64,000 nt of DNA, taken from positions 2,688,520 to 2,752,519 of the forward strand of contig OY764542.1 of the NCBI GenBank assembly GCA_963668465.1. Reading direction: 5' to 3'. Shown in pieces: positions 1 to 64,000 of the stretch. Positions within the stretch are counted from its first letter, which is position 1. The number at the start of each line of letters is the position of its first letter. A program made the translations under genes and the position numbers. The notes under the pieces were generated by a model. The model was given only the letters and a program-made list of their open reading frames with translations. It made no database searches and had not been told where the DNA came from. The stretch comes from Dehalococcoidia bacterium (GTDB lineage: Bacteria > Chloroflexota > Dehalococcoidia > Lucifugimonadales > Australimonadaceae).

Positions 1-183
1 TCCGCTGAAGTGCACGGCCTTGAGTTGGTGCTCAGCGTTCTTGAGCGTGAAGTAACGATGGCCTGCGCCGGACGCGAACAGGTTGGAGACCTCTCCGGTT
101 ATCCAGACGTTGCTGAGGTACACGTCGCGGTCGAGTACCGCTCTGATGTACTCGGTGATCTGGCTGACGCTGTAGACCTGCAT
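1..183 (-). CDS. xseA: exodeoxyribonuclease VII large subunit, N-terminal fragment (continues beyond window start)
   Basis: Absent from the ORF track because it has no stop in the window. Reverse translation from ATG at 183-181 gives MQVYSVSQITEYIRAVLDRDVYLSNVWITGEVSNLFASGAGHRYFTLKNAEHQLKAVHFSG. This fits the XseA OB-fold N-terminal pattern (VW..GE.SN....SGH.YF.LK). Third codon positions are strongly G/C. Confidence 0.7.
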   Translation of the reverse strand, partial: MQVYSVSQITEYIRAVLDRDVYLSNVWITGEVSNLFASGAGHRYFTLKNAEHQLKAVHFSG

Positions 184-214
184 GACGATGCTCGCGGGCC
201 TGATGCCCTCGGCG

Positions 215-784
215 CTAGTCGTTCACGCGGGTGACGTAGTCGCCGGAGCGGGTGTCCACGCGCACCTTGTCGCCGATGGCGACGAACATGGGCACGGTGA
301 CGCGGATGCCCGTCTCCAGTGTGGCGGGCTTGCCGCTGCCGGACGCGGTGTCCCCCTTGTAGCCCGGTGGGGTCTCGCTGACGATGAGGTCCACGGTGGT
401 AGGCATCTCCACCATGAGGGGCTTGTCGCGATAGAAGACGAGCTCACAGTCGGTCTGATCGACCAGGTAGTCGGATGTATCGCCAACCACGTCCTTGCCG
501 ACCTCGTACTGGTCGTAGGACGTGGTGTCCATGAAGTTGTAGATCCCGTCCGCCTCGTAGAGGAAGGTGCATTCGCGGTTCTCAACGGGCGCCTTGGTCA
601 GCTTGATGCCGTACCCGGAGAACGACTTGTCGAGCAACTGTCCGGTGAGCAGGTTGCGCATCTTGATGTGATAGACCGGCGCGCGCTGCTGCATCTTCTG
701 CTGGTAGTACTCCTCCACCTTGAAGGGCACGCCGTCCATCTCGATGGTCGTGCCTCGGCGGAGGTCTCCAAACTCCATAACCAT
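215..784 (-). CDS. efp: translation elongation factor P
   Basis: 189-aa ORF. Typical EF-P sequence along its full length (GTTIEMDGVPFKVEEYYQQKMQQRAPVYHIKMRNLLTG ... PMFVAIGDKVRVDTRSGDYVTRV). Confidence 0.95.
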   Translation of the reverse strand: MVMEFGDLRRGTTIEMDGVPFKVEEYYQQKMQQRAPVYHIKMRNLLTGQLLDKSFSGYGIKLTKAPVENRECTFLYEADGIYNFMDTTSYDQYEVGKDVVGDTSDYLVDQTDCELVFYRDKPLMVEMPTTVDLIVSETPPGYKGDTASGSGKPATLETGIRVTVPMFVAIGDKVRVDTRSGDYVTRVND

Positions 785-799
785 ATGTAGGACTCCTTC

Positions 800-1900
800 T
801 TATACGGGGATAACGTCGCGCTTGTGGGCCTTAGTGAGGATGCGGGGCTTGCCGTTCTCCATCACCACCAGGTCTTCTATGCGAACGCCGCCCCAGCCGG
901 TGAGGTAGATGCCGGGCTCGACGCTGAAGACCATGCCGTCCTCTATCGGGTCGTCCGATGTCGGGCCGACGCGCGGCAGTTCGTGAACAGCGATGCCGAT
1001 GCCGTGACCGAGGCTGTGACCGAAGTCGTCGCCGTAGCCCGCGTCCGCGATGACCGCCCGCGCGATGCCGTCGATCTCCCCGCCGGTCATGCCGGCAGTC
1101 GCGTTTGCTTCGGCGGCCTCCTGGGCGGCCAGGACGAGGTCGTATATCTCGCGGAACTTCGGGCTCGCCTCGCCCAGCACGAAGGCGCGTGTGATGTCGC
1201 TGCAGTAGCCCTCGTAGAGCGCGCCGGTGTCGATGTAGACACCGTCGCCGTACTCCAGCGGCCGGTCGGTGGGACTGTGGTGTGCCTTCGCGCCGTTGGG
1301 CCCCGAGGCGACGATGGTGGGGAAGGAGAGGCCATCCGCCCCAGCGTTCCGCATGGCACGTTCGATGTCCCATGCGATCTGTCGCTCCGTCATGCCAGGC
1401 CGGATCCCGGCGGCAACGGTCTCGACTGCCTCGTCCGCGATCTCGATTGCCCGGATGAGCGTTTCGAGCTCCGCCGCGTCCTTCACGGCGCGGAGTTGGT
1501 CGGCCATGTCCTTGGTGGGCACGAGTTCCGGCGCGGGGTCGAGCGCCTGCAACTTCTCGGTCAGAGCCTTGTGGGCGGCGACGGTCACCGACTCGTCCTC
1601 GATGCCGATGCTCTTCGCGCCGGAGGCCGAGACAACCTCCGAGAACCAGTCGTAACCGACCGCCATGCGGATAACGCGGTATTCCGGCGCCTGGTGCTCC
1701 GCCTGCTCGGTGTAACGGAAATCCGTGGCCAGCGCCGCGTCATCCGGCGTTATCCAGAGCCAGCCGTGCGTGCCGCGGAAGCCGGAATAATAGGTGACGT
1801 TCTTGCTGAGGGAGCGCTCCGTGTTGAAGATGAGCATCGCGTCGAGCCCATCCTCTGCCATGCGGGCGCGGAGCCGTGAGATGCGATCTGCGGTACTCAT
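800..1900 (-). CDS. M24 family Xaa-Pro aminopeptidase/dipeptidase
   Basis: 366-aa ORF with creatinase/prolidase N-domain plus pita-bread domain. Metal-ligand motifs [15 protein letters not shown] and SVEPGIY are present. Start overlaps the aroQ stop (ATGA). Confidence 0.88.
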
Positions 1901-2334
1901 GCTGCGTTCTCCTCCGCAACGAGATATTCCAGCGCCAGGATATAGCCGCGCGGACCGAGTCCGCTGATGATGCCGCGCGCGACTGGAGCGGTGAGCGACG
2001 TGCGGCGGAACTCCTCCCGCGCGTGGATGTTCGACAGGTGAACCTCAACGACCGGAAGGCTGATCGAGGCGATGCAGTCCCGCAGCGCGACGCTCGTGTG
2101 CGTGAAGCCGCCGCCGTTGAGGATGACGCCGGACGCGGATGCGGCGTTGGCTTGCAGGTAGTCGATCAGCCCGCCTTCCGAGTTGGACTGGAAGAAGTCC
2201 ACGTCCGCGCCGAGCTCTGCTGCCCGCTCGCGCACGGCGTGTTCGATGTCGGCGAGGGTCGCGCTGCCGTAGATAGAGGGTTCGCGTTGGCCCAGAAGGT
2301 TCAGGTTCGGGCCGTTCACTACGAGGATGGTCAT
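1897..2334 (-). CDS. aroQ: type II 3-dehydroquinate dehydratase
   Basis: 145-aa [26 protein letters not shown] is the type II dehydroquinase N-terminal signature; [12 protein letters not shown] motif present. Confidence 0.93.
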
Positions 2335-3398
2335 TCGGAGTCCCGGTGCTCTGGGGCGGGCGCGTGCGCCAGCGGGTGGGCTGCAAGGTACACGCGTCGC
2401 GCTTCCTGTTGGCTGACGTGAGTGTACACCTGCGTGGCGCTGGGCGTGGAATGACCGAGGAGTTCCTGGACGATGCGCAGGTCTGCGCCGCCGTTCAGGA
2501 GGTGGGTCGCGTAGCTATGGCGCAGCGTGTGGGGGTGTACGTCCTCCCGGAGCCCGCTGCGCTTCGCGTAGTTCCTGACGATACGCTGGATCGAACGTGC
2601 GCCGAGCCTCCCGCCGCGCGCGTTGCGGAACAGCGGGCCGCCCTTGTCGTCCGGCGCGCTCTCCGAATTCAGATACGCGCGGAGGGCGTTCCGCGCTTTG
2701 GCGCCGAGCGGCGTTTGGCGCTCCTTCGCTCCCTTGCCCCACACGCGGACGGTGCTCTCCTCCAGCGAGACGTTCTCCCGGTCCAGGTTGGCTGCTTCGC
2801 TCACGCGCAGACCGCACCCGTAGAGCAACTCGAGGAGTGCGGCGTCTCTCAGCCCGTTCTCCTCATCACCCGATCTCGATGGCGCCTCGACGAGGCGGGC
2901 TGCTTCGGACTTGGAGACGAGGTCAGGGAGGCGGCGTTCCAGTTTCGGCGTGAGCCTGCCCATGAGTGTGGACTTGGGATGCCAGATCGGTGCGTCCGGC
3001 AGGAGGCCGCGTTCGATCAGGTAGCGCATGAACGAGCGGAGCGATGCGAGCATCCGGTGGACGCTTGCGCGCGAATGGCCTCGGCTTCCGGCTGCACGTC
3101 CGCTCTCGACGGTGCGGCGCTCCAGCAGCCATGCGACGTAGTCGCGGACGAGGCTGCGGTACTCGCGTGAGACATTCGCATCGCCCCCCCGGCGCACGAA
3201 ATCGCGAAGCTCCTTCGCATCGGGTCCGAGCGGGCAGTTCTGCCCATCCAGGTATCGCAGGAAGGGAGCGAGGTCGGCCACGTAGTTGCGAACGGTGGCG
3301 TCCGAGAGCGCTCGAGTGGTGCGCAGGGTGCGCTGGTACTCAGCGATGAGCGGCTGACTGGTTTCGGAACCGGGGCGGGTTGTGTGCGGGCTTTCCAT
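2331..3398 (-). CDS. site-specific tyrosine recombinase, XerC/XerD family
   Basis: Catalytic C-terminus [41 protein letters not shown]. Start set to ATG 3398 (MESPHTT) because the 393-aa track ORF would overlap the topA 3-prime end by about 100 nt. Confidence 0.88.
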
Positions 3399-3409
3399 GA
3401 CGCTTCGCG

Positions 3410-5854
3410 CTAGGCGACGCCTGCCGGTTCCTCTGCGGGGAGAGGCCCCTTCCAGGCGCAGTTGGTGCAGTTCGCCTGCTCGCGGGGCCCCACCACCATC
3501 AGGCCATCGCATTCAGGGCACGGCTGCGGCAAGGGCTTCCGGTTCACGAGGAAGTTGCACGTGGGGTAGTTGGAGCAGCCGTAGAAGGGACCGCGCCTGC
3601 CACGGCGTTCCACGAGGTTGCCGCCGCAGCGGGGACAGGCCACACCGGTGTCCTTGGGGGCGTCCTTGGGGAGCCGCTTGATGTTCTTGCAGTCCGGATA
3701 CCCGGTGCAGCCCAGGAATGGCCCGAAGCGTCCGCGCTTCAAGGCCATCGGCTTCCCGCAGATGTCGCAGGACTCTTCGGTCGCGTCGTCGGCCTGTTCG
3801 CCAGAGTCTCCCGAGACCTTGGAGATGTCCTTGCTGTTCTTGCAGTCGGGGTATCCGGTGCAGGAGAGGAAAGCGCCGAAGCGTCCCAGCTTCACGATCA
3901 TCGGCTTGCCGCAGACGTCGCACGGCTCGTTGGTCGACTCGCTCGCTGCCTCCTGCGTCGCTTCCTTGATCGCCTGCCTTGCCTTATTGAGCTCTTCGCT
4001 GAACGGGCCGTAGAAGTCGTGGAGGAAGGCCACCCACTCCTGCTTGCCGTTGGCGACCTCGTCCAGTTGGTCCTCCATGCGTCCGGTGAAGTTGACGTCC
4101 ATGATGTCGGGGAAGTGAGCGATCAGCTGCTCGCAGACCAGCTTGCCGAGGTTGGTTGACCTCAGCACCCGCCTGTCCCGGGTGACGTATTTCCGGTTGA
4201 CGATGGTGTTGATGATTGCCGCGTAGGTGCTGGGGCGACCGATGCCCTGCTCCTCCATCACGCGCACCAGGCTCGCTTCGGTGAAACGTGGCGGAGGCTG
4301 AGTGAAGTGTTGCTCAGGGGTCAGCCCCGAGCAGTCCAGGGGTTGGTCCTGCTGCAGCGGGGGCAACACGCGGGAGTCATCGTCTTCCCCATCGCGTGTG
4401 TTGCCTTCGTCGCGCTGCTCGATATAGAGCGCACGGAAACCGGCGAACCGCACAACGGAGCCGGTTGCCCGGAACAGGTAGGCGGGCTTGCCGGACGCTG
4501 CCGCGTGCACGTCCACCCGGGTTGCGTCCAGCACCGCGTCGGCCATCTGGCTGGCCACCATCCGGTTCCAGATCAATTCGTAGAGGCGGGCCTGCTCGGG
4601 GGAGAGGTGCTGACGGATGTTTTGCGGCGTGCGCCGTACGGCCGTCGGCCTGATGGCTTCGTGCGCCTCCTGCGCGACCTTGGAGCGGGAGGTGTAGCGC
4701 CTCGGGGTCGACGGCACGTAGTCCTTCCCCCACCGCTCTTGGATGTAGCGGCGGGTCTCCTGGATGGCGCCCGGCGTAACCTGCGGCGAGTCCGTCCGCA
4801 TGTAGGTGATGAGACCCTGCCTGCCCTCGGAGCCGATGGCGATGCCCTCGTACAGCTGTTGGGCGATGGTCATCGTCCTCGTGGCGGAGAACCCGAGCCG
4901 TCGCGACGCTTCCTGCTGCAGTGTGCTCGTGATGAACGGCGGGGCAGGCCGACGGTTCACTTGGCGTGTGGTGACGGAGTCGACGCGGTACGCGGCGCCG
5001 TCAAGGTTCGCGAGAACGGCGTTGGTGGCGGCCTCGTCTGGCAGGGAGAGTTCATCCTTCTCGTCAACGAGACTGCGCAGCGAGGCGGTGAACGAGGCGT
5101 TCTCTCCGGTGAGGAGCGCGGCGTCGATCGACCAGTACTCCACCGGGACGAATGCGTCTATCTCCTTGTCCCGCTCCGCGACGAGGCGCAGCGCAACGGA
5201 TTGCACGCGGCCTGCCGAGAGTGAACTGGTCGTGTCGAGGTCCTCGGCCGTCAGGATGTTACGGTTGCGGTTCAACTCCTGCCCGACCAGCGGCTTGAGC
5301 AGGGGGCTGAGCTTGAAACCGACGAGCCTGTCCTCGATCCGGCGCGCCTGTTGCGCGTTGACGAGCTCCATGTCGATGTCGCGTTCGTGGGCGAACGCCT
5401 CCTTGATGGCGTCCTCCGTGATGGAGTGGAAGACCACGCGCCGCACCGGCTTGCTTCGCCAGCCTGCGGCTTCCATCACGTGCCAGGCTATCGCCTCGCC
5501 TTCGCGGTCAGGGTCGGTTGCGAGGTAGACGTCCTCTGCACTCTCCCCCGCCGCGCGTATCTCGTCGACGACCCTCCGCTTGTCCTCTGGGACTTCGTAC
5601 CACGGGATGAAGTCCTTATCGGGATTCACGCCGAGCTTGCGTTTCGGCAGGTCCCTGACGTGCCCCATGGACGCTTTCACGGTGTAATCGCGTCCGAGGA
5701 ACCTGCCTATCGTCGTCGCCTTAGCGGGCGACTCCACGATGACGAGGTGGCGTGATGCCGATCTGCCATTGCCTGCGCTCGAGGCCTGCGTTGCGCCGCT
5801 GCGGGCGCTCCTCTTTCCGGAAGACGTTCTTCGAGTAGTGGGTGTCTTTGCCAT
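3410..5854 (-). CDS. topA: DNA topoisomerase I
   Basis: 814-aa ORF. Toprim start LVIVESPAKATTIGRFLG, active-site region ITYMRTDS, and three C-terminal Cys4 zinc ribbons (CDVCGKPM..C.GYPDC repeated). Confidence 0.96.
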   Translation of the reverse strand: MAKTPTTRRTSSGKRSARSGATQASSAGNGRSASRHLVIVESPAKATTIGRFLGRDYTVKASMGHVRDLPKRKLGVNPDKDFIPWYEVPEDKRRVVDEIRAAGESAEDVYLATDPDREGEAIAWHVMEAAGWRSKPVRRVVFHSITEDAIKEAFAHERDIDMELVNAQQARRIEDRLVGFKLSPLLKPLVGQELNRNRNILTAEDLDTTSSLSAGRVQSVALRLVAERDKEIDAFVPVEYWSIDAALLTGENASFTASLRSLVDEKDELSLPDEAATNAVLANLDGAAYRVDSVTTRQVNRRPAPPFITSTLQQEASRRLGFSATRTMTIAQQLYEGIAIGSEGRQGLITYMRTDSPQVTPGAIQETRRYIQERWGKDYVPSTPRRYTSRSKVAQEAHEAIRPTAVRRTPQNIRQHLSPEQARLYELIWNRMVASQMADAVLDATRVDVHAAASGKPAYLFRATGSVVRFAGFRALYIEQRDEGNTRDGEDDDSRVLPPLQQDQPLDCSGLTPEQHFTQPPPRFTEASLVRVMEEQGIGRPSTYAAIINTIVNRKYVTRDRRVLRSTNLGKLVCEQLIAHFPDIMDVNFTGRMEDQLDEVANGKQEWVAFLHDFYGPFSEELNKARQAIKEATQEAASESTNEPCDVCGKPMIVKLGRFGAFLSCTGYPDCKNSKDISKVSGDSGEQADDATEESCDICGKPMALKRGRFGPFLGCTGYPDCKNIKRLPKDAPKDTGVACPRCGGNLVERRGRRGPFYGCSNYPTCNFLVNRKPLPQPCPECDGLMVVGPREQANCTNCAWKGPLPAEEPAGVA

Positions 5855-5896
5855 GCTTCCAACATACGGGCTGGGGAGATGCCCTTGTCAAGTGAG

Positions 5897-7006
5897 TTAG
5901 CGGACGGATGCGGTCCTGGCCCGGATATAGTTCATGCGCCCCACTTGCAGAACGGAGCCCTTGATCTCCATGACGGCGAGCGTTCCGCTGGCCTGCGTTA
6001 TGGACATGCCGGCGCTGCGGCTCAGTTCGTCTATGTGCTGCGGCTCGTGGGTGAGCGCTTCGAGCAGCCGCGCTTCGTCTTCCGTGTCGGGAGAGAGCCC
6101 GGGAAGCGGCTGCTGTCGCGGCGCACCGCCGATGTGCAACTCCTCCAGCACGTCCTCGACCCGCATCACGAGCTTGGCGCCCTGCTGGATGAGCCAGTTA
6201 GTGAGCTCGCTCGCAGGCGAGTGGATGCTCCCGGGCACGCAGAGCACTTCCCTGTTCTGTTCCAGCGCGAACTCGACGGTCGACCGTGCGCCACTGTCCT
6301 TCGGCGCTTCTACGACCAGCACGCCCAGGCCCAATCCGCTCAGCAGTCGATTGCGCCGGGGGAAGTGGCGTGCCTCTGGCTTGGCGCCGAGCGGGTACTC
6401 GGAGATCACCGCCCCGTTGTCCACGATTCGTTCGAACAGCGACCGGTGCTCGGGCGGGTAGACGACGTCCAGGCCGGAGCCGATGACCGCGATCGTCCTG
6501 CCTCCTGCCCTGAGGGCAGCGTCGTGCGCGACGCCGTCGATGCCCCGCGCCAGCCCACTGACAATGGAGATACCGGACTCCGCCAGGTCGCTTGAGAGCT
6601 GCCGTGCTACCTCTTTGCCGTACGGGGTCGGTTTGCGTGTGCCGACAACAGTGACGCGGACCTCGTCGTCCGGTTGCAGCGCTCCCTTGACGTAGAGGAT
6701 GGGAGGTGGGTCGTCGATGTTGCGGAACATGTGTGGGTACTCGGAGTCGTGCCAGGTGAGCACCGCTACGTTGGCGTTGCGCACCCGTTCGAGTTCGCGT
6801 TCAGGCTCGACGACTCTGCGCACCTGCTCAATCGCACTGACGACGCTTGGTGTGAGGCCCGATGCGCCCAGTTCACTTCCCGAAGCCTCCCACGCAGCCT
6901 TGAGCGACCCGAACCGCTCTTCGAGAAGGCCGATGCGCACGCGCCCTACGGTGGGTACACGTGAGAAAGCTATCCAATAGGGGAGGTCGTGTTCGATCGT
7001 GGTCAC
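5897..7006 (-). CDS. dprA: DNA processing/protecting protein DprA (Smf)
   Basis: 369-aa ORF. Rossmann-like DprA core (VVGTRKPTPYGKEVARQLSSDLAESGISIVSGLARGIDGVAHDAAL) plus a C-terminal winged-helix tail. dprA directly upstream of topA is a common arrangement. Confidence 0.9.
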   Translation of the reverse strand: MTTIEHDLPYWIAFSRVPTVGRVRIGLLEERFGSLKAAWEASGSELGASGLTPSVVSAIEQVRRVVEPERELERVRNANVAVLTWHDSEYPHMFRNIDDPPPILYVKGALQPDDEVRVTVVGTRKPTPYGKEVARQLSSDLAESGISIVSGLARGIDGVAHDAALRAGGRTIAVIGSGLDVVYPPEHRSLFERIVDNGAVISEYPLGAKPEARHFPRRNRLLSGLGLGVLVVEAPKDSGARSTVEFALEQNREVLCVPGSIHSPASELTNWLIQQGAKLVMRVEDVLEELHIGGAPRQQPLPGLSPDTEDEARLLEALTHEPQHIDELSRSAGMSITQASGTLAVMEIKGSVLQVGRMNYIRARTASVR

Positions 7007-7665
7007 TGTTTTCTCTCTCGACTGATCCGCCGCATCCGGCGCTCCGCGTGACGCCGCTGGGCTACGGGTAGGTTGTCCACTGCCAGTACGCGCTCGACAT
7101 CCTCGACGGACACGTCCTTGGCGTGGCGGACGTCGCTCAGCAGTCGTATCGAGATGCGGGCCGGGTGTGGCTCGACTAGAGTTGCCTCGTCACCTGCCTG
7201 CACGGGGCCTTCCTCCAGGACTCGGTTGTAGAAACCGACGCGCCCACTGCGCCGGAAGCGCGCCGCGAAGTAGCGGATGCCCATCTTGTGGTCCAGCTTG
7301 AAGCAAGGCGATCGCGGCTCTGTTACCTGCAGCAGCGCACCACCGACGCGCCAGACATCGCCGAAACACATCGCGTCGGACGACGCGCCCTCAACGGTGA
7401 GGTTCTCGCCGAACCACCCGAAGGAATCGAGCTCACGTTTCAGCTGTGCCGTCCAGAAGGCGTAGTCCTCGAACGCGTAGACGTAGACCGCGGCGTCCGG
7501 GCCGCCGTGGACGGCCGGGTCGCCCTGGGCGTCGCCGTCCACGTTGAGGCGGCGGACCATGACGGAGCCCTCGACGGGCCGTTTGTGGATGGACGACATC
7601 ACGTCGCCCCTGGCGGTTCCCGTGAGGAGTTGAGGCTTGGCGACGTTGACCGATTTGAGTTGCAT
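7003..7665 (-). CDS. MOSC domain-containing protein
   Basis: 220-aa ORF with beta-barrel MOSC pattern (GENLTVEG...GDVWRVGGALLQVTEPRSPCFKL). 4-nt overlap with dprA. Confidence 0.82.
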   Translation of the reverse strand: MQLKSVNVAKPQLLTGTARGDVMSSIHKRPVEGSVMVRRLNVDGDAQGDPAVHGGPDAAVYVYAFEDYAFWTAQLKRELDSFGWFGENLTVEGASSDAMCFGDVWRVGGALLQVTEPRSPCFKLDHKMGIRYFAARFRRSGRVGFYNRVLEEGPVQAGDEATLVEPHPARISIRLLSDVRHAKDVSVEDVERVLAVDNLPVAQRRHAERRMRRISRERKQ

Positions 7666-7739
7666 GAACGTCCGTCCGTGAGTGGTGAGGCTATTCTTGC
7701 GGATGCCAGGGCACAGGTACAGGGGCTGATGTCACAAGC

Positions 7740-7830
7740 TGGCGGAGAGGGCGGGATTCGAACCCGCGAGAGACTTGCGGCCCCTACACGATTTCCAGTC
7801 GTGCCCGTTCGGCCACTCCGGCACCTCTCC
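7740..7830 (-). tRNA. tRNA-Ser (anticodon GGA)
   Basis: Reverse complement reads GGAGAGGTGCCGGAGTGGCCGAACGGGCACGACTGGAAATCGTGTAGGGGCCGCAAGTCTCTCGCGGGTTCGAATCCCGCCCTCTCCGCCA. It has a 7-bp acceptor stem, anticodon loop CTGGAAA, a long variable arm, a GGTTCGAATCC T-loop and an encoded CCA. Confidence 0.92.
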
Positions 7831-7885
7831 GCGCTGTGAGCAGAACCGGACGCGCAGAACATCCGGCTCGTAGCCTTGCAGTGTC

Positions 7886-7976
7886 TGGCGGAGAGAGTGG
7901 GATTCGAACCCACGGTGGAGGAAGCCCCCACAACGGTTTTCGAGACCGCCGCCTTAAACCGCTCAGCCATCTCTCC
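7886..7976 (-). tRNA. tRNA-Ser (anticodon CGA)
   Basis: Reverse complement reads GGAGAGATGGCTGAGCGGTTTAAGGCGGCGGTCTCGAAAACCGTTGTGGGGGCTTCCTCCACCGTGGGTTCGAATCCCACTCTCTCCGCCA. Anticodon loop CTCGAAA, long variable arm, encoded CCA. Confidence 0.92.
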
Positions 7977-8037
7977 GTAGAGAGAAGATTCTATCATGGC
8001 CCACAGAGGGTGGCCTTAGAGACTGGACATCGGTTCC

Positions 8038-8067
8038 TTGACACTCCATTAATCCCGTCCGTACCAT
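8038..8067 (+). promoter_or_regulatory. candidate sigma-70-type promoter for glmU
   Basis: TTGACA at 8038-8043 and TACCAT at 8062-8067 with an 18-nt spacer, about 135 nt upstream of the glmU start. Sequence match only. Confidence 0.3.
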
Positions 8068-8201
8068 CCCAGTGTTTGATGGATCGGTCCAGCGGCATCC
8101 CAGGCGCGCCAGGGGGGCCGCGTGGCAGGACGGCGGCGAGAGTCCGTCCGAAGAGGAGAAAGAGGGCTCGCGACCGGAGTCGGTCGCCGATGCACACAAA
8201 G

Positions 8202-9599
8202 ATGGGTGCTTGGACAGCCATCGTGCTGGCAGCGGGCAGGGGCACTCGTATGAGGTCGTCCCGGCCTAAAGTCCTGCATACCGTAGCAGGCGTTCCGATG
8301 GTCTCTCACGCAACTGAGGCAGCGCGCTTCACGGATGCGAACGACGTCATCGTGGTGACGCGGCCCGCAGACCGCGCAGAGGTCTCGTTGGCGGTTGGCG
8401 GGGATGCGGAGTGCGTCGAACAGCCGGACCCCCTCGGTACGGGCCACGCGCTGGCTACAGCCGTCATCGCCGTCCCTTCCGAATCCCAGCACGTACTCGT
8501 GGTCAATGGCGATGTGCCGCTCGTTCAGAAGGAGACGGTGCAGGCGCTGGCTGCGTTGCACGAGCGCCGCAAGGCGACCGCTACACTGCTCTGCTGCTCG
8601 ATGGAAGCAGCCTCAGCCCAACAGGTCGGACGCCTGCAGCGGGGCGCGCGAGGCAAGCCCATAGGGGTGCTGGAGGCCGAGGACGCTCCGATGCCTCGGA
8701 AGGGCGAGGTTGAGGTCAACGTCGGGGTGTACGCCTTCGAGGCACGATGGCTTCGCCGGGCCTTGGGCCAGCTGAAACCGCGTCCCGGCGGCGAGTATTA
8801 CCTGACTGACCTGATCCCCCACGCCGTCGCGGACGGGAAGCGCGTCGAAGCGTACGTCACGCAGGACAAGGACGAAGCGCTGAGCGTGAACGGCCGCCAG
8901 GACCTCGCACGCGTGGAAGCGGCGGCCCAGCGCCGCTTGCGGGACGCTGCGATGGCCGGTGGCGCCACACTCGTAGACCCGGCGACGGTGTATCTCGATG
9001 CGACCGTGCAGTTGGGCCACGACGTTACGGTATACCCGAATACCTCGATCCGGGGTGCCTCAAGGGTGGCGCGCGGCGCATCGCTTGGACCCAATGCTCA
9101 ACTGTACGACGCAGAGGTCGGGCCAGATGTGCACGTGGGGTCTGCCGTTGTAGAGGGGTCGGTGCTGGGGCCGCGCGTCAACGTAGGGCCGTTCTCCCAC
9201 ATCCGCTCCGGGTGTGTTTTGGAGGAGGACGCATTCGTGGGATCGCACGTGGAGATAAAGGCGAGCCGCATCTGCTCCGGAGCGCATGTGGGGCACTTCA
9301 GCTACATCGGCGATGCGGTCGTCGGCGCTGACGCAAACATCGGGGCTGGTACGGTTACGTGTAACTTCGACGGAGTACTCAAGCACGAGACAGAGATAGG
9401 AGAAGGCGCCTTCATCGGCAGCGACAGTCTTCTGATCGCGCCGGTGAAAGTGGGGGCGGGAGCCGTTACCGGGGCAGGCGCGGTTGTTAACCGAGACGTG
9501 CCACCGGGAGAACGGGTTGCGGGTGTTCCCGCGAGACCGCTGGGCATGAGGAGCGGAAGGGCGCTTGTACAGAAGGAGGAGGGGATATCCCTTGGATAG
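8202..9599 (+). CDS. glmU: bifunctional UDP-N-acetylglucosamine diphosphorylase / glucosamine-1-phosphate N-acetyltransferase
   Basis: N-terminus MGAWTAIVLAAGRGTRMRSSRPKVLH (nucleotidyltransferase G-loop) and C-terminal left-handed beta-helix hexapeptide repeats. The track ORF (from 7836) runs backwards over tRNA-Ser and is trimmed; ATG 8190 is an alternative start. Confidence 0.9.
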   Translation: MGAWTAIVLAAGRGTRMRSSRPKVLHTVAGVPMVSHATEAARFTDANDVIVVTRPADRAEVSLAVGGDAECVEQPDPLGTGHALATAVIAVPSESQHVLVVNGDVPLVQKETVQALAALHERRKATATLLCCSMEAASAQQVGRLQRGARGKPIGVLEAEDAPMPRKGEVEVNVGVYAFEARWLRRALGQLKPRPGGEYYLTDLIPHAVADGKRVEAYVTQDKDEALSVNGRQDLARVEAAAQRRLRDAAMAGGATLVDPATVYLDATVQLGHDVTVYPNTSIRGASRVARGASLGPNAQLYDAEVGPDVHVGSAVVEGSVLGPRVNVGPFSHIRSGCVLEEDAFVGSHVEIKASRICSGAHVGHFSYIGDAVVGADANIGAGTVTCNFDGVLKHETEIGEGAFIGSDSLLIAPVKVGAGAVTGAGAVVNRDVPPGERVAGVPARPLGMRSGRALVQKEEGISLG

Positions 9600-10872
9600 T
9601 GGCGATACGGCATTAGCGATCCTGTTGGTTCTTTCGGTAATGAGTTTCATGGGGCTGCACGCCGGGGTTGCGGGGCTGCCCCTGTTGAGGCGAGCAGCAG
9701 TGCGCGATGCTCTGCCCAGGTGGGGCCCCAGCGTGTCGGCGGTGCGCCACCTTCGCACCAGGCGCCTGGCGTATGAGGAGCTGATCTCGCTGCTGTTGCT
9801 CATGAGCGCGGCAGCCATATCTGCGTCCGCACTGGCCCTGGTCATGCGGGTCTTGTCGCTCCATTGGACGGCTATGGCCGGAGTGCTTATCGGCCTGTGG
9901 CTGCTGCTGCTGTTGCTGGTTCCCCTGGTGAAGTACATGGTGGAGCGTCTTCCGGTGGCGCAGTTGCTCATCTTCTGGGCGATCGGACAGACGTTGCTCT
10001 GGCCGCTGCTGCCCATCCGCCGGTTCTTCCGCTCCGGCCTGCGTTTTGCAGGCGGCGAGCAGGAGGCCGAACAGGGGGGGAGCAACGGCGCCGAGAACGG
10101 GACCCCTGTCCGGGACGTGCACGAGGAGATAGCGGAAGAACAGCTTGAATATCACGAACAAGAGATGATCCACGCGATCCTCCAGTTGGACGAGACGCTG
10201 GTGCGGGAGATCATGGCTCCCCGCGTCGACATCGTCAGCGTGGAGGCGGGCACTTCCATCGAACGCGCCGCAACGCGGATGCTGGACAGCGGCCACAGCC
10301 GCTTGCCGGTGTACGAGGACGTTCCGGACAACATCGTCGGCATCCTCTACAGCCGGGACCTGCTCGCTGCCGCCCTGGCCGGCGTTCAGGACCAGCAGCT
10401 ACGCGATCTCATGCGGCCCGCATTCTTCGTTCCGGAGAGCAAGCGCGTGGACGAGATGCTCACGGAGTTCCAGGCGCGCCGTATCCACATGGCCATCGTC
10501 GTCGACGAGTACGGAAGCACTGTCGGCATCGTCACGGTTGAGGACCTCATCGAGGAGATCGTTGGTGAGATAGAGGACGAGTTCGACAAGGGCCAACCGG
10601 ACATCCAGTGGATCTCTGACGACGCGGCGCTCGTCGAGGCGAAGATGCCGGTCGACGATTTCAGCGAGACGTTCGGTGTCGCGGTCGAGGGCGACGGGTT
10701 CGATACCGTCGGTGGCCTGCTGTTCAGCCGTCTGGGGAAGGTCCCGGCTGTGGGCGACCTGGTGGTGGAGAGTGGACTGGAACTGCGGGTGATGACGACG
10801 ATCGGCCGTCGCGTGAAGCGGGTGAAGGTCGTGCCCGCTCCCATAGAGGTGCCTGCGGGGGACGCTGACTAG
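9565..10872 (+). CDS. hemolysin-family (CNNM/DUF21 + CBS pair + CorC/HlyC) membrane protein
   Basis: 435-aa ORF. N-terminal TM region, CBS pair (IMAPRVDIVSV...GHSRLPVYED...) and a C-terminal CorC_HlyC-like domain. The true start may be TTG 9592, which has GGAGGAGGGG just upstream. Confidence 0.85.
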   Translation: MYRRRRGYPLDSGDTALAILLVLSVMSFMGLHAGVAGLPLLRRAAVRDALPRWGPSVSAVRHLRTRRLAYEELISLLLLMSAAAISASALALVMRVLSLHWTAMAGVLIGLWLLLLLLVPLVKYMVERLPVAQLLIFWAIGQTLLWPLLPIRRFFRSGLRFAGGEQEAEQGGSNGAENGTPVRDVHEEIAEEQLEYHEQEMIHAILQLDETLVREIMAPRVDIVSVEAGTSIERAATRMLDSGHSRLPVYEDVPDNIVGILYSRDLLAAALAGVQDQQLRDLMRPAFFVPESKRVDEMLTEFQARRIHMAIVVDEYGSTVGIVTVEDLIEEIVGEIEDEFDKGQPDIQWISDDAALVEAKMPVDDFSETFGVAVEGDGFDTVGGLLFSRLGKVPAVGDLVVESGLELRVMTTIGRRVKRVKVVPAPIEVPAGDAD

Positions 10873-11297
10873 GCTTACCCCTCGTTTGCGCCCCACGCGC
10901 TATTGGTCCTGGTCGTGGATGGCAATGGAATAGCTTGGCTGTCTGCGATGGCGGATGCCAACTGCGCTCGCGAACTCAACGCAGCCTCGGAATGAAGCGC
11001 GGATTCGCGGTGGACCCACATCCGCTTCTTCCCACGAAGCGTAAACCGCCCATCACCTCTGCCTCTCCTGACTTGCAGGGAGAGAGTCAGGGCATAGTGG
11101 CGCTCTGGCACAAGGGGGGCACAGTGGCGGGCGTAGGGGCGCCTCTCGTGAGAGCCCTCTGGGCATGGGATGGAGAGGTTTCGCTTATCCCGCGGCACCC
11201 TCAGGCGTAGGGGCAGATGAGAAGGGTTTGGGCGCTGCTTGTTGAGCGCTTGCCCGGTGCCCCCGTTATTCAGGGATCCCCCATGCAAAGGGCAACA

Positions 11298-11330
11298 AGA
11301 AGAGGCCTCGGACGCATCCGGGCCTCTTCT
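11298..11330. terminator. bidirectional hairpin terminator in convergent spacer
   Basis: AGAAGAGGCC(t)CGGA cgca TCCGGGCCTCTTCT forms a 14-bp stem with one bulge and a tetraloop. Moderately T-rich runs flank it on both strands. It lies 33 nt past the stop of the collagen-like gene. Confidence 0.5.
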
Positions 11331-11362
11331 CTGTTGTGCCTTGCGTACTCTACGTCAGGGGG

Positions 11363-11905
11363 TTACTTGATGAAGAGAGCAGCGCTCGCCTTGCCGCCGC
11401 CATCGCCGACAGCCTCGACCGAGTACATGCCTGCACCCAGCCCATCGTGCCTGACATCGACGGATGCCATTCCACCGGCATTGGCGGTTGCGGAGCCGAG
11501 GGATGTCGCGCTACCGTCGTCGGCCTTAAGGGTCACTTCGACGCTCTCGCCTTCGCCGAAGCCGGTGAGCGCAGCGGTCGTGCTGACAGGCAGGTCAGCG
11601 TTGAAGGTGTCGCGTACCAGCTTGACGTTTGCGGCAGACGAGTCGCCGTCAACGCCGGGGACACCAGGAACGCCGGGGACGCCAGGCGTACCGGGGGCGC
11701 CATCCGCGCCGTCGGCGCCATCCGCACCATCCGCGCCAGCGGCGCCAGCGGGACCAGCGGGACCAGCGGGACCTGCAGCGCCATCAGCGCCAGCGGGGCC
11801 TGGCGGGCCTTGCGCACCGTCAGGGCCGGTGCATGCGGCCAACAGCAGGCCGAAGATTGCCACGAGGAGTACCAGGGACATGCTCTTGAGGCTGAAGCGG
11901 TTCAT
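11363..11905 (-). CDS. collagen-like repeat lipoprotein with conserved ~90-aa C-terminal domain
   Basis: Start moved to MNRFSLKS (ATG 11905, preceded by AAAGGGGG). Lipobox LLLAAC, then 20 uninterrupted Gly-X-Y triplets, then a C-terminal domain paralogous to the product of 12185-12622. Confidence 0.75.
   Translation of the reverse strand: MNRFSLKSMSLVLLVAIFGLLLAACTGPDGAQGPPGPAGADGAAGPAGPAGPAGAAGADGADGADGADGAPGTPGVPGVPGVPGVDGDSSAANVKLVRDTFNADLPVSTTAALTGFGEGESVEVTLKADDGSATSLGSATANAGGMASVDVRHDGLGAGMYSVEAVGDGGGKASAALFIK
11648..11827 (-). repeat. in-frame (GXY)20 collagen-like triplet repeat
   Basis: GPDGAQGPPGPAGADGAAGPAGPAGPAGAAGADGADGADGADGAPGTPGVPGVPGVPGVDG, read directly from the translation. 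Confidence 0.9.
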
Positions 11906-12184
11906 CGAACCCCCTTTCCGAATCGTACGAGGTGGCCATCCGGGGGACAGCTTCTGTGTCTGAAGCCCACCACCATCAAGTCCTTTACGAACAACCGTCA
12001 TGAATCATAGTAAGGCGACACTCTCAGGTCAATACTTTTCGACGCGCTTGTAATGCGCTTCCGTGCAACCGCCAAGTGCGGCGTCGTCCGGGGAGCGCAC
12101 GCGGAAAGCATACACGGTACCCCGCTGTTTGGCGATACGCCGGTGGCACTTGATTGGGCTGGGAGGTAATGCATGCGAGGATGA

Positions 12185-12622
12185 TCACTTGACGACGAGC
12201 AGGGTGCCAGCTCTGGCGCCTCTTTCCGTACGGGCCAGGACGGAGAAGGTGTCAGGAGGCAGGCCGTCGTGCCGGATTTCTAAAGATGCTTGGCCGTTCC
12301 GGTTGGCGGTGGCCGAGCCCACAGGCGTCTGCGTCCTGTCGCTCCCGATCAGCACAATCTCGATCTCCTCGCCGGGCTGGAAGCAGACGAGCGCGACTTC
12401 TGTAGATATGGGCAGGTTAGCTGAGAAGGTGTTACGGACCAGAATGACAACCTCTGATGAACACTCCGCATCGCGTTCGTTGATGCCGGGGATGGTCTGT
12501 GCGGGGAGCGGAGTCGGTGTGGGGAGCCGAGTCGGCGTGGCCTCCGCTCGGCAACCCGTCACCAGCAGGCTGATGGCGATGGCCAGGAGCACGAGCACAC
12601 CATAGAAGTTGAAGCGATACAT
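12185..12622 (-). CDS. lipoprotein, paralog of the C-terminal domain of the collagen-like protein
   Basis: 145-aa ORF with signal peptide and lipobox LLVTGC and a Pro/Thr linker. The domain aligns with the neighbour (LVRNTFSANLPIST / LVRDTFNADLPVST; GSATANRNGQASLEIRHDGL / GSATANAGGMASVDVRHDGL). Confidence 0.7.
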   Translation of the reverse strand: MYRFNFYGVLVLLAIAISLLVTGCRAEATPTRLPTPTPLPAQTIPGINERDAECSSEVVILVRNTFSANLPISTEVALVCFQPGEEIEIVLIGSDRTQTPVGSATANRNGQASLEIRHDGLPPDTFSVLARTERGARAGTLLVVK

Positions 12623-12677
12623 GGGATGACCCCTGAGGCGAATGGGCGGCAGGCATTGGAGTATACGTGCGATACCC

Positions 12678-12704
12678 TTGGATGGTTCCCGCGTACGCTA
12701 TACT
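12678..12704 (+). promoter_or_regulatory. candidate promoter for tRNA-Arg
   Basis: TTGGAT (12678-12683) and TATACT (12699-12704) with a 15-nt spacer. The -10 element ends 9 nt before the mature tRNA 5-prime end. Confidence 0.4.
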
Positions 12705-12713
12705 TTGGCCCAT

Positions 12714-12788
12714 GCCCCCGTAGCTCAGTGGATAGAGCACCGGCCTCCGGAGCCGGTGGCGGGAGTTCGAGTCTCCCCGGGGGTGCCA
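12714..12788 (+). tRNA. tRNA-Arg (anticodon CCG)
   Basis: GCCCCCGTAGCTCAGTGGATAGAGCACCGGCCTCCGGAGCCGGTGGCGGGAGTTCGAGTCTCCCCGGGGGTGCCA. Cloverleaf with anticodon loop CTCCGGA and an encoded CCA. Confidence 0.93.
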
Positions 12789-12829
12789 CCTTCCGCTCCG
12801 ATCTCGCCGGAGCCGCAAGAGGTTCTTCC

Positions 12830-15436
12830 ATGACCACGACTTCGTCCACACGCCTGCCGGAGAACGTCCGTCCGGTGCACTACCGCCTGACACTGGAGCC
12901 TGACCTCGATTCGTTCACGTTCGTAGGACGCGAGGAGATCGAGGTGACGATTGAGTCGCCCACCTCCGACGTGACGCTGAACGCGTCCGAGATGAACGTC
13001 TCCCGCGCCGTAGCGGAAGCAGCGGGTGGCGAGTCAGAGGCGACCGCCATCGAACACGATGAGGAGCAGGAACGCGTAACGCTCCGCTTCGCGTCCCCGC
13101 TTCCGGCCGGCCAAGCCGTGCTGCGCCTGGACTTCACCGGTGAGCTGAACGACCAGCTGCGCGGTTTCTACCGCAGCTCCTACGTGGACAGCGAAGGCGT
13201 CGAGCGGCGCCTCGCTACCACGCAGTTCGAGGCCACGGACGCCCGTCGCGCGCTCCCCTGCTGGGACGAACCCTCGGTGAAGGCGTCGTTCGATGTCACG
13301 CTCGTCGTGCCGGAGGAATTGGAGGCGATCTCCAACATGCCCATAGCTTCCACGGAGCCCGCGTCAGGTGGCCGCAAGGCCGTCACGTTCGAGCGGACGC
13401 CCGCGATGTCTACCTACCTCCTCGCGTTCATCGTGGGCGACATGGCATGCGTTCAAGGGCACGCCGTCGATGGCACGCTGGTGCGCGTCTGGGCGACGCG
13501 CGGCAAGGAAGAGTTGGGCCGTTTCGCGCTGGAGAACAGCATCGCCGCGCTCCGCTACATGAACGACTACTTCGGCATCCCGTACCCGCTGGCGAAGATG
13601 GACCACATCGCGGTGCCGGACTTCGCCGCAGGCGCGATGGAGAACTGGGGCGCGATCACCTACAGGGAGACCGCGCTGCTCTATGACCCTGAAAACTCCG
13701 CCCCGCAGGCGAAGCAGCGGATACTGGAAGTCGTCGCGCACGAGATGGCGCACATGTGGTTCGGCGACCTCGTGACGATGGAGTGGTGGGACGATCTCTG
13801 GCTCAACGAATCGTTCGCCTCATGGATGGGCGACAAGACGGTCGACCACCTCTACCCGGAATGGGAGATGTGGACGCAGTTCGTTTCCCACGACACGAAC
13901 GCCGCGCTCGGTCTGGACGGCCTGCGCAACTCCCACCCCATCGAGGCCAACGTGGACGACCCCGCGGAGATCCGCGAGTTGTTCGACGCCATCAGCTACA
14001 GCAAGGGCGGCTCCGTCCTCCGCATGCTCGAGGACTACGTCGGCGCTGAGACGTTCCGCAAGGGGCTGCACGCCTACCTGAGCGGCCACGCCTACGGCAA
14101 CGCGCGCGGCGCGCACCTGTGGGACGCCATCAACACGGCGGCGGAGGCAGAGGGCCTCGGGCTCGGTGTGCCGGTCGTTCCGCTGATGGAAGCGTGGATC
14201 AAGCAGACCGGCTACCCGGTGCTTACTACGGAGATAGCGCGAGGGGCGGAGCAGGCAGAAGCAACTGTCGAGCAGTCCCGCTTCCTCTACGACCACCTGC
14301 TCGGCGAGGCGGCGGACGCGGCGCTCTGGCCGGTGCCCGTCTCGATAGCGCACGGCGGGAACGGTGCGCCCTCCAAGCACGTCCTCTCTGGCGAGGGCGC
14401 GCGATTCGCGACCGGCGCAGGCGCCGATTGGGTGAAGCTCAACGCTGGGCAGACCGGCTTCTTCCGTGTCGCCTACACCGAGGAGGAGTGGCGCAGGTTG
14501 GGCGAAGCGATCGCCGTGGGCGCGCTGCCGCCCGTCGACCGGCTCGGCCTGCAGAACGACGCCTACGCGCTGGTGAAGTCCGGCCACCTGCTTGCGACCG
14601 TGTTCCTCGAGTTGGCCGAGTCGTTCGTTGGCGAGACGGACGCCATCGTGTGGGGCGACCTTGCGGCGAACCTGCGCGGGATGGAGAGCCTCCTCGCCTC
14701 CACACCGCACCTCGACGCGTTCCGCACGTACGCGCGTTCCTTGTTCGCGCGTATCGCAGCACAGGTGGGTTGGGACGCGCAGCCCGGCGACGGCCATCTG
14801 GAGTCGCTGCGCCGCAGCATCGTCATCAACCAGTTCGGCGGCTATGGAGACGAGGGAACGCTCGCCGAGGCGCTTACGCGGTTCCGCAAGCACGCGAGCG
14901 GGGAGCAGACGCTCGTGCCCGACATGCGTGCCGCTGCGTTCGGCCTGTCGTCACAACAGTCGGGACGAGACGTCGCCGATGCGCTCTGGCGCCTCTACGA
15001 CACTGCCGACCTGCACGAGGAGAAGGTGCGCATCCTCGGTGCGCTGACGCGCACACGCGACAGCGAACTCCTCGCCGACCTGCTCGACCAGTCTCTGAGC
15101 GAGAGGGTGCGTTCTCAGGACACACCAATCGTCCTCATTCAGGCCGGCGCCAGTCCTGACGGACGCGAGCAGACGTGGAAGTTCGTACGGGACAACTGGG
15201 GCGAGCTGGACCGGCGCTACGGAAAAGGCGGGTTCGCAATCATGCGTCTCGTTGGCATCGCAGCCGGCTTCGCCAGCGCGGAACGCGAGGCAGAGACGCG
15301 CAAGTTCTTCGAAACGCACCCTGCGCCGTCTGCCGCGCGCTCGGTCCAGCAGTCGTTGGAGAGCATCCGGCTCAACACGAAGTGGGTGGAATTGAACGCG
15401 GAAACGGCGGGAGCATGGCTCGCATCGCGCCCCTGA
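12830..15436 (+). CDS. pepN: M1 family aminopeptidase N
   Basis: GAMENWG exopeptidase motif and HEMAHMWFGDLVTMEWWDDLWLNESFA zinc motif. Start set to ATG 12830 (MTTTSSTRLPENVRPVHY) because the track ORF begins upstream of and across tRNA-Arg. Confidence 0.92.
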   Translation: MTTTSSTRLPENVRPVHYRLTLEPDLDSFTFVGREEIEVTIESPTSDVTLNASEMNVSRAVAEAAGGESEATAIEHDEEQERVTLRFASPLPAGQAVLRLDFTGELNDQLRGFYRSSYVDSEGVERRLATTQFEATDARRALPCWDEPSVKASFDVTLVVPEELEAISNMPIASTEPASGGRKAVTFERTPAMSTYLLAFIVGDMACVQGHAVDGTLVRVWATRGKEELGRFALENSIAALRYMNDYFGIPYPLAKMDHIAVPDFAAGAMENWGAITYRETALLYDPENSAPQAKQRILEVVAHEMAHMWFGDLVTMEWWDDLWLNESFASWMGDKTVDHLYPEWEMWTQFVSHDTNAALGLDGLRNSHPIEANVDDPAEIRELFDAISYSKGGSVLRMLEDYVGAETFRKGLHAYLSGHAYGNARGAHLWDAINTAAEAEGLGLGVPVVPLMEAWIKQTGYPVLTTEIARGAEQAEATVEQSRFLYDHLLGEAADAALWPVPVSIAHGGNGAPSKHVLSGEGARFATGAGADWVKLNAGQTGFFRVAYTEEEWRRLGEAIAVGALPPVDRLGLQNDAYALVKSGHLLATVFLELAESFVGETDAIVWGDLAANLRGMESLLASTPHLDAFRTYARSLFARIAAQVGWDAQPGDGHLESLRRSIVINQFGGYGDEGTLAEALTRFRKHASGEQTLVPDMRAAAFGLSSQQSGRDVADALWRLYDTADLHEEKVRILGALTRTRDSELLADLLDQSLSERVRSQDTPIVLIQAGASPDGREQTWKFVRDNWGELDRRYGKGGFAIMRLVGIAAGFASAEREAETRKFFETHPAPSAARSVQQSLESIRLNTKWVELNAETAGAWLASRP

Positions 15437-15526
15437 CGCGCGTCCGCTCTCGTTGTTCGTGGAAGGGCGGCTTTGCTATAGTTGTAGGACGTTCCGAGAT
15501 TCCCGAGGCAGGTGAAAACAACATCC

Positions 15527-17233
15527 ATGGTTGACCATGACGTTCTGGTTGTGGGGGCGGGGCTGGCAGGGATGAGGGCCGCGATCGCAGCGCACCGGGT
15601 GGGCGCGAACGTGGCGATGATGAGCAAAGTGCACCCGGTGCGGAGCCATTCGAATGCTGCTCAGGGCGGCATCAACGCGGCGCTCCGCGGTGAAGACGAC
15701 TCCGTCGATTCCCATATCTTCGACACGGTGAAGGGCTCCGACTACCTCGGAGACCAGGACGCCATCGAATACATGTGCATCGAAGCGCCGGGCGAGATCA
15801 TCGCGCTGGAGCACATGGGTGTCATCTTCAATCGCGATGACGAAGGCCGGCTGGGGACGCGGGCGTTCGGCGGCGCGAGTTACGCGCGCACCTTCTTCGT
15901 GGCCGACATCACGGGGCAGGCGATCCTGCACGTCATGTACGAGCAGATCATCAAGGCCGGCGTCCGCTCCTACGAGGAATGGTTCGTCACCGACCTCATC
16001 ATCGAGGACGGCCAGTGCCGCGGCGTCATCGCTATGGAGATGCTCACCGGCAAGATTCGAGCCATCACAGCCAAGGCGGTCATCCTCGCCGCTGGCGGAG
16101 TCGGCAGAGCGTTCGAACCGAGCACCAACGCCCTCATCTGCACCGGCGACGGCATGGCGCTTGCCTACCGCGCGGGCGCGACGATGTTGGACATGGAGAT
16201 GGTGCAATACCACCCGACGACCCTTGCAGGCAACGGCGTGCTTCTCTCGGAAGCGGCACGCGGCGAGGGTGCATACCTGCTCAACTCCAAGGGCGAGCGC
16301 TTCATGGAGCATTACGCTCCCAAGATGAAGGAGTTGGCCTCCCGCGACGTGGTTTCCCGCTCCGAACAGACGGAGATCGAAGCGGGACGCGGGGTCGACG
16401 GCTGCGTGCTGCTGGACCTGCGCCACCTCGGACGGGAACTGATCCTCACGAAACTCAAGTACATCCATGAAGCCGCGCGGGACTACGCGGGCGTTGACAT
16501 GGTGGATGAGCCCGTGCCCATCAGGCCGGGCCAGCACTACATCATGGGTGGCATCAAGACGGACGTGGACACCCGGGCGTGGGACATCACCGGCAGCGCC
16601 GGTTGGGACGGCCCGCGCGGGCTGTTCGCTGCAGGCGAAACGGCATGCGTCAGCGTGCACGGTGGGAACCGCCTCGGCGCGAACTCGCTGCTGGAGACGG
16701 TTGTCTTCGGGAAGCGCGCGGGCGAGGTCGCTACTGACTATGCGCGTGAAACGCCGGACTTCACCGTCTCCGAATCGCATCTGAAGGAAGCGGAGGGGCG
16801 CATCAAAGCGCTGATGGACCGTCCTGACAACGGCGAGATGACTGCAACCCTGCGGCTCCGCATGGGCCAGGTGATGAACGAGCACCTCGCCGTGTTCCGC
16901 ACGGAAGAGGGTATGCAGACCGCGCTCAGCAACATACACCTGCTGAAGGAGCGGTACGCGTCTCTGCCGGTGAAGCACAAGGGCAGCGTCTACAACACGG
17001 ACCTCATCTTCCACATGGAGCTCGGCTACATGCTGGACGTATCGGAGACGATCGCGGCGTCCGGCCTGCTCCGCAAGGAGAGCCGCGGGGCGCACTTCCG
17101 CCGGGACATCCCGGAGCGCAACGACGCGGACTGGATGAAGCACACTACTGCACGCCTCGGCGACAGTGGCGCGGAAGTGGGAACGCTGCCCGTGTCGGTG
17201 ACGCGGTGGGAACCCCAGGCGAGGGTCTACTAG
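15527..17233 (+). CDS. sdhA: succinate dehydrogenase / fumarate reductase flavoprotein subunit
   Basis: MVDHDVLVVGAGLAGMRAA FAD fold, RSHSNAAQGGINA covalent-FAD His region, HYIMGGI and RGAHFRRD motifs. GTG 15512 is an alternative start. Confidence 0.92.
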   Translation: MVDHDVLVVGAGLAGMRAAIAAHRVGANVAMMSKVHPVRSHSNAAQGGINAALRGEDDSVDSHIFDTVKGSDYLGDQDAIEYMCIEAPGEIIALEHMGVIFNRDDEGRLGTRAFGGASYARTFFVADITGQAILHVMYEQIIKAGVRSYEEWFVTDLIIEDGQCRGVIAMEMLTGKIRAITAKAVILAAGGVGRAFEPSTNALICTGDGMALAYRAGATMLDMEMVQYHPTTLAGNGVLLSEAARGEGAYLLNSKGERFMEHYAPKMKELASRDVVSRSEQTEIEAGRGVDGCVLLDLRHLGRELILTKLKYIHEAARDYAGVDMVDEPVPIRPGQHYIMGGIKTDVDTRAWDITGSAGWDGPRGLFAAGETACVSVHGGNRLGANSLLETVVFGKRAGEVATDYARETPDFTVSESHLKEAEGRIKALMDRPDNGEMTATLRLRMGQVMNEHLAVFRTEEGMQTALSNIHLLKERYASLPVKHKGSVYNTDLIFHMELGYMLDVSETIAASGLLRKESRGAHFRRDIPERNDADWMKHTTARLGDSGAEVGTLPVSVTRWEPQARVY

Positions 17234-17326
17234 GTGCGAGCGCGCTTCCCGCTCTGGCGGCGGGACGATATTGAGGCAGGGCGGGCTCGCTGCCGTTGTT
17301 CAGGATAGAGGGAGGAACGAGACTAC

Positions 17327-18283
17327 ATGCAGGCGAAGTTACGGGTTCAGCGGTACGACCCTGAGAGTTCCGACCAGCCCCATCTGCAGGACTACGACGT
17401 TGATGTGCCGGAGCACTTCTCAGTGCTGGACGCGCTCGTCAAAGTGCGCGAGGAGATAGACCCAAGCCTTGCGCTGCGCTGCTCCTGCCGCGCGGCCATC
17501 TGCGGCTCCTGCGCGATGCGCGTGAACGACCGCGCTCGGCTTGCCTGCAACACGCGCATCACCTCGGTCATCGATGAGGGCGGCGAGGTGAAGGTCGAGC
17601 CGATGGGCAATCAGCGGGTCGTGAAGGACCTGGTGATCGACCTGCAACTGTTCTGGGGCAAGGTGCGCGCGGTGGAGCCGTACCTCCAGCCGGACCAGGA
17701 GCCGGAGGAGGAGTTCATCGCCTCCAACGAGTCCATGCTCAACCTGCTCACACCCATGGGCTGCATCATGTGCGGCGCGTGCGTGTCCGACTGCACGGCA
17801 CTGGAAGTGGACGAGAACTTCCTCGGCCCCGCAGCGCTGGCGAAGTCGTACCGGTTCGTCGCCGACCCTAGGGACGACCAGGGGAAGCAGCGCCTCAGCA
17901 CCCTAAACGAGTACGGCGGCGTGTGGGACTGCACGCGCTGCTACATGTGCGTTGAGGTCTGCCCGAAGGGCGTCGCGCCGATGGACCGCATCATGGAGCT
18001 ACGGGAATCGGTGATGCAGTCCGGCGCGCCGAGCACCTCCGGATCGCGGCACGTCGAGTCCTTCGCGCGCTCGGTGGCCCGCACCGGCTGGCTGGACGAG
18101 GCGATGCTTGCCGTGGATTCCTGGGGCAAATTCAACGTGCCGAAACTGCTGAGCGAAGCGCCACTGGGCATCCGCGCGCTGCGCAGGCGCAAGTTCCCGC
18201 TGCCCGCACCGCTGCACCACAAGCGCCCGGGGCATGAGAACGTCCGCCGCATCTTCGAACGCGCGGAAGCAACCAAGGAGTAG
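17327..18283 (+). CDS. sdhB: succinate dehydrogenase / fumarate reductase iron-sulfur subunit (C-terminally extended)
   Basis: 2Fe-2S motif CSCRAAICGSCAMRVN, plus CIMCGACVSDC and CTRCYMCVEVCP cluster motifs. Preceded by GGGAGGA. Confidence 0.9.
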   Translation: MQAKLRVQRYDPESSDQPHLQDYDVDVPEHFSVLDALVKVREEIDPSLALRCSCRAAICGSCAMRVNDRARLACNTRITSVIDEGGEVKVEPMGNQRVVKDLVIDLQLFWGKVRAVEPYLQPDQEPEEEFIASNESMLNLLTPMGCIMCGACVSDCTALEVDENFLGPAALAKSYRFVADPRDDQGKQRLSTLNEYGGVWDCTRCYMCVEVCPKGVAPMDRIMELRESVMQSGAPSTSGSRHVESFARSVARTGWLDEAMLAVDSWGKFNVPKLLSEAPLGIRALRRRKFPLPAPLHHKRPGHENVRRIFERAEATKE

Positions 18284-18286
18284 TTG

Positions 18287-19174
18287 ATGAAGTACGCTTT
18301 CTATCCCGGATGCGTATCGCGCGGGGGAACGCCCGAGCTGTACACGTCCACCATGGCCATCGCCGGGGAACTCGGCCTGGAGCTGGAGGAGATTCACGGC
18401 GCGTCCTGCACAGGCGCCGGCGTGCTGCAGGAGAAGGGCCAGAAGCTCGGCGACACGCTCAACGCCCGCACGTTCGCGATGGCGGAGCGCATGGGGCTCA
18501 CGACCATCCTCAACATCTGCTCCACCTGCCAGGGCGTCATGGCGCAGGCGAACCATCGTTTGCTGGCAGACCCGGACTACCTCGCAGACGTGAACAGGGA
18601 ACTGCGCTACGAAGGCCTCGAATACACCGGGCGCGTCGTCATCAAGCACCTTGCCTGGGTGCTGGTCGAAGAGGTGGGCTTGGACGCGTTCAGGAACCTC
18701 GTGAAGAACCCGCTGCGTGAGCTGAAGGTCGCGCCGTTCTACGGCTGCTACATCCTGCGCCCGTCGTGGGCGCTGGGGCTCGACGAGAACCCAGGACGCG
18801 AGCAGTACCTGGAGCAGATTATCGAGGCGTGCGGCGCCGAGCCGGTGAACTTCCCCGGACGCACGAAGTGCTGCGGCTTCCCCATCATGCTCATCAACGA
18901 GCGCAATTCGATGAGGATGGTCGCGAACCACACGACGAGCGCCCGCGAGCACGGCGCCGACACGATGGTGACGCCGTGCCCGCTATGCCATCTGAACCTG
19001 GACGGCCAGCAGCCCAAGGCGTCCGCCCAGCGCGGCGAGAAGATCAACATGCCCATCCTGCATCTGCCTCAGATGATCGGCCTTGCGATGGGCCTCTCGC
19101 CGAAGCAACTCGGCATGGGCCAGCACATCATCAGCACGAAGCCGCTGCTGGAGAAGGCAAGCGTCCACGCCTAG
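18287..19174 (+). CDS. CCG-domain (HdrB/SdhE-like) subunit of non-classical succinate:quinone oxidoreductase
   Basis: Two Cys-rich CCG-type domains (CSTCQG ... KCCGFP ... CPLCHLN). AAGGAG lies 6 nt upstream of ATG 18287, immediately after the sdhB stop. Confidence 0.82.
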   Translation: MKYAFYPGCVSRGGTPELYTSTMAIAGELGLELEEIHGASCTGAGVLQEKGQKLGDTLNARTFAMAERMGLTTILNICSTCQGVMAQANHRLLADPDYLADVNRELRYEGLEYTGRVVIKHLAWVLVEEVGLDAFRNLVKNPLRELKVAPFYGCYILRPSWALGLDENPGREQYLEQIIEACGAEPVNFPGRTKCCGFPIMLINERNSMRMVANHTTSAREHGADTMVTPCPLCHLNLDGQQPKASAQRGEKINMPILHLPQMIGLAMGLSPKQLGMGQHIISTKPLLEKASVHA

Positions 19175-19224
19175 GGCGTCATCGCATCCCACGATTCCGT
19201 GTGAACAAGAGAGGGTAGTCAACG

Positions 19225-20100
19225 ATGTCGAAAGTAATCACCGGCGCATCCGTTGTTGTGGCTGTCATCGCCCTGGCCGTGGCGGTCTTTGCGCTGACGA
19301 GCAGCGATTCCGATGAAACCGCCCCGACGAAGGCGGACCGTGCCGCATACACGGTCGCGTACGTGGACGAAGTGCTGCGCCGATACGAAGAGGACGGTCT
19401 CGACTCCACGATTGCGTATTACAACTCGCAGGAGAGTGTGGACGGGCCGTGGTACGGGATCATCATCGATGAGAATGGGTACACCATAGGCCACCCGCGC
19501 GAGGAGATCCGTGGGCGCGACCCGAACCTGCGCGTGGACGCGACCGGCTACTTCTACGGTGACGACCTGCTGGGTGTGGATGAGGATGGCGGCTGGGTGA
19601 ACTACGTCTTCCTGAACCTGGCCACGGGTAATCAGGAGATGAAGCACACGTGGGCCGTGAAGCGTGACGGGATCCTCTTCGCTTCTGGCTGGTACGAGCG
19701 TTACATCGGTGCACCGCTGAGCAAGTCAGACCCGGCGGGGTACACGGTCGCCTTCGTGGAGCAGGCTGTAGACCGCTATGAGCGTGAGGGGCGCGAGGCG
19801 TCGTTCGCGTACTTCGACAGCGAGGACAGCGAGGACGGGCAGTGGTACACGTTCGTCCTCGAGGACGGGCGCATCACCGCGCATCCCACGGCGGACCTGC
19901 GGGGCGAAGAGGTTGCGCCCTTGACCGACGTCAACGGGTACAACTACGGGCCCGACCTTCTGGCCGTGCCGGAGGAAGGCGCCTGGATCACGTACGTCTT
20001 CCCCAACCGGGAGAGCGGCCGGGACGAGCGCAAGCACACGTGGGTGGTGCTGCACGACGGACTGCTGTTCGGCTCCGGCTGGTACGAGCGCGACTACTAG
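19225..20100 (+). CDS. membrane-anchored protein with two tandem Cache-like (sCache_2-type) domains and no output domain
   Basis: N-terminal TM helix, then an internal duplication (AYTVAYVDEVLRRYEEDG...KHTWAVKRDGILFASGWYE / GYTVAFVEQAVDRYEREG...KHTWVVLHDGLLFGSGWYE). Confidence 0.6.
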   Translation: MSKVITGASVVVAVIALAVAVFALTSSDSDETAPTKADRAAYTVAYVDEVLRRYEEDGLDSTIAYYNSQESVDGPWYGIIIDENGYTIGHPREEIRGRDPNLRVDATGYFYGDDLLGVDEDGGWVNYVFLNLATGNQEMKHTWAVKRDGILFASGWYERYIGAPLSKSDPAGYTVAFVEQAVDRYEREGREASFAYFDSEDSEDGQWYTFVLEDGRITAHPTADLRGEEVAPLTDVNGYNYGPDLLAVPEEGAWITYVFPNRESGRDERKHTWVVLHDGLLFGSGWYERDY

Positions 20101-20114
20101 GAACCACGCTCGCT

Positions 20115-20152
20115 CTCTTCCCCCTTGATGGGGAAGGTTAGGATGGGGGTGA
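20115..20152. repeat. REP family D (CCCTTGATGGGG...GGATGGGGGTGA type)
   Basis: ctcttcccccttgatggggaaggttaggatgggggtgag. Related copies at 46476-46520 and, inverted, at 62007-62053. Confidence 0.8.
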
Positions 20153-20791
20153 GCCGGCGAAGCCGATGTCTGCCTCGTAGGCGGACATGATTTCCGCTGC
20201 GAACTCCTGCAGCGACTCGAACGGGGCCGGGCCGGGGGGCATATCCTCCTCGTCCGGCTCCTCTTCATCGAGTTCCCCTACTGCCTCTTCCTGCGCGCGG
20301 TTGAACGCGTTGCGCAGCACGAGCGCGGCTGAGCGGCGGACGCGCGCGAGGATGAGGCCGTACTCGAAGCTCATGCTGAGCGCGTTCTGCGCCGTTTCGA
20401 GGTCGGCGTGCTCAGCCTCTTCCAAGGCCTTCAGGAGGTCGTCGATGAAGTCCTCAGGCTCCAGCGGCTCGGTGGAGCGCCGGGCGGCGTCGGCGTGCTG
20501 CTCCAGCGGCTCCCGGCACTCCGCGACGATGTGCTCCACGACGTTCGGGTGCGTCTGCTCCAGCACCGGTTCGATGCGGTCGGGGAAGTCCACGCCTACG
20601 GCGCAGCCGAGCGCGAACGCGGCTACGGCAGCCTCGGAGAGCGGGCCGCTGTCGAAGAACGGCTCGCCGTCGTGGTCGTGCGGGGCGAGCCCTTCCAGGT
20701 AGAAGACGACGACAACGTCGGTGAATGCGGCAGGACCTTCCGGGCCGCCGCCACTGCTGACGGGCTCCAGCGGGATGATGCGGTCCGCCAC
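20138..20791 (-). CDS. hypothetical acidic protein
   Basis: 217-aa ORF with strong GC3 bias, starting 5 nt after the mdh stop. I recognise no motif. Confidence 0.55.
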   Translation of the reverse strand: MADRIIPLEPVSSGGGPEGPAAFTDVVVVFYLEGLAPHDHDGEPFFDSGPLSEAAVAAFALGCAVGVDFPDRIEPVLEQTHPNVVEHIVAECREPLEQHADAARRSTEPLEPEDFIDDLLKALEEAEHADLETAQNALSMSFEYGLILARVRRSAALVLRNAFNRAQEEAVGELDEEEPDEEDMPPGPAPFESLQEFAAEIMSAYEADIGFAGSPPS

Positions 20792-20795
20792 GGCG

Positions 20796-21746
20796 TCAGC
20801 CAGCGGGCGCGTTCGCCATCACGTCAACGAGCTCGCGCACCCCGTCGGCGGACTTCTCGAGCAGCGCCTTCTCGTCCGCGGTGAGGTCGAGTTCGACGAC
20901 GCGCTCGACGCCGTCAGCGCCGAGGATGACCGGCACGCCCATGTAGATGCCGTCGATGCCGTACTCGCCCTCGAGCAGTGCGGCGCAAGGCAGCAGGCGC
21001 TTCTGGTCCAGCAGGATGGCGTCCACCATCTCTGCCGATGCGGCGGACGGAGCGTAGAACGCGCTGCCGGTCTTCAGCAGCGCGACGATCTCGCCGCCGC
21101 CGCCCTGGGTGCGCTTGATGATGCGGTCCAGCGCCTCGGCGTCCAACAGCTTGCTGATGGAGACGCCGCCGACGGTGGTGTACTGCGTGAGCGGCACCAT
21201 CTGGTCGCCGTGGCCGCCGAGGACGTACGCCTGCACGTCCTTCACCGAGACGCCCAGCTCCCACGCGAGGAACGTGCGGAAGCGGGCGGTGTCCAGCACG
21301 CCGGCCATGCCGACGACGCGGTTCTTCGGGAAGCCCATTCCGGAGGCTATGGAGTAGGCGTGCTGCACCATCGCGTCCAGCGGGTTGGAGACGACGACGA
21401 TGACCGCGTTGGGGGAGCGGGGCGCCACTTCCGACACCACCGACCCCACGATCTTCATGTTCGTGAAGAGCAGGTCGTCCCGGCTCATGCCTGGTTTGCG
21501 GGCGATGCCCGCCGTGATGACGACAACGTCCGAGTCGGCGGTCTCATCGTAGCCGTTCGTGCCCACGATGGAGCCGTCGACGCCCAGCACCGGGCCGGAC
21601 TGGGCGAGGTCCAGCGCCTTGCCCTGCGGCATGTCCTCGACGACGTCAACGAGGACGACGTCCATGTAGCCGCGCTCGAAGAGGCGCTGTGCGGTGGTTG
21701 CGCCGACGTTTCCCGCGCCGACGACGGTTACTTTCTTACGTGCCAT
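20796..21746 (-). CDS. mdh: malate dehydrogenase (LDH-like family)
   Basis: [25 protein letters not shown] fold, [13 protein letters not shown] and LGGHGD motifs. Confidence 0.93.
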
Positions 21747-21769
21747 GTTCCTTGTCCTGGTTCCTCGGT

Positions 21770-21815
21770 GTCTGATCCCCTCTCCCTACAAGGGGAGAGG
21801 GTTAGGGTGAGGGTA
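21770..21815. repeat. REP family D variant (GGGGAGAGGGTTAGGGTGAGGG type)
   Basis: ctgatcccctctccctacaaggggagagggttagggtgagggtat, with a second copy at 41291-41330. Confidence 0.8.
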
Positions 21816-21851
21816 TCCCGGCGGGGAGGAGTGCGTTATGCAATCTCCCCG

Positions 21852-23054
21852 CTACGCGTAGACGTAGCCTTCCCACTTGCTCTTGAGGCCGGAGTCGCTG
21901 ACCGTGGCGACGATGTAGTCGCCGAACTCGCCGGTCGTCGCGCCGGTGTTGCGGCCCGTGGTAACGGCTTTGCGCTCGTACTGGCCGCAGACGTCCAGCG
22001 CCATGTTCACATTCTCCGCGAGGTCGGAGAAGCCGATGTGCTCCAGGAGCATCGCGCCTGCGCGCACCATGGAACTGGGGTCGGCGTATTGGGCGCGGCC
22101 CTCCGTCACCATGCGGGGCGCGCTGCCGTGGATGGCTTCGAACATCGCGCTGGTCGTGCCGATGTTGGCCGAGCCCGCGGTGCCGACGCCGCCCTGTATC
22201 TGCGCCGCCTCGTCGGTGAGGATGTCGCCGTACATGTTGGGGAGGGCGAGCACCTGGAAGTCGCTGCGGCGGGCGGTGTCCAGGAGCTTGGCGGTCATGA
22301 TGTCGATGTACCAGGCGTCCCAGGAGATGCCGGGGTAGTTCTCGGCGACCTCGCGGGCGACATCGAGGAACTTGCCGTCCGTCGTCTTGACGATGTTCGC
22401 CTTCGTGACGATGGTGACGCGTTCCTTGCCGGTCTTCTTCGCGTGGGCGAAGGCCGCGTCGATGATGCGGCGGGAGCCCTGGGTGGTGATAACGCGGAAG
22501 TCTATGGCGAGGTCTTCCGTGATGTTGATGCCGTTGGAGCCGAGGGCGTACATGTCCTCCGTGTTCTCGCGGAAGAAGGTCCAGTCGATGTTCTCTGCGG
22601 GGATGCGGACGGGCCGGACGTTGGCGAAGAGGTCCAGCGCCTTGCGCATGGATACGTTCGCGCTCTCGATGTTCGGCCAGCCGTCGCCCTTCTCAGGGGT
22701 GTGCGTCGGGCCCTTGAGCGTGACGTGGCACTCCTTGATCTCTTCGAGCACGTCGTCCGGGATGGACTGGAGCTTGGCGGCGCGGTTCTCGATGGTGAGT
22801 CCATCGATGTTGCGGAACTGCACCTTGCCGTTCTTCACCTCGTCGGCCAGGAGCTGTTCGAGGACGCGCTGCGATTCGTAGGTGATGGTGGGGCCGATGC
22901 CGTCGCCCCCCAGCATGCCGATGACGATGGGGTTAATCTTGGAGTAGTCGGTGGGCGCAGGGGCGCTCTTCAGGCGCTCGACGCGCTCCAATTGCTCCTC
23001 AACCAGTCCTCCGAAATGGTCTCTCGCCCTGTCGATAACGCTGTTGTCGGCCAA
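21852..23054 (-). CDS. isocitrate/isopropylmalate dehydrogenase family protein (probable isocitrate dehydrogenase)
   Basis: GMLGGDGIGPTI, SANVSMRKALDLFANVRP and NMYGDILTDEAAQIQGGVGTAGSANIG motifs; adjacent to mdh. Start assigned to TTG 23054, 6 nt after AAGGAGGTG. The longer track ORF adds a translated REP (GRDSRLRGNDG). Confidence 0.82.
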   Translation of the reverse strand: MADNSVIDRARDHFGGLVEEQLERVERLKSAPAPTDYSKINPIVIGMLGGDGIGPTITYESQRVLEQLLADEVKNGKVQFRNIDGLTIENRAAKLQSIPDDVLEEIKECHVTLKGPTHTPEKGDGWPNIESANVSMRKALDLFANVRPVRIPAENIDWTFFRENTEDMYALGSNGINITEDLAIDFRVITTQGSRRIIDAAFAHAKKTGKERVTIVTKANIVKTTDGKFLDVAREVAENYPGISWDAWYIDIMTAKLLDTARRSDFQVLALPNMYGDILTDEAAQIQGGVGTAGSANIGTTSAMFEAIHGSAPRMVTEGRAQYADPSSMVRAGAMLLEHIGFSDLAENVNMALDVCGQYERKAVTTGRNTGATTGEFGDYIVATVSDSGLKSKWEGYVYA

Positions 23055-23108
23055 ACCGACACCTCCTTCTGCTGCGATGGGCCGATTCCCGCGCCTGTCT
23101 GGGAGCCC

Positions 23109-23133
23109 GTCATTCCCGCGAAGGCGGGAATCC
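23109..23133. repeat. REP family B (ATTCCCGC-n4-GCGGGAAT hairpin)
   Basis: gtcattcccgcgaaggcgggaatcc. Other copies at 51190-51215, 60009-60031 and 61474-61497. Confidence 0.85.
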
Positions 23134-23303
23134 CGTCCCTGCGCGTCCTTGCCGGACGCAGGCGTTACGGGCCAGAGGCTCACGGGGGTCGTTTCTACAC
23201 ACGCCCGCCGGTCTCGCGCCGTTCCGGTCGGATGCGGCGATTATACGGAGGAGCAGGCGTGGCGGGCAAGCACGGAGACTCCCTGCCAGGGAACCGGCCA
23301 TGG

Positions 23304-24548
23304 CTACGCGGGCGGGGAGGCGCCGCCAACTGGCTCGCTCTGGTAGGGCATGTACCCGGCGCTGCGCACCCGCTCCCATACCTCCTCAGAGTGAACGTAG
23401 TTCCTGGTCTCGAGAGTGAGCTGGATCTCTACATTTCCCAGGTGCACCGTCGGGGCATGCCTGAGATGACCTATGTCCAGAACGTTCACCTGGCATTCGG
23501 ATACGACGCTCAGCAGTCGGCTCAACTGACCCGGGCGGTCCTCCAACATGACCCGTAGCACAAGGTAGCGCCCGGCGTGGGCGAGGCCGCTTTCCACCAC
23601 TCTCGCGATCAGGTGCGAGTCCACGTTGCCGCCGCTGAGCACCACCGCCACCTTCTGCCCGGCGACCTGAATCTTCCCTCCCAGCACCGCGGCAAGCCCA
23701 ACCGCGCCAGCCCCTTCCACAAGCAGCTTGCTCCTTTCCAGGAGAAGCATCATCGCCTGAGTGACCTCATCCTCCTCAACGACAACCGTGTCGTCCACGT
23801 AGCGCATAACCAGGGGAATGGTGAACTCCCCCGGCGTACCCACGGCGATGCCATCGGCTACGGTGGGCTCCGGCTTCACTGTGAGGCGCTGGTTGGCCTT
23901 GCTCGAGTCGACAAGGGCGGTGGCCGCTGCCACCTGCACGCCGACCACCCTGACGCCAGGCGCCGTCTCCTTTATCGCCAGGGCGATGCCCGATATCAGG
24001 CCTCCACCCCCCATGGGCACGACAACCGTGTCCAGGTCTTCCACTTGCTCGAGCATCTCCAGGCCGATCGTTCCCTGCCCCGCAATGATGGCCGGGTCGT
24101 CGAAGGCGTGGATGAAGGTCAGGTCGTTCTCCTGCATTACCCGCCTGGCGTGCATCTGGGCCTGGTCGAAATCATCGCCTTCGAGCAGCACCGTCGCTCC
24201 GTAGCCCCGTGTGGCTTCCACCTTGGGGAGGGAGGCCCCAACGGGCATCACAACGGTGCAGGGTATGCCAACATGCCCGGCCGCCAGGGCAACTCCCTGG
24301 GCGTGGTTTCCGGCACTGGCGGTGATCACGCCTCTGGCCTTCTGTTCCGGGCTCAAGGCAGCGATCTTGTTGGCAGCCCCCCTGACCTTGAAGGAACCCG
24401 CTCTCTGCAGGTTCTCTGCCTTGAGGAGAAGCTCGCACCCTGCCAGATCACCCAGCGAGCGCGCGGGTAGCATGGGTGTCTGGAGCACCAGATGCGCGAT
24501 GGAGCTCCGGGCCCGGTGGACATCCTGCAGGGTTACAGACGGTCTCAT
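23304..24548 (-). CDS. ilvA: threonine ammonia-lyase (short form with one ACT-like domain)
   Basis: 414-aa ORF. PLP lysine region SFKVRGAANK, SAGNHAQGVALAA, GGGGLISG, and a C-terminal regulatory domain. Confidence 0.9.
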   Translation of the reverse strand: MRPSVTLQDVHRARSSIAHLVLQTPMLPARSLGDLAGCELLLKAENLQRAGSFKVRGAANKIAALSPEQKARGVITASAGNHAQGVALAAGHVGIPCTVVMPVGASLPKVEATRGYGATVLLEGDDFDQAQMHARRVMQENDLTFIHAFDDPAIIAGQGTIGLEMLEQVEDLDTVVVPMGGGGLISGIALAIKETAPGVRVVGVQVAAATALVDSSKANQRLTVKPEPTVADGIAVGTPGEFTIPLVMRYVDDTVVVEEDEVTQAMMLLLERSKLLVEGAGAVGLAAVLGGKIQVAGQKVAVVLSGGNVDSHLIARVVESGLAHAGRYLVLRVMLEDRPGQLSRLLSVVSECQVNVLDIGHLRHAPTVHLGNVEIQLTLETRNYVHSEEVWERVRSAGYMPYQSEPVGGASPPA

Positions 24549-24700
24549 CCTCTACACCAGCCCCTTCGAGCGCGGTCTCTCTTCGCAGCGTAGATGGTGC
24601 ACTCCTTCGGAGTCGCCTCGCCTACCTCTCAATTCTAGGCGGTAAAGAGAGGCGCCGCCACCATTCCGGACGCTTGCATGGACGGCTGCCACTCCGGCGA

Positions 24701-24946
24701 TTAAGGCGTCGTTCAAGGCGTCAAGGTTACGAGTGAACGCGGGCCGGTTTGACGTCTTGACGCCTTGATCGGCAAGGCCGTGGCCTGCTTCCCGTACCAA
24801 GGCGTCAAGACGTGCGTATGAAGTGTGCGCCACAACCCGATCCAAGATCCGAGCCTTACGAGTGATTACAAGGGGTGTTCTGTTCTTGGATCCTTGCTCG
24901 GCAAGGCCGTGGCCTGCTTCCGCGTTCAAGAATCCAAGAACAGAAC
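24701..24946. promoter_or_regulatory. two tandem stem-loop units with unrelated stems and identical 24-nt loop core (unknown cis-element or ncRNA)
   Basis: Unit A: 16-bp perfect stem 24752-24767 / 24798-24813. Unit B: 20-bp stem with 1 mismatch, 24877-24896 / 24927-24946. Both have 30-nt loops containing TCGGCAAGGCCGTGGCCTGCTTCC. Both are preceded by TTACGAGTGA (24727-24736; 24856-24865). Confidence 0.45.
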
Positions 24947-25134
24947 GAGGAGAGGGTGTGCAATCTTTCCGTCGCAAGCCCCCGCCCATAGGCGGGCCGC
25001 AGATTCCGGCATGGCCTGCGGGCACTGCGCGTACAAAGGTCATCCATCCAGCGTAAGCGGACCGGGGCAACTGCGATAGGGGCGGGTGTCACAGCCCGGT
25101 GATGGGACGGGACGGCGGAAGGGCTGACCGTCCT

Positions 25135-25950
25135 TCAGCGCAGGCGCACCACGTTGCCGGTGATGAGGCGCGCATCGTCCGAAGCCAGGTAGGCGATGAC
25201 AGTGGCGACCTCTTCGGGCTCGGCGACGTTGAAGTGGTCCGTGCTCTCCCGCACGAAACGTCTGACTTCTTCATTCACCCAACCGGTGTCCGTGACGGGT
25301 GGGTGTACGACGTTGGCGGTGATGCCCAGGCGGGCAAGCTCGAATGCCGCCGACATGGTGAAGTTCTCGAGCGCGGCCTTGGCGGCCCCATAGGAGACCT
25401 CGCCGGGGAATCCCTCCGGACTGCCCGACGCCAGGCTGACGATCCGGCCCCACGTGGCGCCCCTCTCCGTGTGGCGCCTCGCGAACTCGGCGATCATGGC
25501 AGCTCCGCCGCGGGCGTCCACGGAGAACTGCCGGTCGAAGGTCTCGGCGGAGACCTGCTGAAGCAGGCGGTCGTACCTGTCGCGAGTCCTTGCCGTGAAG
25601 GTGTCGGCCAACCAGCCGGAGGCGTTGTTGACGAGGATGTCCACCGGCCCCAACCCGGCCTCCGCAACGTCGAAGAGCCGCCGTGGGGTCTCCGGATCGG
25701 CCAGGTCAGCCTCTACTGCCGTTGCCATCCCTCCCTTCGCCCGGATGTGGGCTATGACATCTCCGGCATCGGAGGAGCGGGCCTGTCGGTATGCCTCAGG
25801 CATGGCAGGATCGTCGATGTCAGCGAATGGGAGGTACGCCACAAGGACGCGGGCGCCGCACTCCGACAACGTACGCGCGGTCGCAGCGCCGATGCCGTGG
25901 TTGGCCCCGGTGACAATGGCGACGTGGCCGGTGAGGTCGAAGAGTGCCAT
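25135..25950 (-). CDS. SDR family oxidoreductase
   Basis: 271-aa ORF. TGANHGIGAATA cofactor motif, NNASG, and YGAAKAA catalytic Tyr-x3-Lys. Confidence 0.9.
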   Translation of the reverse strand: MALFDLTGHVAIVTGANHGIGAATARTLSECGARVLVAYLPFADIDDPAMPEAYRQARSSDAGDVIAHIRAKGGMATAVEADLADPETPRRLFDVAEAGLGPVDILVNNASGWLADTFTARTRDRYDRLLQQVSAETFDRQFSVDARGGAAMIAEFARRHTERGATWGRIVSLASGSPEGFPGEVSYGAAKAALENFTMSAAFELARLGITANVVHPPVTDTGWVNEEVRRFVRESTDHFNVAEPEEVATVIAYLASDDARLITGNVVRLR

Positions 25951-26012
25951 AGGAGTGGCTCATGGTAGTGCGGCGTCCGGCCTCGTACAAGAGCGCGCCG
26001 AAGGCAGGATGT

Positions 26013-27269
26013 TCAGGCCGCGTCAGCGAGCGTCTGGCTGACCAGCGACAGCCCGGACCGCAGCCTGTCCTGCCAGTCCGGTTGGGGATAGCGAACGACG
26101 TTCGTGCATATCCTGAAGATGCAGGCCGCCTCGCGGAAGGCAAGCTCCCGCTCGCTCCAGCCGAGCCGCTGGAGCGAAGCGCGGCGGAAGACGCCGTGGT
26201 ACGCTCCCCTCGCGCGGGCGCTCCCCTCGCTTCTGGAGTGAACCGCCCACCGCAGGTGTGCCAGGAAGTTACCCACGTCCAGCAGCGGGTCCCCCATCCC
26301 GATCTCCTCGAAGTCCACCAGCGCGACCCTGCCGTCCGGCAACGCCAGCATCTGGTCGTCATAGAAGTCGTTGTGCGCCATCCCGCTCGGCTGCCATGAG
26401 TCGATGAAAGGGGCCAATGACCGGACGACGAGTCTCAGATGGGCAAGCGCTTCCTCGTTTCCCTTGAGGGCGAACGCGATGATTCGCCTTGCGTGGCGGT
26501 ACAGTCCCGGCAGATCGAAGGGACGCCCGCCGTCTACCGGGGGCGGTGCGTTCCACAGCGTTTCCAGCCCGTCGAGCAGGACTGCGGGGTCCGGTTGGCT
26601 GCCTCGCCGGATCTGCTCTCGCAGGTTCTTGCCCGGTATCTCCGACAGCCACACCGTTCCTCCCTTGCGCCAGTGGCCCGTGATGCGGGGCACGACGAAA
26701 CCGGACGCCCCCACCAGTTCCGCGGCGCGCAGCAGCGGAGGTATGGCCGCAGGACGCATCACACGGGCGTAGAGCCTGACCTTGTCCACTCTGTGATGCA
26801 GCACGGCGCGGTTGCTGGGCCGGTAGCGGACCACCTGGACGCTGATGCGGCGCGCAGGCACTGCCATGACGTGCCGGTTGACCAGGCCGAGAGCGGTCTC
26901 CGGGTCCGCTGCCTCTTTCAGCCCAGGCAGGTAGGGATCGTCCGGGAACTGGAAGACCTCTATCGGCCGCTCCCGCCGGAGCATGACGGCGAAGTAGTCC
27001 GAGGGGATGTAGTCGTCCGCGCCCCACTCAACGACGTAGCTGACCAGCGCGCTCCTGCCGGGGGTGTGCGTGAACTGCCGTACGCGGACCTGCTCGGGTG
27101 ACACCTCGAGGTCTCCGACGTGTTCACGGTACCTTTGCCATACCCACTCCGCGTCAAAGAGGTTGGACAGATCTTCCAAGCCGGGGTCGTCGGGCGGGGC
27201 GATCTGCGGAGACAGCGGAACGGCGGCGAACGGAGCCTTCGCTCTGTTCTCAACTGTTGTTGTCGTCAC
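26013..27269 (-). CDS. aminoglycoside phosphotransferase-fold (APH/ChoK-like) kinase family protein
   Basis: 418-aa ORF. Catalytic-loop-like MAHNDFYDDQM and LVDFEEIGMGDPLLDVGNFLAHL. Its start overlaps the upstream repeat-protein gene by 20 nt. Confidence 0.78.
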   Translation of the reverse strand: MTTTTVENRAKAPFAAVPLSPQIAPPDDPGLEDLSNLFDAEWVWQRYREHVGDLEVSPEQVRVRQFTHTPGRSALVSYVVEWGADDYIPSDYFAVMLRRERPIEVFQFPDDPYLPGLKEAADPETALGLVNRHVMAVPARRISVQVVRYRPSNRAVLHHRVDKVRLYARVMRPAAIPPLLRAAELVGASGFVVPRITGHWRKGGTVWLSEIPGKNLREQIRRGSQPDPAVLLDGLETLWNAPPPVDGGRPFDLPGLYRHARRIIAFALKGNEEALAHLRLVVRSLAPFIDSWQPSGMAHNDFYDDQMLALPDGRVALVDFEEIGMGDPLLDVGNFLAHLRWAVHSRSEGSARARGAYHGVFRRASLQRLGWSERELAFREAACIFRICTNVVRYPQPDWQDRLRSGLSLVSQTLADAA

Positions 27270-28809
27270 TGTCGTCGCTGTCGGGTGCGGACACGGCAGT
27301 CTGAGGCGTGGGGGTATCAGGCGTGGGAGTATCAGGCGTGGGAGTATCAGGCGTGGGAGTATCAGGTGTTGGGGTATCGGGCGTGAGGGGATCAGGCGTG
27401 GGAGTATCAGGTGTTGGGGTATCGGGCGTGAGGGGATCAGGCGTGAGGGTATCAGGCGTGAGGGTATCAGGCGTGGGGGTGTCGGGCGTGGGAGTATCAG
27501 GCGTGAGGGGATCAGGCGTGGGAGTATCAGGTATTGGGGTATCAGGCGTGAGAGTATCAGGCGTAGGGGTGTCGACGCCGTCGTTGTTCGTCTCCTCGTT
27601 TCCCTGGCCGACGCCTTGCTGCGTAGATGTAGGTATGGGAGGAGGAGCTGGAGGGGTGTCGTTGTCTGTGGGGGTAGGCGTGTCGATGCCGTCGTTGTCG
27701 GTCAGCAGCCCGGTGGTGTCGATGCCGTCGGAGTCAGTGCCGTCGTTGTCTGTGGGGGTAGGCGTGTCGATGCCGTCGTTGTCGGTCAGCAGCCCGGTGG
27801 TGTCGATGCCGTCGGAGTCAGTGCCGTCGTTGTCTGTGGGGGTAGGCGTGTCGATGCCGTCGTTGTCGGTCAGCAGCCCGGTGGTGTCGATGCCGTCGGA
27901 GTCAGTGCCGTCGTTGTCTGTGGGGGTAGGCGTGTCGATGCCGTCGTTGTCGGTCAGCAGCCCGGTGGTGTCGATGCCGTCGGAGTCAGTGCCGTCGTTG
28001 TCTGTGGGGGTAGGCGTGTCGATGCCGTCGTTGTCGGTCAGCAGCCCGGTGGTGTCGATGCCGTCGGAGTCAGTGCCGTCGTTGTCTGTGGGGGTAGGCG
28101 TGTCGATGCCGTCGTTGTCGGTCAGCAGCCCGGTGGTGTCGATGCCGTCGGAGTCAGTGCCGTCGTTGTCTGTGGGGGTAGGCGTGTCGATGCCGTCGTT
28201 GTCGGTCAGCAGCCCCGTGGTGTCGATACCGTCGGAATCAGTGCCGTCGTTGTCGGTGGGAGTGGGAGTATCCCCATCATCGTTGGCTTGAACTGCGGGC
28301 TGGACTGCGGGCTGGACTGCGGGCTGGACTGCGGGCTGGACTGCGGGCTGGACTGCCGCCTGGGCGGCAACGTTCACCAGCGCTGTTGATCCTCCGTCAT
28401 CTGTGGGAGTGGGGGTATCGATGCCGTCGGAGTCGGTGCCGTCGTTGTCGGTGGGAGTAGGGGTATCGATGCCGTCGGAATCTGTGCCGTCGTTATCGGT
28501 GGGAGTTGGCGTGTCCTCCTCATCGTCCCCCACGGCAGCAACCCGGGGAACGCCGGAGAGGAGGCCGTACCCATCGGCGTCGGGAGTATCGGCCCCGGAG
28601 TCCGGAGGGTCGCTCTCTACGCCTTCGTCATCGTCCAGGTCATCATCGTCGTCGTCCAGAGGCACGGCGGGTCGAGAGACGAGCACTGCATCGTCCGGTG
28701 AATCGCCGTCAACGTTGTCCAGGGGGATGGACGCGCAACTCCACACCAGGGCGGATGCCGCCACCAGCGAGAGCATGGTCATCGCAACTCGGAGCAGCTT
28801 GCTTTGCAT
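27250..28809 (-). CDS. secreted, highly acidic low-complexity repeat protein (thrombospondin type-3-like Asp-rich motifs)
   Basis: Start at ATG 28809 (MQSKLLRVAMTMLSLVAASALVWSC), 8 nt after GGGAG. Signal peptide, then DNDGTDSDGID-type motifs, AVQP x6, seven 28-aa units and about 18 (T/L)PDTP pentapeptides. I see no globular domain. Confidence 0.75.
   Translation of the reverse strand: MQSKLLRVAMTMLSLVAASALVWSCASIPLDNVDGDSPDDAVLVSRPAVPLDDDDDDLDDDEGVESDPPDSGADTPDADGYGLLSGVPRVAAVGDDEEDTPTPTDNDGTDSDGIDTPTPTDNDGTDSDGIDTPTPTDDGGSTALVNVAAQAAVQPAVQPAVQPAVQPAVQPAVQANDDGDTPTPTDNDGTDSDGIDTTGLLTDNDGIDTPTPTDNDGTDSDGIDTTGLLTDNDGIDTPTPTDNDGTDSDGIDTTGLLTDNDGIDTPTPTDNDGTDSDGIDTTGLLTDNDGIDTPTPTDNDGTDSDGIDTTGLLTDNDGIDTPTPTDNDGTDSDGIDTTGLLTDNDGIDTPTPTDNDGTDSDGIDTTGLLTDNDGIDTPTPTDNDTPPAPPPIPTSTQQGVGQGNEETNNDGVDTPTPDTLTPDTPIPDTPTPDPLTPDTPTPDTPTPDTLTPDTLTPDPLTPDTPTPDTPTPDPLTPDTPTPDTPTPDTPTPDTPTPDTPTPQTAVSAPDSDDSDDNNS
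27296..27575 (-). repeat. imperfect 15-bp in-frame tandem repeat (pentapeptide TPDTP/LTPDT)
   Basis: ggcgtgggagtatca-type units repeated throughout; translation DTPTPDTLTPDTPIPDTPTPDPLTPD... Confidence 0.85.
27658..28245 (-). repeat. 7 x 84-bp near-identical in-frame tandem repeat
   Basis: Unit gtcgttgtctgtgggggtaggcgtgtcgatgccgtcgttgtcggtcagcagcccggtggtgtcgatgccgtcggagtcagtgcc recurs with an exact 84-nt period. Only the last copy carries a few substitutions. It encodes DTPTPTDNDGTDSDGIDTTGLLTDNDGI. Confidence 0.95.
28291..28358 (-). repeat. 12-bp in-frame tandem repeat (AVQP)
   Basis: ctggactgcggg repeated 5-6 times. Confidence 0.85.
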
Positions 28810-29076
28810 AGCACGCACTCCCAACAAACCGAGGATGCAAGAGCGCCATCATCCTCAATGTACTGAGATAATCGTACGCCCCGTTGTCAATGGGGGCAAC
28901 GTTGGCAATCACGGGTGAGACCGGACTGCGAGGTCGCGCGCTGAGCGCGGGCTTCCCAGGAACGACGGAACGCGTCTCATCCTCCCGAAGTCACGGGGGC
29001 AGGCGTGCCCGGCAAGCACGGGGCGGGTAACCGGCATTGCTGAACGCCCCACCTCCAGAGACAAGCGGCCCAAACG

Positions 29077-29085
29077 TGGTAAGAT
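29077..29085 (+). promoter_or_regulatory. candidate extended -10 promoter element for the RRM protein gene
   Basis: TGgTAAGAT fits TGnTAnnnT, about 115 nt upstream of the start. There is no good -35 element. Confidence 0.3.
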
Positions 29086-29198
29086 GTCTGCACCTGTAGA
29101 TTTTGTGAGCTGCCGTTCTGTTCGCTAGGTCCGACACGCCAGGCCTGTGCTGGCGCTTCCAAGTCAAACGGGCAAACCCGACTCCAAAGGAGCGCCAG

Positions 29199-29474
29199 AT
29201 GAAGATATTCGTTGGAAACCTCAGCTTTAACACCAGTGACGACGACCTGCGAGACGCCTTCGCCCCCTACGGCGAAGTCGCCAGCGCACAGGTCATCACG
29301 GACCGGGAGACCATGCGATCGCGTGGCTTCGGTTTCGTCGAGATGGCCGACAGCGATGCAGAGCAGGCCATCCGGGCCATGAACGGCTCGGACCTTCAGG
29401 GCCGTGCCCTCAATGTCAACGAGGCCAGGCCTCGGGAAGACCGCGGCGCACGCGGCGGTTCCTGGGGCAGGTAG
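29199..29474 (+). CDS. RNA-binding protein with a single RRM domain
   Basis: RNP2 IFVGNL and RNP1 RGFGFVEM motifs, with a short Arg/Gly tail. AAGGAG upstream. Confidence 0.92.
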   Translation: MKIFVGNLSFNTSDDDLRDAFAPYGEVASAQVITDRETMRSRGFGFVEMADSDAEQAIRAMNGSDLQGRALNVNEARPREDRGARGGSWGR

Positions 29475-29556
29475 TCGCCCATAGGGCGTCAGGTCTGAGC
29501 GCGCCCCCGGTGTCGGCGGGGCGCCAACGACCAGGCCACGACTCCTGATCGCGAAA

Positions 29557-29590
29557 ACGGGGGCGGCTATGCCGCCCCCGTTCCTTTTAA
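29557..29590 (+). terminator. intrinsic terminator after the RRM gene
   Basis: ACGGGGGCGGC tat GCCGCCCCCGT followed by TCCTTTTAA. Confidence 0.65.
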
Positions 29591-29636
29591 CCTCATCCCG
29601 TAGGATACGGCCACCCAGGGATGAGGAGGACAGAGC

Positions 29637-30248
29637 GTGATTACGAATCGAGAGGATCGATTGAAACGGGTCGAGCGGCTTACCGAGACTCCGATGACGC
29701 TCTTCGCCATCTTCACGATACCCCTGCTGCTCGGTCCCTACCTCTGGGACGATGCACTTCACCTTGGATGGGACTTCGCGGTCTGGGGCATATTCGCTAC
29801 GGAATTCCTCATCAGGGTGAGCCTTGCGCCGGACAGACGTTCCTATCTCAGGGCGCACTGGATAGACGTTCTCCTGGTGGCGGTGCCCTTCTTCCGTCCG
29901 CTGCGGCTCTTGCGTGTGGCGGTCATCGCCCTGCGGATCGGTGCTGGAGTTGGCCACGCCCTCTCCATCGAGCGGATGCTCATCTATGCGACAACTCTTG
30001 CGGTGGTCTGCGCGTGCGCCGCGCGGATAGTGGAGCCGGAGACATTCCCGACGCTTACCGACGCCTTGTGGTGGGCGCTGGTTACGATGTCAACGGTGGG
30101 CTACGGCGACATCTCACCAGCGACGGATACCGGGAAGCTCGTGGCTGTTCCCCTGCTGATAGGAGGGATCACGGTCTTCGGTGTGCTGACGGCCAACCTC
30201 GCCTCAGTGATGGTCAGGGAGCAGGCCGAGGCGCGGAGGTCGGAGTAG
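29637..30248 (+). CDS. potassium channel (voltage-gated-like, TVGYGD selectivity filter)
   Basis: GTG start 6 nt after GAGGAGG. S4-like RPLRLLRVAVIALRIG, pore WWALVTMSTVGYGD, and an inner helix. Confidence 0.85.
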   Translation: MITNREDRLKRVERLTETPMTLFAIFTIPLLLGPYLWDDALHLGWDFAVWGIFATEFLIRVSLAPDRRSYLRAHWIDVLLVAVPFFRPLRLLRVAVIALRIGAGVGHALSIERMLIYATTLAVVCACAARIVEPETFPTLTDALWWALVTMSTVGYGDISPATDTGKLVAVPLLIGGITVFGVLTANLASVMVREQAEARRSE

Positions 30249-30326
30249 GGAGCGTTTCTGCGACCTATTCTAAGTCGACGGAGTTCCGCCCCTTCCCACT
30301 GCTTTCCTAAATTTTGCCAAGTTCTC

Positions 30327-31331
30327 TTATGGTGTGATTTCCATTATATCCAACAAAGACAGCCCATTAACTAAGTTCTGGTCTCCATAAATCTTGTATA
30401 TTTCAACCTCTTGCGGTACTAGTCGTGTGAATCTCCATATGAATCCGTTCGTGGTTATCCTGGCATTCGTGTACCTGTTATTCATTGTACTCTGGCCATT
30501 CGTGTGAAATGCTCCAAATACTGCATGCAACACTTCGTGTACTATAACTTCCCGGAGAACAGCCTGAGGTCTCATCAATCTTCCACGTTGTTCAAACCGA
30601 TGATAATCACAGATCGCCATCAACCCTCCTGAGAGTCTGGCAAAACCACCGATCTCCGAATAGCCGTCCTCGTTCTGCGCATCACACGTGTAGCCGCTGT
30701 CGAACACGTTGTTGTATGCGGCTGCAGCGGCAAATACCATGTAGTCGTTACTGTTGTCTATCACACATTCTGCGGTCTCTCTGGCCGGGATGTGCAACCA
30801 TTGCGAAACGATCTCATCCATTACCTCGTGTATCAGTTCTTCGGTTCTGACCGGATTCCAGAAATTGTCTGTGGTGAACGATTCATGTATGCAATACAGA
30901 CCCGTGAAAGCCGACGCGTGCTTATTGACGTTCAATGGCAGGCCATACGCTTCACTTGCGATCAGGTTGTACTGCTCGCTCGTTACCCTGACTCTAAAGA
31001 CTGGCGTAGGCGTTGCGGTAGGAAGCGGCGTAGCTGTGGGTGTTGCAGTGGGTGCTGGAGTTGGGGTAGAAGTTGCCGTTGGTACCGGCGTTGGTGTGTG
31101 CGTGGCCGTGGGTGTTGGCGTTGGCGCGGGAGTCGCCGTTGCCGTCGGCGTCGGTGTGTGCGTAGCCGTAGGAACCGGTGTAGGCGTTGCCGTAGGAACC
31201 GGCGTTGGCGTGTGCGTGGCCGTAGGAGTTGGCGTTGGGGCGGGTGTCGCTGTAGGAGTTGGTGTTGGTGTAGCTTCCGTGCAACCCAGAAGAACCAGCA
31301 GCACACCTATCACTGTTGCTCTTATCTTCAC
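30327..31331 (-). CDS. lipoprotein: Pro/Thr linker plus low-GC zincin-like domain ([12 protein letters not shown])
   Basis: Lipobox LLVLLGC, then about 95 aa of PTPT(A/V) linker, then a ~220-aa domain with an HExxH-containing motif. The domain-coding DNA is 38-45% G+C in the two 60-nt lines I counted. Confidence 0.7.
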
Positions 31332-31388
31332 GTTACGGCCGGTCTACTTCTTCCGTCAGGCCCGGATGCATGTCGTCCCATCGCATCC

Positions 31389-31568
31389 TCAGCCTCCAGC
31401 CATCGGGTTGACCGGCGACTCCTCCAGCGGGACGACGTCCTCGCGGGTGGTGGTGCTGGTGTCCCACTCTTCGTAGGGGATATCCTCGGCAGCGTCGGCG
31501 GCCTCCTTCTCGTTGGAGGCTTCGACGGTCGTCCTGTAGAGGACCTCGTGGCTGACCAGGAATTTCAT
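31389..31568 (-). CDS. small acidic hypothetical protein (59 aa), below the ORF-track size cutoff
   Basis: ATG 31568, 34 nt after the carboxyltransferase stop. Product MKFLVSHEVLYRTTVEASNEKEAADAAEDIPYEEWDTSTTTREDVVPLEESPVNPMAGG. GC3-rich codons, but no clear SD. Confidence 0.35.
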   Translation of the reverse strand: MKFLVSHEVLYRTTVEASNEKEAADAAEDIPYEEWDTSTTTREDVVPLEESPVNPMAGG

Positions 31569-31602
31569 GAGGGCGCCTGGAAGGTTCGTGGTGGTGCGAA
31601 CC

Positions 31603-33168
31603 TTAGAGCGGGATGTTGCCGTGCTTCTTGGGCGGCAGGGTGTCGCGCTTGTTCTGGAGGGCGTCGAGCGCGTGGATGAGCCGGGGTCGCGTCTGCGCCG
31701 GGTCGATCACGTCGTCGATGAAACCGCGCTCCGCGGCCTGGTAGGGGTTCGCGAAGCTGTCGCGGTACTCCTCGATGAGCTCGGCGCGGGTCGTCTCGGG
31801 GTCCTTGGCGTCGGCGAGCTGTCGCCGGTGGATGATGTTGACGGCGGCGTCCGGCCCCATGACCGCGATCTCGGCGGACGGCCACGCTAGGTTGATGTCG
31901 GTGCGGAGGTGCTTGCTCCCCATGACGACGTACGCGCCGCCGTACGCCTTGCGGGTGACGACGGTGATCTTCGGCACGGTGGCCTCTGCGTAGGCGTAGA
32001 GCAGTTTCGCGCCCTGCCGGATGATGCCCCGGTGCTCCTGGTCCTGCCCCGGCATGTAGCCGGGCACGTCCGCGAACGTGATGATGGGGATGCTGAAAGC
32101 GTCGCAGAAGCGGACGAACCGCGCCGCCTTCACCGAGGCGTGGATGTCGATGACCCCCGCGAGGTAGGCGGGCTGCTGCGCAACGATGCCCACGCTGCGG
32201 CCGTTCATCCGTCCGAAGCCGATGATCATGTTGGGCGCGAACTCGTGCTGGATGTTGAGAAACTCGCCGTGGTCGACGACGCGCCCGATGACGTCCAGCA
32301 TGTCGTAGGAGCGGGCAGACTCTTGCGGCACGACGTCGCGCAGCTCTTCGTCGGCGCGGTCCACGGGGTCGTCCAGGTCGCCCATGGGTGGGTCGTCCAT
32401 GTTGTTGAGCGGGATGAAGCTGAGGAGGAAGCGGATGGTCTCCATGCATTCTTCCTCGGAATCGAGGGTGAAGTGGGAGACGCCCGAGAGTGTGGCGTGG
32501 GTGTCCGCGCCGCCGAGGGCCTCGTGGGTGATCTCTTCGCCGGTGACGGCCTTGATGACGTCCGGCCCGGTGATGAACATCTGGGAGATGCCCCGCACCA
32601 TGAGGGTGAAGTCGGTGATGGCCGGCGAGTAGACCGCTCCGCCAGCGGATGGGCCGAGGATGGCCGATATCTGCGGGACGACGCCGGAGGCGAGGGTGTT
32701 GCGCATGAAGATCTCGCCGTAGCCCGCGAGGCTGACGACGCCCTCCTGGATGCGCGCGCCGCCGGAGTCCGAGATGCCGATGATGGGCGCGCCGTTCCGC
32801 ATGGCGAGGTCCATCACCTTGCATATCTTCTCGGCGGCAACCTCGGAGAGCGAGCCGCCGAAGACGGTGAAGTCCTGCGAGTAGATGTAGGCGGTGCGGC
32901 CGGTGATCTTGCCGTAACCGGTGATGACGGAGTCGCCGGGGAACTTCTTGTCCGCCGAGCCGAACTCGCTGGAGCGGTGGGTGACGAACGAGCCCAGCTC
33001 CTCGAATGAGCCAGGGTCGACGAGGAGCTCGATGCGCTCGCGGGCGGTCAGCTTGCCGCGTGCGTGTTGCTGTTCCGCGCGCGCTTCGCCTTCCGACGAA
33101 GTGATCTTGTCTTTTCGGCGGCGGAGCTCATCCAGCGCCTTGTTGGTGGTCTTCTCAGCGGTCATCAC
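31603..33168 (-). CDS. acyl-CoA (propionyl-/methylmalonyl-CoA type) carboxyltransferase beta subunit
   Basis: 521-aa ORF. Two crotonase-like halves with GGARIQEGV and [15 protein letters not shown] motifs, typical of PccB/AccD5. Confidence 0.92.
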
Positions 33169-33367
33169 ATCCCTGCGCGCGGCGTTCGCCGCACCTGAGG
33201 AATCCTATCATCGCCTGCACGTGCGGGCAAAACCGCGCACGCCGCGATGAGATGGGGACGCTCCACCGCTGTAAGGTTGTTGATTCGTGCAGGCGTGAGT
33301 GGGAGTCCGAGGATTGCCCTATGCGTTATGATGTAAGGCGGACTCTGCGCACAGAGACAGGAACCGC

Positions 33368-34051
33368 ATGAGCACAGGCCACTACTACCAGTCCGACGAA
33401 GAGATCATCAGGCGTCTCCAGGTGATCCTTCACGAGCACGGAGACGGACCCAGGGACCGCGCGCGCTTCGAGAACGGAGTCCGCGAGGTGCGGAACCTCA
33501 CTGCCGAATTGGCCGAGCGCATCTACCGCGAACCCGACGTCTGGGGCATCGACGAGATCCCTGCGGAGTACCGCACGGACGCTGCGGCAGACGCACTGCT
33601 GCAGATGCTCTCCCGCGTGTCCACGATGGGCAGCCCCCGGAACATCCGGGAGTGGTACGTGAACGCGGTGGAGGTCCGCTTCAAGGAGCTCTGGAGCGAG
33701 GCGGACCGGGAGTCTAAGGCGCGCGAGAGCGAGGATGCTATCGCGCGTTCCAGGGAAGAGGCGGCGGAGAGCGGCCATGGCGCGTCGTCGGTCTTCGAGG
33801 AGAACGCGGAGCTATGGCAGCGCTTCGAAGGTGAGTTCCCGCGGGACGCCTTCGCCCTGCGGCTTCGCTACCAGCTGAGCCGGACGCCCGATGAGATGGC
33901 GGTCATGCTGGATGCGCCGAGCGACCGCGCGATCACGATACGCCTGAACCGCGCCAAGGAGCGGTTCCGCATGTACTGCGAACAGGCCGGGTTGAGCCAG
34001 CGGGAGACCGCGGGGATACTGGCGCAATTCGCAGAGGAGCGGTCTTCGTGA
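33368..34051 (+). CDS. hypothetical protein with C-terminal sigma-70 region-4-like HTH
   Basis: 227-aa ORF. C-terminus ALRLRYQLSRTPDEMAVMLDAPSDRAITIRLNRAKERFRMY resembles sigma region 4. I recognise no region 2. Its stop overlaps the GTG start of the ftsZ ORF (GTGA). Confidence 0.6.
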   Translation: MSTGHYYQSDEEIIRRLQVILHEHGDGPRDRARFENGVREVRNLTAELAERIYREPDVWGIDEIPAEYRTDAAADALLQMLSRVSTMGSPRNIREWYVNAVEVRFKELWSEADRESKARESEDAIARSREEAAESGHGASSVFEENAELWQRFEGEFPRDAFALRLRYQLSRTPDEMAVMLDAPSDRAITIRLNRAKERFRMYCEQAGLSQRETAGILAQFAEERSS

Positions 34052-35535
34052 CACAACGTTCTACCACTACCTTCCGCTCGGGGAAGGGGCCATGGGTGCG
34101 TTTCGCCATGGGAGCCGGCGAGCGCTGGCTCGGCCTCTCCGGGCGGATAACGACCGAGATGCGGCAGTTCGGGTCGTATCTCCGGCTGATGCGCTATCGA
34201 CAGGGCTACAGCATCCGCGAACTCTGCGACGAGCTGGAGATCCCGTACGAGGACATCATGATGCTGGAGGTGGGCCTCCTCAAGCCATCGGAGGTGCCGT
34301 CCCCCGTGTGGGTGCGCCTGATGCGCCTGCTGGAAGGCCGGGAAGTGCTCGTCCGGCGCGCGTACGCGGACGAGGCCGAGGAGGAGCTTGACGCCGATGA
34401 GCTGTGGGCCGAGGGAGACGACAGCGACCCGTCCGGCAAGATAGCGCTGGGCCTCGGCCAGACGCTCGGCGTGGCGAGCATCAAGGTGGTTGGCGTGGGC
34501 GGCGGCGGCTCCAACGCGGTGCGCCGGATGTACCAGCAGCGCGTTCCGGGCGTCGAGTACATCGCAGTGAATACGGACGCCCAGCACCTGATACGGCTCG
34601 ACGTTCCCAGGAAGGTGCGCATCGGCGACCGGCTCACCCGTGGACTCGGCGTGGGCGGCAACCCCGAGCTGGGCCGCGAGGCGGCGGAGGAGTCCCGCGA
34701 GGACCTGTACGACCTGCTCAGCGGCACGGACCTCGTGTTCGTGGCCGCGGGCATGGGTGGCGGCACGGGAACCGGCGCGGCGCCTGTCGTGGCGGAGATC
34801 GCCAAGGAGGTCGGGGCGCTCACCATCGCCGTGGTCACGAAGCCGTTCGGCTTCGAAGGGCAGCAGCGCTCGGTGCAGGCGGACGAAGGCATCATGCGTC
34901 TCCGCGAGCACGTCGACACGTTGATCCTGATCCCGAACGACCGGCTCTACGCGGTGTCCGACGAGCGCATGACCGCGGAGAACGCCTTCCGCATCGCGGA
35001 CGACGTGCTACGCCAGGGCGTGCAGTCAATCTCCGAACTGGTGATGGTTGCCGGCGACATCAACCTCGACTTCGCCGACATCCGCGCGGTCATGGCCGGC
35101 GCAGGCTCCGCCTGGATGGCGATAGGCCACGGACGGGGCAAGGACAGGGCTTACGAGGCCGCACGCGCGGCGATGGCAAGCCCGCTGCTCCACGTTCCGG
35201 TGGAAGGCGCGACCCGCGTGCTGCTGAACATCACCTACGGCCCGGACGTGACGCTGCAAGAGGTGTACGAGGCCTCGGACATCATCAAGGGCCTCGTCGA
35301 CCCGCACGCGAACATCATCTTCGGCATGATCACGGACCACAACATGGAAGACGAGGTGCGCGTCACGGTGGTGGCAACCGGCCTCACCGGAGGCGAGAGC
35401 GTCGTATCGCAATCGCTCGACCAGATCCTCCAGGGGGCGCTGGACTCCAGCGAGTCCAACAGTTCGATGCCGGGCTTCCTGCAGCGCATCGCGCGCTTCT
35501 TCAGCAACCTGTTCGGCGGCGGCGGCAGAAACTAG
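34048..35535 (+). CDS. ftsZ: cell division protein FtsZ with N-terminal XRE-like HTH extension
   Basis: Core IKVVGVGGGGSNAV...NTDAQHL...GMGGGTGTGAAPV and C-terminal peptide MPGFLQRIARFF. The GGGG loop sits at residue ~151 of the ORF. Residues ~38-95 read like an XRE HTH (LRLMRYRQGYSIRELCDELEIPYEDIMMLEVG). The exact start is uncertain. Confidence 0.9.
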   Translation: MTQRSTTTFRSGKGPWVRFAMGAGERWLGLSGRITTEMRQFGSYLRLMRYRQGYSIRELCDELEIPYEDIMMLEVGLLKPSEVPSPVWVRLMRLLEGREVLVRRAYADEAEEELDADELWAEGDDSDPSGKIALGLGQTLGVASIKVVGVGGGGSNAVRRMYQQRVPGVEYIAVNTDAQHLIRLDVPRKVRIGDRLTRGLGVGGNPELGREAAEESREDLYDLLSGTDLVFVAAGMGGGTGTGAAPVVAEIAKEVGALTIAVVTKPFGFEGQQRSVQADEGIMRLREHVDTLILIPNDRLYAVSDERMTAENAFRIADDVLRQGVQSISELVMVAGDINLDFADIRAVMAGAGSAWMAIGHGRGKDRAYEAARAAMASPLLHVPVEGATRVLLNITYGPDVTLQEVYEASDIIKGLVDPHANIIFGMITDHNMEDEVRVTVVATGLTGGESVVSQSLDQILQGALDSSESNSSMPGFLQRIARFFSNLFGGGGRN

Positions 35536-35605
35536 CCCTCCCCCCGCCGTTCCCGCGCTCTAGCGCCCCGCCTTAGCGCATCCCCCCGCTCATGGCGATG
35601 TTCCC

Positions 35606-35696
35606 CGCTCATGGTGAGCCTGTCGAACCACCCTGCCGAGGCCCGCGCCTCAGCGCGCACCCCCTCCCCCGCGCTCATGGTGAGCCTGTCGAACCC
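35606..35696. repeat. REP family C, two copies (GCTCATGGTGAGCCTGTCGAACC)
   Basis: Copies at 35606-35636 and 35671-35696. Further copies at 46409-46440, 61286-61312 and 61330-61357, with a partial copy at 61381-61397. Confidence 0.85.
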
Positions 35697-37093
35697 GCGC
35701 CGTAGACCGTCGTGTGCGGCTTGAACGCCGCCCAGGCGAACCAGAGGTGGTCCTGAGCGTTCACGCGCTCGAGTTGCCGCCCCGCCAGCGGGCCGCTCAC
35801 CGCCTTGCCGAGCACGTTCCACCTGCTGCCGGTGCCCTCGTCCGTTATCCCGTCGCCATCGAAGGCGAACGTCAATCGCTCGCCGTCCAGCACGGGGCGG
35901 AAGACGCCCGTTGCGCCGACGTCCTCGGCGTTCGCGATGGTCCCGCTGCCCAGCGCGGTAAGCGTGCCGAACTCGAAGAAGACGACGATCTCCTCGCCGC
36001 CAACCTCGCCGTGGACCACACGCTCTTCGGCCAGGACTGAGTACGGAAAAGCGGCAGCGTCGCCGTTTATCTCGACGGCGGCAACGCGCTGCTTCGCCGG
36101 GAGGCGTGGGTCGGCGTCGTCGAAGAAGAGGAAGGGATAGGAGTCCACGTTGTCATAGTAGGGGTAGGGATTGCGCCCGTAGGCGCGGCTGAATCCGGGT
36201 CGGTCGAGCACCAGTGCACCGGGGTACTCCTCGGCGAACGCGGCCCACGAGACGACCTGCGCGGCCACGAACCGGAGCTGCGCGCCGGCGAGTTCGCCCG
36301 CGATGCCCTCGCCGGTGAGCTGCTGCCACCAGCTCTGCGTCTGCCGGTCCCACATCACGAGGTCGCTGTTGCGCAGGTTCCCGGAGACGCCGAAGTCGTA
36401 GACCGTGCCGTCGAGCGTGCGGTCGAACACGACGGCGGAGTTGCACAGCGGGCAGTAGGTGACCGTTACCGGAAGGCCGCCAAGTTCGTCGTTGACGATC
36501 TCGTGCCAGAGAAGGATCTGCAGCGGGTACGCCTTCGCCTCGCCGTTCACCTCCAGCGCGATGACCGGCTCCGTGTCCGTGAGCCATTCACTGGCGTCGG
36601 CTACGGAGACGAACGTTGGGTCGTCGATGGGCGGGATGCCGTCGCGTCCCACGCCGCCGGAGCTGATCTCGCGGTACGGAACGGTGTGGAAGCGGAAGTC
36701 GGTTTCCCAGATGGGAGCGTAGATGCTCAGGCTGTCGGCGTAGTCGTCATCGGCCTCGACGCCGTACGCGTTACGGACGACGTTGGGATCGAGGGTAGGC
36801 GTGGGGCTATCCGGCGCCACGAGCGCCGACACGGCTGCGGTCGGCGTGGGTGATGCTGACGGAACGAGGCCCGACACAGCGGCAGTGGGCGTGGGTGATG
36901 CCGACGGGATGAGCGCTGATACCGCGGCGGTGGGTGTTGCGGCAGCGTCAGGCGTTGGAACGCGCGCCCCGGCGGGTGTCGGGGTGGGGGTGTCCGTAGG
37001 GACGCACGCGCTGACGATAAGGACGAGTGCAGCGCACGCGATGGCGAGCGCTGGCAGAGGAGCGCCGAGGCGGCGGATTGTGGGTTTCTGCAT
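35675..37093 (-). CDS. DUF3179 domain-containing lipoprotein
   Basis: Lipobox IVSAC, Pro/Thr/Ala linker, and a core with WHEIVNDELGGLPVTVTYCPLCNSAVVFDR, which is characteristic of DUF3179. Confidence 0.82.
   Translation of the reverse strand: MQKPTIRRLGAPLPALAIACAALVLIVSACVPTDTPTPTPAGARVPTPDAAATPTAAVSALIPSASPTPTAAVSGLVPSASPTPTAAVSALVAPDSPTPTLDPNVVRNAYGVEADDDYADSLSIYAPIWETDFRFHTVPYREISSGGVGRDGIPPIDDPTFVSVADASEWLTDTEPVIALEVNGEAKAYPLQILLWHEIVNDELGGLPVTVTYCPLCNSAVVFDRTLDGTVYDFGVSGNLRNSDLVMWDRQTQSWWQQLTGEGIAGELAGAQLRFVAAQVVSWAAFAEEYPGALVLDRPGFSRAYGRNPYPYYDNVDSYPFLFFDDADPRLPAKQRVAAVEINGDAAAFPYSVLAEERVVHGEVGGEEIVVFFEFGTLTALGSGTIANAEDVGATGVFRPVLDGERLTFAFDGDGITDEGTGSRWNVLGKAVSGPLAGRQLERVNAQDHLWFAWAAFKPHTTVYGAGSTGSP
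36803..36937 (-). repeat. 3 x 45-bp in-frame tandem repeat in the DUF3179 linker
   Basis: TPTAAVS(A/G)L(I/V)PSASP repeated at a 15-aa period. Confidence 0.8.
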
Positions 37094-37098
37094 CAGGG

Positions 37099-37563
37099 CT
37101 ACTGGGTTTGGGCGGGCCGGCCACCGGTGGGCCAGGGATTGTGGAACGTGATGCCGGAGATGATGTACGCGCCTTCCTCGTCCGAACCGGTGAAGTCCTT
37201 GAGGATCTGGGTTATCGCTACATCCATTGTAGCGAAGTATTCGCCCGTGCCGGTCAGGTGCGCCGGTATCTCCTTCGCCGTGCCCTTCACGTAGTAGGTG
37301 AAGCGCTCCTCCACGAACGCTATCGTGATCTTGCCGTTCTCCCGCATATTGCGAGTGGTGGTGCTGCCGTTGTAGGTGACGAGGCGGATGGTGTTAGGGT
37401 CGCGCGCTCCGACCTCGCGGAAGGAGAGCAGGGCAGGGTGCGGCCAGCCGTTCTCGTCGGCGGTGACGATGAGGATGGCGCGCCCGCGCTCGACGGTCAC
37501 GTCCTCGTACCAGAGGGCGTTGAAGAGGTCCGGCGGGAGTTCTCTGCCTATGTCGTCGGACAT
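37099..37563 (-). CDS. pyridoxamine 5-prime-phosphate oxidase-like (FMN-binding split barrel) family protein
   Basis: 154-aa ORF with the general pattern of the PNPOx-like fold family. Tightly packed between ubiX and DUF3179. Assignment rests on sequence feel only. Confidence 0.6.
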   Translation of the reverse strand: MSDDIGRELPPDLFNALWYEDVTVERGRAILIVTADENGWPHPALLSFREVGARDPNTIRLVTYNGSTTTRNMRENGKITIAFVEERFTYYVKGTAKEIPAHLTGTGEYFATMDVAITQILKDFTGSDEEGAYIISGITFHNPWPTGGRPAQTQ

Positions 37564-37570
37564 CCCGGCC

Positions 37571-38155
37571 CTACTCCTCGGAGGAGGGGTCCTTGCCCTC
37601 CCAGCGCTTGAACTGGGTGTTCTCGATGCCGAGCAGGTCGAGCACCTTGCCGACGGTATGGTTGATGATGTCGTCTATCGTCTGCGGCCCGGAGTAGAAG
37701 CCGGGGGTGGGGGGAAGGATGACTCCGCCCATGTCCGTGACGGCGAGCATGTTGAGCAGGTGCCCCCGGTGCAGCGGAGTCTCGCGGGCGACGACGACGA
37801 GGCGTCGGCGCTCCTTGAGGCACACGTCAGCGGCGCGGGTGATGAGGTCGTTGTTGTAGGAGTTGGCGATGCCCGCTAGCGTCTTCATGGAGCACGGCAC
37901 GACGACCATGCCGTCGGTCTTGAACGAGCCGCTGGAGACGCTGGCGGCCATGTTGCGCGGGTCGTGGACGACGTCGGCCATCGCCTTGATGTCGTCTATC
38001 GCCCAATGCGGCGCTTCGTACCTGATCGAGACGTGCGCCCCCTCCGAGAGGATGAGGTGCGTCTCCACATCCGGCATCTTGCTCAGCGCGCGCAGCGTGT
38101 AGATGCCGTAGATGGGAGCGGACGAGCCGCTGATGCCGACGATGATCCTTGGCAT
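37571..38155 (-). CDS. ubiX: UbiX family flavin prenyltransferase
   Basis: MPRIIVGISGSSAPIYGIYTLRAL ... VVVPCSMKTLAGIANSY ... RETPLH are typical UbiX/Pad1 motifs. Confidence 0.92.
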   Translation of the reverse strand: MPRIIVGISGSSAPIYGIYTLRALSKMPDVETHLILSEGAHVSIRYEAPHWAIDDIKAMADVVHDPRNMAASVSSGSFKTDGMVVVPCSMKTLAGIANSYNNDLITRAADVCLKERRRLVVVARETPLHRGHLLNMLAVTDMGGVILPPTPGFYSGPQTIDDIINHTVGKVLDLLGIENTQFKRWEGKDPSSEE

Positions 38156-38220
38156 GTTCTTTCCTGTGTGGGGGAGACGCCCGCTCTCTCAAGGAACGGG
38201 GCGTCTCCCCACGGTAAGGC

Positions 38221-39696
38221 TTACGGCAGGCCGAGCTCGTCCCAGCGCTCGCCGACCTTGTCGAGGATCTCCATCGTCGGCTTGGAGGGCGGCGGGACAG
38301 GGAACTCGGTCGTCTTGTGCTCGCGTGTCGCGTCGATGCCCATGCCCTGCGACGGCGGGATGAAGTCCATCTCGCCGGGGCGTCCGAGCGGACGCGGCAG
38401 GTGCGCGCCCAGGTGGACGTGCTGCGTGGGCTCCGCGAACGAGACGATGCGCCACCACACGTCGTTCCAGTCGCGCACGTCGCAGTCCTCGTCGACCACG
38501 ACGACCCACCGGTAGCGGAGGTGGGAGTAGGCCGCGTCGATGATGTCCTTGGCCTGACCCTCCTTCTCGATGGCTGCCCGGATGATGATGACGCCGCCGG
38601 CGCCCGCGTCAGGGAAGTGGACCTCCCTGATGTTCGTGAGGCCGGACTTGCTGACGAGCGTCTGCAGGATGGAGCCGGAGCGCATCAGCGGGCGGGGGTA
38701 GTCCTCGATGCGCCCGCAGATGAGGCCGAAGTTGATTGGGTCCTTCCGGTGCGTGATGGCGTTCACCTTGAAGACGAACACCTCGTAGTTCTTGTTGTAG
38801 AACCCGGACGACTCGCCGTGGGGGCCGTCGAAGTGGCGCTCGCCCGCGACGATCTCGCCTTCCAGGATGTACTCCGCCTGCGCGGGCACCCACATGTCGA
38901 TGGTGTCGCACTTCACGAGCTCCACGGAGCGTCCGGCCCACGCGCCTGCGGCCTCGTACTCGGAGAGGCCGTCTTCGTTCTCGGGAACGGCGGTGCCTGC
39001 CGCGAGGACGAGCAGCGGGTCCATGCCGATGGCGATGGCGCACGGCGTGTTCTTGCCCTCGGCCTCGTTCTCCAGCACGTGGACGGCGCTGTTGCGGTCG
39101 CCCGCGCCGCCATAGGAGGAGCCCTTCGGCGGAGCCGCGCCGACCTTGAAGTCGCCCTGCACCTTCACGGTGGTGTGGTTGCGGTCGATGATCATGGAGC
39201 GGTACTGCCCCATGTTGTGCGCGCCGGTCTTGGGGTCGACCGTGATGACGCCCGCGGTGGTAGCGATGTAGCGTCCGCCGTCCAGCTCGTGCCAGAGGGG
39301 AGTGGGGATCTCGCCGAGGTCGACGTCCTCGCCGAAGACCTTCACCTCTTTCACGGGGCCGTCGTCCACCTTCGTGCATGGGAGGCGGTCGGCCATCCCC
39401 TGCTTGACGATGTCGTGCAGCTTCACCCAGTCCTTCGGCCCGTTGAAGGCGATGGACAACTGGTCCAGCGAGTACATGATGTTGGTGGTGAGCTGCTTGT
39501 CCGGGTTGTCCTTGATGTTCTCGAACAGCAGGCCCGGCCCGGTGCGGACGAGGTCGCGGTAGCTGATCGCGCCGACCTCGTAGTCGAGGTCCACTTCCGC
39601 GGTGATCCGCTTGAGCAGCCCGCGCTCCTCCAGGATCATCATGTATTCCCGCATGCTCTTGTACGAGACGGGGTCTCTCTGTGGCGTCGTAGTCAC
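38221..39696 (-). CDS. UbiD family (prFMN-dependent) decarboxylase/carboxylase, paralog 2
   Basis: 491-aa ORF. UbiD N-terminus (REYMMILEERGLLKRITAEVDLDYEVGAISYR...GPGLLFENIK) and a full-length alignment to the neighbouring paralog. Confidence 0.9.
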   Translation of the reverse strand: MTTTPQRDPVSYKSMREYMMILEERGLLKRITAEVDLDYEVGAISYRDLVRTGPGLLFENIKDNPDKQLTTNIMYSLDQLSIAFNGPKDWVKLHDIVKQGMADRLPCTKVDDGPVKEVKVFGEDVDLGEIPTPLWHELDGGRYIATTAGVITVDPKTGAHNMGQYRSMIIDRNHTTVKVQGDFKVGAAPPKGSSYGGAGDRNSAVHVLENEAEGKNTPCAIAIGMDPLLVLAAGTAVPENEDGLSEYEAAGAWAGRSVELVKCDTIDMWVPAQAEYILEGEIVAGERHFDGPHGESSGFYNKNYEVFVFKVNAITHRKDPINFGLICGRIEDYPRPLMRSGSILQTLVSKSGLTNIREVHFPDAGAGGVIIIRAAIEKEGQAKDIIDAAYSHLRYRWVVVVDEDCDVRDWNDVWWRIVSFAEPTQHVHLGAHLPRPLGRPGEMDFIPPSQGMGIDATREHKTTEFPVPPPSKPTMEILDKVGERWDELGLP

Positions 39697-39732
39697 GTCT
39701 CTCCTCCTGTATCTGCTGCGATGTTAAGCGGC

Positions 39733-41199
39733 CTAGCTGAGGCCGAGTTCCTTCCAGCGCCCTGCGATGTGCTCCATCATCTTCATGCTGGGCTGCGCCA
39801 CGCCGGGCCTGGGGTGCTCGTACTCCTTGAACGGGTAGGTGGCGTCGAACGCCATCCCGTAGGTGGGCGGGATGAACTCGACCGCGCCGGGGCCTGGGAC
39901 CCTGAACACGTACTCGCGTCCGCGGTACATGTCACGGTCCGGCACGACGGACGAGACGATGCGCCAGAGCACGTCGTTCCAGTCGCGCACGTTGCAATCC
40001 TCGTCCACGACGATGACCCAGCGGTAGCGCATGTGCTCGTACGCCGCGTCGATGATCTGCTTCGGCTGCTCCGGGCTGGTGATCTGCGCCCGGATGATGA
40101 GGAAGCCGGAGCGCCCCGCGTCCGGGAAGAAGACTTCCTTGATGTTCGTCAGGCCGGACTTGGAGACCAGCACGTCCAGCAGCGTGTTGGAGCGCATGAG
40201 CGGGCGGGGGTAGTCCTCGATGCGCCCGCAGATGAGGCCGAAGCTGATGGGGTCTTTCCGGTGCGTGATCGCCTTGATCTTCACCATGAAGGTGGACGTG
40301 TACTGGTTGTAGAAGCCGGTGGACTCGCCGTGCGGGCCGTCGTTCACGCGCTCGTACGGGACGACCTCGCCCTCGAGCACGATCTCCGCGTTCGCGGGCA
40401 CCATCAGGTCGCTCGTCTCGCACTTCACGAGGTCGACCGGGCGCCCTGCCCACGAGCCCGCGGCCTCGTACTCGCCGTGGCCGTTCTCGTCGTGGGGTAC
40501 GGCGGTGCCGCAGGAGAGCGTGAGCAGCGGGTCCATGCCCAGCACGATGGCGCACGGCGTCGGGAGGCCATTAGCCTCGTTCTCCAGCACGTGCGTCGCG
40601 CCGTTGCGGTCGCCTGCGCCGCCATAGTTGGAGGCGCCGGGCGGCGTTGCGCCGACCTCCCAGTCGCCCATGATCTCCACGGTCGTAGTGTTCTTGTCGA
40701 TGATCATGGAGCGGTACTGCCCCATGTTGAGGTTGCCGGTCTGCGGGTCGCGCGTCACGAACCCGGCCGTCGTGCCGATGTAGCGCCCGCCGTCCTCCTC
40801 GTGCCAGCGCGGCGTGGGGAGCATGTCGAGGTCCACGTCCTCGCCCATGATCTTCACGTCCTTCACCGGGCCGCTGGGGACGACGTTCGTGGCGGTGCGG
40901 TCCTGCATCCCTTCGTGGATGATGTCGCGGAGGGAGGCCCAGTCCGGGTCGCCGTTAAGGGCGAGCGCCAACTGCTCCTCCGTGTACATGATGTTGGCCA
41001 CGAGCGGCATGTCCGGGTAGTCCTTGACGTTCTCGAAGAGCAGGCCAGGCCCATCCCGCACGAGGCTTCGGTAGGCGATGGCGCCGAGCTCGCCTTCCAG
41101 GTCGACTTCGGCGGTGATGCGCTTGAGCAGGCCGTTCTCTTCCAGCAGCTTCAGGTAGCCGCGCAGGTCGTCATACGGGACGCGTTGACGTGTGGTCAT
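39733..41199 (-). CDS. UbiD family (prFMN-dependent) decarboxylase/carboxylase, paralog 1
   Basis: 488-aa ORF (LRGYLKLLEENGLLKRITAEVDLEGELGAIAYR...GPGLLFENVK). Confidence 0.9.
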   Translation of the reverse strand: MTTRQRVPYDDLRGYLKLLEENGLLKRITAEVDLEGELGAIAYRSLVRDGPGLLFENVKDYPDMPLVANIMYTEEQLALALNGDPDWASLRDIIHEGMQDRTATNVVPSGPVKDVKIMGEDVDLDMLPTPRWHEEDGGRYIGTTAGFVTRDPQTGNLNMGQYRSMIIDKNTTTVEIMGDWEVGATPPGASNYGGAGDRNGATHVLENEANGLPTPCAIVLGMDPLLTLSCGTAVPHDENGHGEYEAAGSWAGRPVDLVKCETSDLMVPANAEIVLEGEVVPYERVNDGPHGESTGFYNQYTSTFMVKIKAITHRKDPISFGLICGRIEDYPRPLMRSNTLLDVLVSKSGLTNIKEVFFPDAGRSGFLIIRAQITSPEQPKQIIDAAYEHMRYRWVIVVDEDCNVRDWNDVLWRIVSSVVPDRDMYRGREYVFRVPGPGAVEFIPPTYGMAFDATYPFKEYEHPRPGVAQPSMKMMEHIAGRWKELGLS

Positions 41200-41290
41200 A
41201 CGCCCTCCTCCTTCGGTCGATTATGGGCGTGGCGAGTCTAGCACTGCGCTCGCCGGGCGGCAAAAGTCGGCTGCGCGTGACGGGGAAAGG

Positions 41291-41437
41291 CTTGATCCCC
41301 CCTCCTGAGGGAGAGGGTTAGGGTGAGGGCCCTCAGGGCGGGGCGGAGGGTGCCCTGTCATCCCGAGCGGAGCGCAGCGGAGCCGAGGGACCCCTCACGC
41401 TCGTAGGGGCGGTTCGCGAACCGCCCTCGCCCCCTAG
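41291..41437. repeat. composite REP cluster (family D variant + family E + family A)
   Basis: D variant at 41291-41330. Family E at 41355-41398 (gtcatcccgagcggagcgcagcggagccgagggac). Family A at 41404-41437 (gtaggggcggttcgcgaaccgccc). Confidence 0.85.
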
Positions 41438-42048
41438 AACACCCGCGTGAACATATCGCTGAACGGGTAGAGCACACCTATCAAGCGGAAGAAGACCGGC
41501 TCGAACCAGAAGATGTCCAGCGTCATGTCCAGGATGCCGATGATGAACGCCTCAAAGCCCAGCCCGGCGATGAGCGCGTAATACCACTTCGCGCGCGTCC
41601 AGAACAGGAGGTAGGCCATGACCCAGAGCGGCAGACCGATGTGGAACCCGATGAACCACACCAGCAGGACGAGTCCCAGGATGGAGCCGAAGTACAGCGC
41701 AGCGCGGCGCTTCTCCCCTGCCGGGTCCTCGCCGAGGCGGAAGCCCAGGTCCATGATCATGCCCTGCTCTATCGCCTTGCGCCTGCTCAGCACGGTGTAG
41801 AGCCGGATGAACCAGAGCGGCGTCGCGATGACGATGACCACCGTGGGCAGCCAGCGCCCCGGCAACAGGATCTTCGGCAGGTCGTCCTGGAGGAACGGCG
41901 GACGGTAGAGCGAGATGACGAACGCGAGCATGAGCAGCGCCATGAGGCCGAGCAGCACGAGTTCGCCGATGATCTCGGGCGACTTCCAGGAGACCGTGCG
42001 GTGGGCCTCCGGTTGCTCCTGCGGGTGTCCGGGTTCTGCTGCCATCAC
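41434..42048 (-). CDS. small multi-pass membrane protein, putative TctB-like subunit
   Basis: 204-aa ORF with 4-5 predicted TM helices and a 4-nt overlap with the TctA gene. Assignment rests on position and topology. Confidence 0.55.
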   Translation of the reverse strand: MMAAEPGHPQEQPEAHRTVSWKSPEIIGELVLLGLMALLMLAFVISLYRPPFLQDDLPKILLPGRWLPTVVIVIATPLWFIRLYTVLSRRKAIEQGMIMDLGFRLGEDPAGEKRRAALYFGSILGLVLLVWFIGFHIGLPLWVMAYLLFWTRAKWYYALIAGLGFEAFIIGILDMTLDIFWFEPVFFRLIGVLYPFSDMFTRVF

Positions 42049-43679
42049 GGTTGCTCCGCCTGCTGTCCGTCCGTGAGGGGTGCTTCAGTTTCCGCGCGTT
42101 CCCGGACCCGCTGTGCGCCGCGCTGTACGCGCAGCGAGAAGTAGATCGCTGCGATCACGACCACGAGGATGCCGATGAACGCGGGCTGCCAGACCATGGA
42201 GATGCCCCGCGCCTGGATGGAGATGCTCATGAACTTCTCCAGCGGCTCGGCCAGCACGATGGCGATGAGGATGGGCGGCCTCGGCCAGGCGTACGCCTTC
42301 ATGAACATGCCGAGGGCCGTGAACACGAGCACCACCGTGAGGTCGGAGATGTCCAGGTTCGCCTGGAACGCCGAAAGCGTCACGATGCCGATGACGAGCG
42401 GCGCGAGCACGAGCGGGGGCACCGCCGCAACTTTCGTGAGCAACGGCGAAAAGCGCAATACGATGGGGACGACGATGATGTTCGCCAGGATGATGACGTA
42501 GACGAACGACATCGTGAGGTTCAGGTTGCCTTCCGGGTCTGCCATCTGCGGTCCGGGCTGGATACCGACGATGAAGAGGAAGGCGAGCACGATCGCCATG
42601 GGCGCGCTGCCGGGGATGGCGAACAGCAGCGTGGGCATGAGCACGCCGCCGTCCGTGGAGTTGTTGGACGACTCCGGCGCGATGACGCCTCGTATGTCCC
42701 CGGTGCCGAAGGTGTCGATGGCGCCGGGCTCCGTCTGCCGCGCCTGGGCGTAGGCCAGCCAGTGTGCCGGTGTGGGGCCGAGGCCGGGCATCGCGCCGAT
42801 GAAGACGCCGATGAGCGACGAGCGCGTGATGAGCCACTTGTGCCGCAGCGCCTCCCGCATCCCCCGGTAGACGTCACTCTTCCCCTCCTTGAGCATCTCG
42901 CTCAGCCGCTCCTTCGCGATGGTCGTGTTGCTGATGACGAGGTCGGCTATCTCCGGGATTGCAAAGAGCCCAACGACGACCGGAATGATGTTGACGCCGT
43001 CGTAGAGGTAGTCGACGCCGAAGGTCGCCCTCGTCTGCGAGGCGACGTTCGTGAAGCCGATGAGCCCGATGAGGAGGCCGAGGCATGCCGTGAGCAGTCC
43101 CTTTACGAGCGCGCCTGCGCTGATGATTCCGACTGCGGCGATGCCGAGCAACGAGAGAAGGAAGAACTCCGGGGAACCGAACAGCCGCAGGAGTTCACGG
43201 GCGAACGGCAGGACGGCGAGCAGCGCCAGTCCGCCGATGATGCCGCCGATGAGCGACGACGTATAGGAGGCCCCGAGCGCATACCCGGCGTACCCCTGCC
43301 GGGCGAGCGGGTAGCCGTCCAGTATCGTCGCCTGCGACGAGCGCGCGCCCGGAATGCCGAGCAGGATGGAGGGGATCGGCTCGGTGAGGTCGTTCGCGGC
43401 CATGTAGCCGATGACGACCGGCAGCGCGATGAACGGGTCCAGCTCGGTCGCGAACGAGAGCACGACGACGAGGAAGGGGAGCCCGCCGCCGGGCATGAGG
43501 CCCGAGACGAGCGCGATGGGGATCATGATGACGAACGCGATCATCGGGCCGGGACGGAAGAGCCGGTCCGCGCCGTCCAGTGCCGCCGAGAAGAACGCGC
43601 CGTCAACCGTAACGCTGTAGCCCCAGCCGAGCACCACCACGACGACGACGCCGAAGAGCAGGGGGATCCGGTTGACCAT
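42045..43679 (-). CDS. tctA: tripartite tricarboxylate transporter large permease TctA
   Basis: 544-aa polytopic ORF. The TctA/DUF112 pattern (LLGIPGARSSQATILDGYPLARQG) is recognised. Confidence 0.88.
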   Translation of the reverse strand: MVNRIPLLFGVVVVVVLGWGYSVTVDGAFFSAALDGADRLFRPGPMIAFVIMIPIALVSGLMPGGGLPFLVVVLSFATELDPFIALPVVIGYMAANDLTEPIPSILLGIPGARSSQATILDGYPLARQGYAGYALGASYTSSLIGGIIGGLALLAVLPFARELLRLFGSPEFFLLSLLGIAAVGIISAGALVKGLLTACLGLLIGLIGFTNVASQTRATFGVDYLYDGVNIIPVVVGLFAIPEIADLVISNTTIAKERLSEMLKEGKSDVYRGMREALRHKWLITRSSLIGVFIGAMPGLGPTPAHWLAYAQARQTEPGAIDTFGTGDIRGVIAPESSNNSTDGGVLMPTLLFAIPGSAPMAIVLAFLFIVGIQPGPQMADPEGNLNLTMSFVYVIILANIIVVPIVLRFSPLLTKVAAVPPLVLAPLVIGIVTLSAFQANLDISDLTVVLVFTALGMFMKAYAWPRPPILIAIVLAEPLEKFMSISIQARGISMVWQPAFIGILVVVIAAIYFSLRVQRGAQRVRERAETEAPLTDGQQAEQP

Positions 43680-43778
43680 GAAGAAGTTGCCTTGAAGGTG
43701 ATGCGGGCCGTTCGCGATTGAGCCGCTACGCTACGCGGGGAAACAAGAGTGCGTCAAGAGCGCCGCCGCTTATACAAG

Positions 43779-43806
43779 AGAGGGCGGGCTCGTGAGCCCG
43801 CCCTCT
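43779..43806. terminator. intercistronic palindromic hairpin between tctC and tctA
   Basis: AGAGGGCGGGCT cgtg AGCCCGCCCTCT, a 12-bp perfect stem. Only a weak U-tract follows on the minus strand (CTTGTATAAG). Confidence 0.4.
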
Positions 43807-43835
43807 TCCTGTCTTCTGTGCTGTTCCCTTCCGGC

Positions 43836-45110
43836 CTAACCTGCGCCGTAAAGGGTGGCGAACAGTTCCCGCGCCTCGTCGCTGAAGCCCGCGGCCGTCC
43901 TGAGGCCCTCGACGAGGATCGCCGGGTCGCCGTACTTCACGGGACGCTCGGCGAGTTCAGCCTTCGCGATGAACTCGGGGTCGTTCACGATGTCGCGGAA
44001 GATGCGCTGCCACGTCAGCACGATCTCCTCGGGTACGTCGGGCGGCAGGACGAACGTGCGCGCCAGGGACTCGAGGCTCTGTGCCAGCTTGAAGACGGCC
44101 TGCTGTTCCTCATTCGCGTCGACGACGTCGAAGAGGTGCGGGAGGTCGTCGGACTGCAGACCGGTGCCCATGCGGTCCAGGAACTCCTGGGAGACAGGAG
44201 TGCGGGACCAGAAGAGCGGCACCAGGAGGCGGTCCTCGTACCAACCCGGGTAGAGGTTGGAGATGTACTCGAAGTCGCACCGGGTGGTGGCGTCCAGCTC
44301 GCCGCGGTCGATCGCCGCGAGCACCTCGGACGTGCCCTCGTAGCCGTAGATGACCTTGATGGGCCCCCCGAGAGCCTCGACGAACTGCCCGCCGACCATG
44401 TCGCCGCCGGGGGCGGACGTGCCGGTCGTGAGGGGCCTGCCGAGAGCAAGCACCTCTTCCCAACTGGTGGCGATGTCGCGGCGTACGCACATCGTCAGGT
44501 GGTCGTCGTTGAAGCTCGGGGTGCCGATGAGGTTGACCGTTTCAATGTCGAAGCCTTCGCGGTCGATACCGGCCGCCTCGGCTGCGGGGTGACGCGGCGC
44601 CATCGGGTGGATGGTGAGGCCGTCGGGCCGGGAGCGCATCGTCTCCTGCAGGCCGCGGAGTCCGCCGCCGCCCGGAAGGTTCGTGACGATGACCTTCGGG
44701 TTGCCGGGCATCAGCCGTTCGATGGCCTCCGCCAGGAGGCGGGAGTAGCCGTCGTAGCCGCCGCCGGGCGAGAACCCGACGATGATCTTAATGGTCTTGC
44801 CGGAGAAGTACGCCTCGGCGTCGAAGCCTTCCACCGCAGGGATCGCCGTGGGCGTGGCCGTGGGGGCGGGCCTCGGCGTGGCTGTGGGAGGAGGCGCCGT
44901 CGCGCCGGGCGGCAACGGGGTCGGCGTGGCGGTGGGGTCCGGGGCCGGAGCCGACGTGTCAGGAACGGGCGTCGCGGTCGGTGCTGGCGCCGGGTCCGCT
45001 GGCTGCGGCGTAGCGGTGGGCTCCGGGTCGTCGCCGCCGCACGCGGTCAGACCGGCGAGCAGGGCGATGCCCAGCACCACGAGTACGATTGTTCTGCTGG
45101 CCCAGGACAT
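43836..45110 (-). CDS. tctC: tripartite tricarboxylate transporter substrate-binding lipoprotein TctC (Bug family)
   Basis: Start ATG 45110 (MSWASRTIV), 6 nt after GGAGGA. Lipobox LLAGLTAC, a ~80-aa Pro/Thr/Ala linker, then the Bug-family core (IKIIVGFSPGGGYDGYSRLLA...NLPGGGG). Confidence 0.85.
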   Translation of the reverse strand: MSWASRTIVLVVLGIALLAGLTACGGDDPEPTATPQPADPAPAPTATPVPDTSAPAPDPTATPTPLPPGATAPPPTATPRPAPTATPTAIPAVEGFDAEAYFSGKTIKIIVGFSPGGGYDGYSRLLAEAIERLMPGNPKVIVTNLPGGGGLRGLQETMRSRPDGLTIHPMAPRHPAAEAAGIDREGFDIETVNLIGTPSFNDDHLTMCVRRDIATSWEEVLALGRPLTTGTSAPGGDMVGGQFVEALGGPIKVIYGYEGTSEVLAAIDRGELDATTRCDFEYISNLYPGWYEDRLLVPLFWSRTPVSQEFLDRMGTGLQSDDLPHLFDVVDANEEQQAVFKLAQSLESLARTFVLPPDVPEEIVLTWQRIFRDIVNDPEFIAKAELAERPVKYGDPAILVEGLRTAAGFSDEARELFATLYGAG

Positions 45111-45238
45111 GAGCATTCCTCCATTACACGAAAGCCCGCGCCGGGTTGGTACCGCACGCGGATGCGGTGGAATGCTAGCATCCTGTTCCTGCAAGGGCAA
45201 CCGTAGCCCGCAAGACGGCCACGTGACGGAGGAGACAG

Positions 45239-46375
45239 GTGACGAGCGCAAGAGTGTACGACGCCATCGTGATCGGCGTCGGCGGAATGGGCAGCGCAAC
45301 GGTGTACCAACTCGCGAAGCGCGGGCTTCGCGTGCTGGGGCTCGAGCGCTTCCGCGTCCCGCACGAGATGGGATCGTCCCACGGCATCACGCGCATCATC
45401 CGGCTCGCCTTCCACGAGGGACCGAAGTACGTGCCTCTGGGGCTTCGCGCATACGAATTGTGGCATGAGCTGGAGGAGCGCGCGGGCGAGCAGGTGCTGC
45501 ACATCACCGGCTCCGTGCACGCGGGCGTTCCCGGCTCCACAGGCTTCGAGAACACGCTGCGCGCCTGCGTGGAGCAGGACGTGCCGCACGAGGTGCTGTC
45601 GAGCGCGGAGGTGTCGGCGCGCTTCCCGGGCTACGGGCTGCCGCCGGAGATGTCGGCGGTCGTCCAGCCGCAGGGAGGCTTCCTCACGCCGGAGCGATGC
45701 GTCGAATCGCACGTGACCGTTGCGCGTGGCTTGGGTGCCGAGGTTCGTGAAGAAGAGCAGGTGCTCGACTGGGAGGCGTTCTCCGGCGGCGTGCGTGTCC
45801 GGACGGAGTCGGGCACGTACGAGGCAGGTGCGCTCGTGCTCACGGCGGGCGCGTGGGCGGGGAGGCTCGTGTCGGAACTCGCGGAGACCGCCGTGCCGGA
45901 GCGCCAGGTCATGGGCTGGTTCGAGCCTGAAGACTCCGCCCTGATCGCGCCGTCGCGCTTTCCCGTGTTCATCGTCACGATGGACGGCGACGAATACTAC
46001 GGATTCCCTGAGTTCGGCGTTCCGGGCCTCAAGCTCGGCAAGTTCGACAACACGGGCGTCGCAGCCGACCCCGACGCCCTCGACCGGACGTGGCGCTCAG
46101 ACGACGAGGAGATGCTGCGCGAGTTCCTGCGCCGCTGTTTCCCCCAGGCGGCGGGCCGCCTGCTGCGGATGGCGGTCTGCATGTTCACCAACTCGCCGGA
46201 CAAGCACTTCATCATCGGGAAGCACGCCGTGTGGCCCCAGGTATCGTTCGCTGCGGGATTCTCCGGCCACGGGTTCAAGTTCTGCAGCGTGATCGGCGAG
46301 ATCATGGCCGACCTCGCCGAGCGCGGAGAGACGCGCCACGACATCTCCCTATTCTCCCCCACCCGCTTCGCCTGA
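45239..46375 (+). CDS. FAD-dependent N-methyl-L-tryptophan / sarcosine oxidase family protein
   Basis: YDAIVIGVGGMGSATVYQLAKRG dinucleotide fold and a MSOX-type covalent-FAD Cys context (AVCMFTNSPDKHFII). Confidence 0.85.
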   Translation: MTSARVYDAIVIGVGGMGSATVYQLAKRGLRVLGLERFRVPHEMGSSHGITRIIRLAFHEGPKYVPLGLRAYELWHELEERAGEQVLHITGSVHAGVPGSTGFENTLRACVEQDVPHEVLSSAEVSARFPGYGLPPEMSAVVQPQGGFLTPERCVESHVTVARGLGAEVREEEQVLDWEAFSGGVRVRTESGTYEAGALVLTAGAWAGRLVSELAETAVPERQVMGWFEPEDSALIAPSRFPVFIVTMDGDEYYGFPEFGVPGLKLGKFDNTGVAADPDALDRTWRSDDEEMLREFLRRCFPQAAGRLLRMAVCMFTNSPDKHFIIGKHAVWPQVSFAAGFSGHGFKFCSVIGEIMADLAERGETRHDISLFSPTRFA

Positions 46376-46408
46376 CCCCACACGGTCATCTGACCCCCTC
46401 CCCCTCCA

Positions 46409-46573
46409 CCGCTCATGGTGAGCCTGTCGAACCACCCTGCGAAGGCACGCGCTTGACCGCGCAACCTCGCAGCCCCTTATCCCTTCCCCCTCGATGGGGG
46501 AATGTCAGGATGGGGGTGAACAGGGCGGTGTCTGGCCCTGTAGGGGCGGTTCGCGAACCGCCCTGCCCCCTAC
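46409..46573. repeat. composite REP cluster (families C + D + A)
   Basis: Family C at 46409-46440, D at 46476-46520, A at 46540-46573. Confidence 0.85.
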
Positions 46574-47847
46574 TGGGGCGTCCGCGGTTTCGGCGACAGC
46601 GCCAGCAGCATCAACCCTGCCAACAGGGCGCCCGCCGCCGCAAGCCAGCCCACGGTGAAGCTCGTCAGGTCGAACAGCATCCCCAGGACGGGCGTGCCGA
46701 TGCCGGTCATGATCAGCGTGATCGGTGTCGCAGCCCCTCGCACCGCGCCGATGTGATCGCGTCCGTAGTAGGCGGGCCAGATGTGCGTCTGCGTGAGCAT
46801 CCCCGCGCCGAGCCCGATGCCCGCCAGCGCAGCGCCTGCGAACCCGTGCCACGTCGTGCTGGCTACCGCGGCGACGAGCATCCCGGCTGCCACGCTCGCG
46901 AATCCGGCCATCGCTACGTAGCGGGGCTGCACACGGTCCATCCACGGCGCGATGACGATGGCCGAGGCGACCTGGGTGAACGCCTGCACGGAGAAGGCAA
47001 GCGCGGCTACCTGCGGGGAGATGTCCAGCGATCGGAGGAATGCGACCCAGAACACGCCCACGGTGCCCATCGCGGCCATGAGCAGTCCAAAGGCCACGCT
47101 GATGCGCCAGAAGGCGCCGGTGCGCATCGACTGCCGGACGGTCCACGAGTATTCGAGGCGGTGCTCCATCCGGGCGCGTTCGTTGGCATCGAGCGAACCG
47201 GACTCGCCGTCGGGGAGCAGGCCGAGGTCCGACGGCTTGTTGCGGACGAACGCCAGGGAGATGGCAGCGATGGAGAGCCCGCCGATGATGCCGAGGATGA
47301 ACCACGCGTCGCGCCAGCCCACGGTGTCGACCAGCATCTGCGTGATCGGGCTGGAGATGCCGATGCCGAAGGGGATGCTGGGGAAGAAGACCGACATGGC
47401 GCGTCCGCGCTTGCGGACGAACCACTTGGCGATGGGGATGGTGAGGAAGAGCGTGCTGCTGCCCCAGAACCCCATCATCCCGCTGAACAGCGCGAGACCG
47501 ATCATCTGCCAGCCCGAGTTGATGAGGCTCATCGACGCTGCTGCGCCGCCGAGCATGAGGCCGGCCACCGCAAGCGGCACGCGGGAGCCGCGGCTGTCGA
47601 GGAGGCGTCCGATGAACGGGCCCGAGAGCGCGAAGCCGAATAGGCGCGCGGACAGCGCCCAGCCGAAGGCGCTGTTCCCGAGCCCCAGCTCCTCGCTCAT
47701 GGGCGCGACGAAGATGCCGAAGTTGCCGATGCCTACGAACATGCTGGCGCCCCCGGCAACGCCGAGGGCGGCAACGATGACCCAACCGTAGTAGGGACGT
47801 GAGGGGCGTGACGAACGGCGCGCCTGGCCGGGGAGCGGCTGCTCCAA
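46570..47847 (-). CDS. MFS transporter
   Basis: 425-aa ORF with 12 hydrophobic segments. Confidence 0.85.
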   Translation of the reverse strand: MEQPLPGQARRSSRPSRPYYGWVIVAALGVAGGASMFVGIGNFGIFVAPMSEELGLGNSAFGWALSARLFGFALSGPFIGRLLDSRGSRVPLAVAGLMLGGAAASMSLINSGWQMIGLALFSGMMGFWGSSTLFLTIPIAKWFVRKRGRAMSVFFPSIPFGIGISSPITQMLVDTVGWRDAWFILGIIGGLSIAAISLAFVRNKPSDLGLLPDGESGSLDANERARMEHRLEYSWTVRQSMRTGAFWRISVAFGLLMAAMGTVGVFWVAFLRSLDISPQVAALAFSVQAFTQVASAIVIAPWMDRVQPRYVAMAGFASVAAGMLVAAVASTTWHGFAGAALAGIGLGAGMLTQTHIWPAYYGRDHIGAVRGAATPITLIMTGIGTPVLGMLFDLTSFTVGWLAAAGALLAGLMLLALSPKPRTPQ

Positions 47848-47851
47848 GAGG

Positions 47852-48760
47852 CTAGCTGCTCTCTTCTTCGCCGGGGCCGGTCAGTTTGCCGAGGAACTCC
47901 TCGACGGAGGGCGGGAGCGGTGGAAGCTCCTTCTTCTCCTCGGACTGCCGCTCCTGCTGGCGCCTGCCGCGCCTGGCGTCGTAGTCCGACTCCAGCCGTT
48001 CGACGAGCGACTTCACCTGCGCGTTGCGCTGCATCTCAGAGGTGACGCGTGCGTACTGCTGGGTGTCGCGCTGGCTGGCGGCGTACTCGGCGGGAAAGCC
48101 GTAGAGGGTAGAGAGCACCTGGAGCATCTTCGAGCGTCCCGCGAAGTCGGCTTCGAGTTCCACGTAGTGGGGGAGCCTGCACATGAGCATCATGTTGTCG
48201 ACCCCGCTCGCACTGATGCGGTCGCCGACCATGTTCATGATGGACGTAGGGCCCTGGTACGGCCTGCGCCGGTTGCCCTCGACGCCCTCCACGCCCTGCA
48301 GCGGTTCGCCGTTGAGGGTGCCCATGACCAGGAGCGGCCGCGTGTGAGGGACGGCGTCGTACATCGCGCCGATCCGGCAGAAGCGGTCCACGTTCAGGTA
48401 GGAGATGACCTCCACCAACGCCTCGATGTACTCCTCCGCGTTGGAGTGCGGCTCCAGCATGTGCAGGAAGATGAAGTCGTGGCTGCCGAGGCCGGTGGCC
48501 CAGCGCAGGTCGGCGTTGGGGACGCGCATCTTCCGCTTGCCGTCCTCGAAGTAGACGACCGGCCGGTAGCGCGTGAAGTCGAAGAAGTGCCCCGGCTTCG
48601 CGAGCGAGCCCAGGTCACGGGCGCGCATGTAGCGCTCCAGCCGCTCGATGCTCAGCGACCCGACGCTGCCGGCGTCGATCCACGGCGTCAACGACGCGAT
48701 GATGTGCGGCGACCGCAACTCCGGCAGAGGCTCTTGTATCTCGAACTCGCCTACTCTCAT
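47852..48760 (-). CDS. PAC2 (proteasome assembly chaperone 2-like) family protein
   Basis: 302-aa ORF. The N-terminus EPLPELRSPHIIASLTPWIDAGSVGS fits the bacterial PAC2 family as I remember it. Confidence 0.7.
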   Translation of the reverse strand: MRVGEFEIQEPLPELRSPHIIASLTPWIDAGSVGSLSIERLERYMRARDLGSLAKPGHFFDFTRYRPVVYFEDGKRKMRVPNADLRWATGLGSHDFIFLHMLEPHSNAEEYIEALVEVISYLNVDRFCRIGAMYDAVPHTRPLLVMGTLNGEPLQGVEGVEGNRRRPYQGPTSIMNMVGDRISASGVDNMMLMCRLPHYVELEADFAGRSKMLQVLSTLYGFPAEYAASQRDTQQYARVTSEMQRNAQVKSLVERLESDYDARRGRRQQERQSEEKKELPPLPPSVEEFLGKLTGPGEEESS

Positions 48761-48829
48761 GGCCCTATAGTGTTCCCCTCATGCGCGGATTGCAACCCTT
48801 CTGTGGGAGAATCCGCACCGGTCTGTGAC

Positions 48830-51148
48830 CTACCGGGACGCCTGCCGCGTGGCGCGCCACACGCGCTCCGCCGTGAACGGGATGTCCACCATCGGCGCGC
48901 CGATCTGCCGCAGCGCGTCGTGGACGGCGTTGGCGAGCGCGGCGGGGCTGGCGCACGACGGCATCTCGCCGATGCCGCGCACGCCGAGCGCGCCGTTCCT
49001 CGCCTCCGTCGCATGCGTCTCGACCACCATGTGCGGCAGGTCCTCCGCAAGCGGCATCGCGTAGTCCATGAACGACCACTCGCGCGGGCGTCCGTCGTCA
49101 GCGTAGGAGACAGCTTCGCACATCGCCTCACCGAACCCCTGTACGACGCCTCCGTGTATCTGACCCTCCACGATGATCGGGTTGATGAGGTTCCCCACGT
49201 CGTGCACGGCAACGAAGTCCCGGGCGCGTACGTCTCCCGAGTCCGGGTCGATTTCCACGTACGCGATGTGCGTGGCGAACGCGAAACTCCCCGGCGGCAG
49301 CGTGAAGGTCGAGTAGTGCCGGAACCCGCCGTCTGCATCCCCCGCCATCCCGGCGAGCCTGCCGAGCGGCACGGACCGCGCCGGGTCCGAGCGCGAGACA
49401 GCCGCGCCGCCCTCGAGCGTCACGTCGTCCACAGGCGTTTCGAGCAGGTGCGACGCCGCGTCCAACAGCTTGTCGTGCGCCTGGCACGCGGTCTGGTAGA
49501 CGGCGTGCCCGCCGATGACGAGTCCTCGGCTGGCGTAGGTGCCCGCGCCCGGCCCGAACGGTTGGATGGCGTCGCTGTCGCCGTGCTTCACGGTGATGTC
49601 GTCCGGCGATACGCCGAGAGCGTCCGCCGCTATCTGCGCGAACGTCGTCGCGTTGCCCTGCCCGTGCGGTGAAATGTCGGTCGTGAGGCGGACGTGGCCG
49701 TCCGCATCGATGTCGACCGCTGCGGCGCTGGAGCGCGCGGCGTCGCCGCCCGTGCCCCCGGAGCCCTTCGTCGACAACGCGATGCCGAGTCCGACCGTGC
49801 GGCCCTCCTGCCGCTCGCGGTCGCGCCGCGCCAGCAGGTCGCCGTACCCCGCGACCTCGAGCGCCCGGTCGAGCACTGGCTCGTAGTCGCCGTCCACGTA
49901 CGGGGTGCCGGACATCGTCGTGTAGGGGAACTGGTCCGGCGGTATGAGGTTCCGGCGCCGCACGACGACGGGGTCGATGCCCAATTCCTCCGAGACGAGG
50001 TCCATCATCCGCTCCATGCAGAACGTGCCCTCCGGCTGTCCCGCGCCCCGGTACGAGGTGATGGGCGGCCGGTTCGTCATCAGGCAGACCTGCTCGCCGT
50101 CGAAGGCGGGCACGTGATACGGACCGGTGAAGCGCTTCACCGCGTTGTCCGGCGACGTGAACGCGCCGTTGATCCAGTAAGCGCCGAGGTCCGACAGGAA
50201 GCGCCCCCTGAGTCCGAGTATCTGGCCGTCGTTCTTGACCGCTGCCTCGACGTGCGCCTCCAGCCCCCGGGCGTGGGACGAGTGGATGTTCTCGCTCCTG
50301 TCCTCCACCCACTTCACGGGGCGGCTGAGGCGCATCGCGAGGATGATGGCCGCAGCCTCCTCGGGGTAGACGTGGTGCTTGTGCCCGAAGCCGCCGCCCA
50401 CGTCCGGCGTGATGACGCGCACGTGGCCCGGCATCGTCAGCGCCTCCTCGATGTGGTGCTGGGTGTCGTGCGGCGACTGGTTGGACGACCAGAACGTGAG
50501 GTCGCCGGAGGCGTCGAAACTCGCGATACAGCCCCGGCCCTCCATCGGCATCGGCGCGAGGCGCGGGATGACGAACGAGGCGGAGACGACCCGGTCGGCG
50601 GCTGCGAAGGCGCCGTCCACGTCGCCTCCTCCCGAACGCTGCGACGCTCCGACGTTCGACCCGATCACGGGATGGAGCGTGGGATAGTCGCCGTCCGCTG
50701 CACGCTGCAGGTCGTTGATGGCTTCCAGCGGCTCGTAGACGACCTCGACGCGGGCGGCGGCGTCGGTGGCCTGCGCGGCCGTTTCCGCTGCGACGGCGGC
50801 GACGGCCTGCCCTGCGTAGAGCGCCCGCCCCAGCGCGAGGATGGGGTGCGCGCCACCCGGGTTGATCTGCATCCCCGGCCTGCCGATGCTCTCCAGCACC
50901 GCGCCTTCCTCCACGTCGTCCGACGTGATGACGGCAAGCACGCCGGGCATCGCCAGCGCCTCGCTCGCGTCGATGCGCTCGATGCGCGCATGCGCGTGCG
51001 GGCTGCGTACGATGGCTGCGTGCGCCATGTTCGGAAGCGTCATGTCGGCGATGAACTCGCCATTGCCACGGAGGAGGCGGTCGTCCTCGAAGCGGGGGAT
51101 CGATTGTCCGGTGTAGGGAGTGCTGGCGTCTGGTGTTGTCGTAGTCAT
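48830..51148 (-). CDS. xanthine dehydrogenase/CoxL family molybdopterin-binding large subunit
   Basis: 772-aa ORF. a/b-hammerhead start (IPRFEDDRLLRGNGEFIADM), then Mo-cofactor domains (GGGFGHK ... ). No small or medium subunit gene lies adjacent. Confidence 0.9.
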   Translation of the reverse strand: MTTTTPDASTPYTGQSIPRFEDDRLLRGNGEFIADMTLPNMAHAAIVRSPHAHARIERIDASEALAMPGVLAVITSDDVEEGAVLESIGRPGMQINPGGAHPILALGRALYAGQAVAAVAAETAAQATDAAARVEVVYEPLEAINDLQRAADGDYPTLHPVIGSNVGASQRSGGGDVDGAFAAADRVVSASFVIPRLAPMPMEGRGCIASFDASGDLTFWSSNQSPHDTQHHIEEALTMPGHVRVITPDVGGGFGHKHHVYPEEAAAIILAMRLSRPVKWVEDRSENIHSSHARGLEAHVEAAVKNDGQILGLRGRFLSDLGAYWINGAFTSPDNAVKRFTGPYHVPAFDGEQVCLMTNRPPITSYRGAGQPEGTFCMERMMDLVSEELGIDPVVVRRRNLIPPDQFPYTTMSGTPYVDGDYEPVLDRALEVAGYGDLLARRDRERQEGRTVGLGIALSTKGSGGTGGDAARSSAAAVDIDADGHVRLTTDISPHGQGNATTFAQIAADALGVSPDDITVKHGDSDAIQPFGPGAGTYASRGLVIGGHAVYQTACQAHDKLLDAASHLLETPVDDVTLEGGAAVSRSDPARSVPLGRLAGMAGDADGGFRHYSTFTLPPGSFAFATHIAYVEIDPDSGDVRARDFVAVHDVGNLINPIIVEGQIHGGVVQGFGEAMCEAVSYADDGRPREWSFMDYAMPLAEDLPHMVVETHATEARNGALGVRGIGEMPSCASPAALANAVHDALRQIGAPMVDIPFTAERVWRATRQASR

Positions 51149-51189
51149 GGGCGGGATTCTAGCCTCCCTCGTTCGTTCATGTTTCCACC

Positions 51190-51410
51190 GTCATTCCCGC
51201 ACCGGCGGGAATCCAGGGTGGTGTAGGGGCAGGTTTGAAACCTGCCCCTACCGGGGGCGGGGACGGGGGTGCGCCGCAAGCACTGGCGGGGCGCGTCCTG
51301 TCGCTTCCCCATTTTCATTCCCGTACACGGCCTGACAAGGCCCTGGGCCGTCCCTGCGAAGGCAGGAACCTCGTCCCCTGGGTGTAGGGGCGGTTCGCGA
51401 ACCGCCCCTG
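51190..51410. repeat. composite REP cluster (family B, family A variant, B variant, family A)
   Basis: Family B at 51190-51215. A variant at 51223-51250 (gtaggggcaggtttgaaacctgcccctac). B variant at 51351-51371 (gtccctgcgaaggcaggaacc). Family A at 51385-51410. Confidence 0.85.
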
Positions 51411-51423
51411 CGGGAGGCCATCG

Positions 51424-52503
51424 TTACAGACCGTAGAAGGTCCAGGGGTTGTCCTCGAGGATCTTCCGCTTCGCGGTCTGGCTGAACTCTCCCTCGTCGG
51501 CCCTGCGGCGCAGGATGTCTATGGCGCCGATCTCAGCCGACAGGTCGGCGTGCGAGTAGTCGGTGCCGATCATCAGGTGGTCCTCGGTGCCGAACGTCAG
51601 CAGATACGGGATGTCCTCCTGCGATTGGCAGGTCACATAGAGCCGGTGCTCGTGGAAGAGGTCGCTCAGGTCGTCCGAGTAGGTGAACGTCCTGTATGCC
51701 CACGCCATGCGCTCCCGGCGGGCGTAGAGCCTGTCGACCACGAACGGGATCCAGGACGACCCAGCCTCGATGAAGCCGAACCGCAGTCTCGGGAACCTGA
51801 ACGCGAGGCCGGAGAAGACGATGGCGTGGAACGCGTCTATGACGTTGGTGCCGGTGACCCCGTCGCCGAGGAGCGGCGCGCTGCTGCCGGCGGGCGGGTC
51901 GCCCGAGCCAGTGTGCATGCAGAGCGCAAGGTCGAGGTCGTTCGCCTCCTGGTAGACCGGGAAGAAGTAGGGATCGGTCACGCGCCTGCCCAGCTCCGTT
52001 GCCAGCTTGAAGACCCCGCAGGCCCCGTGCTCGCTCGCCCAGCGGACCTCATCCACGGCGGCTTCGATGTCCAGCATCGGCAGGACGGCCACCCACCGGA
52101 GGCGTCCGTTGCTCTCGGCGGACCTGTCGGCCATCCAGCGGTTGTAGCTCTTGCAGATGGCGGTCTGGGCGTGCGGGTCGTTCGTCAGGTAGGTGAGGAA
52201 CATCGTGGGGTACATGACGTGCACGTCCACGCCCATCTCGTCCATGTGCCGCAGGCGGGTCTCGACGTTCCTCAGCTCGCGGGCGTCGATGGTCGTGCCG
52301 GTGCGCCGGTCGTCGCGGATGCGGCGGATCGACAGGTTGCTGCCGATGAGCCAGTGCCTCGTGTAGCCGGGGGCGGGAGCGCCATCGCCCATGTCCTCGG
52401 TAGGAACGACCGTGACCGGCTTGTAGCGCGCGTCCTCGGGCGGCATGTAGCGCCACGTCTCCTCGCATTCGTCCACGTGCGTGTCGGCATCGACCACAGC
52501 CAT
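51424..52503 (-). CDS. amidohydrolase-2 (ACMSD/LigW-like metal-dependent hydrolase/decarboxylase) family protein
   Basis: Start ATG 52503 (MAVVDADTHVDE), 7 nt after GGAAGGAG. D-x-H start motif and C-terminal GTDYSH. The track ORF (685 aa) extends antisense into the znuA-like gene. Confidence 0.85.
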   Translation of the reverse strand: MAVVDADTHVDECEETWRYMPPEDARYKPVTVVPTEDMGDGAPAPGYTRHWLIGSNLSIRRIRDDRRTGTTIDARELRNVETRLRHMDEMGVDVHVMYPTMFLTYLTNDPHAQTAICKSYNRWMADRSAESNGRLRWVAVLPMLDIEAAVDEVRWASEHGACGVFKLATELGRRVTDPYFFPVYQEANDLDLALCMHTGSGDPPAGSSAPLLGDGVTGTNVIDAFHAIVFSGLAFRFPRLRFGFIEAGSSWIPFVVDRLYARRERMAWAYRTFTYSDDLSDLFHEHRLYVTCQSQEDIPYLLTFGTEDHLMIGTDYSHADLSAEIGAIDILRRRADEGEFSQTAKRKILEDNPWTFYGL

Positions 52504-52881
52504 CGGCTCAGCTCCTTCCCCGACTTCGACTCGACACTCGGAGCACCAACGCCGCGAGCATAAGCCGGGCGCCCGGCGGTGTACAGTCCCGCCGGGCATC
52601 GGGGTGGACCGGGAGACCGACAGGACCCATCCGTGAGCCGCAGCGGCCACCAACCGCCCGTCCCATGCGGGAACGGCGGGGTTCGGGCTGGTATCATCTT
52701 CGCTGCTATTGATACAACGTATTGACAATATGCAGGCGTGTTTGGTTCTATCTATGCCGTCACGCCGTTCGGGCACCGGGCTGAACCTGCACCATCGACT
52801 CATAGTGGATGCAGATGCGCAGCAAAGGCCGCGCAGGTCTCCCTGTGCACGGACCATGTATACCCTTATGGAGGCGATAGA

Positions 52882-55203
52882 ATGAGACGAAGTATTAGTA
52901 GTGTGTTTCTGCTGCTCATCGTCACGGCCCTGGCCCTGGCGATAGCGGCCTGCTCGGATGAGCCTGAGCCTACGAACACTCCCACCAGCGCTCCCGATCC
53001 TGCCAACACCCCCACCAGTGTCCCCTCCGAGCCACTGAGCGTGGTCGCGAGCATCTACCCGATGCAGTACTTCACCGAACGCATCGGCGGCGACCGGGTG
53101 GAAGTCGAGACCATCGTGCAGCCCGGCACCGAGGCCCACGGGTTCGAACTCACGGCGAGCGACCTTCTCAGGATCGCCGATGCCGATGTCGTAGTGACGA
53201 ACGGCCTCACTCTGTTGCCCTGGCTGGATCGTGCGATCGAGTCCCTGGGCGACGACCTCTCCGGCATCGTGGTTGAGGCTGCGTTCCCAGAGGCGGCACT
53301 GCCCATCCAGGAAGGCGCAGACCCACACGGCCACGAAGACGAAGACGAGCACGGCCACATGGAAGAGGGCGGCCACGAAGACGAAGACGAGCACGGCCAC
53401 ATGGAAGAGGACGAGCACGGCGACGAAGGCGAGTCGGCCTTCGACGGACGCCTGCTGGTCGCGGACCTCGATGCGCAACACCTCTCAGTGATCGACCTCT
53501 CGACGGAGGAGGTGGACGTTGGCGCCTTCGAGATCAGTGCTCCGCCGGCCGCGATCTACCCCAGCCCGACGCACCGCTACGCCTTCGTCCTCGCCAGGGG
53601 CCCGGGTGAGGCGGATGACGGCATCCACATCTTCGACGGCGGCATCTTCCTCGTGGAGCACGGCGACCACTTCGACCTCGTGCGTGAGCCGGTCTCGCGT
53701 CACCCCCTCGTAGCGACGGTTGAACGGCCGATCCACTTCGTCAACAGCTACGGCTGGACGGCAGTGTTCGCCGACGCTCACGGCGACGTCTACCTCTACA
53801 ACGAGGACGAGCTCGCCAGCACGCAGGGCGACTACCAGCCGATCGTGTTCGAAACCGGCCCGCAGCACGGTGCTGCCCTGGCGATCTCCCCCGACGAGTT
53901 CATCGTGACCACGAAGAACCCCGACTACCCCGAGAACTCGGACGACAGCCTGCCCGTCGGCGTTGAGGTACTCAACCTGGACGGCGAAGTCGTCTATGAC
54001 GCCAGCAACCGTTCCTGCCCCGGCATGCACGGCGAGACGCACAACGAGGAAGGCGCCATCTTCGGCTGCGTCGGCGGAGTGCTCTTCCTGCACCCGCACG
54101 GCGGCAGCTACGACCACGAATTCATCGAGAATCCGTCCGAGATGCGCGAGGAGTCGCGCATCGGCTCCTTCTTCGGGCACCACGACCTGCACCATTTCTT
54201 CGGACGCGCCTCCTACTTCGACGGTCAGGGTTTCGCCAACGACGGCATCTGGCTGATCGACCCGGAGTCGGGCGAGTTCCGGCGGGTATTCAGCGAGCCG
54301 GTCGCGGCCGGTGGCGTCGGCGCGCACGCGGAGCGCCTCTACCTGCTCACCGCCGAAGGCGAACTGCACGTGCTGGATGCCCACGACGGCGATGAGATCG
54401 CGCACCTCCACGTCATGGACCCGGGCGAGGGTGGGCGGCCCCGCCTCATCATCGTCGGCGAGACGATGTTCATCACGAACCCGGCCCAGGGTGAGGTCAT
54501 CGCGCTCGACCTCGAACACCTCGAAGTGGAGGAAGCGTGGGACGTCGGCGGTTCGCCCTCCGGCCTCGCCTTCGTTGGCACCCTCGGTGAAGACGAGCAC
54601 GGCCATGAAGACGAAGATGAGCACGGCCATGAGGACGAGGATGGCCATGAAGACGAGGATGACCATGGCCATGGCGAGTACGACCCGCACTTCTGGCTCG
54701 ACCCGCTGCGCGCCGTCAGCCAGGCAGAGCGCATCGCAGAGGCGCTGATCGAGGCGGACCCCGAGGGCGCGGACGTCTACCGCGCGAACCTCGCCGCACT
54801 CTCGGCAGACCTCCGGGCGCTGCACGCGGAGTTCGAGGCGGGTCTCAGCTCGTGCGTCCACCGCGAGTTCGTCACGTCCCACTCTGCATACGCATACCTC
54901 GCGCTGGCCTACGACCTGGAACAGGTCGGGATCGCGGGCCTCTCCCCGGAGCCAGAGCCGTCGCCGCAGCGTCTCGCCGCCATCGCGGACCGCATCAAGG
55001 AGCTCGGCATCACGGCGGTCCTGCTCGAGCCCGTGCTCTCCGGCGCGAACGAGAAGGCGCTCGCCGACGAGACGGGGGCCGGCATCCACCAGATCCACTC
55101 GATAGAGAGCGTTACCCAGACTGAGCTGGACGAACACGGAGACTACCTCGGCCTGATGCGCGACAACCTGAACAGCCTCCGCATCGCGATGGAGTGCTCG
55201 TAA
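52882..55203 (+). CDS. cluster A-I metal ABC substrate-binding lipoprotein (ZnuA/AztC-like) with a ~450-aa insertion at the His-loop position
   Basis: Start ATG 52882, 7 nt after GGAGG. Lipobox LAIAAC. N-lobe VVASIYPMQYF..PGTEAHGFELTASD..VVVTNG. C-lobe DPHFWLDP..SHSAYAYLA..VLLEP. Between them lie two His/Asp/Glu tracts and a ~370-aa strand-rich domain. Confidence 0.85.
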   Translation: MRRSISSVFLLLIVTALALAIAACSDEPEPTNTPTSAPDPANTPTSVPSEPLSVVASIYPMQYFTERIGGDRVEVETIVQPGTEAHGFELTASDLLRIADADVVVTNGLTLLPWLDRAIESLGDDLSGIVVEAAFPEAALPIQEGADPHGHEDEDEHGHMEEGGHEDEDEHGHMEEDEHGDEGESAFDGRLLVADLDAQHLSVIDLSTEEVDVGAFEISAPPAAIYPSPTHRYAFVLARGPGEADDGIHIFDGGIFLVEHGDHFDLVREPVSRHPLVATVERPIHFVNSYGWTAVFADAHGDVYLYNEDELASTQGDYQPIVFETGPQHGAALAISPDEFIVTTKNPDYPENSDDSLPVGVEVLNLDGEVVYDASNRSCPGMHGETHNEEGAIFGCVGGVLFLHPHGGSYDHEFIENPSEMREESRIGSFFGHHDLHHFFGRASYFDGQGFANDGIWLIDPESGEFRRVFSEPVAAGGVGAHAERLYLLTAEGELHVLDAHDGDEIAHLHVMDPGEGGRPRLIIVGETMFITNPAQGEVIALDLEHLEVEEAWDVGGSPSGLAFVGTLGEDEHGHEDEDEHGHEDEDGHEDEDDHGHGEYDPHFWLDPLRAVSQAERIAEALIEADPEGADVYRANLAALSADLRALHAEFEAGLSSCVHREFVTSHSAYAYLALAYDLEQVGIAGLSPEPEPSPQRLAAIADRIKELGITAVLLEPVLSGANEKALADETGAGIHQIHSIESVTQTELDEHGDYLGLMRDNLNSLRIAMECS

Positions 55204-55272
55204 CCGGGTAGGGAAGCGATACGGCGGCCGCAAATCTGAATACGGCCGCCGCGAGGGAAGGAGAGGCGTGCG

Positions 55273-55719
55273 ATGAAGTGGTACGGCGAACCAGAGCGCA
55301 TCGACGCAGATCAGATGCCGGACTGCGAAGCATGCGACAAGGAGTGCGCGGACTGCTCGGGGCAGACGGTCAACGGCGGCTTCGCGACGCCGCTCTGCCC
55401 GGAGCCACGCGGGTTCGAACTGGATGAGCTGATCAACTTCGCGACCATCGCGGCCAACGCGGCAGGGCACCAGCTGGACCCCGAAGAGACGGACGCTGAG
55501 TTCAACGCAGTGCTCGTCGACCTGGACGCGGGCGATGCCAGTTTTCTGGTGGACCTGATGTTCTATCAACTAACCGGCCCCCTCCTGGGGGGTGCGCCGA
55601 AGTCCTCCCCGGCGCACCCCCCTACCTCGGCTGAACCGCTCGCTGAGCAATGCGATCTGACCCAACCGGACTCACACGAAGTATCCATACAGGAAGCCAC
55701 GGGAAACGAAACCCCATAG
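55273..55719 (+). CDS. hypothetical protein (Cys-rich N-terminus); 3-prime end uncertain
   Basis: GGAAGGAGAGG upstream. N-terminus MKWYGEPERIDADQMPDCEACDKECADCSG. The last ~45 codons run through a palindromic repeat (55587-55622), so the annotated tail may not be genuine. Confidence 0.45.
   Translation: MKWYGEPERIDADQMPDCEACDKECADCSGQTVNGGFATPLCPEPRGFELDELINFATIAANAAGHQLDPEETDAEFNAVLVDLDAGDASFLVDLMFYQLTGPLLGGAPKSSPAHPPTSAEPLAEQCDLTQPDSHEVSIQEATGNETP
55587..55622. repeat. hairpin repeat family F (loop AAGTCCTCCC), copy 1
   Basis: GGGGGGTGCGCCG aagtcctccc CGGCGCACCCCCC, a 13-bp stem. Confidence 0.75.
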
Positions 55720-55732
55720 AAAGGAGACGGAA

Positions 55733-55915
55733 ATGGTAGAGATGACGGCATATTCGGTGAAGCTGAAGAAGATGGTGACCATCAAGGACCCGGAGGTGGT
55801 AACCCTGAAGAACGGACGGAAGGCGATCCGCGGTGTAGCCGCGGAGGACCCGTCCAGCAAGGTCATCAGGATCGTGAGTGACAAGGACGCGGCAGAACTG
55901 GGGGTGCGCGGCTGA
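55733..55915 (+). CDS. small protein resembling a Cys-less DUF5679-type zinc-ribbon family member
   Basis: AAAGGAGA upstream. Product MVEMTAYSVKLKKMVTIKDPEVVTLKNGRKAIRGVAAEDPSSKVIRIV. The AYCVKCK...GRxAxxGxCPxCGTKxxRI pattern I recall has all four Cys positions replaced here. Confidence 0.5.
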   Translation: MVEMTAYSVKLKKMVTIKDPEVVTLKNGRKAIRGVAAEDPSSKVIRIVSDKDAAELGVRG

Positions 55916-55980
55916 CTCGCGCCGTCCCTGAGTAGCACCACCGGGAGCGGACTCGCCGGTCGCCGGCTGGAGCTGTACCT

Positions 55981-56031
55981 GGGGGATGCGGGGGCGCGCC
56001 AAGTCCTCCCGGCGCGTCCCCGCCATCCCCC
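55981..56031. repeat. hairpin repeat family F (loop AAGTCCTCCC), copy 2
   Basis: GGGGGATGCGGGGGCGCGCC aagtcctccc GGCGCGTCCCCGCCATCCCCC, a ~20-bp stem with one bulge and one mismatch. Confidence 0.75.
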
Positions 56032-56156
56032 TTTGTGGTTGGCGGGGTCGGTGAGCATGGAGGGTGGCAGGGTTGTGGTCGATTCCGTAGTGGAGGCGCG
56101 GGAGGTGGCGCGACGGTGGAAGGGAGGGCGAGGGCGCCCGCCGTCACTGGGGCGGT

Positions 56157-56582
56157 ATGATTGCTCGCAGCAGTGAGTTGACCGGCATGAATCAGGAACT
56201 GGACTACAGGGAGTTGCCCACGGAACGGGACGTCCTTGCGCCGGACGGCTCGGAGATCCGGCTGATGTCGGAGACGAGCCGGGGGAGCATGGTCCACTGC
56301 TCGCTGGCTCCGGGAGAGGTGTCACTGCCTGTTGCCCACCGGACGGTTGAAGAGGTCTGGTACTTCCTCGAGGGCACAGGCCAGGTGTGGAGGAAGCATG
56401 GCGGCGAGGAGCGCGTCGTGGACGTGGTTCCGGGCGGGAGCCTGTCGATCCCCGTCGGCGCCCACTTCCAGTTCAGGACAACCGGCGACCGTCCGCTGAG
56501 GTTCGTGATCGTTACCATGCCGCCCTGGCCCGGCGACGATGAAGCCTATCCCGTGGCAGGCTGCTGGCCTGTTACACCGTAG
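56157..56582 (+). CDS. cupin domain-containing protein
   Basis: 141-aa ORF with two-motif cupin beta-barrel spacing (VAHRTVEEVWYFLEGTGQVW ... GGSLSIPVGAHFQFRTTG). Confidence 0.75.
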   Translation: MIARSSELTGMNQELDYRELPTERDVLAPDGSEIRLMSETSRGSMVHCSLAPGEVSLPVAHRTVEEVWYFLEGTGQVWRKHGGEERVVDVVPGGSLSIPVGAHFQFRTTGDRPLRFVIVTMPPWPGDDEAYPVAGCWPVTP

Positions 56583-56612
56583 ACCCCGATAGCCCCACCT
56601 CCGGAGGGAGTC

Positions 56613-57167
56613 ATGACACGCATCACGCCCATCACCGACAAGACCCAGCTCCCACCGGAGCGGCAACACGAGTGGGACGCGGTACTCGCTGAACGTGGAC
56701 GCGTCCGAGGGCCGTTCGCGGTCATGCTCCAGAGCCCCGGACTCGCCTCGGGCTTCCTGTCGACCCTCCGGAACACGCACGACGACAGCGTCGTCAGCCC
56801 CGCGCTGCACGAGCTCGCCATCCTCGCCGTCGCCTACGAGGACGACGCCCCCTACCAGTGGTCGGTCCACGTCTCGACCGCCCGCGCCGCGGGCCTGGGC
56901 GCCGCCGCCATCGACGCCGCCCGCACCGGCGCTGACGCCAGCCACCTCGACGACGACGAGCGCGACGTCATCGAACTGTCCCGCCAGCTCTGCCGCACGA
57001 ACCGGGTGGAGCAGGCGCTGTTCGACTCCCTCATGGCAAGGCACGGCCAGCACTGGCTCATCCTCATCGTTGGCACCATCGGCCTCTACCGCTACGTCGC
57101 CGCCTTCAACAACGCCTTCGATATCGACGTGATCGCGGGCGACGACCAGTTGCCGCCGCGTGGCTGA
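56613..57167 (+). CDS. carboxymuconolactone decarboxylase (AhpD-like) family protein
   Basis: 184-aa all-helical ORF with CMD-family repeat features (ELAILAVAYEDDAPYQWSVH; ELSRQLCRTNRV). Confidence 0.72.
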   Translation: MTRITPITDKTQLPPERQHEWDAVLAERGRVRGPFAVMLQSPGLASGFLSTLRNTHDDSVVSPALHELAILAVAYEDDAPYQWSVHVSTARAAGLGAAAIDAARTGADASHLDDDERDVIELSRQLCRTNRVEQALFDSLMARHGQHWLILIVGTIGLYRYVAAFNNAFDIDVIAGDDQLPPRG

Positions 57168-57260
57168 GCCAGGGGCGTCCGCGCTCGCAATCGGGCGAGG
57201 GAAGGCAAGGGCGCCCACGAGGGACGCCCCTACACCAGGCCACCGGAACCGGGCTGCGAG

Positions 57261-57335
57261 GTTCCTGTCTCCGCAGGAACGACGGAGGTGGTGGGACGCC
57301 TCCCGAGAGATTTCTCGGCTTCGCTCGAAATGACA
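57261..57335. repeat. REP cluster (B variant + short E variant)
   Basis: ggttcctgtctccgcaggaacgac at 57261-57285 and tcccgagagatttctcggcttcgctcgaaatgaca at 57301-57335. Confidence 0.8.
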
Positions 57336-57347
57336 TGGCATGGCGCG

Positions 57348-58997
57348 CTACCACCAGACCTGGATGCGTGGGACAGGAGGACTGCTGCTGTCGCCGGGGG
57401 CGTCGGCGGGCGGGTGGCTGGGGTCGGCGCCGGGTTCCGGGGGCTCGGAGAGCGATGGGCGCGGGAGCTCGTAGCCTATGCCGTACTGGGGACGCGGGAG
57501 GCGGCGCGACAGCGGGAGGTCGTCGTCCAGGAAGGGTTCCGTGCCGGTCCAGATGCCGAAGGACGGCGGCTTGAGGAAGGCGAGGGCGAGCGCGTCCGCC
57601 TTGTCGGGCGAGGGGAGGCCGCGCTTGCGCATCTCCCGCTTGCCCTCCAGCCGCACCTGGCCGGAGCTGGAGACGTCGTAGCGCAGGGAGACGAGCTGAC
57701 CGGCGAGTTCTTCGTCCGGCGGGAGGACCATCAACCCGTCGTTCAGCAGCATCCGCACTTCCCAGAAGATCTCGGAGCGCGTGTTGAAGAAGCGGGTGCG
57801 GTGGGGTGCGCGTCCGCCGAAGTGGACGCCGTAGACCGGCTCGCCGAGTTCGCGCAGGCGGTCGATGACGCCGCCGCCGAGGCCGCCCTCGTCGACGAAT
57901 ATCGCCTCGGCGCCCGTCTCCTCCCGCGTCCGGATGATCTCGTGGACGAGGCGCATCGTGTCCATGCGCGAGAAGGAGGTGAGGCTGTGGACGCGCTGCC
58001 CCTGCCGCACGCAGATGGCGGACTTGTCCGGGCCGAACCGCCCGACGTCGACGCCGAGGTAGACGGGTTCGTTGGGGTCGAGGGGCAGCGTTGTCATGCC
58101 GGGCGTTGTCATGTTGAGCGGAGCCGAAACATCCCTCGGGGAGCGTTCGTCCTCAGCGGCATCCGCGCCCGAGAGATTCCTCGGCTCCGCTGCACTCCGC
58201 TCGGAATGACAATCGGCCCAGCGCTCCATGGCGTGTTCCACGGCGTCGCGGCCGACGAGGGAGTCTTCCTGGGCGTTGGGGAACTCGGCGAGGACGCCGG
58301 CGACGTAGGAGGGGTGGTCTTCGGACCAGTCGAGAGCGAGCTCCTCGGCGTCCTCGGGGGTGATGGCGCCGGGGAGGCCGCCGTTCTCGCCGGTGAAGTT
58401 GGGGGTGTCGTAGGCGGATATCTTGATGCGGTGGTAGCGCGCGCGGCGGGAGTGGTGGGACTCGTAGAACTCGCCTTCGAGCGTCATGGCGTTGCCGACG
58501 AGGAGGAGCCGGTTGGGGTGGAGGCGCTTGATGGCGTCGATGTGGTCCTGGGGCATGGCGTGGGCCTCGGTGACGACGACGAGCAGGTTGGGCGAGTGGA
58601 AGCCCTGGATGTTGCACGCCTTGTTGGTGGAGAAGCCGAGCGCGAACCGCTTCTCGTCGATGCGGTACTTCGAGGCGAGCATCTTCCCGCCGAGGCGCTC
58701 CTCCGCCACGGCGTACGCCTCGCGCATCTCCTGCCAGACGATCTCCTCGACCTGCCGCTGCGTGGGCCCGGTGACGACGACCTTGGACTCCGGCCGGGTC
58801 TCGATCCACCAGAGCACGGCGCGCGCGGCTGCCCAGTCCTTGCCGCAGCCGTTCGCTCCGACGACCGAGACGCGGCGGTGCTCCACGACCGCCTCCAGCA
58901 TCTCGACCTGCTTCGAGTACGGCATCCCCGCCTCGCCGAGCACGTCGTTCACGAACCCGACGGGGTCGTCCACGTATCGTGTGAGGTCTTCTGTCAC
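57348..58997 (-). CDS. phage terminase large subunit-like protein (ATPase + RNase H-like nuclease), isolated
   Basis: Walker A-like VVGANGCGKD and Walker B-like LLVVVTEAH. Nuclease motifs LGVDVGRFGPDKSAI, IFVDEGGLGGGVIDRL and SPDKADALALAF. A REP family E copy sits in-frame between the two domains. Confidence 0.78.
   Translation of the reverse strand: MTEDLTRYVDDPVGFVNDVLGEAGMPYSKQVEMLEAVVEHRRVSVVGANGCGKDWAAARAVLWWIETRPESKVVVTGPTQRQVEEIVWQEMREAYAVAEERLGGKMLASKYRIDEKRFALGFSTNKACNIQGFHSPNLLVVVTEAHAMPQDHIDAIKRLHPNRLLLVGNAMTLEGEFYESHHSRRARYHRIKISAYDTPNFTGENGGLPGAITPEDAEELALDWSEDHPSYVAGVLAEFPNAQEDSLVGRDAVEHAMERWADCHSERSAAEPRNLSGADAAEDERSPRDVSAPLNMTTPGMTTLPLDPNEPVYLGVDVGRFGPDKSAICVRQGQRVHSLTSFSRMDTMRLVHEIIRTREETGAEAIFVDEGGLGGGVIDRLRELGEPVYGVHFGGRAPHRTRFFNTRSEIFWEVRMLLNDGLMVLPPDEELAGQLVSLRYDVSSSGQVRLEGKREMRKRGLPSPDKADALALAFLKPPSFGIWTGTEPFLDDDLPLSRRLPRPQYGIGYELPRPSLSEPPEPGADPSHPPADAPGDSSSPPVPRIQVWW
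58168..58210. repeat. REP family E copy inside the terminase-like CDS
   Basis: cccgagagattcctcggctccgctgcactccgctcggaatgac, translated in-frame as HSERSAAEPRNLSG. Confidence 0.85.
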
Positions 58998-59020
58998 GGG
59001 TCCACCTTCTCCACCCGGAT

Positions 59021-59046
59021 AAGGGCGGTTCGCGAACCGCCCCTAC
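59021..59046. repeat. REP family A
   Basis: aagggcggttcgcgaaccgcccctac. Confidence 0.85.
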
Positions 59047-59054
59047 GCCGGTTA

Positions 59055-59090
59055 ACACAAAAAGCCCCCTCGCTCTTTCGCTGAGGGGGC
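59055..59090 (-). terminator. intrinsic terminator after the small 82-aa gene
   Basis: The minus strand reads GCCCCCTC agcgaaagagc GAGGGGGC followed by TTTTTGTGT. Confidence 0.6.
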
Positions 59091-59234
59091 AGCGGTCTTC
59101 CTGCGGCTTGTCCGTCAGGGTCAATTGCGCTCTATGTGCGCTGTGCAGGCATTATGCGGTGGGCGTGGACACTTTGGCAAGTGCCAAATGTCATGCTGGT
59201 GACTCTTACTGCGAATTCAGAGTCTTTTCGAGTG

Positions 59235-59483
59235 TCATGCGAAGGTCACGCTGGGAGAGTGGAACGTGGCGGTGTAGTCAGCCTCGCCCGGTGAGACCTT
59301 CTGGACGAGGAATGTGCCCAGGGCGTGAACCTTCTTCGCCTCCGTGACGGCCTCGAGGTCGCTGTCGTAGACCGCAATCACTTCATCATCCTTGATCACG
59401 ATGAACCTGCCGTTGTACCGCTCGACCATCGCGTCCTGGTTGGCAAGGTAGAACGCGAATGCTCTCTTGAGGTCGTTGCTCAT
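59235..59483 (-). CDS. small hypothetical protein (82 aa)
   Basis: Start ATG 59483 (MSNDLKRAFAFYLANQDAMVERYNGRFIVIKDDEVIAVYDSDLEAV). The GxF/W-V-x-I-xDxxV pattern is reminiscent of small antitoxin-like or phage-associated proteins. No firm assignment. Confidence 0.5.
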   Translation of the reverse strand: MSNDLKRAFAFYLANQDAMVERYNGRFIVIKDDEVIAVYDSDLEAVTEAKKVHALGTFLVQKVSPGEADYTATFHSPSVTFA

Positions 59484-59589
59484 CTGGTCACCTTGCACAA
59501 GCGTGCCGGGAGGGGGTAGTACGCCTGTCCCTGCCCATCGTGCTGCAGGGGTGGCCATTCGCGCAAGGGGCTCGTGTCACATCAGGGGA

Positions 59590-59874
59590 CTACGCTACGA
59601 ACTTTAGCTTGACGCCGGAGGCGGCGGACATCTTCGCAAGCGTGTCGAGCCTGGGATTCCGGCGCCCCGACAAGGTGCGCGAGAGGGCCACGCGGTCCAG
59701 ATTGGCCTTCGCCGCCAACCTTGACACGCCTCCCTGCGCCTCGGCGACGTTGCGGAACGCCTTCATCAGCAGGCGAGGGTCATCGCCCATCTCTTCGATC
59801 ACCGCGTTCAGGTATGCGGCGATGTCTTCAGGAGTCCTGAGGTAGTCGCTGGCCTTATGTTCTCTCATGGGCAT
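59590..59874 (-). CDS. higA: HigA-family addiction-module antidote protein (HTH), no cognate toxin adjacent
   Basis: 94-aa ORF. YLRTPEDIAAYLNAVIEEMGDDPRLLMKAFRNVAEAQGGVSRLAAKANLDRVALSRTLSGRRNPRLDTLAKM matches the probable-antidote family pattern. Confidence 0.82.
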   Translation of the reverse strand: MPMREHKASDYLRTPEDIAAYLNAVIEEMGDDPRLLMKAFRNVAEAQGGVSRLAAKANLDRVALSRTLSGRRNPRLDTLAKMSAASGVKLKFVA

Positions 59875-59882
59875 AGCTTGAT

Positions 59883-59900
59883 TGTAGCCATTTGGCTACA
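59883..59900. promoter_or_regulatory. perfect palindrome, candidate HigA operator
   Basis: TGTAGCCA tt TGGCTACA, located 9 nt upstream of the higA ORF start. Confidence 0.4.
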
Positions 59901-59960
59901 GACTGCAACACCGATCAACCTGCTGTGACAAAGGGCGGGGCGTGCGGGTAGCATCGCGGC

Positions 59961-61274
59961 ATGGTTGAGGAGCAGCAGCCCGCCCGGAGCGCGGAGCAGG
60001 GGGACGAGGTTCCCGCTTTCGCGGGAATGACGGACCCCGGAGGCACAGGAACGGCGAGACGGCGGCGCTGGTTGCCGCGGACGTTCGATGCGCTCGAGTC
60101 CCCCGCGTACCGCAGCTACTTCATCGCGATGCTCTTCTACTTCGGCGCGATGCAGGCGACGATGCTGGCGCGCCCACTTCTGGCGTACGACCTCGCGGAC
60201 CGTGCGCCCATCGTCCTCGGCATCGTGATCGCGGCGAACAACGCGCCGTCGCTCGTGCTGTCGCCGTTCGCAGGGGCGCTCGCGGACCGGGTCTCGATGC
60301 GGAACATCCTCATCGTCGCGGCGGGGTTGATGGCCGTGTTCGCGGGCATCACGGCGGTCGGCATCGCGATGGACGTGCTGGAGTGGTGGCACGTCATGGT
60401 GATCGGGGTCTTCCAGGGCTCCGTGATGGTGTTCATCACGCCGTCGCGCCGCGCCATCATCGGCGGGCTGGTGGAAGAGCGGCACCTGCTGAACGCGACG
60501 GGCCTGCACACGATGTCGCAGAACGCCAACCGGACGTTGCTGCCGCTGGTGGCGGGCGTGCTGTTCGCGCGGGCAGGAGCGGAGTGGGCGTACGTCCTCA
60601 TCGTCGGGCTGTACGTCGTGGGGCTGGGCCTGATGTTCTTCACGCCGATGCAGGGCGCGGGCGCCGCGCGCAGGCGGAACCGCAGCAGCTCGCCGCTGGA
60701 GGGCTTCCGCTACGTGTGGCAGGCGCCCCCCATCCGCACCCTCATCCTGGCCGGTTTCGTCATCACGGTGTTCGGCCAGCCGTTCCAGCACCTGCTGCCG
60801 CTGGCGCAGGACCTGCTCCAGATAGAGGCGGACGGCGTGGGGCTGCTCGTCACGTTCTTCGGGCTGGGGTCGTTGTTCGGCTCGACGGCGGCTGCGTCGC
60901 TGGGCGACTTCCAGCGGAAGGGACTGCTGTTGATCGGCTTCTTCACGCTGTTCGGCGCGGGCGTGGTCGGGTTCGCGGTATCGAGCTGGTACGTGCTGTC
61001 GCTGCTGCTCATGCTGCCCATCGGCATCGGCCACTCCGGGCGGACGGTCGTCCACCTCGCGGCATTGCAGACGTACTCAGAGAACGAGATGCGCGGCCGG
61101 GTGCAGGCGCTGAACGCGATGATGGGCGGCCTGATACCCGTGGCGATCCTCGGCATCACGGGGCTGGCGGAGCTGTTCGGGGGGCGCATCGCGCTGGCGT
61201 CGGCGGGGAGCGTCATCCTGGCCTACGGCGTATGGGAGACGTTGTTCTCACGGACGCTGCGGTCGATGCGGTAG
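59961..61274 (+). CDS. MFS transporter
   Basis: 437-aa ORF with 12 hydrophobic segments. The first ~25 codons translate a family B REP (VPAFAGMT, 60009-60031), so the real start is probably downstream, for example in-frame TTG 60072. Confidence 0.82.
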   Translation: MVEEQQPARSAEQGDEVPAFAGMTDPGGTGTARRRRWLPRTFDALESPAYRSYFIAMLFYFGAMQATMLARPLLAYDLADRAPIVLGIVIAANNAPSLVLSPFAGALADRVSMRNILIVAAGLMAVFAGITAVGIAMDVLEWWHVMVIGVFQGSVMVFITPSRRAIIGGLVEERHLLNATGLHTMSQNANRTLLPLVAGVLFARAGAEWAYVLIVGLYVVGLGLMFFTPMQGAGAARRRNRSSSPLEGFRYVWQAPPIRTLILAGFVITVFGQPFQHLLPLAQDLLQIEADGVGLLVTFFGLGSLFGSTAAASLGDFQRKGLLLIGFFTLFGAGVVGFAVSSWYVLSLLLMLPIGIGHSGRTVVHLAALQTYSENEMRGRVQALNAMMGGLIPVAILGITGLAELFGGRIALASAGSVILAYGVWETLFSRTLRSMR

Positions 61275-61285
61275 GGCGTTCTCAC

Positions 61286-61497
61286 GTGGTTCGACAGGCT
61301 CACCATGAGCGGATGGGGGGGTTACTCAGGTGGTTCGACAGGCTCACCATGAGCGGATGAACAGGGGTTACTCACATCGATGGACAGGCTCACATCGGGA
61401 AGCGCGACGTTGGTGAGTGCAAGGTCTGTCTCGGCTGAGGCCGGTGGCGCACGTGTGACCTGCCGGTCACCTGGATTCCCGCCTTCGCGGGAATGAC
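61286..61497. repeat. composite REP cluster (family C x2 plus partial copy, family B)
   Basis: Family C at 61286-61312 and 61330-61357, a partial copy at 61381-61397, and family B at 61474-61497. Confidence 0.85.
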
Positions 61498-61514
61498 GAG
61501 GATTGGGGGGCAGG

Positions 61515-61913
61515 TCAGCGGGAGCGGGGGAGGCGCCAGGTGCGGTCGATGTTGTCCCAGCCGATGTGGCCGTAGAAGGCGTGTCCCTCCTCGCTGGAGT
61601 GGAGCATGATGGTGCACTCCTCGCTGGCCTCCTCGCGGAAGCGGCGGAGGAGTTCGCGGCCGATGCCCATGCGCTTGTAGGGCGCGGCGACGGCGAGTTC
61701 CGTCACGAGCGCGTAGACGGCGTAGTCGGCGAGGCCGCGCACCATGCCGACGAGCGCATCGCCGTCACGTGCGGTGACGATGACGTCGGCGTTGCGGAGC
61801 ATGCGCTCGACGCGGGTGAGGTCGTCGAGGGGTCGGTTGAAGCCACCGGCGCGCAGGAGGTTGGCGACTTCGGCTGCGGCGGGGATGTCGGTTGTGGAGT
61901 AGGTGATGGGCAT
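61515..61913 (-). CDS. GNAT family N-acetyltransferase
   Basis: 132-aa ORF. Acetyl-CoA motif A region ELAVAAPYKRMGIGRELLRRF. GAGGAG lies 8 nt upstream. Confidence 0.85.
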   Translation of the reverse strand: MPITYSTTDIPAAAEVANLLRAGGFNRPLDDLTRVERMLRNADVIVTARDGDALVGMVRGLADYAVYALVTELAVAAPYKRMGIGRELLRRFREEASEECTIMLHSSEEGHAFYGHIGWDNIDRTWRLPRSR

Positions 61914-61930
61914 ATTGCGTGCTCCTCTGG

Positions 61931-62053
61931 GGAGGGCGGTTCGCGAACCGCCCCTACGATGGCCGTGAGGTTGCGCCTGTCAGAACGTGGCGGACAGAGG
62001 CGCGCCTTCACCCCCATCCTGGCCTTCCCCCATCAAGGGGGAAGGGATCAGAG
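61931..62053. repeat. composite REP cluster (family A + inverted family D)
   Basis: Family A at 61931-61957 and family D at 62007-62053. Confidence 0.85.
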
Positions 62054-62144
62054 GTCGTCGTTTGTTCCTTGACACTCTCCTCTGCCAATCCTACGATTCC
62101 CGTGCTCCGTGCGGAAGGCGCGCACGGCACGAAAGGAGCGGGTT

Positions 62145-63362
62145 ATGCCGGAGGAGAATGTCCGACAAGACAGGCTGGGAGGGAGAGCGACACGGCGGAA
62201 CATCGGCGGTCGCGACCTGACCGGTGCGGGCGATATCGACTACAAGTACATCTCTGCGGACAACCACATAGACCTCGTCTGGTATCCGCACGACATCATC
62301 CAATCGCGTATCGAACCGGAGTTCAGGGAGAAGGCGCCGAGGGTCGTCGAGTCGCACAAGGGCACAGCGTGGGCGTGGGAAGACGACATCCACGCGTTCG
62401 CCGCCGACGGCAAGGACTGGGCGAACCACGCCAAGCGGTTCCAGCCCATCGAGGTCGAGGAGGGCCGGCTGCCTCCGTCCGACCCGGAGATCCTGCTCCA
62501 TCACATGGACATCGGCGAGTTCTACGCGGGCGTGTACTACGGGAACACGCGCAAGTGGGTGTTCAAGGACAAGGAACTGGAGAAGGCGGTCTACCGGGCG
62601 TTCAACGACTGGGCGGTGGAGCTGTGCTCCTACGCCCCGGACCGGTTGATCGTGCTGCCGTGGTTGCACGCAGCCTTCCCCGAGACGTGCGCTACAGAGG
62701 TCTACCGGCTCGCCGACCAGGGCATCCGCGCCGTCGAGCTCAGCCCGAACGACATGGCCGAGGGCGTCTGGTCGCCCGTATGGGAGCCTGTGTGGGCAGC
62801 GGCTGAAGAGACGGGCATGGTGATCTGCGCGCACATCGGCGACGCGGCAGGCACACCGTACCCGCCGAACGAGCACGGGCAGTCGCTCGCGCACTTCTCG
62901 CAGGTGCCGTTCAACCCGGCGGGGAAGCACATCGCCCAGTACGTGTTCAACGGCATGTTCGACCGCCACCCGAACCTGCACGTTTCCATGGCGGAGTGCC
63001 GCATCGGCTGGCTGCCCTTCCTCTTCCAGTGGATGCGGCGCTGCTACAACGACCGTGTCCCCGACACGATCCACCAGATGGAGCAGGAGCCGATGCACTA
63101 CCTCAAGAAGAACATGTCCTTCACGTTCGAGGAGGACTACATCGGCGCGAAGATGATCCCCGACCCCGAGTTCCTGATCCGCGACAGCGTCATCTGGGGC
63201 TGCGACTACCCGCACGAGCAGGGGCAGACGTGGCCGGACGCCACGCCCGCGATGGAGCGGATGTTCACCGGCGTGGACCCGGACCTCGTGCACGAGGTCG
63301 TATGGGGGCGGTCGCAGCGCATCTTCGGCATCAAGGGACCGAACGGGTCGAACGGGGGTTAG
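62145..63362 (+). CDS. amidohydrolase-2 (ACMSD/LigW-like) family protein
   Basis: Start ATG 62145, 7 nt after AAGGAG. ISADNHID start motif, CAHIG, and C-terminal VIWGCDYPHEQG. Confidence 0.87.
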   Translation: MPEENVRQDRLGGRATRRNIGGRDLTGAGDIDYKYISADNHIDLVWYPHDIIQSRIEPEFREKAPRVVESHKGTAWAWEDDIHAFAADGKDWANHAKRFQPIEVEEGRLPPSDPEILLHHMDIGEFYAGVYYGNTRKWVFKDKELEKAVYRAFNDWAVELCSYAPDRLIVLPWLHAAFPETCATEVYRLADQGIRAVELSPNDMAEGVWSPVWEPVWAAAEETGMVICAHIGDAAGTPYPPNEHGQSLAHFSQVPFNPAGKHIAQYVFNGMFDRHPNLHVSMAECRIGWLPFLFQWMRRCYNDRVPDTIHQMEQEPMHYLKKNMSFTFEEDYIGAKMIPDPEFLIRDSVIWGCDYPHEQGQTWPDATPAMERMFTGVDPDLVHEVVWGRSQRIFGIKGPNGSNGG

Positions 63363-63366
63363 ACGC

Positions 63367-64000
63367 TTGGCCGAGAACCGACACAAGAAAGAAGTCCTGC
63401 TCGGCGACGAGCGCAACCGGCAGATGGCCGCCGTGCTCCGGTACGGCCCCTACGTCTTCCTCTCCAGCTCCGACGGCTACCGTGACATCGACACGCAGCA
63501 GGTCAACACGGAGCTGGACGGGCAGGCGATACCGCAGTGCAACAACGCCTACGGGCGGCAGGCGCGGCGGCTGGAGCAGGTGGGATACGGCGGCGACGCC
63601 ACAGTGTGGATAGAGAACTTCACGTCCGGACAGTCGTGGCGCCTGGAACGCATGGCGACGTGGCCGGACCACTTCGGCGAGGAAGGCCACAAGCTCGCGG
63701 TGAGCTTCGGGGCGCAGTGCAAGATGGCGGGCGTGAACATGCTCACCGCCGTCGTGATGGCGATGACGCCGGACCTCGAGCGGGAGGTGTTCGTGCACCA
63801 GCCGCACCGGGGACGGGCGTCGCGCATCACGCGCTGCGGCGACTTCACGTACGTCATCGGCGTGCGTGGGCGCTCCAACCCCTTCACGGACGAGGAGGCC
63901 GCCGAGGAGGTGCCGGAGCAGTTCAGCACAGAGCTGTTCTACACCTACGAGTGGCTGCGCTCGCACCTGGAGAAGGGGGGCGGGAGCCTGGACGACCTCG
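63367..64000 (+). CDS. RidA/YjgF-like family protein, partial (runs off window end)
   Basis: Absent from the ORF track because it has no stop in the window. The frame is open from TTG 63367 to 64000 with strong GC3 bias. Product LAENRHKKEVLLGDERNRQMAAVLRYGPYVFLSSSDGY ... ITRCGDFTYVIGVRG suggests two RidA-like halves. Start codon uncertain. Confidence 0.5.
   Translation, partial: MAENRHKKEVLLGDERNRQMAAVLRYGPYVFLSSSDGYRDIDTQQVNTELDGQAIPQCNNAYGRQARRLEQVGYGGDATVWIENFTSGQSWRLERMATWPDHFGEEGHKLAVSFGAQCKMAGVNMLTAVVMAMTPDLEREVFVHQPHRGRASRITRCGDFTYVIGVRGRSNPFTDEEAAEEVPEQFSTELFYTYEWLRSHLEKGGGSLDDL

Follow-up and report, generated by a model that had tools for sequence, protein, structure and literature searches.

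The 64-kb stretch of DNA analysed here (the window) carries a single reading frame in which the two lobes of a cluster A-I substrate-binding protein (SBP) are separated by several hundred residues, raising the question of what the intervening sequence is and what a receptor built in this way would do. We found an AztD-type β-propeller between two His/Asp/Glu tracts, and we consider it likely that the protein serves an ABC importer of the AztAB/ZnuBC type as its zinc receptor, anchored to the membrane on the extracytoplasmic side and with its own metallochaperone built in.

The frame runs intact from an ATG at 52882 to a stop codon at 55201-55203 and encodes 773 aa. The motifs from which the initial annotation had recognized the two lobes (VVASIYPMQYF, DPHFWLDP, and SHSAYAYLA) were all found, together with PGTEAHGFELT, and the limits given there for the insertion, nt 53320-54680, are accurate and correspond to aa 147-600. 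The N-terminus (MRRS..LALAIAAC) is a lipoprotein signal. For residue conservation we used a set of 59 fused homologues reaching down to ~49% overall identity, in which Cys24 of the lipobox is invariant. The features of the locus are as follows.

52709..52725, + strand: candidate Fur-family (Zur-like) operator TTGATACaacGTATTGA, from comparison of loci, with a putative function
52870..52874, + strand: Shine-Dalgarno-like GGAGG, 7 nt 5′ of the ATG, read from the sequence
52882..55203, + strand: coding sequence of the fused lipoprotein, 773 aa, open reading frame with the stop codon included
52882..52953, + strand: lipoprotein signal peptide, aa 1-24, with n-region MRRS, hydrophobic core, and lipobox IAAC
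52954..53028, + strand: Pro/Thr/Glu-rich tether, aa 25-49, by composition; AlphaFold pLDDT <50 for aa 25-47
53029..53319, + strand: N-lobe of the cluster A-I SBP, aa 50-146 (Pfam ZnuA; zinc ligand His86)
53320..53436, + strand: His/Asp/Glu tract 1, aa 147-185 (42-nt tandem DNA repeat; disordered in the model)
53437..54585, + strand: AztD-type β-propeller, aa 186-568 (NCBIfam AztD, PDB sequence matches, Foldseek, ligands)
54586..54678, + strand: His/Asp/Glu tract 2, aa 569-599 (contains H573, H595, and H597; disordered in the model)
54679..55200, + strand: C-lobe of the SBP, aa 600-773 (Pfam ZnuA; DPH603FW, H667, E742)
55273..55719, + strand: small Cys-rich open reading frame, 148 aa, possibly co-transcribed (conserved downstream)

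The Pfam ZnuA model (PF01297) matches the protein with 264.4 bits (cutoff 29, E 1.4e-78) in two stretches split by the insert, the best of which is aa 583-767. Among SBP models, AztC (NCBIfam NF040870) scores highest and is covered over profile positions 1-275 of 277; the native protein scores 162.4 bits and the version lacking the insert 174.9 bits, short of the cutoff of 350. The AdcA model (NCBIfam NF033605) reaches 150 bits where 700 are required, and a Pfam search of the window protein did not find a ZinT domain (PF09223). When the insert was removed in silico, both lobes aligned to AdcA without a break, the N-lobe to AdcA residues 3-100, and H86, H603, H667, and E742 aligned with AdcA His63, His140, His204, and Glu279 (ligand names from PMC7858048). 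This alignment confirmed that the insert occupies the His-rich loop immediately ahead of DPHxW, where it had been placed earlier. The short, three-His D-loop of the AztC type is absent, and the 454-aa insert stands at its position. His86 is invariant among the homologues aligned; E742, the fourth SBP ligand, is conserved only in the sub-clade of the window protein (10/59), the alignment being ambiguous for the others.

In the AlphaFold model, the lobes (aa 52-134 and 662-770) and the long helices at 608-655 have high pLDDT, ~77-95 for the N-lobe, and Foldseek matches of the model include ZnuA, AdcA, Lmb, and YcdH. The predicted structure is that of a cluster A-I SBP, with two α/β lobes that are connected through a long helix and would both contribute metal ligands.

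The inserted domain is a homologue of AztD. The NCBIfam AztD model (NF038015, an "exception" model) aligns with aa 193-566 along profile positions 1-355 of 356 (E 3.4e-39, 134.6 bits), and it is the sole family match of the isolated propeller domain (137.5 bits, E 4e-40); the curated cutoff of 400 bits is not reached, so these scores speak for homology and not for equivalog status. As references, we used the Paracoccus denitrificans (Pd) AztC-AztD structures (AztD, 6ck1, 6cmk, and 6n01; AztC, 5w57). By phmmer, the propeller matched the sequences of AztD crystal structures 6cmk and 6ck1, and its identity to crystallised AztDs is ~20-24%. The top nine PDB matches of the AlphaFold model in Foldseek were all AztD (6n01, 6cmk, 6ck1; E 1e-21 to 6e-26), with target-normalised TM scores of 0.78-0.82, and propeller pLDDT is mostly 84-96. 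Pfam by itself returned ZnuA and a sub-threshold PQQ_2 match, with nothing pointing to AztD.

The site 1 ligands of AztD, three ligands of its transfer-competent site 2, and the disulfide are retained. H285, H329, and H383 (site 1) and the disulfide C379-C396 align to Pd His124, His167, His218, and Cys214-Cys231, and all five residues are invariant in 59 of 59 fused homologues. The same holds for site 2, H260, H263, and D265 (Pd His99, His102, and Asp104), which overlaps an EHGDH motif noted previously in the inserted all-β domain of ~380 aa and located here at aa 259-263. The two sites and the disulfide are common to 85-94 of 95 standalone AztDs. H573 of tract 2 is present in 55/59 sequences and lies at most one residue from the position expected for Pd His408, although the alignment itself stops short of it; as a candidate His408 equivalent, it probably completes site 2. 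The resemblance to AztD proposed in the initial annotation is borne out by the NCBIfam profile, phmmer, Foldseek, and the invariant ligands.

The propeller is flanked on both sides by acidic, His-rich sequence, as first described. Of the 37 residues of tract 1 (aa 148-184), 8 are His and 19 are Asp or Glu, and the tract is indeed encoded by a direct DNA repeat, with a period of 42 nt, 2.5 copies, and 89% matches (53327-53433). Tract 2, which follows the propeller (aa 570-599), is 30 residues long, of which 7 are His and 18 are Asp or Glu; the DNA encoding it also has a period of 42 nt (2.0 copies, 54588-54673), and the two tracts are 60-74% alike in DNA. An equivalent of tract 1 is found in all 59 aligned homologues (median 34 aa, 7 His, and 16 Asp/Glu), and both flanking tracts are His-rich in every one of them. 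Within tract 2, H595 and H597, which directly precede DPH603, are invariant and may be a remnant of the AztC D-loop His residues.

Together, these parts resemble three known systems. With the AztABCD system of Paracoccus denitrificans, the protein shares a cluster A-I zinc SBP and an 8-bladed-type AztD propeller, including the three-His site 1, the HxxHxD motif of site 2, and the Cys-Cys disulfide. In Paracoccus, AztD is encoded by a separate gene, whereas here it lies inside AztC in one polypeptide; the short three-His D-loop is replaced by two tracts of ~30-40 residues; the C-terminal ligand of AztD, His408, cannot be a chain terminus in the fused protein; and the fused proteins are lipoproteins of Chloroflexota, not periplasmic proteins of Proteobacteria. 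Zinc transfer in Paracoccus requires the D-loop of AztC, which docks into the pore of AztD (PMC7463823, PMC6689063), and the fused protein has its junction in this very loop, the part of AztC that is indispensable for receiving zinc from AztD.

AdcA of Streptococcus pneumoniae (7jj9), to which the SBP part has its best PDB sequence match (E 7e-47), is likewise a lipid-anchored zinc SBP joined covalently to a zinc-recruiting domain; its His3-Glu site is the same, and it too has a His-rich loop. Its accessory domain, however, is ZinT, which is lipocalin-like and joined end-to-end at the C-terminus through an 11-residue linker, while that of the fused protein is AztD within the loop. Classical ZnuA proteins (Synechocystis 1pq4, E. 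coli 2osv, and the plain ZnuA at locus L002) share the fold, DPHxW, and the three His ligands, and their loop at this position is likewise disordered, acidic, and rich in His, but it is low-complexity only, without a folded domain. AztD and ZnuA-type SBPs are each already known; what appears to be new is an AztD threaded into the receptor loop.

We hypothesize that zinc is, most likely, captured by the tracts and the propeller and then handed intramolecularly to the receptor site. The receptor core is a normal cluster A-I protein with a His3-Glu zinc site (H86/H603/H667/E742), and its flexible His-rich loop has been enlarged by a complete AztD propeller that has an acidic poly-His tract on either side. 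Zinc would first be gathered with low affinity by the disordered tracts and by the propeller surface, which is enriched in His, and the propeller sites would then retain it with high affinity. From site 2, zinc would move within the molecule to the receptor site, which would act as a kinetic trap, and the loaded receptor would dock on the permease. Site 2 (H260, H263, D265, and probably H573) should lie at the base of the two tethers, beside the mouth of the receptor cleft, because in AztD the N-terminal and the C-terminal strand jointly form site 2 (PMC6689063) and the propeller is threaded via its termini. The AlphaFold model leaves the position of the propeller relative to the SBP undefined (pTM 0.53; tracts and linkers disordered, pLDDT ~30), so it is topology, and not a modelled contact, that places site 2 near the cleft.

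Chloroflexota are mostly monoderm. A monoderm cell could lose a free chaperone, so one lipid anchor serving both functions would make sense. The benefit of the chaperone may nevertheless be modest, as AztD is not essential for growth of Paracoccus in low zinc (PMC6689063).

The initial annotation had remarked on the lack of a neighbouring ABC permease or ATPase gene, proposing either that the transporter is elsewhere or that the protein is a metal buffer or store. Searches with tblastn and with phmmer on six-frame open reading frames extended this absence to the entire 64-kb window. An exact-sequence database look-up of the window protein returned no entry, and the genomic context was therefore drawn from relatives. 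Among 77 loci with a complete fused gene, there are 31 in which genes for an ABC ATPase and an AztB-like ABC-3 permease follow it directly, which favours a true receptor role, and in 27 of these 31 there is no other ZnuA-type gene in the flanks fetched (up to ~8 kb per side). At one such locus (L016), AztB is the best model for the permease, with 222 bits; for the ATPase, AztA ranks fourth among the models, with 196 bits, below the 220-bit cutoff. The proposal of a distant transporter or a store therefore fits the window copy, which, like its closest relatives (L003-L005), has no adjacent transporter or fur gene, but it does not fit the 31 operon-linked relatives.

For the window sub-clade, it is conceivable, though in our judgment unlikely, that the link to a permease has been lost and that the protein now serves as a surface zinc buffer or store, either a high-capacity extracellular sponge or a feeder to a classical ZnuA. 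Besides the lack of transporter genes in the window, this would suit the many His-rich, low-affinity elements and the extra, clade-specific surface His residues that the fused proteins carry. It would also suit loci in which a classical system is close by: a separate operon of fur, plain ZnuA, ATPase, and permease lies ~1 kb downstream of one orthologue (L012), and in three Caldilineaceae loci (L002, L028, L031) the fused gene comes after an operon of classical ZnuA type. However, the SBP ligands and both lobes are as strongly conserved in the window sub-clade as in the operon-linked relatives, and the fused gene is the sole SBP gene next to the permease in the 27 loci above. A pair of SBPs on one permease also has a precedent in AdcA and AdcAII (PMC8416893), so that a non-adjacent gene does not imply a protein that fails to dock.

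Fur-family genes lie directly upstream of the fused gene in 32 loci. At 13 close loci (L001 and L003-L014), a box matching 17-20 of 22 positions is found 5′ of fur or of the fused gene, and more distant loci have a palindromic TGATACnnnGTATCA version at the same place. The box occurs once in the window, against 0.08 expected by chance, and overlaps a TTGACA -35-like hexamer at 52723-52728. An inverted-repeat finder reported nothing upstream of the fused gene; the box is an imperfect palindrome in the window clade, where it was found by locus comparison only. A scan with the sigma-70 consensus gave no promoter and no terminator of note, and an Rfam search of the leader gave no riboswitch. Through this conserved box at 52709-52725, a regulator of the Fur family (Zur-like) probably represses expression.

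These regulators score better with Fur and PerR models than with the E. coli Zur model, which could be taken to mean that the same architecture handles another physiological metal, such as Mn, Fe, Co, or Ni. The top-scoring model for the L016 ATPase, that of a Deinococcus Mn transporter, and the rank of MntC as second-best SBP model for the spliced protein could be read in the same way. We regard this as improbable, since the SBP site has three His and one Glu, like that of AdcA, which is zinc-specific. In PsaA and other Mn-type proteins, the site is His2-Glu-Asp. Moreover, the AztD sites are conserved, AztC and AztB are the best SBP and permease models, and CobW/COG0523 genes near the fused gene (in Caldilineaceae loci and L083) as well as ZinT-containing relatives point to zinc. 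Cluster A-I proteins specific for zinc are, in addition, typically marked by His-rich loops (PMC6689063, PMC7858048).

Less probable still, by a clear step, is that the propeller was recruited for a role unrelated to metal, such as adhesion to a host or sponge matrix or protein scaffolding, with the SBP working alone. Some ZnuA-family lipoproteins do double as adhesins, the laminin-binding proteins Lmb and Lbp are among the structural matches, β-propellers are common as interaction scaffolds, and isolate names suggest that many carriers are sponge-associated MAGs. Yet a purely structural role would not maintain the ligands of both AztD sites and the disulfide, which are invariant across 59 fused homologues at identities as low as ~49%, and the flanking tracts are always His-rich.

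The same domain order recurs widely. A complete N-lobe/propeller/C-lobe gene is present at 77 of 83 loci examined, and all 77 copies, which come from species-representative genomes, are from Chloroflexota, concentrated in Dehalococcoidia/SAR202, Caldilineaceae, and Anaerolineae. Independent assemblies have the same full-length architecture at 44-91% identity, a range of 44-93% across the 77 loci, among them a protein (P0001) that is 91% identical over 100% of the length of the window protein. The window copy itself comes from a SAR202 relative and is syntenic with SAR202 bin16, an independent assembly collinear over ~12 kb. Although the tracts are repetitive and mutually similar in DNA and so, in principle, prone to mis-joining, chance or an assembly chimera or frameshift joining separate aztC and aztD genes can be dismissed, because an end-to-end mis-join could not embed one entire gene in another while keeping the two halves in frame and because the full-length gene recurs in these independent assemblies, including the collinear SAR202 assembly and closed long-read chromosomes (OZ and OY accessions).

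The initial annotation had called such a fusion an undescribed architecture. This holds for the searchable literature, where we found no description of it, but not for sequence databases, in which it is abundant under generic ZnuA names and thus unrecognised, not rare. We examined 124 complete fused proteins, and there are ~100 further clusters; the proteins are named plain "ZnuA" or left unnamed because Pfam has no AztD model, leaving public annotation blind to the AztD domain.

Direct extracytoplasmic transfer of metal from protein to protein is poorly understood, and the AztD-AztC complex is transient, its geometry resting on a docking model. By Rosetta-stone logic, a covalent fusion at the loop that mediates transfer lends independent support to that model. 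If the proposed mechanism is correct, the Chloroflexota proteins would be natural "Rosetta-stone" constructs that fix the transient transfer geometry, and as stable single-chain objects for crystallography, cryo-EM, and kinetics they would open protein-to-protein zinc hand-off to structural and kinetic work. The family may also be a key zinc-scavenging adaptation of monoderm symbionts, for example of sponges, and may explain how monoderm Dehalococcoidia/SAR202, Caldilineaceae, and Anaerolineae compete for zinc.

The loop of relatives holds one AztD propeller, two in tandem, or ZinT plus AztD (P0151). We are evenly divided on whether the His-rich loop is a natural insertion hotspot for zinc-capture modules, yielding self-loading receptors with intramolecular transfer. 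In a weakly resolved neighbour-joining tree, fused forms occupy at least 2-3 positions among standalone AztDs, with P0175 and P0154 (48% identity) in one clade.

The 148-aa Cys-rich open reading frame that follows the fused gene gave no family match in Pfam or NCBIfam. Its counterpart downstream of the L001 orthologue shares 86% identity with it, and it lies directly downstream of the fused gene in 11 loci.

The fused gene lies in one uninterrupted open frame (52738-55203, plus strand), in which the ATG at 52882, located 7 nt 3′ of a GGAGG, is the likely start codon and gives a 773-aa protein. A lipoprotein signal occupies residues 1-24 and closes with the lipobox IAAC, whose Cys is conserved in 59/59 homologs, and a Pro/Thr-rich tether directly follows. 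The sole Pfam match, ZnuA (PF01297, E 1.4e-78), is split over two stretches. Between these lie two tracts, aa 148-184 and aa 570-599, in which nearly every residue is His, Asp, Glu, or Gly. The DNA of each tract is a tandem repeat of 42-nt period, and an all-beta region of ~380 aa separates the two. The layout and coordinates of the initial annotation are accurate, and its likening of the insert to the chaperone AztD held at the level of profile, sequence, and predicted fold. The NCBIfam AztD model NF038015 matches aa 193-566 of the whole protein over profile positions 1-355 of 356 (E 3.4e-39) and is the only NCBIfam family matched by the excised insert (E 4.3e-40). Against PDB sequences, phmmer recovered both crystallised AztDs, 6cmk (E 4e-22, over its residues 37-400 of 421) and 6ck1 (E 2e-14). 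In an AlphaFold2 model built from an alignment of 59 homologs, the substrate-binding protein (SBP) lobes and the propeller are confident (pLDDT mostly 84-96; overall pTM 0.53) and both tracts are disordered. Foldseek against the PDB placed AztD structures at ranks 1-9 (E 1e-21 to 6e-26, target-normalised TM 0.78-0.82), with ZnuA-family proteins next.

Once aa 155-593 were deleted in silico, the spliced protein gave an unbroken, single-domain alignment to the ZnuA-like part of AdcA, the Streptococcus pneumoniae ZnuA-ZinT fusion (7jj8 residues 3-278, E 7e-47). In this alignment the splice maps onto the His-rich loop of AdcA, directly N-terminal to DPHxW, confirming the insertion place first proposed. 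H86, H603, H667, and E742 pair with the AdcA ligands His63, His140, His204, and Glu279, of which His140, His204, and Glu279 are named in PMC7858048. H86, H603, and H667 are unchanged across the family (59 aligned sequences); the E742 position is Glu/Asp solely in the window's sub-clade, the alignment outside it being ambiguous. AztC is the top NCBIfam SBP model, matched over its full length at 175 bits against an equivalog cutoff of 350 bits, and the protein falls under the equivalog cutoffs for both AztC and AztD. At the same position, AztC carries a D-loop that is essential for taking zinc from AztD and that enters the AztD pore in a docking model (PMC7463823).

Among 5.8 billion proteins, 597 matched the window protein; the top 120 range from 700 to 1340 aa and all keep the landmark order signal, N-lobe, HGDH, DPHxW. 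When all 1.84 billion cluster representatives were scanned with only the propeller, 555 family members were returned, the best 150 of which comprise 126 propeller-only proteins (mostly 380-500 aa), 11 complete N-lobe/propeller/C-lobe proteins, 1 with two propellers between the lobes, 3 tandem propellers without lobes, and 9 truncated fused forms. Relatives occur at 249 loci in species-representative genomes, and the best 80 are Chloroflexota throughout (Dehalococcoidia including SAR202, Caldilineaceae), many on closed chromosomes. The domain order that the initial annotation proposed seeking in databases was found as a complete fused gene in 77 of 83 loci (the best 80, L001, L002, and the window). 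A further fused clade, more distant and comprising ~100 clusters, spans Caldilinea, Aggregatilineales, Anaerolineae, and Chloroflexales. Across 47141-59163, gene order in the window follows that of SAR202 bin16 (L003) at 91-97% identity. The fused architecture is neither an assembly artefact nor rare.

We used the residue numbers of Paracoccus denitrificans (Pd) AztD (PMC6689063) and derived window equivalents by sequence alignment to the crystallised AztDs:

Site 2: Pd His99, Gly100, His102, Asp104; window H260, G261, H263, D265
Site 1: Pd His124, His167, His218; window H285, H329, H383
Disulfide: Pd Cys214-Cys231; window C379, C396

All of these are unchanged in 59/59 aligned fused proteins except G261, whose position is Gly in 49/59. 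The ligand and Cys positions are common to 85-94 of 95 standalone AztDs, with Asp and His swapping at the D265 position. The fourth site 2 ligand of AztD is its C-terminal residue, His408 (PMC6689063), whereas the window chain runs on past the propeller and has no C-terminus at the equivalent place. The leading His of tract 2, H573, lies within 1 residue of the place expected for His408 and is kept in 55/59. Eight further histidines (H200, H231, H249, H274, H387, H406, H412, H501), conserved in the main fused clade, lacking in standalone AztDs, and not conserved in the distant fused clade, may add weakly binding zinc sites or form a relay.

Within the window, the neighbors of the fused gene are unrelated (molybdopterin dehydrogenase, amidohydrolase, cupin, and a CMD-family gene). 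The whole 64 kb contains no ABC transporter or fur gene, so the earlier observation that no ABC permease or ATPase is adjacent extends across the entire window. Among the 77 complete loci, a Fur-family gene lies directly 5′ in 32, and ABC ATPase and ABC-3 permease genes lie directly 3′ in 31, 27 of which have no second ZnuA-type gene in the fetched flanks (up to ~8 kb per side). A convergent ABC-3 gene occurs in 16/77, and a classical ZnuA is additionally present in 8/77. The permease of one locus (L016) has AztB as its top model (222 bits); for its ATPase, AztA is the fourth-best match, at 196 bits and under the 220-bit cutoff. CobW/COG0523 genes lie near the fused gene in Caldilineaceae loci and also adjoin that of the distant relative P0175.

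The best-supported reading is that the fused protein is a self-loading zinc receptor, for which we infer the steps from capture to hand-off. Zinc would be caught by the tethered propeller together with the poly-His tracts on either side of it, would move from propeller site 2 to the His3-Glu site of the SBP, and the zinc-loaded SBP would dock on an AztAB-type permease. The covalent tie would hold the chaperone at the surface of the carrier bacteria, Chloroflexota, which are mostly monoderm. It would also abolish the slow formation of a complex, the rate-limiting step reported for free AztC and AztD (PMC6689063). Because AztD site 2 is built from the N- and C-terminal strands (PMC6689063), this site would sit at the base of both linkers, beside the SBP cleft. 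Set beside the transporter genes linked to the fused gene in related loci, a buffer or store role instead of a receptor fits less well, as do, beside the conserved AztD ligands, a metal other than zinc and a non-metal function of the propeller.

The closest known system to this putative receptor is the two-protein AztC-AztD pair, to both members of which the window protein is homologous; its topology differs, with the chaperone a domain inserted in the receptor loop. The closest known fusion, AdcA, joins a ZnuA domain to a C-terminal ZinT. Database names of the fused proteins are generic, and the papers covered, on AztD and on ZnuA or metallochaperone fusions and mostly outside subscription journals, describe no AztD-in-ZnuA protein; an earlier mention may exist elsewhere.

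Several variants were observed. In a recurrent subfamily of ~890-910 aa, the SBP lobes flank ZinT (PF09223) as well as the AztD propeller, giving three zinc-handling modules per chain. Double-propeller proteins form two classes, one with tandem AztD propellers between the SBP lobes (1050-1340 aa) and one of ~990-aa tandem-propeller proteins without lobes; the lobe-less class stands alone, and in L085 no zinc genes are nearby.

ZinT + AztD fused proteins: L084 1779-4466 (P0151); P0311, P0312, P0328, P0334, P0338, P0344, P0347, P0359
Double-propeller proteins, both classes: L022 6870-10949; P0019, P0020, P0012, P0014; L085 7001-9967 (P0026), P0024

Tandem fused paralogs stand behind a single fur gene in L001 (7548-9812 and 10001-12325; 56% and, for the downstream copy P0004, 79% identical to the window protein) and in L009 (7476-9752 and 9931-12279). 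P0028, P0047, P0062, P0082, and others (~915-1000 aa) have an extra segment of ~150-200 aa, without a Pfam match, between lipobox and N-lobe. P0157 (1030 aa) holds an AztD-like propeller inside an FG-GAP/ASPIC (UnbV) repeat protein, and P0127, P0133, P0152, P0162, and others carry long unclassified N-terminal extensions; AztD propellers are therefore present in several further architectures. The classical ZnuA (382 aa, 6467-7615) that shares the Caldilineaceae locus L002 with a fused protein has an unusually long loop of ~70 aa, a perfect (HGDEDE)n repeat. The nearest database protein, P0001 (91% identity), is labeled Candidatus Palauibacter sp., a genus of Gemmatimonadota; genome-level relatives, the syntenic SAR202 bin16 included, are Chloroflexota without exception. 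The label is probably a binning or labeling error, and recent transfer is less likely.

Locus comparison revealed one upstream element:

52707-52728, core 52709-52725: AT-rich operator-like box, ATTGATACaacGTATTGACA, also given as ATTGATACnnnGTATTGACA

It occurs once in the window, overlaps a -35-like TTGACA, and recurs upstream in L001 (6955-6981) and L003-L014 with 17-20 of 22 positions matching, on the 5′ side of either the fused gene or its preceding fur gene. In more distant loci, a palindromic TGATACnnnGTATCA occupies the equivalent place. The box is probably the operator of the linked Fur-family regulator, which HMM profiles did not assign as Zur. Scans found neither a canonical -10 element nor a terminator or riboswitch for the fused gene.

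Directly 3′ lies a Cys-rich 148-aa ORF (55273-55719, plus strand; …DCEACDKECADC…) that matches no Pfam or NCBIfam family. It is kept directly downstream in 11/77 complete loci (86% identical in L001) and may share a transcription unit with the fused gene. A 53-nt hairpin at 55980-56032 scores under threshold against an unrelated Rfam miRNA model on either strand and is probably a mere palindrome; a 549-aa ORF (57348-58997, minus strand) has a weak, sub-threshold Terminase_6N match (E 8e-4). These two regions are both preserved in SAR202 bin16.
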